A DNA stretch of 32,000 bases, taken from positions 1,440,001 through 1,472,000 of the forward strand of contig NC_007335.2 of assembly GCF_000012465.1 (NCBI RefSeq). Reading direction: 5' to 3'. Source of the DNA: Prochlorococcus marinus str. NATL2A. GTDB taxonomy: Bacteria; Cyanobacteriota; Cyanobacteriia; PCC-6307; Cyanobiaceae. How positions within the stretch are numbered: position 1 is the first letter of the stretch; each line of letters starts with the position of its first letter. The notes beneath the pieces are model-generated. The model did not search any database. It was not told the DNA's origin and saw only the letters and a program-made list of their open reading frames with translations. This document shows positions 1-32,000 of this stretch, one piece after another. Both the position numbers and the translations under genes were made by a program.

Positions 1-1
1 T

Positions 2-517
2 GTTTTTCGTGAAACACCACAAGTATCTTTTTTTGATGCAGGCGTAAATGGATCAAATGGTGCTGATGTTGTCATCCATCACAAAAACGCCATATCTCCT
101 CCTGATGACGGCAATTTTGAGCAGTATTACATCCATAATCATCAAGTTGATCACAATTTAGTGATTGAAGGGAGCCGAAAATTTACTCTTATTAATCCCA
201 AATGGGATGAGCCGCATCATGTAATTTTTTTAAATAGAGCAATGGGCGCACTGCAAATACCAATTGGAACTTATCACCGATCAGAATCAGGGAAAGAAGG
301 AAGTATTGTTTTGAATCAAGCAACTAGAGATGATATGTTTGATCAAAGAAAAGAATTCTCACCTGTTAGCCTCAGATCAAACAAACAATTAAGAAAGGCT
401 AGACAGGCTCATCCCGTCTACTGGATTTGGGAAGAAGAAAGAATAAAAAGAGTAAAACTAGATTGCAAAGGGTACTCCAAGAACATTAAGTTAGAGCCTT
501 TAAAAACTGCGCATTAA
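2..517 (+). CDS. hypothetical protein, possibly cupin-like beta-barrel; 5' end outside window
   Basis: The frame of the 161..517 ORF stays open back to base 2 with no in-frame ATG, so the GTG at 161 is probably not the start. The segment QYYIHNHQVDHNLVIEGS...ALQIPIGTYHRS resembles the two His-containing cupin motifs. Function is only a guess. Confidence 0.55.
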   Translation, partial: VFRETPQVSFFDAGVNGSNGADVVIHHKNAISPPDDGNFEQYYIHNHQVDHNLVIEGSRKFTLINPKWDEPHHVIFLNRAMGALQIPIGTYHRSESGKEGSIVLNQATRDDMFDQRKEFSPVSLRSNKQLRKARQAHPVYWIWEEERIKRVKLDCKGYSKNIKLEPLKTAH

Positions 518-685
518 TACATGCAATATTTCATATTATATTATAGTTAAAAAAATTAAAGTATTATACCAACTAAAATCAGACATAATGATAGAAAATC
601 ACAACATATTATAGACGTATAAATAAGACATGATTAATAGTTTACTATAGAGGCACTATAAACATATGAAAAAATTAACAGTGAA

Positions 686-865
686 TTAAATTAAAGGTGA
701 TTTAAAAAAGCCAGGAATAATTTGTCCTGTTGTTGCATATGCGCCAACAAGAGAAGTTATACCAATCATTACCCAACGACCGTTAAATAACTCAGCGGAC
801 GCTGGACTGAACTCATTAACTACGTTGATATAGTTACCAGATTTGGAGGATGATTCTGAATTCAA
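686..865 (-). CDS. hli: high-light-inducible protein (HLIP, one-helix CAB family)
   Basis: C-terminal NGRWVMIGITSLVGAYATTGQIIPGFF is the HLIP signature. The ORF-track start at 937 lies inside the upstream hli. The only plausible start after that gene's stop is TTG at 865-863, overlapping the TGA at 864-862 (tTTGA). This gives about 59 aa. Confidence 0.75.
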   Translation of the reverse strand: MNSESSSKSGNYINVVNEFSPASAELFNGRWVMIGITSLVGAYATTGQIIPGFFKSPLI

Positions 866-1062
866 AAGATACCTGGGATGATTTGTCCTGTTGTGACGTA
901 TGCACCTAGAAGGCTGATCATTCCAATCATTGCCCAACGTCCATTAGTTTTCTCAGCTTCCTTTGGATAGCTTGTATAGTTTTCCACCAACTGTGGAGGA
1001 GTTTCACGAGCAAATATATTTTGCTTGCCGTATTCAGTAATTACCTGAGAAGAAGATGACAT
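862..1062 (-). CDS. hli: high-light-inducible protein (HLIP)
   Basis: 66 aa, ATG start. AEKTNGRWAMIGMISLLGAYVTTGQIIPGIF matches the canonical Prochlorococcus HLIP helix and C-terminus. Confidence 0.9.
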   Translation of the reverse strand: MSSSSQVITEYGKQNIFARETPPQLVENYTSYPKEAEKTNGRWAMIGMISLLGAYVTTGQIIPGIF

Positions 1063-1207
1063 GTACTGATTGACTTTTAAACTAAGTTAAGTGCTTTGTT
1101 GTGCGATACAAAGATACGGTCGAGTTCGGCTTACACGTCTTTCAAAATTTGGAAAGGGATAAAGTTATGCCCAAGCAGTAATGCCTGAATTGCAATCAAA
1201 GACTTTA

Positions 1208-1240
1208 GAGAAAAACAAACTGGCAATGATCACAATTGCC
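1208..1240 (-). terminator. possible rho-independent terminator after the 1312..1512 ORF
   Basis: On the minus strand, GGCAAT-ugugauc-AUUGCC (6 bp stem) is followed by AGUUUGUUUUUCUC. The stem is weak. Confidence 0.35.
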
Positions 1241-1311
1241 TACAGGACACATAGCTTCTTGTGACACCAGTGTGCCTCACTTGAGAAGATCTCGCAGCTA
1301 GAAGTTAGATG

Positions 1312-1512
1312 TCATGAACCTTCTAAAATTGAGAATTGATAGCTATCCCTAGTGGAATAAGCCATCCCATCCCCATCATTATCATCATCATCAAAGCTAG
1401 AAATTAAAATTCGAATTCCTAGCAACGCAAGAAATCCTGAGACAAAAACTACTATTAATTGAGTGTGCATTATTTCTTCAAATTTTAATGATAAAAATAT
1501 TTCTAACCACAA
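1312..1512 (-). CDS. small membrane protein with acidic tail, hypothetical
   Basis: One hydrophobic helix (LIVVFVSGFLALLGIRILI) followed by DDDDNDGDG. The track start is TTG at 1512. An ATG at 1470-1468 would give 52 aa. A possible terminator lies downstream. Confidence 0.4.
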   Translation of the reverse strand: MWLEIFLSLKFEEIMHTQLIVVFVSGFLALLGIRILISSFDDDDNDGDGMAYSTRDSYQFSILEGS

Positions 1513-1985
1513 AAAGGTAGTAATTCACGCAAAGACACCATCAGAGAACTAGATCAATGCTTCTCAAGCTCAACAAGGATTTATTGTTTAGTTGCTTTTT
1601 TGAGTGTTTTTGAAGTCCTATTGTTCTTTTTAGCCAGATCAGCCTTGCTTGGATTAGGGATACTGAATTGAGTAAGTAATTTCATGAACATTTTGAGAAA
1701 TTAAAGAATATTCAAAACTTATAAATAACTAATCATTTTCAACTTGAAACTCTTTCAATGAGTCTCCGTAATAACTCATAGCGAATTGAAGTAAAACCCA
1801 GTTCACAGCTCTAGACATTGTGACCTCGAAATGAATTCAACTTAAAGATGGCTTATGTTTCAAAGCCTTGCCATGAGTAATTATTATTTTTAAAGGATTT
1901 AAAAAATTCGTTGCTATTTAAAAATCAAATCTGTCATCACTCATAGTTCTAAGTAGAAGTAACGATAAGTAATTATTCATAGCAT

Positions 1986-2231
1986 TTGTGCATTTTAAAT
2001 ATAAAATTTGCTCATCAAGCAACTGAAAGGTATTGCATGTTTTTTTTATCGAATCCTCAGGTGTGGCACTTACCTGGCACTTGGTCTGAACAACCTATTG
2101 ATGGTCCTTACTTAGGCATGACCTCAAGTCAATTAAGTTGGGTGGCTGTATCGATTTTGGTAACTCTATTGATAGCTTTTAGTGTTTACATCCTTGAGAC
2201 GAGCAACTCAAAGCGTAAAAGAAGTTCTTAG
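1986..2231 (+). CDS. small membrane protein, hypothetical
   Basis: C-terminal TM helix (WVAVSILVTLLIAFSVYIL) plus a basic tail. The first ATG is at 2037 (64 aa); the track start is non-ATG. Confidence 0.4.
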   Translation: MCILNIKFAHQATERYCMFFLSNPQVWHLPGTWSEQPIDGPYLGMTSSQLSWVAVSILVTLLIAFSVYILETSNSKRKRSS

Positions 2232-2277
2232 AATTATTTGAATAATTAAAATCGACTTACTGGGTAAGTGATATTTC

Positions 2278-2601
2278 ATGACTTATTTTATTTTATATTT
2301 CTTTGGCATAGCCTCAATTTGGTGGGTTTATCGTGTTGGATGGACTGAAGCTCTAAAGACCATTCTCAGTGTTTTAATTCCTTCCTTATTAATTATTCTT
2401 TTTAATGTAAAAGCAGGACGACTCATATTCAAAAATCCTATGGTTGGGATAATAAGTGTTCTTCCCACCGCCATTTTTATTTATCGAGGATCAAAGCCTA
2501 TAGTAGTTGGGATTAATAGTTGGATAGATAGGAAAAGAAACGAATTTGTTGATTCAAAAGAAGTGGTTGATGCCGAAGTGGTTTCGAAAGAGGAAGCATA
2601 G
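2278..2601 (+). CDS. membrane protein, about 3 TM helices, hypothetical
   Basis: ATG start, 107 aa, three hydrophobic segments, acidic C-terminus, no overlap with other ORFs. Confidence 0.55.
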   Translation: MTYFILYFFGIASIWWVYRVGWTEALKTILSVLIPSLLIILFNVKAGRLIFKNPMVGIISVLPTAIFIYRGSKPIVVGINSWIDRKRNEFVDSKEVVDAEVVSKEEA

Positions 2602-2807
2602 TCTTTGATTTCAACAACGTAGTCATAGCAAGAGATTTGCCGAAAAAAAAACTCTCAAACCTTTATATATGGATCTCTTTCCCATTGAAGAAAAATGAAT
2701 TATATTTTGAATTTCGAAAAAACCAGGAGTTTCTTTATCCTTTTATTAGTTATATTTGTTGATCGCGTTGGATAAATGGCAATAATAAAGTGATTAACAA
2801 ATAAACC

Positions 2808-2960
2808 ATGACAGATAACGAGCCAAAGTGGGATTACACCACTAAAGAAGGAAATTTTGCTGCAGGAGCTGCGGTTGTTGGAGGGAATTTACTAGTTCTT
2901 ATTATTTACATTCTCTATAGAACTGTTCCCTCTGTGCACCATTTCATTATCGGGAGATAA
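2808..2960 (+). CDS. 50-aa single-TM peptide (below ORF-track cutoff)
   Basis: My own translation: MTDNEPKWDYTTKEGNFAAGAAVVGGNLLVLIIYILYRTVPSVHHFIIGR. ATG at 2808, TAA at 2958. Confidence 0.3.
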   Translation: MTDNEPKWDYTTKEGNFAAGAAVVGGNLLVLIIYILYRTVPSVHHFIIGR

Positions 2961-3008
2961 CTCAAAAGGCATCAGGAGAGCGACTTTACTTATTGGAGAA
3001 CAGAATTT

Positions 3009-3221
3009 TCAGTATCTTCTGTTAGTTGTTGATTGAGACCAGATGAAAGCCAATAAACAAGCCATTCCAATCAAAGGGAGAAGGGTTTTAATTAACCCAA
3101 CTAGAACCAACACGCCTATTCCGCTAGAGGTATAAATTGCCCATTTCGGGACATATCTACCCGCTCTGCTCCCTTTATTATTTGAAGGGGGAATTACTTC
3201 TGGATCAATAGCCATTTTCAA
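3009..3221 (-). CDS. small membrane protein (2 TM), hypothetical
   Basis: 70 aa, ATG start, two hydrophobic helices. Confidence 0.5.
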   Translation of the reverse strand: MKMAIDPEVIPPSNNKGSRAGRYVPKWAIYTSSGIGVLVLVGLIKTLLPLIGMACLLAFIWSQSTTNRRY

Positions 3222-3345
3222 CTGAAAGATAATTTATCTATTGACAGAATAAATTCATTAAAGAGGAAGACAAGCGCACAATGGATACTGTAATCAGGAG
3301 AATTTGTTGCTGGCCATCTCCTCATGTCTAATATTATTGAAGCAT

Positions 3346-3531
3346 CTATTTATTTTTAGTTTCTTCAAATAATCCAAAAAAAGTCCATGCAATTAATGAA
3401 ACAAGTCCAAACACCAAAGATAAGATAGCAAAAATAAATTCCCCTAAAAAAAGAACTGCAATAGCTATTGTTATGAAAATCAAAGAAAAAATTAAATAAA
3501 TATTCGGAGGGATTTTTTTTAGATACTCCAT
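3346..3531 (-). CDS. small membrane protein (2 TM), hypothetical
   Basis: 61 aa, ATG start, almost entirely hydrophobic. Confidence 0.5.
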   Translation of the reverse strand: MEYLKKIPPNIYLIFSLIFITIAIAVLFLGEFIFAILSLVFGLVSLIAWTFFGLFEETKNK

Positions 3532-3556
3532 AATTAACCTGTAAAAAACATCTTTA

Positions 3557-3724
3557 TTAAAAGGGAAACTCAGATTTTATCCATAAAGCAGAACTAACTT
3601 TCATAAGTAACCACATTACTAAAGCACCCTCAAGAAAACCAAACCAATACAGGGCATAGTTAGATATCCCCATTTCTTTTTGAGCACGTTCAACAAATGA
3701 TTTATGCCATTTGATCAACTTCAC
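3557..3724 (-). CDS. 55-aa peptide with C-terminal TM helix (below ORF-track cutoff)
   Basis: My own translation from GTG at 3724: VKLIKWHKSFVERAQKEMGISNYALYWFGFLEGALVMWLLMKVSSALWIKSEFPF. TAA at 3559-3557. Confidence 0.3.
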   Translation of the reverse strand: MKLIKWHKSFVERAQKEMGISNYALYWFGFLEGALVMWLLMKVSSALWIKSEFPF

Positions 3725-4031
3725 AATTCATCCATGTAGATAAAATTATTATAGTTAAAAACTGCAAATAATTTTTTTTTAGAATAATGGGATTTCTTAT
3801 TCTTGTAAGAGATTTTTCTAAGCCAAGGAGGCAAGGCTAACGACCTAAAGACGAGCATAATTTTATTTATCATGTATTAATAACTACGAAAATGAGTCAT
3901 ATAAAATTTCTAAAAATATTAATCCAGTAATTCAAACTAATTCAGCAATCTTTGATAGGTATAAAAATACTATTACCTTATTATCAAAAAATGGATGAAT
4001 TGAGATGCATTAAATTATTAGAAGTTAAATA

Positions 4032-4133
4032 TTACCTTGAATAATTCAATCCTCTGTAAGTGAATTTTATTTGAGGCTTTGAGGCTGAATTACAATATAC
4101 AAATGATCTTCCATTAAAATACATGTTGACCAT
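4032..4133 (-). CDS. 33-aa peptide downstream of candidate glutamine riboswitch (possible gifB-like / Downstream-peptide ORF)
   Basis: AAGGAG (4147-4142) lies 8 nt before ATG (4133-4131). The product is MVNMYFNGRSFVYCNSASKPQIKFTYRGLNYSR, with TAA at 4034-4032. Strong SDs are unusual in this AT-rich context. Confidence 0.4.
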   Translation of the reverse strand: MVNMYFNGRSFVYCNSASKPQIKFTYRGLNYSR

Positions 4134-4190
4134 GGTCCTAGCTCCTTAGAAGCGCTCAAGTCCCCGTCCTTTGGCTTGAGTCGAACTGCG
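4134..4190 (-). promoter_or_regulatory. candidate glutamine-II riboswitch (Downstream-peptide motif)
   Basis: Minus strand reads CAGUUCGACUCAAGCCAAAGGACGGGGACUUGAGCGCUUCUAAGGAGCUAGGACC. There is a CUCAAG/CUUGAG helix. The loop GGAC can pair with the GUUC just 5' of the helix (pseudoknot). GUUC...GGACGG resembles the conserved glutamine-aptamer signature as I recall it. The SD follows immediately 3'. Confidence 0.4.
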
Positions 4191-4236
4191 GTCTACGTAA
4201 GCAGATCGGACGATTGAGTAGCAAAAGCTATACACC

Positions 4237-4265
4237 TTTATAGTATTTATACTTATTAATGTCAA
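4237..4265 (-). promoter_or_regulatory. sigma70-type promoter, TTGACA-N17-TATAAA
   Basis: On the minus strand, TTGACA (4265-4260), a 17 nt spacer, then TATAAA (4242-4237). Predicted TSS is near 4230, giving a leader of about 95 nt before the 33-aa ORF. Confidence 0.4.
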
Positions 4266-4319
4266 CACTGGAGATTTTGTCTCTATATGTTTGTCTACCT
4301 CAAGAGAAAAATTACGTGG

Positions 4320-6245
4320 TTACTTTGCTGACTCAGACAACTCACTTAGCTCAATCCATCTATCCTCATACTCTTGAATAGATTCAATTAGTTCTGCTAA
4401 TTGATGACTAATTTCACTAATGTCTACATCATTATCAGTGATCTTTTTTTCTAAATATATTTTCTTTTTTTCTAACATAGGTAGTCTCAGATCTAATTCT
4501 TTTAATTCTCTAGCTTCTTTAAAACTCAATCGTCTAGGATCATTTTTAGAAACTAATTTTATTTCTTGTCCACGCTTATTTTTTGAATTATTGACTATTT
4601 TGGCTCGTTCTTTTGTTTCATTGTTTCGCTCCTCTAATATTTTATGATCAAGAAATCGAGAGTAATTTCCTTCATATCTTCGCAAGTAACCGTTTTCAAA
4701 ATTAAAAATTCGATCAATAGTACGATCAAGAAAATATCTATCATGCGATACAACTACGACACAACCTTTAAAATCATCAAGAAAATCTTCTAGCACACTT
4801 AGTGTTTGTATATCTAAATCATTTGTAGGCTCATCAAGCAATAATACGTTGGGAGCTTGTATGAGCATTTTGCATAGAGCAAGTCTTCTTTTTTCTCCCC
4901 CTGAAAGTTTTTGCAGAGGACTATGTTGTTGACTGGGTGGAAAGAGGAATTTTTCTAAGAGTTGTGATGCTGTAATTTGTTTCCCTCCATGATCAATTCG
5001 TAATGCAGCCTCCTCCACAAAATCGATAACTTTGCGGTTTAAGCCACTCCCTTGATTTAAGTCATTTGTATGTTGATCTAAGTAGCCAATATGAACCGTT
5101 TCTCCAAGTTTTATTTTCCCACTTGTAGGCAATCTTTTACCCGAAATTAGATCTAAAAGAGTGGATTTACCACTGCCATTTGGACCAATAATTCCTACTC
5201 GGTCCTCTGGACTAAAGCTATAAGTAAAATCACATAAAAGATCCAAGTTATTCTCTTTATTGTTGAGCGATAGCCCTACACCTTCAGCCTCAATTGCGAT
5301 TTTTCCAATTCTTCTACTTAATGAATTCATTTCTAAATTAGCTTTGACATGACTTTTAGGTTTCGCTTGCATTTCAGCAATCCGTTGAATACGTGCTTTT
5401 TGTTTTGTACTTCTTGCTTTGGGACCCTGTCTTAACCAAGCTAATTCCTTTCTTAAAACACCCTGAAACTTTTTCTTTGTAGATGCCTCTGATTGCTCTT
5501 GTTCAACTTTTTGTTGAAGAAATTCACGATAATTGCCCGAATACTTGCGAGTTTCTCCATTGTTAATTTCGACCATCCGGTTGGTAATGCGATCAAGAAC
5601 ATATCTATCGTGAGTTATTAAGACCAGCGCACCCTTATAATGGTCTAACCAATTTTGAAGCCATTCCACTGCAGATGCATCTAGGTGGTTAGTAGGTTCA
5701 TCAAGAAGTAAGACATCTGGATTAGAGACAAGCGCAGCGGCAAGTCCCACTCTTTTGCGATAACCACCAGAAAGCTCTTTTACTGGTTTATCTAAGTCTT
5801 TTATACCTAATCTTCTTAGAACATCTTGGCATTGTTGTTCTAAATTCCATGCCTCAGCGGCATCCATAAGTTCACTCGCCTGACCTAGTTTTTTCAAAAG
5901 GTCTTCATCTTCTGGATTTTGAGCGATTTTTCTACTTAGCTGACTGAAATTAAGTAATAATTTTCTTTTTTCTCCACACCCTTCAAGAACTTCTTCCAAA
6001 ACACTTTTTTCACTGTTGTAACTTGTTTCTTGCCCAACTAAAGATATCCGCAAAGATGGTAAACATCTTCTTTCTCCTTCCATCAAAGGTTCTATTCCTG
6101 CAATGACTCTCAAAAGTGTTGACTTGCCAGATCCATTTGGACCAATCAAACCAAGTCTCTCTTTTTTATTTACATGAAGATCTAAATTTTTAAAAAGATT
6201 TTTTATTCCAAAGTCTGTAGAAGCATTAACAAGACTAATCAACAC
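4320..6245 (-). CDS. ABC-F family ATPase (two ABC cassettes, Uup/EttA-like, no TM domain)
   Basis: Two Walker A motifs (GPNGSGKST twice), two signature motifs (LSGGYRKR, LSGGEKRR), two Walker B motifs (LLLDEPTN twice), and a charged coiled-coil C-terminal tail. The start is GTG at 6245 or TTG at 6242. Confidence 0.95.
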   Translation of the reverse strand: MLISLVNASTDFGIKNLFKNLDLHVNKKERLGLIGPNGSGKSTLLRVIAGIEPLMEGERRCLPSLRISLVGQETSYNSEKSVLEEVLEGCGEKRKLLLNFSQLSRKIAQNPEDEDLLKKLGQASELMDAAEAWNLEQQCQDVLRRLGIKDLDKPVKELSGGYRKRVGLAAALVSNPDVLLLDEPTNHLDASAVEWLQNWLDHYKGALVLITHDRYVLDRITNRMVEINNGETRKYSGNYREFLQQKVEQEQSEASTKKKFQGVLRKELAWLRQGPKARSTKQKARIQRIAEMQAKPKSHVKANLEMNSLSRRIGKIAIEAEGVGLSLNNKENNLDLLCDFTYSFSPEDRVGIIGPNGSGKSTLLDLISGKRLPTSGKIKLGETVHIGYLDQHTNDLNQGSGLNRKVIDFVEEAALRIDHGGKQITASQLLEKFLFPPSQQHSPLQKLSGGEKRRLALCKMLIQAPNVLLLDEPTNDLDIQTLSVLEDFLDDFKGCVVVVSHDRYFLDRTIDRIFNFENGYLRRYEGNYSRFLDHKILEERNNETKERAKIVNNSKNKRGQEIKLVSKNDPRRLSFKEARELKELDLRLPMLEKKKIYLEKKITDNDVDISEISHQLAELIESIQEYEDRWIELSELSESAK

Positions 6246-6381
6246 AGCTTAAATCCTCACGTCCTTAACTAAAGCTAACTTATAAATAGATTCTGTTATT
6301 GATAAATAGCTTTTTTAACAGTTACATCAACTATCAAATAGGAAATAAGGATGCAAGTTCAGAAAAATGTAGTCAAGAAAC

Positions 6382-6591
6382 TTAGCGAAAGAAATTACAG
6401 TACTGCTCTACTCTTGAACTAACCCTACCAGAATCTTTTAATCCTAATGACCTTGCGGCATCACCACCGTTAATTTCAACGGCATAGTATCGTCCACAAA
6501 TGTTCTTGGTTTCATAAATTCGATCATCAGAATTCACTGCCATCGGAGATATAAGAGAAAGAGAAAGAGCTACGAGAACGATACGTTTCAT
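6382..6591 (-). CDS. small secreted protein, hypothetical
   Basis: 69 aa with an N-terminal signal-like peptide (MKRIVLVALSLSLISPMAV) and two Cys residues in the mature part. Confidence 0.5.
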   Translation of the reverse strand: MKRIVLVALSLSLISPMAVNSDDRIYETKNICGRYYAVEINGGDAARSLGLKDSGRVSSRVEQYCNFFR

Positions 6592-6671
6592 TATTTTATT
6601 TATGAGATAAAAACTATAGAGCCTTATGTGAGTAAGATCTTACATAATTATTTATACATATAAGATTAAGG

Positions 6672-7034
6672 ATGAATTTTTTAGAGAGAGTTCTTTCAAA
6701 TTACTTTCTGGCTTGGAGTCAGATTTTTAATTACAAAGATAAAACAAGTAGAATACCTTTTTGGCACTTTTTTATCCTAGATGGATTTATAGGTGCTGTG
6801 GTTTCAATACTATCTAATAATAACCTTGCTAATGACCCAAATGATTTTTATAACATCGCTGAGGGATATGACTGGAGTTATTTTTATAGCATTCCATCTT
6901 TTTTAGTTTTTATAGCTTTATTAATCAGAAGACTGAGAGATATAGGTAAGGAAAACTTAGTTTTATGGGCATTTTGTTCATTTATTCCTTTCTATAATCT
7001 TTATATATTTGCCCAACCTTCCTCTGAAAAGTAA
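6672..7034 (+). CDS. DUF805-like inner-membrane protein
   Basis: FNYKDKTSRIPFWHFFIL followed later by LIRRLRDIGK matches the DUF805 pattern (GRxxRxEFW ... RRLHDxGxSGW) as I recall it. Confidence 0.6.
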   Translation: MNFLERVLSNYFLAWSQIFNYKDKTSRIPFWHFFILDGFIGAVVSILSNNNLANDPNDFYNIAEGYDWSYFYSIPSFLVFIALLIRRLRDIGKENLVLWAFCSFIPFYNLYIFAQPSSEK

Positions 7035-7080
7035 ATGAATTATTTTAAAGCTATAAGCATTATTTAGTTTTCTAAAATAC

Positions 7081-7377
7081 TCATTTCTTACCCTTAAAAG
7101 TTCGAGGATAAGGAATATTAAGAGCGTTAAACCTTTTCAATTTTTTACGACGCCTATAACGCTTATAAAGGAAGTCGAAAAGGGTCGACACTCCAAACCA
7201 AGAGAGAATACAACTTATAAATATCCTGGCACCTTCAGTCGAAGCAAGCCAATAGATAATAGGGTCAACTATAAGATTAATACTAATTAAAAAGCCAATA
7301 AACAAAGAGACAGTAAGACAAGCTATTACTAACAAAGCTTTGCTTATTTTTCTTTGGTTGGAATTTTTCATACCCAA
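7081..7377 (-). CDS. membrane protein (2-3 TM) with basic C-terminal tail, hypothetical
   Basis: 98 aa, ATG start, hydrophobic core, RYRRRKKLKR tail. Confidence 0.5.
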   Translation of the reverse strand: MGMKNSNQRKISKALLVIACLTVSLFIGFLISINLIVDPIIYWLASTEGARIFISCILSWFGVSTLFDFLYKRYRRRKKLKRFNALNIPYPRTFKGKK

Positions 7378-7727
7378 ATGCTTGAAATCTTATTAGGAAT
7401 CCATATTTTCTATTCTCAAGCAAAATAGATAGTAAAGGAATTTGAATGTAATAAAAGTTGATTCACCTTTAATATTGAATATATACAATTCACAGGTAAA
7501 ATTTTAAAAAATTCAAAGGCATATATTAAGAATTAGTTCTAATTAAGGTTAGATACTATTCAACTACTTTTAATAGATATATCTATTCGACAACGGCGAG
7601 ATGCTTATATAGCAATCAGGGAAGAGGCTTACGTTATTCTTCTGAATATTAAAATTACTTTTAGCCGAGTTGTTGGAAGTTTACAAATTGACCTGAGAAG
7701 GTAATTTAGATTAGCTGCTTTTAGCAA

Positions 7728-7931
7728 ATGTCATTTCATCAATCTGTCGAGGAAACGATGTCAGACCTTATATGTCATATGCTTAAAAGAACCGACCATC
7801 TCAATACTGAAGATCAGTTAGCTATTGGTCAAGAATACAGAGAATGGATTAAATGCATAAAGAATAAAGACCTTGTTCCACAAAATATACTCTTTATCAA
7901 TACATCTACTTTTGGGAAAAATACTCAATAA
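7728..7931 (+). CDS. hypothetical protein
   Basis: 67 aa, ATG start, soluble, no recognisable motif. Confidence 0.35.
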   Translation: MSFHQSVEETMSDLICHMLKRTDHLNTEDQLAIGQEYREWIKCIKNKDLVPQNILFINTSTFGKNTQ

Positions 7932-8211
7932 AAAGAATCTTTGTCTTTATATTTAGAAAAGTTCCTAAACTTTTTCAGGCCTCATATTCATTAACAGGAA
8001 TTGATCTAGTTGATCTCAGTTTATTCATTTCAACAGAAAGACAAATGTTCCATCTTTAGAAATTGATTTAAACTCACACAAATACGCTAAGAAGTTTCAG
8101 CGGGCTTTATTTGTGTGATCACAACTTTCAATTAAGAAAAAGCAAAAGATTTTCTTTAATTGCCTAGAAAATACAATAAAGAAATAGGGGTGAGAATGTA
8201 ATCCATCCACA

Positions 8212-8273
8212 CATTGCAATATCGCTAAGAACCCATGGCATTAAAGGAAATCAACTACTGGCTAATGAAAAGT
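8212..8273 (+). repeat. diverged partial copy (A) of the EVE-gene promoter-proximal region plus first 13 codons
   Basis: ATGGCATTAAAGGAAATCAACTACTGGCTAATGAAAAGT (MALKEINYWLMKS, then TAA) versus ATGGCACCAAAAGAGATTAACTATTGGCTAATGAAGAGT at 15091 (MAPKEINYWLMKS). By my count 32 of 39 nt are identical, and the differences are mostly third-position. The upstream CATTGCA..TCGCT..CCC also aligns. Confidence 0.7.
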
Positions 8274-8316
8274 TAAACTTGTTTGACTGACTGATATTTG
8301 ACCGAATTGCTATTAT

Positions 8317-8355
8317 TTATCCAAACTTTATCCAAACTTTCTAGATCCTCCCATG
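8317..8355 (+). repeat. diverged partial copy (B) of the region upstream of the EVE gene
   Basis: TTATCCAAACTTTATCCAAACTTT...TCCCATG versus TTATTCAAACTTTATTCAAACATT...ATCCCATG at 15048-15093. Confidence 0.55.
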
Positions 8356-8365
8356 CCAGTAATGA

Positions 8366-8719
8366 GGGATAAAGCGAAGGTTCTTAACGGGAGAGGGACA
8401 GAGAACTGATTACAAAGCGATAGAAAAAGCTCTTGCTCCATCATTCGTACATAGCTATGACGCAGGCGTCCTTAAGTCATCTTTCCAGGATTGGCATCAA
8501 CCAATCGCTCTAATTCACGATTGATTGAAGGTTCTTCCTAACCATATGGACAAAGCAAAACAAAGGGTCAAACATGGATTTGTTCAGGTTTACAGAGGCA
8601 ATCCATTGGCTCGCTTAGCTGATGAGATGGAAGTATCATCGGAGCAATTACCACGTCTCACGCAGGGTTCTGGAGACCTCTCAGCCGTGCTTGAATCGTC
8701 TTCGTATATGTTTAATTAG
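8366..8719 (+). pseudogene. C-terminal fragment (about 117 codons) of a T7-type single-subunit RNA polymerase
   Basis: The translation is ...KAIEKALAPSFVHSYDAGVLKSSFQDWHQPIALIHD*LKVLPNHMDKAKQRVKHGFVQVY...GDLSAVLESSSYMFN. It aligns with my recollection of T7 RNAP: GIAPNFVHSQDGSHLR...FALIHDSFGTIPADAANLFKAVRETMVDTY...LRDILESDFAFA. There is an in-frame TGA at 8522-8524, and the N-terminal 85 percent of the gene is absent. G+C is visibly higher than the flanks. Confidence 0.75.
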
Positions 8720-8961
8720 AAGCTACTCTCATTGACTTGTCCTTTCTTAATCATCAATAAAGAGATTAGTTCTAAATATTTTTCTGTGATTTAATTTGAT
8801 CATTTTTATATAACTATTTATTCGCCTTTTGAAGCCTAGAACTTATACATATATGCGAAGGCATTGGGATACTTCTCTTCAAATTTTACCCGTTTTTGTA
8901 TGTTAATGTTAGGAAGCGATGTCTTTATATCTATTGGTTTTAGTTGGAATTTGAGAAGAGA

Positions 8962-9375
8962 TTACGACTTAGATAAATAGTTATTATATGATTTTTCTTC
9001 AACCAGATCTGAATTATACTTCTGATTGATTTCTTTTTTTATAGAAGCTCTCTTATCATTTTCTTTGTAAACTGATCTAGCGAGTTGAATAAATTCTTTA
9101 TCAAATTCTTGATTGCTCTCTTTTATCCTAATATTATCTTCTATTTCCCAAAGGTTATTGTTTATTTCTTTGAGATTATTAATTAAATCGATCTCAATTT
9201 CTAGATTTACATCTTGAACTATTTTTCTTAGTAGTTTTAGCTCTTTATCTATATTTTTTAGCTTTTTTCCAGTCATATGTATTTGTTTAATTTCTAGAAT
9301 CGTGATTTTATCAATTAGTTCTCCTAGAGAGACTGGAGCAAGGATAGAAGATAAGTGTTTAATCTTTGAACTCAT
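8962..9375 (-). CDS. small coiled-coil protein of unknown function, third gene of the GT operon
   Basis: 137 aa. Its ATG overlaps the methyltransferase stop (ATGA at 9375-9372). The pattern ELIDKITILEIK...NLWEIEDNIR...FIQLARSVYKENDKRASIKKEIN resembles a conserved DUF often found next to glycosyltransferases. I cannot confirm the family. Confidence 0.75.
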   Translation of the reverse strand: MSSKIKHLSSILAPVSLGELIDKITILEIKQIHMTGKKLKNIDKELKLLRKIVQDVNLEIEIDLINNLKEINNNLWEIEDNIRIKESNQEFDKEFIQLARSVYKENDKRASIKKEINQKYNSDLVEEKSYNNYLSKS

Positions 9376-9962
9376 ACTTTTCCTCCTGCTTCTTCATTAC
9401 TATTTTTAATTACTTCAAGTGACATGTCATATTGTTCAATTAAATTATTATAAATATTAGACTCTTGCTGGAGTAATCTAACATCAACATTTTTATCTGG
9501 ATGTATTCTAAACCAGTCTTCACTTGGCTTTATAACTGTTTGCTTAAGTTCAAAATTGATATCTAGATATAATCCAAGTGGACTATTAGCGGCTCCTTGC
9601 TCTACCCATAGCTTGTTTAGTCTTTGAGAAAATAATTGTAAACCTAGAGGGGTAACAACTCTCACATGAGTTGGATCATCATAGAAGAATTCATGTCTAA
9701 AATGAGGTACAATTATTTTAATTTTTGCTCCATGATTACATATTCGGTACATCTCTTTAAATATTCCAAAGTATATTTCCACGTCTTTACCTAGGTGTTC
9801 AAGAACATGTATTAATACAATTTCTGAAACTGAATTTGTCTCCCAAGGCCAAGGGAAAGATTCTAAGTCATGTTTTATATCTGGGCTCCCATATTTATCT
9901 ACATTAATATAACCTGGAAATCTTTTTTCACCGCATCCAAGATTTAATTTAAGCCCATTCAT
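9372..9962 (-). CDS. class I SAM-dependent methyltransferase
   Basis: LNLGCGEKRFPGYINVD (motif I) ... VSEIVLIHVLEHLG (motif II/III region). 196 aa. Confidence 0.85.
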   Translation of the reverse strand: MNGLKLNLGCGEKRFPGYINVDKYGSPDIKHDLESFPWPWETNSVSEIVLIHVLEHLGKDVEIYFGIFKEMYRICNHGAKIKIIVPHFRHEFFYDDPTHVRVVTPLGLQLFSQRLNKLWVEQGAANSPLGLYLDINFELKQTVIKPSEDWFRIHPDKNVDVRLLQQESNIYNNLIEQYDMSLEVIKNSNEEAGGKV

Positions 9963-10019
9963 TTGGTAAATTCTTCATGACATATTTTTTCATGATAAGC
10001 CTCTATTGATTTTTTGCTT

Positions 10020-11933
10020 TTATATTTGTTCTTCTAATTTCTTTTTTAGTTTACTTGATACTCTTTCCATAACCTCTTGCCAATTATGTCGCTCTTTTTG
10101 ACGAAATAATCTCATCGATGGGTACCAAAATGTATTCTCCCTTTCAAGTCCCCACCTCCATTCAGGAATATGTTGAAGGAGTAACCAGGTTGATTTGCCT
10201 AATCCTCCAGCTAGGTGAGCAATTGAAGTGTCAGAAGTAATAATTAAATCACAGTTTTCAATTATGGCAGCATTTTCAAGAAAATCCCAAGTCTCATCAA
10301 TTTGAGCTTGGCCGTTAACAAACTTATTTCTGAAAGAGCATTTTTCAAGTTGCTCTGAACCAAAACCTTTTTGTAGTGAAAGAAATTTAAAGTTATTGTT
10401 CCTAGCAAGAGTGGCAAAGGTTTCTAAAGCTAGTGAGCGACCTTTTAGTTCTTCCTTTTCGACATTTGGATTCCCTTGCCAGTTAATACCAATGATTGGT
10501 CTTTTTTCTTCAGAGAGTATATCCCTCCACTTCTTCGTTAGTTCATCTGTTGAAAAGATATATGGTTTGGAAATGATTGGATTTTTTTGACGTACTTGTA
10601 GATATCTAGGTAAAGATAATAGTGGTATCCATTTACCGTCTGAAATTGTCTCAGCTTGTTCTGGAGTTAATGGATTTTGATCAATCCCTGAGGCTTGGAT
10701 CAATGAATGTAGTTTTGTTTGAGCACAAAAAGAAATATTGAGTCCTTGATTTCTAAGGTAAGGAATATATCTCATATATTGAAGGGTATCTCCTAAACCT
10801 TGCTCAGTGACGACTAATAGCTTTTCTCCTTTTTGTAATTTTTTGTGCTCGATTCGTTTGAGTTTTGTAATACATTGAGTAATAGTAGGCTTCTTTTTTT
10901 TGAATCTAAATTCATAGTTTTCTAAACCATTTATATAGTCACCTTGAAGTAGTTCAACTAATGAAAGATTCCAAAATGCTTCTGCGTAATCAGGTTTAAT
11001 TTCAATCGCTTTGCGATATGACATTTCTGCTTCTTGTAAGTTTCCAAGTTCTCTCAATAAGTTTCCCAGATTGGAATGAGCCTCTGCGTAATCAGGTTTA
11101 ATTTCAATCGCTTTGCGATATGACATTTCTGCTTCTTGTAAATTTCCAAGTTCTTTCAATAAGTTTCCCAGATTGTAATGAGCCTCTGCGAAAGTAGGAT
11201 TGAGTTCAATCGCTTTGCGATATGACATTTCTGCTTCTTGTAAGTTTCCAAGTTCTCTCAATAAGTTTCCCAGATTGGAATGAGCCTTTGCGTAATCAGG
11301 TTTGATTCCAATTGCTTTGAGGTATGACAATTCTGCTTCTTTTAACTTGCCATTATCTTTCAACAAGTTTCCCAGATTGTAATGAGCCTTTGCGTAATCA
11401 GGTTTGATTTCAATTGCTTTGCGGTATGAGATTTCTGCTTCTTTTAACTTGCCAAGATCTTTTAATATATTTCCCAAATTATAATATGCTTCTGCGTAAT
11501 TAGGTTTGATTTCAATTGCTTTACGTAATGAGATTTCTGCTTCTTTTAACTTGTCAAGATCTCTTAATATATTTCCTAGATTGGAATGCATCTCTGCGAA
11601 ATCAGGTTTGATTTCAATTGCTTTTTGAGTAGATAATTCTGCTTCTTTTAATTTCCCAAGACTTTTTAAAATTATTCCATAATTAGAAAAAATTCTGTGA
11701 TCATTAAAACCTTGATTGATTAAATATTGATAATATTTTGCTGCTTCTGAAATGTTTCCTTGTGAATGAAACTTAAATGCTTGATTAATGATTTCTTCTT
11801 TAGAAGGTTTAGAAGGAGTGTTAGTGAAAATAGAAATATTCTCTTTTATTTCTTCTAAAGCAAATGAAACGGGGAATGTTTTTATATCAGTGAATTGATT
11901 CTTTCTTTGTTCTTGTTTATCTGATTTTTCCAT
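10020..11933 (-). CDS. TPR-repeat protein fused to a GT9-like (heptosyltransferase-fold) glycosyltransferase domain
   Basis: About 10 consecutive 34-aa TPR units (A..Y.KAIEIKPDYAEA..NLGN) occupy aa 55-330. The C-terminal part has LLVVTEQGLGDTLQYMRYIPYL and LIITSDTSIAHLAGGLGKSTWLLL, typical of GT9 family members. Confidence 0.9.
   Translation of the reverse strand: MEKSDKQEQRKNQFTDIKTFPVSFALEEIKENISIFTNTPSKPSKEEIINQAFKFHSQGNISEAAKYYQYLINQGFNDHRIFSNYGIILKSLGKLKEAELSTQKAIEIKPDFAEMHSNLGNILRDLDKLKEAEISLRKAIEIKPNYAEAYYNLGNILKDLGKLKEAEISYRKAIEIKPDYAKAHYNLGNLLKDNGKLKEAELSYLKAIGIKPDYAKAHSNLGNLLRELGNLQEAEMSYRKAIELNPTFAEAHYNLGNLLKELGNLQEAEMSYRKAIEIKPDYAEAHSNLGNLLRELGNLQEAEMSYRKAIEIKPDYAEAFWNLSLVELLQGDYINGLENYEFRFKKKKPTITQCITKLKRIEHKKLQKGEKLLVVTEQGLGDTLQYMRYIPYLRNQGLNISFCAQTKLHSLIQASGIDQNPLTPEQAETISDGKWIPLLSLPRYLQVRQKNPIISKPYIFSTDELTKKWRDILSEEKRPIIGINWQGNPNVEKEELKGRSLALETFATLARNNNFKFLSLQKGFGSEQLEKCSFRNKFVNGQAQIDETWDFLENAAIIENCDLIITSDTSIAHLAGGLGKSTWLLLQHIPEWRWGLERENTFWYPSMRLFRQKERHNWQEVMERVSSKLKKKLEEQI
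10982..11695. repeat. in-phase tandem 102-bp repeats (TPR units), three of them near-identical
   Basis: Units start at 10982, 11084, 11186, 11288, 11390, 11492 and 11594. Units 1 and 2 differ at 3 of 102 positions by my count. Unit 3 matches unit 1 over its last 80 nt. Confidence 0.9.
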
Positions 11934-12233
11934 AAATTTTATTCCTATAAAAGAAACAGTAAAAAACGTACGTAGTTATTTCCTTTCTAAGTGATCAAGA
12001 TCTATTAAAGATTTTTTCTTAAAGGTTTGCGACTACAACGCCTCAAATACTGCTTTAGCTATTGATTCATAACTCGCCATTATTATAGAGAAGGAAGCAT
12101 TTACACTTTCTCACTCGATTGGCATCGTGAATAAAGAAAATAGAAACTAGATATCGCAGCTGAAGCTTCAGTTGATAAGTTGGAGTTCAAATTATTTAAA
12201 ATCAATGACCAAATAACTTCCTCACTTGAATCT

Positions 12234-12461
12234 TCATGAGTTGTGAACTGCATTTTCAGTTGAATCTTTTGTGATTTGGACCTTGCCTGTCTCTAAGATA
12301 TCAGTTCCAGGAATGCCTTTAGCTACTGATCCAATCAAAGTCGTATGAGCTTCTGGATCTTTCTTTAAAGTTGTGACGCCAAGATCATTTTTTGAAATTA
12401 ATATGAAAATAATTATCCCAATAAATGTCAAGATAATTGCTAGAGCTAATGAGGATTCCAT
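12234..12461 (-). CDS. small N-terminally anchored membrane protein, hypothetical
   Basis: 75 aa, ATG start, one N-terminal TM helix. A 9-bp inverted repeat (12157-12174) lies downstream. Confidence 0.45.
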   Translation of the reverse strand: MESSLALAIILTFIGIIIFILISKNDLGVTTLKKDPEAHTTLIGSVAKGIPGTDILETGKVQITKDSTENAVHNS

Positions 12462-12689
12462 AAGCAGTTTTTTTTAGTCTTATTAAATTAAGATAAAAGT
12501 TAAAATCTATATACAAAAAGGAACTAACTAGGATCACTATTTATTCAAAGAACTTTGTAAATTTTTACTATTTTGAAGTAAAAAAATTACATGGAGGTTT
12601 GAAGTATAAAAGGAACTTCCATCTCGTAAAATAAATCGACATGCAAAACAATAATTAATAGATAATTTACAAACATTCAACTCCAATAA

Positions 12690-12974
12690 ATGCCTGAAGA
12701 TACTTTAAATGCAAGCAACCCTGAGACAGAAAATCATCATTGGTTTCCCTTCCTAAGATTTAAGAAAGAATGCGAAGCGGCAGGTAAGGAAGTCAGTGTG
12801 AATGAATGGATGAGAGAAACAGGAAAACTAAAGGAAAAGATAGCTCATGAAGAATCAGTTGCATTAGCAGCAAAAATAGCTTCTGAAAAAGAAGCAGATG
12901 CAACACAAGAAATCGAAAAAGAAGCTCTAAAGAAAAAGAAAGAAATAGAAAGTGAGCTCAATACAAAACCATAA
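12690..12974 (+). CDS. hypothetical K/E-rich protein
   Basis: 94 aa, ATG start, charged helical C-terminal half, no motif recognised. Confidence 0.4.
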   Translation: MPEDTLNASNPETENHHWFPFLRFKKECEAAGKEVSVNEWMRETGKLKEKIAHEESVALAAKIASEKEADATQEIEKEALKKKKEIESELNTKP

Positions 12975-13008
12975 ATCAGAATAATGACAACTAAATCAAA
13001 AAGTAGAG

Positions 13009-13157
13009 AATAATTACTACAACCTTGTTTGTCCAATGAGAAGTGCATGGGATCTTAATAAATTATTGCCTCTTCAAAACTTTATGTAATTGATAATGCA
13101 GGACACTCAATGAAAGAGATTGGGATGCCTAAAAAATTAATTGATTTGACGAATTAG
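13009..13157 (+). pseudogene. C-terminal remnant of a proline iminopeptidase-type alpha/beta hydrolase, with 1-nt frameshift
   Basis: Frame 1 gives NNYYNLVCPMRSAWDLNKLLPLQN. A shift at about 13081-13082 leads to frame 3, YVIDNAGHSMKEIGMPKKLIDLTN*. This matches the PIP C-terminus pattern GRYDxxCPxxxAWDLxKxxPxAxLxIVxxAGHSxxEPGIxxxLxxATDxF, including the catalytic His. Confidence 0.6.
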
Positions 13158-13275
13158 CTAGCTAATTCCTCTTCTAATCTCTAATTTTCTGTAGCTGTTA
13201 TTTGATCTAAATAATATTTATTAAATTCTACAATCATTAGCATTTCAAGGATATTTTTTAATTCCCATCATTAAT

Positions 13276-13500
13276 TTAATCTTGCTTGTTCTTTTGATTC
13301 ATATCGCTAAAAGCTTTTACTGGGAACTTTTTACCCTGTCTCCATATGGCTGTTATTATTAAAGCTATGAAGGCAATGATGGGTATAAATCTCAGGATTT
13401 CCATCGTGGAAGGTTCGACAACTAAAGCTTTAAAAGGATCACTAAGAGATACTGGAACGACTTCGTATGAATTTACTAGTTCATTTAGATCTACTTGCAT
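13276..13500 (-). CDS. small single-TM protein, hypothetical
   Basis: 74 aa, ATG start, TM helix ILRFIPIIAFIALIITAIW. Confidence 0.45.
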   Translation of the reverse strand: MQVDLNELVNSYEVVPVSLSDPFKALVVEPSTMEILRFIPIIAFIALIITAIWRQGKKFPVKAFSDMNQKNKQD

Positions 13501-13700
13501 TTTCCTAGAAAGTTATTTTTAACTCTATAGATAAATCTGCATATTTTCTTATGACTCATTCGTTTGTGATCCGTATGTATAAAATTTACCTATAAAAGTA
13601 AATAACGTTAATCCTTTTGGTGATCTAAGTTGATTCTCTTTACAAGAAAAAAATTAAACAGAATATAGTTAAAAATAAAACTACTTCGACTTCTAATCCA

Positions 13701-13814
13701 ATGTTTTTTGCATTATCGTCTTCTCAACTAGGAGTGAGTTCGTTGACTATCAATCTAATACTCATTACTTCAGTAATAGTTCTATTAGCATTGCCTACTT
13801 TATTTCTTCTTTGA
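13701..13814 (+). CDS. 37-aa hydrophobic peptide (below ORF-track cutoff)
   Basis: My own translation: MFFALSSSQLGVSSLTINLILITSVIVLLALPTLFLL. Confidence 0.25.
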   Translation: MFFALSSSQLGVSSLTINLILITSVIVLLALPTLFLL

Positions 13815-13857
13815 TCAGGCAAAGGCAAATCAGCATTTTAAAATGCCCGAAAACTAT

Positions 13858-14217
13858 TCAAGAAGGATGAAACTTTTTATATAATTGATTTTCTGATAAT
13901 TCAATCCCAAAACATACAATATTATCAAAGTCGCCATTCTTATGCATAATTGTCATGTTATCTTTAATTTCTTGGCTATCAAATATTAATCCAAATTCAC
14001 TACAATATTTAAACAATATATTCATCGCAGCCTCATGATTAGTAAGGAATTCCTCGCAAAGGTCTGACAATTTTTCCTTATTTAAACTATTTATCATTTT
14101 TTGAAAATCATTAAAATTGCTCATTTGATCTTCTAGAAGTCGAAGTAAACTATTCATAACTTTTTTATATATTCTCGTCATGACAAATATTGCTATTGCA
14201 AGTAATAAAATACTCAT
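13858..14217 (-). CDS. N-terminally anchored hypothetical protein
   Basis: 119 aa, ATG start, N-terminal TM helix then a helical soluble domain. Confidence 0.5.
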   Translation of the reverse strand: MSILLLAIAIFVMTRIYKKVMNSLLRLLEDQMSNFNDFQKMINSLNKEKLSDLCEEFLTNHEAAMNILFKYCSEFGLIFDSQEIKDNMTIMHKNGDFDNIVCFGIELSENQLYKKFHPS

Positions 14218-14446
14218 CAGAGTGTAACTTTATCAAGAACCTAGTCACCAATACAACTCTCATCTATGGCTTGAATCCAAAGTCAAGCTAAAAAACTTTT
14301 TATTTATACAGAGTATTAAAAGAAATGAATTCATGTTTTTCTAGCAAGTATCAATTAAGACTAAGTTGTGTATATATTAATAGTATGTATTTCTAGGAAA
14401 AGAAAGTAAAATTTATTAATAATAAAATTAAACATTAACTATCAAT

Positions 14447-14575
14447 ATGAATAAAGATCTAAGTCAAATGACAATTGAAAATGATGTTACCCAAGCTAAT
14501 TATTCAACACTATTCAAAGGGATTTGGACAGGTATTTTAATCTCCTTAATAGTGCATCAGTTTATCAATCATTAA
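14447..14575 (+). CDS. 42-aa peptide with C-terminal TM helix (below ORF-track cutoff)
   Basis: My own translation: MNKDLSQMTIENDVTQANYSTLFKGIWTGILISLIVHQFINH. Confidence 0.25.
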   Translation: MNKDLSQMTIENDVTQANYSTLFKGIWTGILISLIVHQFINH

Positions 14576-14610
14576 ATCCTTTAATTCTATTATGCGATAT
14601 ATATCAGAAT

Positions 14611-14886
14611 TTAATCACCAAATCGATAATGCTTACGAACAGCCTTATGAACATCCCATCTACAGTCCATTCCTGCTGGGAAGACAACTAAGTCACCTGC
14701 GCCAAACTTCACAGGTTCTCCTCCATCAGGAGTCACAGTCACTTCGCCCGCAAGTAATAAGCAAGTCTCTTGATCTTCATAAGTCCAGTTAAAAGAACTT
14801 ACATCACAAGTCCATATCGGCCAATTTTTGGTTACTAATTCCTGAATCGTAGTTTCAGTACAAGGAGAAGTAACTAATATCGACAC
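14611..14886 (-). CDS. cupin domain protein (DUF861 / cupin_3 type)
   Basis: WPIWTCDVSSFNWTYEDQETCLLLAGEVTVTPDGGEPVKFGAGDLVVFPAGMDCRWDVHKAVRKHY matches the cupin_3 pattern. GTG start at 14886. Confidence 0.85.
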   Translation of the reverse strand: MSILVTSPCTETTIQELVTKNWPIWTCDVSSFNWTYEDQETCLLLAGEVTVTPDGGEPVKFGAGDLVVFPAGMDCRWDVHKAVRKHYRFGD

Positions 14887-15047
14887 GGAATAGTAGACAT
14901 AGAGACTTCTTTATAGCTGATTATGAAAGCAGTTGTATTTGCTTCTTCAATTTTCGACAGAATTCTTTGAAGTCGAATTGCAAACAGGGCTAGAACATAA
15001 TCTCCCCATAGGGGATAATGTTTAGAGCTAATCAAAAAGATCAAAAG

Positions 15048-15129
15048 TTATTCAAACTTTATTCAAACATTGCATCTTCGCTGACATCCCATGGCACCAA
15101 AAGAGATTAACTATTGGCTAATGAAGAGT
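15048..15129 (+). repeat. intact counterpart of repeats A and B (EVE gene upstream region plus first 13 codons)
   Basis: See features 8212..8273 and 8317..8355. Includes the 11-nt-periodic direct repeat TTATTCAAACT / TTATTCAAACA. Confidence 0.7.
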
Positions 15130-15564
15130 GAGCCAGATGCTTACAGTATTAAAGATTTAGAAAAAGAAGAAGAAACTCTCTGGGATGGAATTCGAAATTA
15201 TCAGGCTAGAAACTTTATGAGGTCAATGGAAATTGGTGATCAAGCTTTTTTTTATCATTCGAATACTAAACCACCTGGAATAGTTGGTCTGATGGAAATT
15301 ATTGAAAAAAACTTAATCGACCCTTTTCAGTTTGATGAAAGCTCAAAGTATTTTGACAAAAAATCAAAAAGAGATAACCCTCGTTGGGATTGCGTGAAAA
15401 CTAAATATATCTGTGAATTTAAAAGTATGATTACTTTAAAGGACCTATCTGAAACTTATACGTCTGAAGAACTCACTCTAGTTCGTAAAGGGAACAGGCT
15501 ATCAATTATGCCAATTAATAAAGATATCGCTTTAGAGCTTCTCAAAAAGCTCAAGAAAAATTAA
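15091..15564 (+). CDS. EVE domain (PUA-like) protein
   Basis: YWLMKSEPDAYSIKDLEKEEETLWDGIRNYQARNFMRSMEIGDQAFFYHSN is the typical EVE/DUF55 N-terminus. 157 aa. Confidence 0.9.
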   Translation: MAPKEINYWLMKSEPDAYSIKDLEKEEETLWDGIRNYQARNFMRSMEIGDQAFFYHSNTKPPGIVGLMEIIEKNLIDPFQFDESSKYFDKKSKRDNPRWDCVKTKYICEFKSMITLKDLSETYTSEELTLVRKGNRLSIMPINKDIALELLKKLKKN

Positions 15565-15565
15565 T

Positions 15566-15829
15566 TCAAAAAGAATGAGATCCAAACATATTGCCAATAT
15601 AAAGACGTGTTATCAATCTGGATCTGATGCCATTTTGAATTAGAAACCCTGCAAGCGCAGCTTGTAAAAGCCTGTATTGATCCCATTGGGGGTGTTTCTC
15701 AATGTAAACGTTCATCGCTTGTTGAATTTGCTTTGGTATTTCTGTTTGAAAACTAATTGTATCCTCAGATTCCAAAACATCCGAACTTTGAATCAAGCTT
15801 TTATCTTCCTTAAAATCAATATTTTTCAT
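15566..15829 (-). CDS. cyanobacterial DUF2811-like protein
   Basis: The C-terminal HPQWDQYRLLQAALAGFLIQNG motif is characteristic of this cyanobacteria-specific family, as I recall it. Confidence 0.7.
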   Translation of the reverse strand: MKNIDFKEDKSLIQSSDVLESEDTISFQTEIPKQIQQAMNVYIEKHPQWDQYRLLQAALAGFLIQNGIRSRLITRLYIGNMFGSHSF

Positions 15830-16132
15830 TTAAAAAGCTCTTAGAAAATTTAATCCATCATCAAACTACTATCAAAATCAGATCTGTAAAAAACACTTTC
15901 TCGGGCAGTCTCATTCTCAGATCAAGTACTCAACTGCTTTCCAAAAGAAGTTATAAGAATTACTTATTATTGGTATTAGACTTATTTGATAGGCAAATTT
16001 AAGTTATCAACCTCAGCTCTTTTCCACATTTAGCAGTTGTAACTTCATTAATCGAATTGATCCTGTGGAAAAGCTGTGAGATGAATCCAGTTAGATTTGG
16101 GGAAAAGTTGAAAAACTTTTAGTTAAGTTCTC

Positions 16133-16513
16133 TCACAAATAGTCTGAATCCCACATTGATCTCATTGCATTCACAACATTGTTAGTCACATGTCTAGGCC
16201 AATAGACCTCTGCTCCTCGATTAAACAGACCACTAGCACTCAAGATCAACCTGAGATTCCATCCATATTGATCACCATTCAAAATTGCCAACCAAGGCCT
16301 ACGTTCTAATTCCAAAGTTATATCCTCATCGCCCATTAATTGTTCCTTCACTAATTTGTATTGATCACACAATTCCATTACTACCTCAACTAAAATTTTC
16401 CATTCAGATTTATCCAACTCTATTGCCCATGTTTCCCCTCCTATAAGCGTAGAAAAGTTATCTCTTGAGGAATCAAAAATTATTCTCCAACCCGGACCTT
16501 CTTTTTTGATCAC
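16133..16513 (-). CDS. DUF1818-like protein, co-transcribed with rpoZ
   Basis: GTG start immediately after the rpoZ TAG. GPGWRIIFDS...GGETWAIELDKSEW...RPWLAI is typical of the cyanobacterial family found downstream of rpoZ. Confidence 0.7.
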   Translation of the reverse strand: MIKKEGPGWRIIFDSSRDNFSTLIGGETWAIELDKSEWKILVEVVMELCDQYKLVKEQLMGDEDITLELERRPWLAILNGDQYGWNLRLILSASGLFNRGAEVYWPRHVTNNVVNAMRSMWDSDYL

Positions 16514-16747
16514 CTAACCAGGTAATAAATCAGGTTGATCTTGTTCATCACTTAGTTCAATTATGGCTCTTTGTACTGGCTTAACTGTGGATTCTTCTAA
16601 AAGTCCATCAAAATCGTCAAATCTCCTTTGCTTTGCTCTAAAAGCAATCCTCACAGTAGTGAGGTAGCGATTAGTGGAGTGTCTGATGAGACTCTCGCCT
16701 CTTTTTGCTAAATCGTTGGAATTCAATCCTGAACCTGACTTGATCAC
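16514..16747 (-). CDS. rpoZ: DNA-directed RNA polymerase omega subunit
   Basis: [22 protein letters not shown]...[10 protein letters not shown] matches the cyanobacterial RpoZ core. GTG start. Confidence 0.85.
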
Positions 16748-16891
16748 ACTTAAAACTTTATTGATACTTTATTCTAGGAGAGAATCGTTCATTTCTATAT
16801 TTTTCATCAAATAATAAGTGTGATGTTAGTTTTTCTAGACTAACTTGTTACTGTTTGATTTTTGTTGCACCTATAAAAATGCACTAAAAAG

Positions 16892-18517
16892 ATGGAAAAA
16901 AATAACATTGATCAATTCGAAAACATCCTTCGACCTGAAATCAATAAAAATGTTTTTGGAACATTAGCCATCGATTTAGGAAGTTCAACAACAGTTGTTG
17001 TTTTTCAAAAAGAAAATGGGCAGCCTCCTGAACTTTTAGATCTACCTCCAATTAGTCGAGCGATTGGAGAGATACCAAGTTTAATTTGGAAGTCATCAGA
17101 AAAAGAAGAATCTTATTTAATTGGTCAACAAATTATAGATTTAAATCTCATTAATGAAAAAGAAAATAACTTAAGTCAAGATTTTAAAAGATGGATAGGA
17201 TCTAAGGAAATTGAACCTATATATGATTCAAAAATAACCCCAGAAAAAGCAGGTGAGATTTTAATTCACAGTATTTGGAATAAAGTCTCGCAGAAGGTCA
17301 ACATCAAAAGACTAGTATTAACTGCTCCAGTAGATACATATCGAGAATATAGAACTTGGTTAGTCAATGTATGTAATTCCTTAGAAGTAAAAGAAATTGC
17401 TTTAGTTGATGAACCCACTGCTGCTGCAATGGGAGCTGGACTGGAGCCTGGATCAACATTACTTGTTTTAGATTTTGGAGGAAGCACAATTGATATGTCA
17501 ATTGTTGCTTTAGAGGGAGGAGAAGGACAAGCTTCACCAATTGCACAGCTTGTTAGATTTGATGGCAATAATTTAGAGGGAAAAAGTACACAAGTTCTTC
17601 GCACCGCAAAAGTTCTAGGGAAATCAGGGCTTCGGTTAGGGGGGAAAGATATAGATAGATGGATAATTCATCATTTATTACCAGAAGAAAATCCAACCTA
17701 TTCAATCTTGCAAAAGGCCGAGGAGCTTAAATGTGAATTAAGCAATACTAATATAAAAGAGACATTGATTATCACTAAAAAAGTAAAAAATATTCAGAAT
17801 GAAGAAAAGTTTTTAAAATTATCTAAAAAAGGTCTTGAAGAATTACTTATAGAAAAAGGACTCCTAAAAAGTATTGAAAAGCTTTTCATTCAAACAATTA
17901 ATATCGCGAAACGAAATTCATTTGAATTAAAAGATCTTGATAGCGTTGTATTAGTCGGAGGAGGATCTCGCATACCTTTGATTAAAAATTATTTAAGTGA
18001 TATCTGTAATTCCATCCCTTTTTTGACCCCTCCACCTATAGAAGCAATTGCATTGGGAGCATTACACCTCACGCCGGGTGTTCAAATAAAAGATGTTCTT
18101 AACAAAGGGGTAAGTTTAAGATGCTGGAATAAAAAAAATGAAAAGCATATATGGCATCCTCTTTTTCTAGCAGGTCAGACATGGCCAACAAATAAGCCTT
18201 TAGAAATAATTTTAGCTGCAAGTATAAATAATCAATTAAGCATAGATTTAATCATTGGAGAACCTCAAGAAGAAGGGTCAAATGAGATTATTTATACTAA
18301 TGGATTACCCACTTTAACAACAATAGAATCCAAGGATAAAATCAAAAAAATAAATAATACTATTATTTCAATCCCTGTGGATCCTCCTGGTGAAATTGGT
18401 CAAGATTGTATTAAATTAATTTTTAATATTAATGATAATTGTCAACTTGAGGTTGAGGGTGTCGATTTACGTAATGATAAAGAGATAACAAAACAAAATC
18501 TTGGAGAGATAAGATAA
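16892..18517 (+). CDS. Hsp70-family ATPase lacking the helical lid (DnaK-like paralogue)
   Basis: Three nucleotide-binding motifs are present: AIDLGSSTTVV, LDFGGSTIDMSIV and VLVGGGSRIPLIK. A beta-sandwich-like C-terminal 145 aa follows. There is no lid or EEVD tail. Confidence 0.9.
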   Translation: MEKNNIDQFENILRPEINKNVFGTLAIDLGSSTTVVVFQKENGQPPELLDLPPISRAIGEIPSLIWKSSEKEESYLIGQQIIDLNLINEKENNLSQDFKRWIGSKEIEPIYDSKITPEKAGEILIHSIWNKVSQKVNIKRLVLTAPVDTYREYRTWLVNVCNSLEVKEIALVDEPTAAAMGAGLEPGSTLLVLDFGGSTIDMSIVALEGGEGQASPIAQLVRFDGNNLEGKSTQVLRTAKVLGKSGLRLGGKDIDRWIIHHLLPEENPTYSILQKAEELKCELSNTNIKETLIITKKVKNIQNEEKFLKLSKKGLEELLIEKGLLKSIEKLFIQTINIAKRNSFELKDLDSVVLVGGGSRIPLIKNYLSDICNSIPFLTPPPIEAIALGALHLTPGVQIKDVLNKGVSLRCWNKKNEKHIWHPLFLAGQTWPTNKPLEIILAASINNQLSIDLIIGEPQEEGSNEIIYTNGLPTLTTIESKDKIKKINNTIISIPVDPPGEIGQDCIKLIFNINDNCQLEVEGVDLRNDKEITKQNLGEIR

Positions 18518-18535
18518 TTTTTTATATTTTTTATC

Positions 18536-19090
18536 TTAATCATTCATAGTTTTCAAACAAAAGATATCCTCTTTACCATCAACTTCTCTCAATCTAAGAT
18601 CAATTATTTCATCTTTCATAGTTGGTGCTTTATTCCTACAAAACTCAGGTTGAATTCGAATGTCTCGGTGCTCCTATCTACCATAGAAAGAAGCGTAAAA
18701 CTTCTTTCCCATATCACATGAATATAGAGCTTCTAATGTAGCTTTGATCGTTTTTCTGTGAATATAACATCATCAATTAAGACGATCTCTCTATCATCAA
18801 CTCAACAGGGTAACTCAGTCACTTGAGCAAAGCGAGTGCCTATCCTCGCAAGATTAAATATGAGAAGTAGGATCTAAACAACCATTCTCAATTGGCCCAC
18901 CAGAAAGTTCCTCTAAATATTTTGCTAATAATTTATACAAATAAACTCCCCCTGCTTGGTATTCCAATAAGCAAAAAAGAACTAATATTTGCAATGTTTT
19001 CCAAGATTTGAGAAGCCAATCTTTTTATGGTTCTCTCAAGTTCTTTTTTTGAGAGGATTTCTATTTCTTTTTTATGGCTTCGTCTGACAT
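18536..19090 (-). pseudogene. pyrR: pyrR (pyrimidine operon regulator / uracil phosphoribosyltransferase) pseudogene
   Basis: Stitching the frames gives MSDEAIKK/EIEILSKKELERTIKRLASQILEN...LLIGIPSRG/VYLYKLLAKYLEELSGGPIENGCLDPT.../VDDREIVLIDDVIFT/KTIKATLEAL...GR*EHRDIRIQPEFCRNKAPTMKDEIIDLRLREVD. This is collinear with B. subtilis PyrR. It contains at least 3 homopolymer frameshifts and 2 in-frame stops. The track shows no ORF over 60 aa here. Confidence 0.8.
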
Positions 19091-19206
19091 TTTTAAAGTC
19101 ATAAAATTTTATTTTTTCTTTGGAATAGCTGCAATAATTTTTTAATCTAATAGGGAAAAGCTAACCAAACATCAAAGTATTAGCCTCTTTGCCAATTAGG
19201 AAGTAA

Positions 19207-20877
<1,671 letters not shown>

Positions 20878-20886
20878 ATAAAATCA

Positions 20887-21117
20887 ATGATCATTCCTTT
20901 TTTATCATGGATATGGGCAATTTCAGGAGTTTTTCTAATACTATTAGTTCTTCTTCACAGCCCAAAAGGTGATGGAATGGGTGGTCTAGCCTCCAGTGGC
21001 AGCTCAATGTTCACTAGTGCCAGCAGTGCAGAATCTACCTTAAATAGAGCCACTTGGGCATGTCTTATTTTATTTTTATCCCTTGCTGTTATTATTAGCG
21101 CAGGATGGTTAAAATAA
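20887..21117 (+). CDS. secG: preprotein translocase subunit SecG
   Basis: 76 aa with two TM helices flanking LLHSPKGDGMGG...S, typical of SecG. Confidence 0.9.
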   Translation: MIIPFLSWIWAISGVFLILLVLLHSPKGDGMGGLASSGSSMFTSASSAESTLNRATWACLILFLSLAVIISAGWLK

Positions 21118-21222
21118 ATTTATAAAAATTATTTTTTTTTGCAACCTTAATCAATAGTTTTATTTAGCTAACTTTAAAGAATTACATTAATAATTAAATA
21201 TTATATGTATAAGTTTTCAATC

Positions 21223-21260
21223 AAAAAAGAGAGACTGTAAAGACAATCTCTCTTTTTTTT
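21223..21260. terminator. bidirectional rho-independent terminator between secG and groEL
   Basis: A6, then AGAGAGACTGT-aaag-ACAATCTCTCT (10 of 11 bp paired), then T7-8. Confidence 0.7.
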
Positions 21261-21284
21261 GTTTAATTGAAGGAGAATGATTAT

Positions 21285-22931
<1,647 letters not shown>

Positions 22932-22978
22932 TTAATTTCGAAAAGTTTTTTGGTTTGGACTTCAGCAAAAGCTGAGTA

Positions 22979-23290
22979 TTAGTTGACGACAGCAAGAATG
23001 TCTTTCTCAGAGAGAAGTACATATTCATCGCTGCCAAGTTTGATATCAGTACCTGCGTACTTACTGTAGAGAACCTTGTCTCCAACACTTACTTCAGGAG
23101 ATTGACGAGAACCATCCTCGTTTCGTTTTCCTGGACCAACCTGAGCAACTTCACCGACTTGAGGTTTCTCTTTAGCAGTGTCAGGAAGCAAAATACCCCC
23201 CGCAGTCTTCTCTTCTGATTCAGAAACTTTTACAAATACACGATCTCCAAGTGGCTTGACAGTGGAGACGCTGAGAGATACAGCTGCCAT
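22979..23290 (-). CDS. groES: co-chaperonin GroES
   Basis: 103 aa. [11 protein letters not shown]...TAGGILLPD...GEV..VG.G is typical of GroES. Confidence 0.98.
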
Positions 23291-23454
23291 AAATTAATGC
23301 AGTAGCAAAAAAAAACAAAAGCGCTTAGCGCAGACTCGATAAAGAGTATTACTCATTACCAACGGTATTAATTTATGCATCTAAGTACGCTCTAGACCAC
23401 ATATATTCTGTGCGGTTGACCGAACACTAAAAAAAAATGCCTGTGGAGTGGTAG

Positions 23455-24981
<1,527 letters not shown>

Positions 24982-25039
24982 ATTAATTTGTTTTGTTTAA
25001 TTACCTCAACTCAACGTTTTTTTTTAAATTCCTCAAGAA

Positions 25040-25447
25040 ATGACTCTTACTCTACGAGTTCTTGCTCCTGATCAGAGCGTATTTGACGATACTGCTGATG
25101 AAATAATACTTCCGAGCACTACAGGGCTTTTGGGGGTATTACCTGGTCACATTTCAATGGTTACTGCTATTGATTTTGGTGTATTGAGGGTTTTAAAAAA
25201 TGGGAATTGGGACTCAATAGCCTTAACTGGAGGTTTTGCAGAAGTTGAATCTAACGAAGTTACCGTTTTAGTAAATAAAGCTGAAATGGGGAAAAATATT
25301 GACTCTGGCAAAGCTGAAGCTGAATTAGAAAAAGCTAAAAATCAACTAAGCCAAAACAAGGATCAGGGTAATTCTCCTGAAAAAATCAAAGCACAAGAAA
25401 CATTGAACAAAGCAAAAGCTTGGTTTCAAGCATCAAAATCAGACTAA
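25040..25447 (+). CDS. atpC: ATP synthase F1 epsilon subunit
   Basis: 135 aa, directly downstream of atpD. LRVLAPD...ILPSTTG.LGVLPGH is typical of epsilon. Confidence 0.95.
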   Translation: MTLTLRVLAPDQSVFDDTADEIILPSTTGLLGVLPGHISMVTAIDFGVLRVLKNGNWDSIALTGGFAEVESNEVTVLVNKAEMGKNIDSGKAEAELEKAKNQLSQNKDQGNSPEKIKAQETLNKAKAWFQASKSD

Positions 25448-25467
25448 GGTTTTTAAAAGAATTTTTC

Positions 25468-25498
25468 CCTTGAATAAAAATTTTTGTTCAAGGTTTTT

Positions 25499-25500
<2 letters not shown>
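25468..25500 (+). terminator. rho-independent terminator after atpC
   Basis: CCTTGAA-(12 nt loop)-TTCAAGG followed by T7. The T-tract overlaps the stop codon of the convergent PSRP-3 gene. Confidence 0.65.
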
Positions 25501-26008
<508 letters not shown>

Positions 26009-26168
26009 TCAACTAACTAACAAAGTACTAACTTAACAGGAACTAGGACCTATTTGAATTACAAAGGTCGGAATCCAAAAGCTTTTCTAATATTCGACAG
26101 TGATGGAATTATTAAAGAAGAAAAATATATGGTTAGATTCATTCAAGAAATCATTCAAAGAGTTTCAA

Positions 26169-27521
26169 CTAACATTCCATATCTATCAAATCCTTAGCTG
26201 CTTTACAACTCAATACTTCAACAGAATCTTCTGTAACCAAAACATCATCCTCGATACGAATTCCAATACCTTTCCATCTTTTGTCTATCTCAGGCTGCCC
26301 TTTGGGAACCGCTAACCGATCACTTATATAAATTCCAGGTTCAACCGTTAAAACCATCCCAGGTTCAAGATTCAAATGATAGTCACCAAGTCTATATGCA
26401 CCTACATCATGGACATCAAGTCCTAACCAATGCCCTGTTCGATGCATGTACAAATGCGAGTAAGCTTGTTGTTCAATAATAGAATCAACATCGCCAACAA
26501 GTAAGCCAATATCGACTAACCCGCCAACTAGATGTTTTAAGGCAGTCATATGTACGTTCTCAGCATTATCACCTGGTCGAACACAATCAATTGCAGCTTT
26601 TTGAGAACTTAGAACAATTTCATATATAGCTTTTTGCTCTCCAGAAAACCTTCCATTAACTGGAAAGGTTCTTGTTATGTCACCATTGTAATAGTCATCT
26701 AAAGAGCAACCTGCATCTATCAAAACAAGGTCCCCATTCTTTATGGGTGAATTGTTTTCCGTGTAATGAAGCACGCATGCATTATCACCTGATGCAACTA
26801 TTGAGCCATAAGCAGGTCCTCGAGTCCCCTTCTCAAGAAAGTATTTTTCTATCTGCGCTTGTAAATCTCTCTCATTCATTCCTGGACGAGCAAATTCTCT
26901 AACTAATTCATGAGCCTCTGCAGAAATTTGTGATGCAATACGCATCCTTTCTATTTCAAAATCGTCCTTACGAAGTCTCATATCGTGAAGTATTGGACAA
27001 GGCGCAATCATGGATAATGGGGCTAAACCACTTCTTGGAAGTTTTTGTAAATGCTCCGACCAAGTTTTTAGAACCAAAGGTTCTATGTTCGGATGCTTCC
27101 CAATTCGAAAAGCAATTCCCTCTGCCCCCTCTAAATAATGAGCTAAAAGGCTTGGTAATTCATTCAAAGAGTGGGCTAAATCAACATCAAAATTATCTAA
27201 AACTCCTTTTGTTCCCCATCTAAAGCCTGTCCAAACCTCTGCCGCAGACTCTTTAGGTAAGACGAATAATACGTATTGTTCTCCTTTGGGTTTATGAGGC
27301 AAAAATAAAGCCACTGCATTTGGCTCATCAAAACCAGTTAAATACCAAAAGTCGCTATTTTGTCTGAAAGGATATTCGCAATCTGCGTGATGAGTAACTA
27401 ACTCTCCAGCTGGAACAATAGCCGCATACGAACCTAAACCTGACAAAAACGAGTCTCTACGGCGATGAAAAACACTTGAATCAGCCACAAAAATAATCCT
27501 ATTTACACTTAAGGATGGCAA
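26169..27521 (-). CDS. pepP: Xaa-Pro aminopeptidase (M24B, aminopeptidase P)
   Basis: N-terminal AMP_N-like FRQNSDFWYLTGF. Metal ligands in the LIDAG...YNGDITRT...HGTGHWLGLDVHD...EPG...IRIED context. The track start is TTG, and the true start is uncertain. Confidence 0.9.
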   Translation of the reverse strand: MPSLSVNRIIFVADSSVFHRRRDSFLSGLGSYAAIVPAGELVTHHADCEYPFRQNSDFWYLTGFDEPNAVALFLPHKPKGEQYVLFVLPKESAAEVWTGFRWGTKGVLDNFDVDLAHSLNELPSLLAHYLEGAEGIAFRIGKHPNIEPLVLKTWSEHLQKLPRSGLAPLSMIAPCPILHDMRLRKDDFEIERMRIASQISAEAHELVREFARPGMNERDLQAQIEKYFLEKGTRGPAYGSIVASGDNACVLHYTENNSPIKNGDLVLIDAGCSLDDYYNGDITRTFPVNGRFSGEQKAIYEIVLSSQKAAIDCVRPGDNAENVHMTALKHLVGGLVDIGLLVGDVDSIIEQQAYSHLYMHRTGHWLGLDVHDVGAYRLGDYHLNLEPGMVLTVEPGIYISDRLAVPKGQPEIDKRWKGIGIRIEDDVLVTEDSVEVLSCKAAKDLIDMEC

Positions 27522-27584
27522 GAGATCTAACTTAGTGGAAAAATAAAAGCAAAAGATCCTTACTCTTTAAAAAATCTTTAGAGG

Positions 27585-28577
27585 ATGAGCCAAGACATTC
27601 TGCTTTTAACTGCTCTTGTTGCAGTTATTTTAATGGGTTCTGCAATGTGCTCAGGGATTGAAGCAGCATTATTAGCAGTTAACCCATTACGCGTACATGA
27701 GCTCGCAAGGAGAAAGCCCAAAGTACTTGGAGCTAGAAGATTAGAAAAATTACGCCACAGAATTGGAAGGACTTTAACTGTAGTAACAATTGCAAATAAC
27801 AGTTTCAATATTTTTGGAAGTTTGATGGTTGGAAGCTACGCAACTTACATATTTCAAGATCGAATAGGAAATGTAAAACCAATATTTTTTGTTGGCCTAA
27901 CTATTCTTGTTTTACTTCTTGGAGAAATTGTTCCCAAAGCTCTCGGCACAAGACTTGCATTGCAAATCAGTTTAACAAGCGCTCCTGTCCTTGATTTCTT
28001 AAGCATAGTTATGCGTCCACTGCTAATAGTTCTTGAACGTCTACTACCAATTATCACTGCCAAGAGCGAGCTAACAACAGACGAAGAAGAAATAAGACAG
28101 ATGGCCAGACTTGGATCTCAAATAGGTCAAATAGAAGCTGATGAGGCTGCAATGATATCCAAAGTTTTCCAGCTAAATGATCTTACTGCTAAAGATTTGA
28201 TGACTCCACGAGTTGCCGCTCCAACACTTCCAGGAAGAGTTTCTTTGCAATCTGTCAAATCAAACTTATTAGAAAATAATGCAACATGGTGGGTAGTATT
28301 AGGTGAAGAAGTAGACAAGGTTGTTGGAGTTGCTAACCGTGAAAAGTTATTAGCCTCTTTACTTCAAGGAGACTCTCATTTAACTCCTTATGATCTAAGC
28401 GAGAATGTAGAGTTTGTACCCGAAATGATTCGAGTAGATAGACTACTTCTTGGTTTTAATGAAGACAAAAATGGAGTTAGAGTTGTGGTAGATGAGTTTG
28501 GTGGATTTGTTGGTTTAATAGGAGCAGAAGCTGTATTGGCAGTTTTAGCTGGTTGGTGGAGGAAGTCAAATAAATGA
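27585..28577 (+). CDS. CNNM/DUF21 transmembrane domain plus CBS-pair protein (HlyC/CorC-related, no CorC C-terminal domain)
   Basis: Four TM helices with GEIVPKALG, then a CBS pair (LTAKDLMTPR...). 330 aa. Confidence 0.85.
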   Translation: MSQDILLLTALVAVILMGSAMCSGIEAALLAVNPLRVHELARRKPKVLGARRLEKLRHRIGRTLTVVTIANNSFNIFGSLMVGSYATYIFQDRIGNVKPIFFVGLTILVLLLGEIVPKALGTRLALQISLTSAPVLDFLSIVMRPLLIVLERLLPIITAKSELTTDEEEIRQMARLGSQIGQIEADEAAMISKVFQLNDLTAKDLMTPRVAAPTLPGRVSLQSVKSNLLENNATWWVVLGEEVDKVVGVANREKLLASLLQGDSHLTPYDLSENVEFVPEMIRVDRLLLGFNEDKNGVRVVVDEFGGFVGLIGAEAVLAVLAGWWRKSNK

Positions 28578-29896
28578 TTTACCAAAGAGATATAGCTACA
28601 AAATGCAAGTTTTTACTTGGTCAATGGAAAGAGAACTTAAATCTCACTAATTACGAAAGAACAAAATTTGAAGACACTTTAAATCAACTTGATTTTCAAA
28701 TAAATAAATTAGAGAAAAAAGAACTACAGATATCAGTGCATGGCAGAGTAGGAGTTGGCAAATCAAGCTTATTAAATGCATTAATTGAAAAGCAAGTATT
28801 TCCAACTGATATAATTAATGGTAATACAAAAACCAGTAAATCTTATAAATGGGACGAAAGATTTCAAGGCTTAAATAAGGTTGAGCTAATCGACTCTCCC
28901 GGCATAGATGAAATAAATAATTCTAATAAAGAAGAAATAAATTTTAATACTGTCCTAGACACAGATTTAATACTTTATGTAATTGATAGTGATATAACGA
29001 GAGTCGATATGAACTCCATTGAAGATCTATTAAGGCATAACAAACCAATACTAATAGTCTTAAATCGTTGTGATCAATGGAATAGAAGAGAAACAAAACT
29101 AATACTCTCAAGTGTTCACAGAAAATTATCATTTTGCAAACAAAAGGTTAAAATCGCTCTAGTATCCTCATCTCCAAGGAAAGCAAAAATAAAACCAGAC
29201 GGAACTATTAGGAGTGAGAAAACAATCCCTAAAGTTGATATTCTCAAAAATGAACTTAAAGATATTATCGACCAAAGTGGTGATTTTTTTCTTTGTATAA
29301 ATACTTTAAGAATTGCAGACCGATTCTATAACTTACTCAAAGAGAATCGACTACTGAAAAAGAAAAAAGAAGCACAAAATTTAATCGGCAGATATGCAAC
29401 TTTAAAAGCCTCAGGGGTAGCACTTAATCCCTTCTTAATGATTGATCTTATTACCGGTCTAGCTTTTGATAGTTCTCTTATTATTCAACTAAGTAAATTA
29501 TATGGGTTAGAAGTAGGTGGCCCCACCGCCAGGCAATTAGTAAAAAAGCTTAGTTTCCAAAATTCATTATTAGGGGGTGCGCAGATAGGAATACAAATTA
29601 CTTTAAATATTCTCAAGCAAATAATGATATTTGCAGCACCTCTGACTGGAGGATTAAGCCTTGCTCCCACTGCTCCTATAGCCATTGCTCAAGCAGCTCT
29701 TGCTATTCATGCGACAAAACTTATAGGTCGTCTCGCAGCTTATAAATTTCTAATGGGGACAAGTAGAAATGATGGCAGGCCTCGATTAATGTTGAAATAT
29801 CTTCTCAAAAACAACTCAGACTTTAGAATAATGATTGGTGACTTTAAATTTCTTACATCAAGTACGGAAAAAAATAAAAATTATTTGTTGCCATGA
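28574..29896 (+). CDS. GTP-binding protein with C-terminal DUF697-like membrane-associated domain
   Basis: G1 GRVGVGKSSLLNAL, G3 DSPG, G4 NRCD. Hydrophobic C-terminal half. The ATG overlaps the upstream stop (ATGA). Confidence 0.8.
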   Translation: MIYQRDIATKCKFLLGQWKENLNLTNYERTKFEDTLNQLDFQINKLEKKELQISVHGRVGVGKSSLLNALIEKQVFPTDIINGNTKTSKSYKWDERFQGLNKVELIDSPGIDEINNSNKEEINFNTVLDTDLILYVIDSDITRVDMNSIEDLLRHNKPILIVLNRCDQWNRRETKLILSSVHRKLSFCKQKVKIALVSSSPRKAKIKPDGTIRSEKTIPKVDILKNELKDIIDQSGDFFLCINTLRIADRFYNLLKENRLLKKKKEAQNLIGRYATLKASGVALNPFLMIDLITGLAFDSSLIIQLSKLYGLEVGGPTARQLVKKLSFQNSLLGGAQIGIQITLNILKQIMIFAAPLTGGLSLAPTAPIAIAQAALAIHATKLIGRLAAYKFLMGTSRNDGRPRLMLKYLLKNNSDFRIMIGDFKFLTSSTEKNKNYLLP

Positions 29897-30480
29897 AACT
29901 CAAAAATAATTCAATAGCTTTATTTGGTACAAGTGCTGATCCACCTACTCTTGGTCACGAGGCCTTATTAAGTGAATTAACAAAAATCTTCCCAAAGGTT
30001 ATAACTTGGGCAAGTGATAACCCTGATAAAAACCATCAAATTCCACTTTTGAAAAGGACTCAGCTTTTAAGGATTCTGGTAAAAAAAATCTCGCATCCTA
30101 AATTAGAACTAGTTCAAGAATTGAGTAGCCCTAGGACAATTCATACTCTAAAAAAAGCTTTCCAACTATGGCCTGAAGCGAGTTTTAGTTTTGTAATTGG
30201 TAGTGATTTGGCTATGCATGTTCCAAAGTGGCTTAATGCTAAGTCTATTCTCAGCAAGGTAAGAATAGCTATCGCGATGAGAGATGGATGGCCAATTAGC
30301 GATGTACAGCTAGCCGAAATTAAAAAGCTTGGCGGCAAAATTGAGATATTACCTTTTACAATACCTGAATCATCAAGTTCAAAATTTAGAGAGAGACCTC
30401 AAAAAGTACTTATTCCTAAGGAGCTTGTCCCATTACTGCTTGAAGAGAATCTATACGGTCTAGCAGATAACAGAAAATGA
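29893..30480 (+). CDS. nadD: nicotinate-nucleotide adenylyltransferase
   Basis: ALFGTSADPPTLGHEAL corresponds to the (H/T)xGH nucleotidyltransferase motif. 195 aa. ATGA overlap with the upstream gene. Confidence 0.88.
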   Translation: MKLKNNSIALFGTSADPPTLGHEALLSELTKIFPKVITWASDNPDKNHQIPLLKRTQLLRILVKKISHPKLELVQELSSPRTIHTLKKAFQLWPEASFSFVIGSDLAMHVPKWLNAKSILSKVRIAIAMRDGWPISDVQLAEIKKLGGKIEILPFTIPESSSSKFRERPQKVLIPKELVPLLLEENLYGLADNRK

Positions 30481-32000
30481 AATTAGCTCTGGCCCAACTA
30501 AATCCAGTTATTGGAGATCTCGATGGTAATTCCAAGAAAATATTTGAAATATGCGAAGAGATCAAAGACAAGGATGTGGATCTAGTAATAACACCAGAGC
30601 TTTCTTTAATCGGCTACCCTCCAAAAGACTTATTATTTAATCCAAGACTTTTTGAAGAAGAAAAAGATGTCCTAAATAAATTAAGCAAAAGATTAAGTAA
30701 TCTTAGTCAAAACTTATCTGTATTAATTGGTATTGCAGAACCAACTCCAGATATAGAAATTCCTAAACTCTACAATTCAGTTGTGCTTTTAGAAAAAGGT
30801 ACCTGGAGAATCGTAGCCAGGAAGCAACTCCTACCTACTTACGATGTATTTGATGAAAAACGTTATTTTCGTTCCGCAGAGAATAGTAGTATTTTAAGTT
30901 TTAATTTTCAAAAAAAACTTTGGAAGATAGGAATCACTATCTGTGAAGACATATGGGTTGAGCAAAATCTACAAAATGAAAAGATCCTAGGGAAAGATCC
31001 TTTAAAACTCTTAGAAAACGAAAAATTAGATTTGCTTATCAATCTTTCAGCTTCTCCATTTATTGAATCGAAAAGTTTAATACGTCAACGCATAGCAGCC
31101 AAGGCAGCCATACGTCTTTCATGCCCGGTGATCTATGTCAATCAAGTAGGAGGGAATGATGAATTGATCTTTGACGGATCTAGTTTTGCGCTTAATAAAG
31201 AAGGCGAGTTAAAACAAGAACTTCCTAGTTTTAAAGAGTCAGTTGGTCTTTGTGATATATCTTCCCTCAAGCAACAAGCTTCGATATTAAGTAAATATCC
31301 AACATCACAAGAAGTCATTTTCAGGGCTCTAGTGCTTGGAGTTAAAGATTATGCAAGAAAATGTAATTTCCACAGTGCCGTTATCGGATTAAGTGGGGGT
31401 ATTGACTCAGCCCTAGTAGCAACTATTGCAGTAGCAGCTTTAGGTATCTCTAAAGTTCATGCGATTTTAATGCCTTCTCCATGGAGTTCAGCGGGGTCCG
31501 TAAAAGATGCAACCACATTAGCTAATCGACTGGGAATAAATCATCAAAAGATTCCGATCTCAGATGTAATGAATAGTTTTAACGATATTTTATCCAATTC
31601 AATATGGGGAATGCCAACCGGTATCACAGCTGAGAATCTACAATCTCGCATTAGGGGAACAATATTGATGGCCATAGCAAATCAAAAAAAACATTTACTT
31701 CTATCAACAGGAAACAAGTCAGAACTTGCCGTAGGATATTGCACACTTTACGGAGACATGAATGGGGGCTTGTCTGTAATTGGAGATCTTTATAAGACAA
31801 GTGTATTTGATCTATGTGATTGGATAGATAGTGAATCGTCATCAAGTTGTAGAAATGATTTTTCTCTCCCTGAAAAAGGAGAAATTATAAGCTCTGAGAT
31901 AAGAGACAAGCCTCCAAGCGCTGAATTACGGCCAGAACAATTAGATAGCGACTCTTTGCCTGAGTATTCCATTCTTGATCAAATACTAAAAGGATTAATT
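30477..32000 (+). CDS. nadE: glutamine-dependent NAD+ synthetase (CN-hydrolase plus NAD synthase domains), 3' end outside window
   Basis: Not in the ORF track because there is no stop inside the window. ATG at 30477 overlaps the nadD TGA. Translation gives MKLALAQLNPVIGDL...ITPELSLIGYPPKDLL...ICEDIW...GLSGGIDSALVA (SGGxDS P-loop). The frame is open for all 508 codons to base 32000. Confidence 0.92.
   Translation, partial: MKLALAQLNPVIGDLDGNSKKIFEICEEIKDKDVDLVITPELSLIGYPPKDLLFNPRLFEEEKDVLNKLSKRLSNLSQNLSVLIGIAEPTPDIEIPKLYNSVVLLEKGTWRIVARKQLLPTYDVFDEKRYFRSAENSSILSFNFQKKLWKIGITICEDIWVEQNLQNEKILGKDPLKLLENEKLDLLINLSASPFIESKSLIRQRIAAKAAIRLSCPVIYVNQVGGNDELIFDGSSFALNKEGELKQELPSFKESVGLCDISSLKQQASILSKYPTSQEVIFRALVLGVKDYARKCNFHSAVIGLSGGIDSALVATIAVAALGISKVHAILMPSPWSSAGSVKDATTLANRLGINHQKIPISDVMNSFNDILSNSIWGMPTGITAENLQSRIRGTILMAIANQKKHLLLSTGNKSELAVGYCTLYGDMNGGLSVIGDLYKTSVFDLCDWIDSESSSSCRNDFSLPEKGEIISSEIRDKPPSAELRPEQLDSDSLPEYSILDQILKGLI

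Follow-up and report, generated by a model that had tools for sequence, protein, structure and literature searches.

The Downstream-peptide (Glutamine-II) RNAs were aligned in 2010, with 634 RNAs according to the paper (Weinberg et al. 2010). In the crystal structure of the aptamer G18 and C19 stack on and bind glutamine, and the ligand-stabilized pseudoknot has been proposed to release the ribosome-binding site (PMC6698751). Selective binding of L-glutamine and glutamine-dependent gene control have been shown for other members of the family (PMC6212724, PMC6698751). A MED4 Downstream-peptide leader gave more GFP after ammonium addition, an NtcA site overlaps the transcription start site of a MED4 paralogue, with repression inferred, and the DUF4278-type repeat is common to the short peptides and IF17, the short peptides being without the C-terminal GS-binding part (Klähn et al. 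2018, PMC6212724). The mapped transcription start sites of Downstream-peptide paralogues lie ~20 nt upstream of the motif, and in MED4 the RNA Yfr6, 244 nt long, has a 33-codon ORF from nt 97.

Here we analyzed one such locus of Prochlorococcus NATL2A, which lies on the minus strand of a 32-kb window (the whole stretch of DNA under study, 32,000 nt, whose positions are used throughout). An earlier note on this DNA had read in it an unannotated candidate glutamine-II (Downstream-peptide) riboswitch in front of a 33-aa ORF. The best explanation of the whole is a NATL2A glutamine-II unit in which a translational ON switch is combined with an NtcA-type operator and the output is a small peptide, a reading to which we give a probability of about 85%.

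A Glutamine-II aptamer at 4215-4155 of the window

The minus strand at 4215-4155 matched RF01704 (Glutamine-II) with 56.8 bits, where the gathering score is 33 (cmscan of all 32 kb with the 4227 families of Rfam 15, E = 2.1e-11), and the match covered model positions 1-60 of 60. It was the sole match at the gathering threshold in the 32-kb window, and a permissive Rfam scan of 3700-4500 added nothing credible, with no glnA (RF01739) match at E up to 10. The element is a genuine member of the Glutamine-II / Downstream-peptide family, the match lying far beyond chance, and the assignment of the earlier note, like the covariance-model check that it had suggested for this strand, was borne out at full length and above the gathering threshold.

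The same locus was found in the published record. Over 482 nt, positions 3834-4315 (minus strand) were identical to NC_007335.1 893913-893432, a row of the Downstream-peptide alignment published by Weinberg et al. 2010, so that the window copy has been on record since 2010; in this flanked row the AUG of the 33-aa ORF sits in the start-codon column, and the Stockholm alignments of that study hold the aptamer as row NC_007335.1/893813-893753. The description as unannotated is right for protein gene calls and wrong for the RNA and the ORF, both of which are in the 2010 alignment. The window riboswitch is a correct re-discovery, already known and not new; with the motif, the ligand, the crystal structure and the window copy all published it carries little weight as a discovery, and it illustrates that a real riboswitch is recognizable from raw sequence alone.

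The full-length aptamer (4155-4215) is identical to the 2010 row. Its 5′ pseudoknot strand, CGUCC (4208-4212), takes crystal positions C1-C5, with C here in place of U4, and pairs with the 3′ strand GGACG (4169-4165) inside the P2 loop. Between the two strands lie the P1 hairpin (4190-4207; G-C, A·C, U-A, C-G, U-A, G·U and C-G, with the loop UUAC) and the linking strand GCAGUUCGA (4181-4189), which together with C4190 reads CGCAGUUCGA and contains G18, C19 and the sequence GUUC. P2 and its loop occupy 4155-4180: the helix CUCAAGCC / GG-A-CUUGAG, in which 4180-4173 pair with 4163-4155 in 8 bp with A4161 bulged, closes a loop at 4172-4164. This is the 8-bp CUCAAG/CUUGAG helix with a bulged A that had been read before; the 3′ half of the aptamer was properly described at that time, but the P1 hairpin (4207-4190) and the 5′ strand (4212-4208) were missed. 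The pseudoknot then proposed, between GUUC and the loop GGAC, had to be given up: this pairing showed no double change and was broken in 10 of 98 aptamers, and the true partner of the loop is the 5′-terminal CGUCC (4212-4208). In addition, the crystallized RS01 sequence carries no GUUC at the linking-strand site.

When the crystal structure (PMC6698751) was mapped onto the window, all the glutamine-contact positions (C1, G2, G18, C19, C39, G40 and G41) were seen to keep their conserved identity, and the contact and metal-site nucleotides, including A33:G42, were present at 4212, 4211, 4189, 4188, 4166, 4165, 4164 and 4172:4163. A degraded copy does exist in another genome (L111, 34.8 bits), and the window match could likewise be a decaying, non-functional copy, or else a chance resemblance. 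This has next to no probability for a copy that scores 56.8 bits, retains every ligand-contact nucleotide together with an intact promoter, Shine-Dalgarno sequence and ORF, and is identical across several independent assemblies.

Covariation among relatives and the sequence subclass of the window copy

A degenerate core pattern, run over one genome per species, returned at least 120 loci, to which the window and one viral contig were added and from which about 8 chance matches in other phyla were removed. Among the ~122 pattern matches listed, 114 were units of Prochlorococcus or Synechococcus, on genome and viral contigs, and in nearly all the units among the matches listed an ORF located ~20-30 nt past the aptamer encodes M..L(T/I/L)YRG..Y...LTYRG..Y. 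As for viruses, one of the two viral pattern matches (L007) had no Rfam match, the subclass-specific pattern described below gave no viral-contig matches, and blastn of 3980-4270 against phage genomes gave none either.

In an alignment of 98 distinct aptamers, some columns of which were fixed beforehand by the search pattern, the family structure (P1 and P2 of Rfam plus the pseudoknot of the crystal structure) was 97.4% paired and 12 of its 19 pairs changed on both sides, which provides the compensatory changes in relatives that the earlier note had called for. None of 500 shuffles reached the observed pairing values, and slid controls were 26-52% paired. All six of the P1 pairs tested changed on both sides (93% of cells paired in the 98 sequences), a count that leaves out the outermost G4207-C4190, to which the non-standard A6·C17 corresponds in the canonical class. 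For P2 the figures were 5 of 8 pairs and 99% of cells. The pseudoknot (columns 4-8 with 57-61) was paired in 99.8% of cells, and its sole double compensatory change was at the variable pair 7-58, where 92 sequences have U-A and 6 have C-G.

These six sequences belong to a subclass, marked by the 5′ sequence AAUCGUCC, the loop AGGACGG and a peptide of the form MVNM(Y/F)FNG..FVYC......(L/F/I)TYRG..Y. Its members among the matches listed are the window, L038, L078, L095, L087/L103 and the degraded L111. Copies of the subclass score 57-61 bits on RF01704, and only L111 falls to 34.8, with CAUCU as its pseudoknot strand and the Shine-Dalgarno sequence lost. A metagenome scan provided 10 further members, all of them (10/10) with CGUCC, and 71 rows of the 2010 Downstream-peptide alignment carry CGUC.CGAUCU. 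Within the subclass, a compensatory change from C-G to U-A was seen in P2 of L137.

The positions of the base triple, U4/G35/A37, are C/A/G in 6 of 6 subclass sequences and U/G/A in the 92 others, with no intermediates; that is, the triple G35>A37:U4 has been swapped as a block to A>G:C in the subclass. Huang et al. single out precisely the pair of this triple as not highly conserved (PMC6698751). The subclass probably goes back to a single evolutionary event. That it is functionally distinct rather than a mere variant, responding at another glutamine threshold and producing a peptide with a target unlike that of the canonical LTYRG peptides, we find doubtful. The traits behind that reading are the A>G:C triple, G-C in place of A6·C17, a consensus Shine-Dalgarno sequence, the MVNMYFNG... 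peptide and the loss of the arginine in its first repeat. By its coordinated change at three positions, the triple offers an elegant natural test of the model drawn from the crystal structure, with which one could examine whether the subclasses of glutamine-II are adjusted to different levels of glutamine.

Promoter, leader and the putative translational switch

The GC-rich patch that had been noticed downstream of the ABC-F stop is there, with a GC content of 0.46-0.47 at 4100-4249 vs 0.20-0.26 at 3850-4099. The stop of the ABC-F gene (4320-6245, minus strand) lies 55 nt upstream of the −35 hexamer TTGACA (4260-4265), which was read in the sequence and is kept at every same-type locus; the −10 hexamer TATAAA (4237-4242), 17 nt past the −35, is also kept at same-type loci, and both hexamers and their spacing are retained in all the subclass copies compared. 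The list of a promoter scanner did not contain TTGACA-N17-TATAAA, the only reason being that this scanner accepts no −10 hexamer without a T as its sixth base. An NtcA-type box, ATAGCTTTTGCTAC (4218-4231), with one mismatch to GTA-N8-TAC (ATA replaces GTA, giving ATA-N8-TAC), is located at the predicted transcription start. Of 117 distinct related loci among the matches listed, 88 have a perfect GTA-N8-TAC that ends 3-8 nt ahead of the pseudoknot strand, and 9 others, the window included, have the box with one mismatch.

The Shine-Dalgarno sequence AAGGAG (4142-4147) precedes by 8 nt the ATG at 4133-4131, and AAGGAG, AGGGAG or AGGGG is found in most same-type loci. The promoter, the AAGGAG and the 33-aa ORF were thus all located at the positions first reported. 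The aptamer is complete and looks ligand-competent; 21 nt separate it from an ORF that is conserved, looks translated and has a strong ribosome-binding site. Downstream of the ORF, a T6 run (3986-3991), ~244 nt from the predicted start, is a weak candidate for the 3′ end; no hairpin precedes it (MFE −0.9 kcal/mol), and no intrinsic terminator was found 3′ of the ORF. The predicted length of ~244 nt recalls the 244-nt Yfr6 of MED4 by analogy only.

By analogy with the MED4 paralogue, the most likely mechanism joins an NtcA-type operator to a translational ON switch. A sigma-70-type promoter would start a short transcript near 4229-4231, within the NtcA-type box, a predicted start that agrees with the ~20-nt distance mapped in paralogues, and its ~96-nt leader would fold into P1, P2 and an H-type pseudoknot of the 5′ CGUCC with GGACG of the P2 loop. 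To judge from nucleotide conservation and the crystal structure, glutamine would bind in the pseudoknot helix's major groove and stabilize the helix; the stabilized pseudoknot would then free the strong AAGGAG ribosome-binding site, as suggested by the MED4 paralogue tested with GFP, so that high glutamine would lead to more translation of the 33-aa peptide. When nitrogen is scarce, NtcA may repress transcription, again as in the MED4 paralogue. With the start codon so close behind the aptamer, control at the level of translation is favored.

The aptamer might instead act as an OFF switch or as a transcription attenuator. Thermodynamic folding does not separate the two expression-platform states in the window leader, the accessibility of the Shine-Dalgarno sequence being ~0.4 whether the pseudoknot strands were blocked or left free. 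Among the relatives compared, we found no conserved hairpin that hides the Shine-Dalgarno sequence and no conserved partner that competes for the pseudoknot strand, and the relatives do not conserve the sequestering candidates of the window, a GCUUC-UAA-GGAGC hairpin and a GUCC/GGAC pairing beside the AUG. Furthermore, ON behavior was measured for one leader only, in a heterologous host, and this MED4 leader is of the canonical class (CGUUC strand, MTLIYRG... peptide), unlike the window subclass. Nevertheless, an OFF switch or attenuator is quite unlikely, as the interval from 4155 to 4133 has no terminator-like hairpin and no T-run, the 21-nt gap suits translational control, and the paralogue that was tested follows an ON logic biologically.

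The 33-aa ORF, its peptide and the comparison with known systems

The 33-aa ORF MVNMYFNGRSFVYCNSASKPQIKFTYRGLNYSR occupies 4032-4133 (minus strand, stop included and ending at 4032). With its 33 codons it agrees with the short downstream ORFs of 17-100 codons that the earlier note had described for the motif in marine picocyanobacteria. Its conservation in related genomes was confirmed: the ORF is conserved in 6 genome loci and ~9 metagenome loci, and the six genome copies align without frameshifts. Between the window and L095 there are 10 synonymous and 4 nonsynonymous changes in frame, vs 0/14 and 1/13 in the other frames, and the variable columns of the ORF are distributed 7/14/20 over the three codon positions. 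The ORF carries a coding signature, in which synonymous changes dominate in the proposed frame only.

The window peptide had no Pfam or NCBIfam match at E up to 1 and did not reach the gathering score of DUF4278 (PF14105). DUF4278 was matched, at E up to 1, by 29 of 34 riboswitch-associated peptides (six of the same type and 28 canonical), and six longer peptides gave matches to it with E values from 2e-4 down to 4e-12, of which five exceeded the Pfam cut-off. The window peptide scored 12.1 bits vs 8.6 for the best of 2000 shuffles, and all six same-type peptides beat all their shuffles. In a comparison by hhalign with the canonical DUF4278-type peptides, a match of 87.6% (E = 3.5e-6) was obtained for residues 17-33 only, i.e., the second LTYRG repeat, and the N-terminal repeat alone was not significant in the profile comparison. 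The first repeat is decayed to YFNGRSF, with the arginine of YRG lost (YFNG), and the second keeps one YRGxxY, as TYRGLNY. Going by these profile comparisons, the C-terminal half of the peptide is homologous to the canonical riboswitch-associated peptides. The likeness that had been claimed between KPQ..F.TYR and IF7 rests on KPQ, which is not conserved (close relatives have SKSQ, EKAS, EKTS and EEKV at this place); the conserved LTYRGxxY (DUF4278-type) repeat of the C-terminal half is the real similarity. No PDB entry matched a provisional IF7 query sequence or the peptide profile.

Among the assemblies examined, no gene was called in the interval from the ABC-F gene to its next neighbor, and the window peptide had no exact match in gene-call collections. 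An exact look-up of six variants of the window-type peptide found none in a collection of ~15 billion predicted proteins, whereas a canonical sister of 33 aa carries a DUF4278 annotation. Peptides of this class thus escape protein annotation in effect, and the practical residue of the analysis is an annotation point: the 33-aa ORF is uncalled in the assemblies examined, and its canonical sisters are annotated as DUF4278.

The peptide would be a diverged LTYRGxxY (DUF4278, "IF17-like") small protein with a presumed role in nitrogen-assimilation control. With the same riboswitch in front of it, the peptide could, rather than inactivating GS, mimic the T-loop of PII (GlnB) as a decoy through YRGxxY, or have another nitrogen-regulatory target. 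The PII decoy was proposed on finding YRGxxY in 355 of 429 downstream peptides (Weinberg 2010, supplementary text), one YRGxxY is retained in the window peptide (TYRGLNY), and Klähn 2018 conceded that the Prochlorococcus peptides are without the C-terminal GS-interacting residues (PMC6212724). However, a four-residue motif is weak evidence and is not strictly kept, the first repeat being YFNGRSF; we regard this alternative as possible but tentative.

A more distant reading takes the transcript chiefly as a regulatory or dual-function RNA, or as a type I toxin with an antisense RNA. Yfr14 is antisense to Yfr6 in MED4 and the two were proposed to be a toxin-antitoxin pair (Steglich 2008), and most relatives have a −10-like TATAAG on the plus strand, opposite the L-T-Y codons. 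The window, however, has TGTAAG at 4055-4060, and no promoter-like site was found there on the plus strand; the peptide is hydrophilic and basic and has no transmembrane stretch, so it differs from typical type I toxins, and the coding signature together with the riboswitch explains the conservation, whereas the 3′ UTR is unstructured and poorly conserved (46%). Yfr14 is documented for Yfr6 only, and since Yfr6 is a paralogue of the window locus the antisense idea applies by analogy only. We consider such a transcript very unlikely, and the glutamine-II unit with a small-peptide output is retained as the preferred reading.

Three known systems can be set beside it. In gifB (IF17) of Synechocystis sp. 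PCC 6803, with its glutamine-I aptamer (glnA, RF01739), the logic is the same, i.e., a glutamine-binding leader and an NtcA-repressed promoter, and the gifB product and that of the proposed window unit would both be small proteins with a DUF4278-type repeat; the aptamer class is another one, and the window peptide, of 33 aa, would be without the IF7-like C-terminal GS-binding region.

Yfr6 (MED4, SS120; Axmann 2005, Steglich 2008) is more alike, as a short transcript that has an NtcA-type box at its start and carries a Downstream-peptide aptamer, a ~96-nt leader and a 33-codon ORF whose product ends in LTYRGxxY. It was first suspected here because of the 33-aa ORF, the ATG ~97 nt from the predicted start and the T-run at ~244 nt. 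That the window is the Yfr6 orthologue was rejected. Reverse-complemented, the probe and primers published for Yfr6 are GTAGCAACMGCTACYAAAACGTTCAAC and ATGACACTTATCTACAGAGGACAAAAATACGTCCAAAAC, the latter encoding MTLIYRGQKYVQN; they represent the canonical class, and the window unit is therefore a paralogue. In MED4 the aptamer strand is CGTTCAAC and the peptide MTLIYRGQKYVQN, vs CGTCCGAT and MVNMYFNG in the window; Yfr6 has the canonical CGUUCA strand and, in SS120, a peptide with ..LTYRGQKYTQ.., the window strand is CGUCC, and the genomic sites differ.

The closest system is Glutamine-II / Downstream-peptide itself (RF01704; Weinberg 2010, Ames & Breaker 2011, Klähn 2018, Huang 2019). Compared with the majority of RF01704, the window has the triple A>G:C instead of G35>A37:U4, G-C for A6·C17, a strong AAGGAG, and the pseudoknot CGUCC / GGACG instead of CGUUC / GGAACG. 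It shares with the family P1, P2, the pseudoknot between the 5′ strand and the loop, the ligand contacts, the location in the 5′ UTR of a short ORF and the marine picocyanobacterial host, and nothing essential differs in the window.

Repeated units in two Prochlorococcus genomes

Two units of the subclass to which the NATL2A riboswitch belongs, i.e., that with the pseudoknot strand CGUCC and an MVNMYFNG-type peptide, were found on contig QCHY01000002.1 of Prochlorococcus sp. AG-402-I20 (loci L111, 25-369, and L103, 7197-7541), about 16 kb apart within this single genome. One of them is intact and lies in a different neighbourhood, and the other, L111, is degraded: it scored 34.8 bits with the Glutamine-II model (RF01704), its pseudoknot strand reads CAUCU and its Shine-Dalgarno sequence is gone, with the ORF remaining open. 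The upstream flank of L111 matches the window sequence that follows the ABC-F gene, the locus itself being too short to include that gene. Since the intact copy is located elsewhere and the degraded one retains a window-like flank, the sequences suggest that the unit relocated in AG-402-I20, and that the old copy then decayed.

At least three glutamine-II units (L038, L054 and L112) were counted in Prochlorococcus sp. AG-402-B05, the home of L038, which is the closest relative among the matches listed. Their peptides differ, and begin MVNMYFNG... (33 aa), MAELTYRG...KRIHEAMKAEMG (46 aa) and MSLTYRGLKYNQQK... (33 aa). In the 46-aa class a Shine-Dalgarno sequence was not obvious, and the tail is conserved and helical-looking.

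Promoter spacer and a candidate antisense promoter

Comparison of the subclass loci revealed a segment of the promoter spacer, GTATAAATAC (window 4243-4252, minus strand), that was unchanged in all those compared, other genomic sites included, while the bases on either side were variable. This segment, in which there is a short inverted repeat, GTAT..ATAC, could extend the promoter or provide a second site for a protein to bind.

Opposite the L/F-T-Y codons of the 33-aa ORF, the plus strand reads TGTAAG (window 4055-4060), and most relatives carry at the same place TATAAG, a -10-like hexamer. In MED4, the antisense RNA Yfr14 starts inside the Yfr6 ORF (Steglich 2008). By analogy with Yfr14, the site could be an antisense promoter that is weakened in NATL2A, a reading that is speculative because the TGTAAG/TATAAG difference is also merely a synonymous Tyr codon.

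Other window genes and matches outside the cyanobacteria

The window regions at 686-1062 on the minus strand and at 6672-7034 on the plus strand hold usual Prochlorococcus content: two overlapping/tandem high-light-inducible-protein-like ORFs (…NGRWAMIGM…; a weak Chloroa_b-bind match), and a DUF805 membrane-protein gene. Three alphaproteobacterial loci (L036, L046 and L110), chance matches to the aptamer-core pattern, lack the 5′ CGUUC and P1; they have GCAGTTTGA..TTCCA.CGCACGGGCAC in common, and are probably one conserved protein-coding segment rather than an RNA element.

A viral copy

Viral contig IMGVR_UViG_3300006754_000011 carries a very good Glutamine-II aptamer (L008, 2264-2325; 73.8 bits). 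The 52-aa ORF downstream of it, MNSLLTYRGVKY..., has a weak match to DUF4278 (E = 1.8e-4; 22.2 bits, below the Pfam cut-off of 25.3 bits). This aptamer and its ORF are consistent with the reported occurrence of the Downstream-peptide motif in cyanophages.

Follow-up and report, generated by a model that had tools for sequence, protein, structure and literature searches.

The start of the EVE gene as a candidate attachment site for integrative elements in Prochlorococcus

SXT provides prfC with a new promoter and new 5′ coding sequence, and site-specific accretion and cis-mobilisable elements occur at ICE sites. The tyrosine integrase of dusA-specific islands is directed at a short conserved sequence, which lies in the 5′ end of a protein-coding gene that is itself conserved (Farrugia et al. 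2015, PMC4482086). These islands swap in their own gene 5′ end and promoter, their cargo is highly diverse with the integrase as the sole common gene, and their excision has been demonstrated by PCR (PMC4482086). The SXT/R391 ICEs use a tyrosine integrase for site-specific integration into the prfC 5′ end (PMC2791158, citing Hochhut and Waldor 1999). In Prochlorococcus, tycheposons enter one proximal site, drive older material inward and leave partial copies of the target; their integrase lies at one end and faces inward (Hackl et al., bioRxiv 10.1101/2020.12.28.424599). The targets named in this preprint are seven tRNA/tmRNA genes only. It also records tyrosine recombinases that are not tRNA-associated and 234 "cryptic_B" elements (YR_5, 7, 9, 1 and others), mostly without a described target. 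EVE is mentioned neither in its text nor in the supplements searched.

Here, we analysed a window of 32,000 nucleotides from Prochlorococcus marinus str. NATL2A (the whole stretch, whose positions are used below). An earlier note on this DNA had proposed that the segment upstream of the EVE gene is a decayed site-specific integration hotspot. We are fairly confident that this 6.9-kb segment is the decayed remains of at least one integrase-bearing mobile element inserted at the EVE start. The analysis indicates that a family of integrative elements uses the start of the conserved EVE gene as its attachment site in the chromosome.

The repeated EVE gene start in the window

The intact EVE gene (15091-15564) matches Pfam EVE with an E value of 2.6e-53. 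Positions 8205-8273 and 15061-15129 form an ungapped direct repeat, in which 54 of 69 nucleotides are identical. The local alignment score of this repeat is 39, about 14 SD over the scores of the same query dinucleotide-shuffled 200 times and compared with the rest of the window (15.6 ± 1.6, maximum 22). Thus, the similarity on which the earlier note was built is significant. Its count of the coding portion was also correct: 32 of 39 nucleotides are identical between the displaced and intact EVE starts, and seven differ, five by synonymous third-position changes and two within a single codon (TTA/CCA). The displaced start reads MALKEINYWLMKS and then TAA, and the intact counterpart reads MAPKEINYWLMKS. 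In addition, 8317-8340 and 15048-15071 match at 21 of 24 nucleotides, with TTATYCAAAC present twice. The features are listed below; L001, L094 and L101 are loci from relatives.

7987..8176, no strand: conserved left flank, the last DNA common with relatives before the variable island, placed by identity to relatives (93% with L094 5571-5760, 83% with L001 5752-5891)
8169..8273, + strand: displaced older EVE 5′ end (proposed chromosome-side half of attL), placed by the repeat and LLI relatives; single CCATCCACACA unit at 8203-8213, ATG at 8235, 13 codons, TAA at 8274-8276
8256..8273, + strand: left-junction core TACTGGCTAATGAAAAGT; EVE similarity ends after 8273
8274..8352, + strand: element left end (proposed attL half on the element side), preceding the integrase gene, matched in L094 and L101; its first 20 nt, TAAACTTGTTTGACTGACTG, recur unchanged in L101
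8316..8337, + strand: left-arm tandem repeat with 11-nt period, two perfect 11-nt copies of TTTATCCAAAC (8316-8326 and 8327-8337), 57 nt past the core; proposed arm-type integrase site
8353..8409, + strand: integrase gene remnant, MPVMRDKAKVLNGRGTEN and then a stop; residues 1-16 agree with the intact integrase of L094
8411..8719, + strand: C-terminus of a single-subunit (T7-like) RNA polymerase, about 100 codons with an in-frame stop, similar to L094
8962..11933, − strand: cargo cassette (Pfam) of DUF6165 (8962-9375), a 196-aa ORF (9372-9962; in Pfam a sub-threshold methyltransferase match and nothing else) and a 637-aa TPR protein (10020-11933)
13247..14886, − strand: small ORFs (13276-13500, 13858-14217) and a Cupin_3 gene (14611-14886; Pfam E 2.1e-29), placed by the L101 match and Pfam
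14907..15090, + strand: conserved right end, apparently element-supplied, which recurs as a displaced copy in L101 and L094; it holds a hairpin (15003-15015), a GATAAT box, the right-arm repeats and the spacer to the EVE start codon
15048..15068, + strand: right-arm tandem repeat with 11-nt period, TTATTCAAAC at 15048-15057 and 15059-15068, 67 nt before the core; each unit is one base off the left-arm unit
15091..15564, + strand: intact EVE gene (Pfam EVE; proposed attR), with the core TATTGGCTAATGAAGAGT at 15112-15129

The closest intact relative is SAG contig QCHX01000003 (L094). Window 8222-8401 is 87% identical to L094 9872-10049, and L094 continues into an intact integrase gene. By tblastx, 8341-8400 and L094 9989-10048 agree at 100%; in the alignment, 16 of 16 residues of the integrase start are shared with L094, and integrase P0127 begins MPVMRDKAKVLNGRGTVFSY. 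Therefore, the earlier statement that the segment has no integrase holds for a full gene, which is absent from the window, but not for the first 16 codons, which persist at 8353-8400. What had been read as a second, shorter, nested copy of the target (8317-8355) is really the left-arm tandem repeat of the element and the integrase start codon, as in L094. The comparison with L094 shows window 8274-8401 to be the left end of an element.

The phage-type RNA polymerase fragment described earlier was confirmed at 8411-8719: at the amino-acid level it is 56% identical to L094 16236-16526, where an 815-aa gene matching PF00940 ends. A "pip fragment" named beside it was not found among the window ORFs scanned. 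A deletion of about 6.2 kb joins integrase codon 16 to the RNA polymerase tail at 8411; the L094 counterpart of the deleted stretch contains the remaining integrase, a YadA-anchor gene and most of the T7-like RNA polymerase gene. The window segment is no longer self-mobile. The EVE upstream region and first 13 codons in the window appear to be element-derived.

The EVE site and its integrases in related genomes

In all picocyanobacterial loci having downstream sequence, the DNA downstream of EVE is syntenic and the upstream DNA is different in each. To the left, the order of an ABC-F ATPase, DUF805 and small ORFs is common to L001, L089, L094 and L101. The window, L100 and L101 are about 96% identical in the sequence flanking the island, but no two of them have the same island or the same EVE 5′ version. 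The DUF6165 and TPR genes are reversed relative to EVE in L100 and absent from L101. Window 13247-21302 is 94.7% identical to L101. The comparison for an empty site that the earlier note had proposed led to L001, which is collinear with L094 as far as an ABC transporter; from there it is 311 nt to EVE, and neither a copy nor an element lies in between. None of the very close relatives compared has a strictly empty site. In L089, a degenerate copy precedes nadB. The different DNA at the site, the unoccupied state and the recurrence of copies with the same core bear out the hotspot.

Displaced and intact EVE 5′ ends swap roles between genomes. The displaced copy of the window (8169-8273) resembles the intact EVE 5′ ends found in other LLI genomes more closely than it does the window's own intact copy: the identities are 84% with L089 9935-10039, 80% with L090 5256-5371 and 81% with L091 9923-10038, and 83% with L090's own displaced copy (3425-3541). 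The intact EVE 5′ end of the window, in turn, corresponds to the copy that is displaced in L101 and L094, where the right-end region (about 220-370 bp) recurs at 87% identity over 223 nt and 86% over 371 nt, respectively.

Beyond the window, 24 partial copies lie upstream of an intact EVE in 13 Prochlorococcus genomes, including the HLII, LLIII and LLVII clades; with the window there are 25 copies in 14 genomes. All 25 are in the EVE-strand orientation and end at the identical core position (TAYTGGCTAATGAA). As had been suggested, the target is a protein-coding gene and not a tRNA gene; no tRNA gene was found in the window. One 2.6-kb cassette with copies at its ends lies at a distance from EVE in L026 but adjoins EVE in L008, and integrase-less cassettes bounded by att copies occur in tandem arrays. 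In several Prochlorococcus lineages, the EVE start site seems to build a variable genomic island.

In intact relatives, a tyrosine integrase of about 525 aa begins 81-130 nt past the partial EVE copy. Of 47 integrase loci, 34 have the core TAYTGGYTNATGAA upstream of the integrase start; the distance is 81-130 nt in 33 of these and 209 nt in the other. In L088 (CP114778), the intact order is copy, repeat, 529-aa integrase, cargo, repeat and EVE; in L095, EVE lies 7 kb after the integrase, and L094 and MIT 9211 have further intact elements. The idea that incoming elements carry their own EVE 5′ version is supported by these intact elements, which lie directly after such copies. Elements with both ends seen are 4-11 kb. 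The cargo in integrase-bearing loci includes a photolyase, DoxX, a peptidase, TPR proteins and a DnaB-like ATPase; conjugation genes were not observed in the elements.

The integrase matches Pfam Phage_integrase (29.2 bits; cutoff 27.1) and PHROG_1 integrase (1e-17), and its top Foldseek match is full-length lambda Int. These matches indicate that the protein is a tyrosine recombinase, whose catalytic activity we assume; in the TGMSPEE motif of the family, Ser occupies the position of the usual first catalytic Arg of tyrosine recombinases. Integrase length is about 500-540 aa across the element family, and identities among those examined range from 43 to 100%. Identical P0144 integrases with the same left arm lie behind three different displaced EVE versions (L095, L096 and L098). 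Therefore, these are independent insertions, and they locate the crossover in the core. Among 80 metagenome loci, there were no circular contigs and no proven attP as an excision product; about nine loci, in which a single repeat type flanks the core on either side, could be attP or tandem same-type elements.

Arm repeats, proposed course of integration and alternatives

In every element, the same 11-nt tandem repeat flanks the core on both sides at a fixed position and period. The repeat after one copy and the repeat before the next agree at 7 or more of 8 nt in 11 of 15 adjacent pairs, a count reached in 0 of 20000 permutations. Three of the 15 pairs are clearly mismatched (5/8 nt), one further pair has 6/8, and the arms of the 4-kb element L117 are unmatched. 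Repeat similarity tracks identity of the integrase N-terminal domain when the rest of the protein is controlled (partial Mantel r 0.45, P 0.0002), and the reverse partial Mantel test gave no association (r 0.06, P 0.20). Because repeat type tracks this domain, the repeats are probably arm-type binding sites for the integrase. The N-terminal domain, predicted to be a small beta-sheet and a helix, would read the repeats, with at least ten specificity types. The types TTTATCCAAAC and TTATTCAAAC each adjoin their own integrase elsewhere (L094 and L124); in L124, TTATTCAAAC is on both sides of the core. Since the two arm repeats of the window are one base apart per unit, its two ends may belong to separate elements.

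The repeats might instead be operators or 5′-UTR elements of a regulator for EVE and the integrase gene, which would leave the integration model unchanged. They sit between a GATAAT-like box and the EVE start codon and also just upstream of the integrase start, and a promoter-like site (8287-8316), with a score not above chance, abuts the left repeat. However, repeat type varies by element and follows the integrase N-terminal domain specifically, and a small beta-sheet and a helix are the layout of lambda-type arm-binding domains. We therefore regard the operator role as rather unlikely. The two roles are compatible, and Int could bind its own promoter.

For the preferred reading, integration at the EVE start, we propose the following course. 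The excised element would consist of the tandem repeat, about 25 nt, an ATG and about eight codons, the core TAYTGGCTAATGAA, about 45-60 nt, the same repeat and the integrase gene. Recombination inside the 14-15-bp core (codons Y-W-L-M-K) would splice it in. EVE would then gain a new start, with promoter region, repeat and first codons from the incoming element, and the old start would be shifted to the far (left) side, persisting in truncated form with the integrase gene behind it. The island would grow through repeated rounds of this process, through deletions and possibly through cassettes being mobilised again. In the window, the older EVE start would have been displaced to 8169-8273. The left end of an L094-like element (arm repeat and first 16 integrase codons) would follow at 8274-8409, cargo of mixed origin would occupy 8962-14886, and 14907-15129 would be the right end of an element with a slightly different repeat type, fused to EVE. 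Because the left and right repeat types differ and parts of the island are shared with different relatives, repeated integration is likely, and the segment is probably the fused remnants of at least two integrations. This part of the earlier suggestion of repeated or nested integration stands, although not through the second copy.

It is improbable that the locus is instead a replacement island, in which strains swap variable DNA through homologous recombination within the conserved flanking regions (EVE to the right, ABC-F/DUF805 to the left) and the partial EVE copies arose incidentally from illegitimate or homologous events and are not integrase scars. Both flanks are conserved, and the repeated right ends of about 220 bp are possible substrates for homologous recombination. 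Moreover, L101 and the window differ only in a patch of about 50-80 bp upstream of EVE within the 94.7%-identical stretch, which resembles gene conversion. Some exchanges resemble short patches inside otherwise about 95% identical DNA; these are compatible with homologous recombination or gene conversion between repeated ends, and equally with integrase action. However, replacement leaves unexplained the 25 one-orientation copies cut at the same 14-15-bp core, the integrase gene 81-130 nt past the core in 33 loci (209 nt in one) and the single integrase behind three displaced versions. Homologous recombination probably acts alongside integration rather than in place of it. A defective T7-like prophage, that is, a temperate podovirus that integrated at EVE and decayed, would account for the RNA polymerase fragment (8411-8719; full 815-aa gene in L094), but is very unlikely because tblastn of the integrase against 50,697 phage genomes gave no match, the RNA polymerase is just 26% identical to cyanopodovirus enzymes, and the elements are 4-11 kb with non-phage cargo, capsid and terminase families being unreported in these loci.

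Comparison with known systems

Like dusA islands, the EVE elements target the 5′ end of a conserved gene, replace its promoter and start, and carry diverse cargo. They differ in the target, in the picocyanobacterial hosts and in the integrase, whose sequence is unrelated as far as tested. Furthermore, EVE sites gather displaced copies into arrays and have type-specific 11-nt repeats on both arms. Excision is predicted for the EVE elements and has been shown by PCR for dusA islands. SXT/R391 ICEs are about 100 kb and conjugative with near-identical integrases; in contrast, the EVE elements are 4-11 kb, with diverse integrases and arm types. The tandem integrase-less cassettes bounded by att copies at EVE loci resemble accretion at ICE sites. 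As in lambda-type integrases, the EVE-family protein has predicted small N-terminal, core-binding and catalytic domains, and repeated sites lie on both arms around the core. However, the putative EVE arm sites are simple direct 11-nt tandem pairs, which vary in type across a family sharing one core. The resemblance to tycheposons drawn in the earlier note, except for the target, is upheld: the EVE elements share the Prochlorococcus host and the logic of island growth, but they use a protein-coding 5′ end, replace the promoter and N-terminus, and have arm repeats.

The displaced EVE 5′ end and the window island

A second copy of the EVE 5′ end had been claimed from reading the sequence. This copy was confirmed: positions 8205-8273 and 15061-15129 are identical at 54 of 69 nt without a gap. 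The local score of the match is 39, whereas searches of the remaining window with 200 dinucleotide-shuffled sequences gave 15.6 ± 1.6 (maximum 22). The 13-codon coding copy matches at 32 of 39 nt; of the seven differences, five are synonymous, and a TAA follows the end of the EVE similarity (...CTAATGAAAAGT). The target is not a tRNA, as the earlier note stated: the repeats are EVE 5′ ends, and the window contains neither a tRNA nor a tmRNA gene.

The closest intact relative is L094, an LLI single-cell genome (contig QCHX01000003). Positions 8222-8401 of the window and 9872-10049 of L094 are 87% identical; the L094 segment covers the end of the partial copy, the left end of the element and the start of the gene for its integrase, P0127. 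In the following list, the left arm is the tandem repeat between the core (the short sequence where similarity between copies ends) and the integrase.

Features of the window island
8316-8337, left-arm repeat, two units of TTTATCCAAAC
8353-8409, integrase remnant, reads MPVMRDKAKVLNGRGTEN and then a stop; its first 16 residues are identical to those of the L094 integrase
8411-8719, RNA polymerase pseudogene fragment, last ~100 codons of the 815-aa gene of L094 (56% amino acid identity), with an in-frame stop
8962-11933, cargo cassette with DUF6165, a 196-aa ORF and TPR; only partly common to the relative L100, and inverted there
13247-14886, small ORFs and cupin, common to the relative L101
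14907-15090, right end, carrying two units of TTATTCAAAC
15091-15564, intact EVE gene (Pfam EVE, E 2.6e-53)

The shorter similarity between 8317-8340 and 15048-15071 is real (21 of 24 nt), but 8317-8355 is not a further target copy. Because L094 carries a matching intact left end, this segment was assigned to the left-arm repeat, the ribosome-binding region and the ATG of the integrase. Similarly, the enclosed DNA had been described as lacking an integrase: it has no complete gene, but the first 16 codons survive in the ORF at 8353-8409. The phage-type RNA polymerase fragment was correctly recognized, and it aligns with the C-terminal end of the L094 enzyme. Because the polymerase tail begins ten bases after the integrase start breaks off, about 6.2 kb has been deleted, with the loss of the integrase, of a YadA-anchor gene and of the greater part of the polymerase. 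A pip fragment had also been proposed; however, Pfam scans of the small ORFs at 12101-14691 gave no proline iminopeptidase fragment and no other match.

In the window, the two units of the right-arm repeat (upstream of the EVE start) each have a single base different from the left-arm repeat. Moreover, the metagenome locus L124 encodes a separate integrase with TTATTCAAAC flanking its core on either side. Because of these two observations, we consider that the window island most likely represents the fused remains of two elements. Beyond the polymerase fragment, the island is a mosaic.

The TPR gene (637 aa) holds seven tandem 102-nt (34-codon) units at 10864-11775, which are 67-88% identical to the reference copy; this TPR array has undergone recent duplication within itself. 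L100 and L090 also carry related TPR genes in their islands. When both EVE copies were scanned for nearby promoters and terminators, nothing exceeded chance except a short hairpin at 15003-15015. This perfect 5-bp G+C-rich hairpin (TCCCCATAGGGGA, then TAATGT) is situated between cupin and EVE, which are divergent. It belongs to a right end of ~220 bp that is duplicated in L101 and L094, and both L101 copies contain it. A promoter-like site at 8287-8316 (CTGACT, 18 nt, TATTAT, with TG), which did not exceed chance in the scan, directly abuts the left-arm repeats ahead of the integrase remnant. Should this site prove real, the repeats and the integrase promoter would overlap, an arrangement suggestive of autoregulation.

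Variation of the EVE locus in picocyanobacteria

An EVE protein scan with one genome per species yielded 13 Prochlorococcus loci together with Synechococcus and Cyanobium loci. In all picocyanobacterial loci that extend past EVE, the downstream order (DUF2811, DUF1818, RpoZ-like, Hsp70-like, iPGM and onward) is constant. Upstream of EVE, the gene content differs in every locus. Therefore, EVE is the fixed edge of a variable island.

The window (G+C ~0.33) has LLI-type genomes among its close relatives, and contig JBJBDO010000002.1 of GCA_047285275.1 is identical to it at 20473 of 20474 nt. The flanks of the window, L101 (CP114781) and L100 (GCA_047285495) are ~96% identical, yet three arrangements were observed. 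The island is 6.9 kb in the window and 2.2 kb, without the TPR cassette, in L101; L100 has other genes, and its DUF6165 and TPR genes are inverted. L001 and L094 are collinear up to and including an amino-acid ABC transporter, and in L001 EVE follows after a further 311 nt. Because neither a partial copy nor an element precedes EVE, we regard L001 as the unoccupied state. Thus, the 6.8 kb is not common to all relatives, and the integration reading of the earlier note stands on this point.

L089 (SAG contig CACIYG010000002), in which nadB is 110 bp from EVE, was dropped as an empty site because a degenerate EVE 5′ copy (7960-8050) lies upstream of nadB. The 585-aa gene concerned (8134-9891) was read as nadB (L-aspartate oxidase) from its FAD_binding_2/Succ_DH_flav_C match. 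With the degenerate copy on one side and intact EVE on the other, a metabolic gene that normally belongs to the core genome is thus enclosed in L089 in the manner of a cassette. In L091, the nadB-like gene sits at the far side of an 8-kb island.

By searching for the conserved codons on both strands of all Prochlorococcus loci, we found 25 partial EVE 5′ copies in 14 genomes, for example three in MIT 9314, four in MIT 9211, three in L008 (SAG HOT208_60m_808M21) and two in L007 (AG-363-C20). All 25 are upstream of EVE and on the EVE strand, and all lose similarity at one common point. Their layout is the same in all cases: a GATAAT-like box, two ~10-nt direct repeats (11 nt apart), a ~25-nt spacer, the ATG, about eight variable codons and then TAYTGGCTAATGAA. 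In loci of HLII and other high-light types (L004, L006, L010, L012, L014, L016, L022, L023 and L026), a recurrent match ~4.56 kb downstream of EVE was rejected, since it has neither an ATG nor the repeat context; it is probably a chance match inside an iPGM-type gene.

In the window, L088, L095, L090, L016 and others, the EVE 5′ direct repeats flank an element and the gene-proximal copy is the intact gene. The displaced copy of the window (8169-8273) is 81-84% identical over 105-117 nt to the intact EVE 5′ ends of L089, L090 and L091. The intact 5′ region of the window (14907-15129) is the displaced copy in L101 (87%, 223 nt) and L094 (86%, 371 nt), and the version displaced in L095 is the intact 5′ end in L014 and L008. 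These alignments indicate that EVE 5′ versions swap between intact and displaced roles from genome to genome. Homologous recombination also seems to act at the EVE island, as judged from short patch-like differences.

The integrase family, the core and the arm repeats

In L088 (CP114778.1), a 529-aa ORF starts 114 nt past a partial copy; the cargo that follows consists of photolyase, DoxX and small ORFs, with the intact EVE gene 9.4 kb further along. The order in L095 is integrase, 7 kb of small ORFs and EVE. In MIT 9211 (CP000878), three stacked copies precede an integrase (at about 1,366,143), TPR proteins and a DnaB-like ATPase (matching DnaB_C/AAA_25), with a further copy 11 kb on. L094 is a further intact element and encodes a T7-like RNA polymerase and an HTH protein; no such replication or mobility genes were found in L088, L095 and the window. 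The full gene for the 815-aa single-subunit polymerase of L094 (14094-16541) is followed by that of the 502-aa HTH protein; the polymerase is only ~26% identical to cyanopodovirus enzymes and is carried by a non-phage element. A minimal element of ~4.2 kb is present in full on the metagenome contig FUFK010791266.1 (L117, 1-4748), with the copy and then GTTCACACA repeats ahead of the integrase, and with three or four small ORFs between the integrase and EVE.

The L088 ORF matched PF00589 (Phage_integrase) with 29.2 bits (cutoff 27.1) and the PHROG_1 integrase with 1e-17. Prochlorococcus genomes and marine metagenomes contributed 236 clusters of related proteins at E ≤ 1e-10. Because a sequence-profile search of the PDB gave a marginal match alone (3nrw, E 0.007), a fold search was used. 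In the AlphaFold model of the L094 integrase (mean pLDDT 80.5), a small N-terminal domain (four strands and one helix) is predicted, together with a helical and a catalytic domain. Foldseek ranked full-length lambda Int (1z1b_B, E 1.4e-7) first, ahead of Cre, XerA, XerH and Tn1549 Int. From profile and predicted fold, the integrase whose remnant lies at 8353-8409 is assigned to the tyrosine recombinase (phage-integrase) superfamily.

Tyrosine recombinases have the catalytic set R-K-H-R-H/W-Y, with the first Arg usually in TGxR. In our family alignment, K377, R461 (within Y-S-x-R), a His after G483 and Y493 are conserved. At the position of the first catalytic Arg (TGMSPEE, around residue 303 of P0127), at least 90% of 30 members have Ser and none has Arg. 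Another Arg, R322 or R382, may take its place, or the reaction may follow unusual chemistry.

EVE 5′ fragments, which the earlier note proposed to look for beside an integrase, adjoin intact integrase genes in L088, L092, L094 and L095. We considered the 47 integrase loci for which 140 nt or more of upstream sequence was present. The sequence TAYTGGYTNATGAA precedes the integrase start in 34 of these, at 81-130 nt in 33 cases and at 209 nt in one. With a single exception, every integrase at least 43% identical to the L094 protein belongs to this group; among the 47 loci, no integrase of 42% identity or less has the core upstream, and these may use other sites. The integrase P0144 and the same downstream arm occur in identical form behind three different displaced versions (L095, L096 and L098). 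Therefore, the P0144 insertions were independent, and the crossover lies between the variable codons and the arm, within the core of ~14-15 bp. A search of 50,697 phage genomes gave no integrase match. In viral contigs, the integrase profile found one distant locus (35%) without the EVE core, and the 20-mer TGGCTAATGAARAGTGAGCC had a single chance match within an unrelated phage gene.

Pairs of ~10-11-nt repeats with a period of 11 nt occur ~65 nt before the core and again 57-73 nt after it, just upstream of the integrase. Within an element, both pairs have one sequence: TTACTCTAAC in L088, ATTCGAAC in L095 (the type of P0144) and ATCCACACA in MIT 9211. The type of the L094 integrase is TATCCAAAC, and at least 10 types exist. 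We compared the repeat after each copy with that before the next copy. They agreed at 8 of 8 nt in seven of 15 adjacent pairs and at 7 or more in 11; of the other four, three agreed at 5 and one at 6. None of 20000 permutations reached the observed total, although the 15 pairs are not fully independent, because some may share descent. L117 is an exception to this pairing: its right-arm repeat is of the TTACTCAAAC type, which is that of its displaced copy but not of its own left arm. In L026 (~9930-9945), one GTTTGGGTAAA lies ahead of the intact EVE gene. This unit is the reverse complement of the TTTACCCAAAC repeat that comes after the previous partial copy, and no other arm unit was seen in inverted orientation.

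For 28 integrases with mutual identity below 90%, repeat similarity correlated with identity of residues 1-70 when the rest of the protein was controlled (partial Mantel r 0.45, P 0.0002). With residues 1-70 controlled, identity of the rest of the protein showed no correlation with repeat similarity (r 0.06, P 0.20). Because the repeat type follows residues 1-70, we infer that the 11-nt tandem repeats are putative arm-type sites for the integrase N-terminal domain.

Cassette movement and comparison with known systems

Two HLII single cells from one sample, L008 and L026, have blocks in common at ~97% identity. A copy-bounded 2.6-kb cassette with metallophosphoesterases and a CobW-like gene is beside EVE in L008 and distant from it in L026. 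Either this cassette moved or the order of acquisition differed between the two cells. No excision product was seen: the metagenome loci include no circular contig and no contig with two cores. In genome-derived loci, the repeat types upstream of the copy and beside the integrase always differ, whereas they are the same in L106, L115, L118, L120, L124, L125, L129-L131 and L169. These metagenome contigs may be excised attP forms or tandem insertions of one type. When the upstream DNA of L124 was compared with the window to distinguish attP from attL, there was no homology past the att region.

In a wider reading, which we hold as less likely than not, the EVE 5′ end would be an integron-like, cassette-accumulating site inside a core gene. 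An integrase family would use one common chromosomal core of about 14 bp. In each integrase, a swappable N-terminal domain would read its own 11-nt repeat, and the 10 or more types would perhaps act as a compatibility code. A visiting element whose type matches would act in trans on cassettes that lack an integrase and lie between EVE 5′ copies, excising them and inserting them again. Each event would rewire the promoter, 5′ UTR and N-terminus of EVE, and the host gene could fall under the control of the element (Int).

Prochlorococcus is among the most abundant organisms of the ocean, and genomic islands hold most of its flexible genes. The published model, in which island formation is tied to seven tRNA/tmRNA genes, leaves several islands and hundreds of "cryptic" integrase elements with no described target (10.1101/2020.12.28.424599). 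In HLII, LLI, LLIII and LLVII genomes, a protein-coding 5′ end plays the tRNA-like target role. The defined core, integrase family and arm repeats give a handle for island annotation and for element searches in metagenomes. The EVE system also allows the evolution of arm-site specificity, and the movement of integrase-less cassettes in trans, to be tested. For the target, core and arm repeats of these elements we found no earlier description, and open literature on Prochlorococcus, genomic islands and EVE together yielded none.

In dusA-specific genomic islands, the 5′ end of a conserved gene is the integrase target, and a new 5′ end and promoter come with the island (PMC4482086). The EVE elements would use the mechanism of these islands. 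By site-specific integration, SXT/R391 elements likewise enter the 5′ end of a conserved gene, prfC (PMC2791158). The tycheposon preprint names seven tRNA/tmRNA targets, and it also records non-tRNA-associated tyrosine recombinases and 234 "cryptic_B" elements, mostly without a described target (10.1101/2020.12.28.424599). The accessible text and supplements of this preprint version do not mention EVE (10.1101/2020.12.28.424599), and EVE-targeting elements were probably counted among the cryptic ones. Unlike tycheposons, the EVE elements do not integrate at the seven island tRNA/tmRNA genes, and the repeats in the window are EVE 5′ ends. The elements of L088, L092, L094 and L095 have one tycheposon characteristic, and the EVE islands follow the same island-building logic as the tycheposon model.

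Follow-up and report, generated by a model that had tools for sequence, protein, structure and literature searches.

The chromosome of Prochlorococcus marinus str. NATL2A carries, within the 32,000-nucleotide stretch analyzed here (hereafter the window), a segment that encodes the extreme end of a T7-type single-subunit RNA polymerase (RNAP), and the question that this locus raises is what kind of genetic entity left such a fragment in a cellular genome. The segment 8353-8780 is very probably the scar of a site-specific integrative element, the core of which consisted of a large tyrosine integrase followed by a single-subunit RNAP. To our knowledge, Prochlorococcus is usually held to lack plasmids and, one partial exception aside, prophages. 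The genomic islands of these bacteria are ascribed to tycheposons that target tRNA genes and to 'cryptic' integrase elements without other recognizable genes (Hackl et al., bioRxiv 10.1101/2020.12.28.424599).

The RNAP pseudogene occupies positions 8390-8719 of the forward strand and retains the last ~110 codons, which are equivalent to residues 707-814 of the intact RNAP of Prochlorococcus MIT 1012 and approximately to residues 775-883 of T7 RNAP. The encoded peptide matches the Pfam family PF00940 (RNA_pol) with 36.7 bits (E 2.9e-9; gathering score 22) and is collinear with residues 767-878 of T7 RNAP, the APNFVHSQD and ALIHD blocks among them, as anticipated by the original prediction. The translation of 8366-8719 given there, with an in-frame TGA at 8522-8524 immediately 3' of the ALIHD codons, was reproduced exactly, and the elevated G+C content of the fragment was borne out as well (44.2% in 8390-8719 vs 29.4% in 7400-8170 and 27.7% in 8780-9400). 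The proposed start at 8366 has to be moved: RNAP homology begins at 8390, and positions 8353-8400 consist of integrase codons in another frame. Intact relatives have a cysteine (TGT or TGC) at the position of the TGA, so that the stop codon represents a single substitution. Among the catalytic residues, only the His-Asp of motif C, within ALIHD, is kept; motifs A (Asp) and B (Lys, Tyr) are deleted together with the rest of the N-terminal part, the loss of which had been noticed from the start. Given these deletions and the TGA after ALIHD, the window copy is a pseudogene of the PF00940 family and not an enzyme. By itself, this stub is ordinary dead DNA without a function, and it is what remains of a degraded integrative element in a Prochlorococcus island, a general kind of sequence that is already known.

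Eight independently assembled contigs, drawn from ENA metagenomes, Logan assemblies of sequencing runs and an NCBI genome, agree at every one of the 367 nt between the integrase ATG and the end of the RNAP frame, across both the TGA and the fusion junction described below; hence the stub is real, and sequencing error, which had been a concern with regard to the TGA, is ruled out. The assembly GCA_047285275.1 differs from the window by 1 mismatch in 20.5 kb. A tblastn search with full-length protein queries detected no further RNAP or integrase pieces in the 32-kb window, and Rfam gave no match in or near the stub; relatives, intact as well as broken, were found in other strains. The stub is followed by a 3' untranslated tail (8720-8780, forward strand) that travels with the RNAP sublineage of the window, and homology to the stubs at loci L001, L002/L007, L003 and L011 stops at window positions 8780-8787. 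The conserved ~60 nt after the RNAP stop were considered as a universal att site, promoter or terminator and dropped from consideration, being confined to one RNAP sublineage and absent from the intact copies.

The relatives of the stub form a distinct group of chromosomal enzymes. When 5.8 billion proteins were searched, 34 relatives with 65-89% identity came up; every one of them is short (64-185 aa), and a few are from Prochlorococcus genomes. Full-length RNAPs of 811-818 aa were found by a genome scan in the chromosomes of Prochlorococcus MIT 1012 (a complete genome), AG-404-B19, AG-402-L23 and AG-363-O16, and intact members of the same clade are also present in another Prochlorococcus single-cell genome and in Synechococcus A18-46.1. 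The stub is 75% identical to the C-terminus of the MIT 1012 enzyme, 83-89% identical to other stubs and 61% identical to the protein of L014, a locus that shares the left flank of the window and in which the integrase and RNAP at the same insertion site are both intact; over the whole chromosomal clade, the identity is 60-89%, compared to 31-34% for the RNAPs of the cyanopodoviruses P-SSP7, Syn5 and S-CBP42 (the best phage matches, S-CBP42 and Syn5, are ~31% identical). The full-length enzymes are 25-28% identical to the RNAPs of the same three phages and 23% identical to T7 RNAP. In a neighbour-joining tree, the island RNAPs form one clade separate from the phage RNAPs, with the cyanopodovirus enzymes being the nearest among the reference RNAPs compared; the placement of the fragment with P-SSP7-like or other cyanopodovirus enzymes, which had been entertained initially, was thus not recovered. 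HMMER, run exhaustively against 1.84 billion representative proteins, gave 5,316 hits in total, of which ~17 full-length clusters at 34-50% identity score above 400 bits; below these, the scores fall to 279 bits or less and the hits are T7-like enzymes. The scans of viral contigs contributed one relative, an IMG/VR contig with an RNAP that is 40% identical. The intact MIT 1012 RNAP matches PF00940 with 151 bits, and residues D523, K592, Y600 and H747-D748 are invariant in 24 full-length members of the clade; by alignment position, these are the counterparts of the catalytic T7 residues D537, K631, Y639 and H811-D812. With these residues invariant, the intact copies look like active enzymes, as far as can be judged from conservation. 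The element family also adds a divergent clade of single-subunit RNAPs.

The sequence immediately preceding the stub identifies the second component of the lost element. Positions 8353-8400 of the forward strand encode the first 16 codons of a tyrosine integrase (MPVMRDKAKVLNGRGT), and all 16 residues agree with the N-terminal end of the L014 integrase (526 aa). The similarity extends upstream, with 90.5% DNA identity between window 8244-8401 and L014 8027-8183, a stretch made up of the first 49 nt of the L014 gene and the 108 nt that precede it. The integrase frame enters the RNAP piece out of frame and terminates 2 codons later. The two genes meet at a 12-nt sequence, GGAGAGGGACAG (8390-8401, forward strand), that is common to integrase codons 13-16 and to the RNAP gene at codon ~705, and the RNAP sequence takes over at about codon 707; the L014 integrase reads GGAGAGGAACAG at this point and the RNAP relatives read GGCGAAGGACAG, which indicates that the junction is a microhomology-mediated internal deletion. 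This deletion left both genes nearly gone and out of frame with each other. The fused integrase 5' end and the duplicated 5' end of the target gene that defines attL and attR (see below) are features of the locus that went beyond the original prediction.

The other partial copies are all broken differently from the window stub, and no common open reading frame is left among them. P0034/L003 has an integrase fragment joined to the last 26 RNAP residues, with breakpoints unlike those of the window fusion; a frameshift disrupts L002, frameshifts together with stops disrupt L001, part of the interior is deleted in L011, and L008 retains a nearly full-length RNAP with a single frameshift and a single stop. 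In a sister strain (L010), the flank is 92% identical to that of the window and the RNAP breakpoint is the same, and the stub itself is only 75% identical; an extra deletion in this strain spans window positions 8172-8397. The divergence of the L010 stub reflects either fast pseudogene drift or recombination or else an independent deletion at the same microhomology. The window element itself looks like a mosaic, its integrase leader being L014-like (90% identity) and its RNAP tail nearer to MIT 1012 (75%) than to L014 (61%).

The target of the integration can be identified from a duplication that flanks the island. On the right, at 15091-15564 of the forward strand, lies an intact gene for an EVE-domain protein (Pfam EVE, 180 bits), a core gene whose right-hand neighbours do not differ between the strains examined. 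On the left, window positions ~8204-8272 resemble the 5' region of this gene (~15060-15128, leader and first 13 codons) at 54 of 69 positions (78%), with a local alignment score of 39 vs a mean of 14.6 and a maximum of 18 for shuffled sequences. The attL to which it belongs comprises a host (B) arm at 8175-8252 of the forward strand, in which the former start of EVE and the sequence that once preceded it survive, and which matches the left arm of the unoccupied site L032 at 65 of 79 positions (82%); a pseudo-start frame, MALKEINYWLMKS followed by a stop codon, runs from 8235 to 8276. The host arm is followed by the attL core and the beginning of the P' arm, AACTACTGGCTAATGAAAAGTTAA (8253-8276, forward strand), which is 100% identical to positions 2078-2101 of the attP of L026, a circular form of the element that is discussed below; the candidate crossover core TGGCTAATGAA lies inside this segment. 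The attR, at 15038-15128 of the forward strand, consists of a P arm with the 11-mers TATTCAAACTT and TATTCAAACAT (15049-15070), an element-supplied leader and the core, which is followed by the real EVE gene; it is 71.6% identical over 95 nt to the attP (L026 2007-2098). The attP itself, located directly upstream of the integrase gene, contains two copies of TACTCAAACTT, a mimic of the EVE leader with the pseudo-start MTDCNYWLMKS and a stop, and 4 further copies of the 11-mer. Unoccupied sites were found at two loci, namely L031, where an amino-acid ABC transporter gene is followed directly by EVE, and L032, where a NadB-like gene takes this position; neither has the integrase, the RNAP or the tandem 11-mers. 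In a five-way alignment of the window attL and attR, the L026 attP and the attB of L031 and L032, the attB and attR read the EVE codons GAGCCAGATGC to the right of TGGCTAATGAARAGT (...GAARAGT), whereas the attP and attL read TAA at this point. The left and right copies are thus reciprocal chimeras of attP and attB, a pattern that identifies attL (~8175-8340) and attR (~15038-15128) in the window, enclosing an island of ~6.9 kb in which the EVE leader and the first ~11 codons are re-supplied by the element. This relation emerged from short-word BLAST combined with the annotation of the EVE gene and not from repeat searches.

The original prediction placed the RNAP fragment next to an att-like 'repeat B'. 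A genuine att site does adjoin the stub; the repeat itself turned out to be two tandem 11-mers, TATCCAAACTT (8318-8339, forward strand), in the P' arm and integrase leader, and the same tandem pair precedes the intact integrase of L014 (8101-8122). As a simple long direct repeat, 'repeat B' was rejected, given that only the local 11-nt tandem and a copy with 1 mismatch at 15048 were found; the corresponding 'repeat A' probably is the region of the attR 11-mers (15038-15128). The 11-mers, which can be summarized as TAYYCAAACTT, are present in the attR of the window and of L030 as well as in the attP, and are absent beside EVE in the attB of L031 and L032. Their sequence varies by lineage, with TATCCAAAC in the window and L014, TACTCAAAC in L026 and TACTCTAAC beside the L030 integrase. 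Such covariation with the element lineage fits arm-type binding sites, and we infer that the 11-mers are putative sites of this type for the integrase.

Intact relatives give an outline of the parent element. A tyrosine integrase of 460-530 aa is encoded upstream of the RNAP, on the same strand, at seven loci (L004, L005, L009, L013, L014, L026 and L027), and it directly adjoins the RNAP gene at six of them; in L004, the two are separated by other genes over ~4.7 kb. The L014 integrase scores just under the Pfam cut-off (25.5 vs a gathering score of 27.1) and the L004 integrase above it, and the integrases of the elements match PHROG integrase families strongly. A conserved protein of 270-295 aa with no recognized function is encoded 3' of the RNAP in L005, L009, L026 and L029, and small co-directional ORFs follow this ~285-aa protein in L026, L027 and L029. 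The remaining gene content is variable cargo: MIT 1012 has type I restriction-modification genes, A18-46.1 encodes an Mrr-helicase and a PD-(D/E)XK protein, and L014 has a gene for an HNH endonuclease. Pfam and PHROGs, applied to the ~10 kb downstream of the intact copies (L004, L005, L006, L009, L013 and L014) and to a 10.3-kb circle, detected neither replication genes (single-strand-binding protein, primase-helicase, DNA polymerase) nor genes for a portal, a capsid or a terminase.

This circle was found in two independent metagenome assemblies. L026, from the Tara sample ERR599345 assembled with MEGAHIT at k=127, has an exact terminal repeat of 127 bp, and L027, from the JGI metagenome 3300030450, has one of 77 bp; each reduces to 10,327 bp, the two units are 99.8% identical to each other, and L029 is a permuted relative. 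Terminal repeats of this kind are the usual signature of a circular molecule; a tandem array would look alike and is less likely. The unit encodes the integrase (530 aa), a 115-aa ORF, the RNAP (812 aa), a 287-aa protein, ~8 small ORFs and one reverse-strand ORF of 247 aa, and no primase, helicase, Rep protein or DNA polymerase is recognizable in it.

Integrated copies are not confined to one locus. At the EVE site itself, in addition to L014, L030 has an integrase that is 72% identical and heads a photolyase-bearing island, with no RNAP remnant. Elsewhere, the integrase-RNAP module is located after rpsD in MIT 1012 and Synechococcus A18-46.1 and after ychF in AG-363-O16; no significant att direct repeats were detected for the rpsD- and ychF-linked elements within the flanks searched.

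The interior of the window island, between the stub and attR (8781-15037, unstranded), has a G+C content of 31% and encodes a DUF6165 protein, a 196-aa ORF, a 637-aa TPR protein, small ORFs and a cupin; the L001 paralogue of the TPR protein bears a glycosyltransferase-41 domain. None of these genes shows similarity to the genes of the circular element, so that they may have arrived with the element or have been added or exchanged later. These ~6.3 kb are presumed to be cargo or later accretion. There is no tRNA gene anywhere in the 32-kb window.

From these comparisons, the history of the locus can be reconstructed. In the lineage of the window, a member of this element family, the attP of which mimics the EVE leader and the first ~11 codons, recombined with the 5' end of the EVE gene. 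The products were an attL, composed of the old EVE start, the P' arm of the element and the integrase, and an attR, composed of the P arm, a new leader and the intact EVE gene. A later deletion between the 12-nt microhomologies removed the integrase from codon 17 onward and the RNAP codons from 1 to ~706, and the change from TGY to TGA in the RNAP tail came after this deletion. The insertion into the start of EVE, the exchange of its leader and first ~11 codons for element DNA, the internal deletion, the nonsense mutation and the recurrence of the module at other loci can each be traced in the sequences compared.

Several other origins of the stub, or of its parent, have to be weighed. The original prediction regarded the fragment primarily as a trace of podovirus lysogeny, and it remains correct insofar as an integrase-bearing, RNAP-encoding element did integrate at this site. 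That this element was a T7-like cyanopodovirus prophage, resembling P-SSP7 and lost except for the RNAP tail, is nevertheless very improbable. The statement that P-SSP7 encodes both an RNAP and an integrase was confirmed, and the P-SSP7 integrase gene was found directly upstream of that for the RNAP, the same gene order as in the element; a tyrosine integrase also adjoins an RNAP of the same Pfam family in Syn5 and S-CBP42 (all three being members of Autographiviridae), and the cyanopodovirus RNAPs are the nearest to the island clade in the tree. Against this stand the low identity of the stub to these phage enzymes (31-34%, compared to 60-89% within the chromosomal clade) and of the full-length proteins (25-28%), the single, 40% identical relative in the viral-contig scans, and the sizes of the elements, 10 vs 45 kb. 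The integrases of the two groups are unrelated in sequence: those of the islands (460-530 aa) are about twice as long as those of the phages (260-290 aa; 290 aa in P-SSP7) and show no significant similarity to them. Furthermore, neither beside the intact copies nor in the 10.3-kb circle did Pfam and PHROGs detect T7-like replication or virion genes.

The side option of an RNAP-bearing satellite, mentioned in the same prediction, comes nearer to the truth than the podovirus reading, and the satellite lifestyle itself persists as a rival, although a rather unlikely one. According to this alternative, the parent would be a ~10-kb phage satellite of the PICI, VEIME or PICI-like-tycheposon type that parasitizes cyanopodoviruses, and its RNAP would read helper-phage promoters or drive the satellite's own genes during helper infection. 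In its favour are the 10.3-kb size of the element, its circular form, the small ORFs that follow one another in the same direction, and an integrase paired with a lambda-type attP, all of which recall satellites; the cyanopodovirus RNAPs are also the nearest among the references, and the relative in the IMG/VR viral contig adjoins a protein that matches head-scaffold families. However, this scaffold-like protein, an acidic repeat protein, has no relation to the ~285-aa protein found in the Prochlorococcus elements and was accordingly dropped as satellite evidence; in addition, no genes for a terminase small subunit, capsid or capsid-size redirection were detected in the Prochlorococcus elements. 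This alternative concerns the lifestyle of the parent and is compatible with the explanation of the stub as the scar of an integrated element. Domestication of the stub as a small gene (e.g., the 57-64-aa ORF starting at 8525 or 8546 and ending at 8719) retained for a host function is extremely improbable. Gene callers predict a 57-aa product here, no fewer than 8 assemblies contain the identical sequence, for which at least 20 contigs are listed, and C-terminal RNAP pieces recur in several genomes. Yet the assemblies with the identical stub belong to strains that are nearly identical overall, with the single mismatch in 20.5 kb mentioned above, so that this identity carries no information on selection; the stubs of other strains are truncated, frameshifted or interrupted at differing positions, and the lack of a common ORF among them argues against domestication; finally, the window ORF comprises nothing but the extreme C-terminus of the polymerase.

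An integrated element with its own integrase and RNAP, as favoured here, invites comparison with the mobile elements that are already known in these bacteria. Tycheposons and 'cryptic' integrase elements are ~10-kb site-specific tyrosine-recombinase elements that seed and enlarge Prochlorococcus islands, carry variable cargo, form excised circles, and leave behind degraded integrases and att copies; tycheposons insert next to one of seven tRNA and tmRNA genes, with a partial tRNA serving as the att repeat (bioRxiv 10.1101/2020.12.28.424599). The window scar exactly fits what the preprint calls a 'remnant of degenerated elements', and 'non-tRNA-associated' recombinases within the same recombinase clade are mentioned there as well. 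Nevertheless, the element described here differs from tycheposons in several respects. It inserts at the start of the EVE gene, or after rpsD or ychF in relatives, and the window contains no tRNA; the hallmark replication genes (primase, helicase and polymerase) were not detected in the 10.3-kb circle; and it encodes a single-subunit RNAP, which goes unmentioned in the preprint version and three of its supplementary files. In the literature searched, which covered the tycheposon study in its preprint version, no paper on an RNAP-bearing integrative element in picocyanobacteria was found, and the parent element family apparently has not been described so far.

In the organization of its att sites, the element resembles those of the lambda type: the attP core lies between repeated, putative arm-type sites, attL and attR have the structures B-O-P' and P-O-B', respectively, and the target gene is kept intact by sequence that the element supplies. 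The target here, however, is not the 3' end of a tRNA gene but the 5' end of a protein-coding gene, namely its leader and first ~11 codons, so that the element replaces the leader of the host gene and probably its promoter, too. Small selfish replicons with their own T7-type single-subunit RNAP exist outside phages, and include linear mitochondrial plasmids. The latter are linear and protein-primed, encode a family B DNA polymerase and reside in eukaryotic organelles, in contrast to the circular, integrase-bearing, bacterial elements analyzed here.

The role of the RNAP in live elements may be the transcription of the element's own co-directional genes. As no replication gene is recognizable in the circle, we propose that the RNAP may also prime its replication, by analogy with T7 and mitochondrial RNAPs. 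A possible promoter motif, CTCACTATCGTTCG, which resembles the T7 promoter core, has 4 copies in L026 with at most 2 mismatches, at positions 527, 588, 3905 and 4051, all on the forward strand and all noncoding, and at up to 3 mismatches there are 5 hits vs 0.85 expected; the motif is not conserved in other element lineages and thus is only a lead. Taken jointly, these features could tentatively be read as those of a new class of ~10-kb circularizing elements of picocyanobacteria, a possible reading, short of probable, when all its parts are combined: the conserved core would consist of the integrase, the T7-type RNAP and the ~285-aa protein, with no recognizable replication or packaging genes; the RNAP would provide for self-transcription independent of the host and possibly for replication priming or exploitation of a podovirus helper; and the elements would target the 5' ends of genes that are conserved in the host, exchange the leaders for their own, and start genomic islands in Prochlorococcus as well as in marine Synechococcus.

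The scar in the window leads to elements that form a coherent family and explain some of the 'cryptic' ones; the family has a defined attP, a protein-coding gene as its target, an RNAP of its own and a circular form, the latter seen in two assemblies of ocean metagenomes. Its interest lies in the combination, in a cellular, circularizing integrase element, of a private T7-type RNAP with a target at the 5' end of a protein-coding gene, which raises the questions of host-independent transcription of cargo, of RNAP-primed replication and of kinship with the cyanopodoviruses that share the integrase-RNAP pair. In two genomes, restriction-modification and other defence genes are located downstream of the element core. 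As a minor observation on one of the intact loci, L005 contains an exact 17-nt repeat at positions 4583 and 15236.

The RNAP genes of these elements form a decay series. In the compared contig L008, the gene (2791-5219) is nearly full-length, with one frameshift and one stop, and represents an early stage of decay; the series ends in stubs such as the one in the window. TPR genes paralogous to the 637-aa TPR gene of the window, in which seven tandem 102-nt repeats, each encoding a 34-aa TPR, occupy positions 10864-11775 on the minus strand, are located directly after the RNAP stubs in three other contigs (L001, L003, and L011). Thus, the RNAP tail seems to travel along with a convergent TPR gene. 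The stub of L001 lies between the genes for tRNA-Ala(ggc) and tRNA-Arg(tct) (3596-3670 and 12504-12577, respectively), both of which are on record as tycheposon targets. Given this location, the stub is part of a TPR-rich island that differs in origin from that at the EVE site, the 5' end of the EVE-domain gene.

The intact elements occupy other positions as well. In both Prochlorococcus MIT 1012 (L004 1186-3310) and Synechococcus A18-46.1 (L013 7934-9989), the integrase-RNAP element starts right after rpsD, and in AG-363-O16 (L009), the start of the element is directly 3' of ychF. The flanks fetched for the rpsD and ychF sites yielded no att repeats. In contig L005, a 17-nt exact direct repeat, ATGCACTTTCAGGACAT, is present at positions 4583-4599 and 15236-15252; the first copy precedes the integrase by 105 nt, and the second lies 10.65 kb farther downstream, so that this repeat may bound the element. 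At the EVE site itself, the region to the left of the integrase in the strain contig L030 (approximately 515-700) consists of two TATCCAAAC 11-mers followed by the core and then by two TACTCTAAC 11-mers. This arrangement looks like a junction of two different elements, that is, a tandem insertion.

The 10.3-kb circular element (L026) contains four copies of the motif CTCACTATCGTTCG, counted at no more than 2 mismatches (positions 527, 588, 3905, and 4051, plus strand). All four are noncoding and in the same orientation, and two fall within a duplication of 146 bp that separates the integrase gene from the RNAP gene in part. The motif, a candidate promoter, resembles the T7 promoter core; when sought in the other element lineages, it was not conserved. 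The sole IMG/VR contig with an RNAP of this clade (L025; 40% identity in the RNAP, 50% G+C) encodes, in the gene after the RNAP (4762-5430), an acidic repeat protein that matches PHROG head-assembly/scaffolding families (E 1e-16) and is unrelated to the approximately 285-aa protein of Prochlorococcus.

To the left of attL, the window contains a 67-aa ORF without a family match (7728-7931, plus strand) that shows 75.6% DNA identity to an ORF of MIT 1012 (L004 4445-4648) flanked by a 514-aa integrase and an integrase fragment. This ORF may be another element-derived gene or the mark of layered insertions in this region. Further left, a Glutamine-II riboswitch aptamer (4155-4215, minus strand; Rfam RF01704, 56.8 bits vs a gathering score of 33) is placed between the ABC-F ATPase gene (4320-6245, minus strand) and small ORFs on its left.
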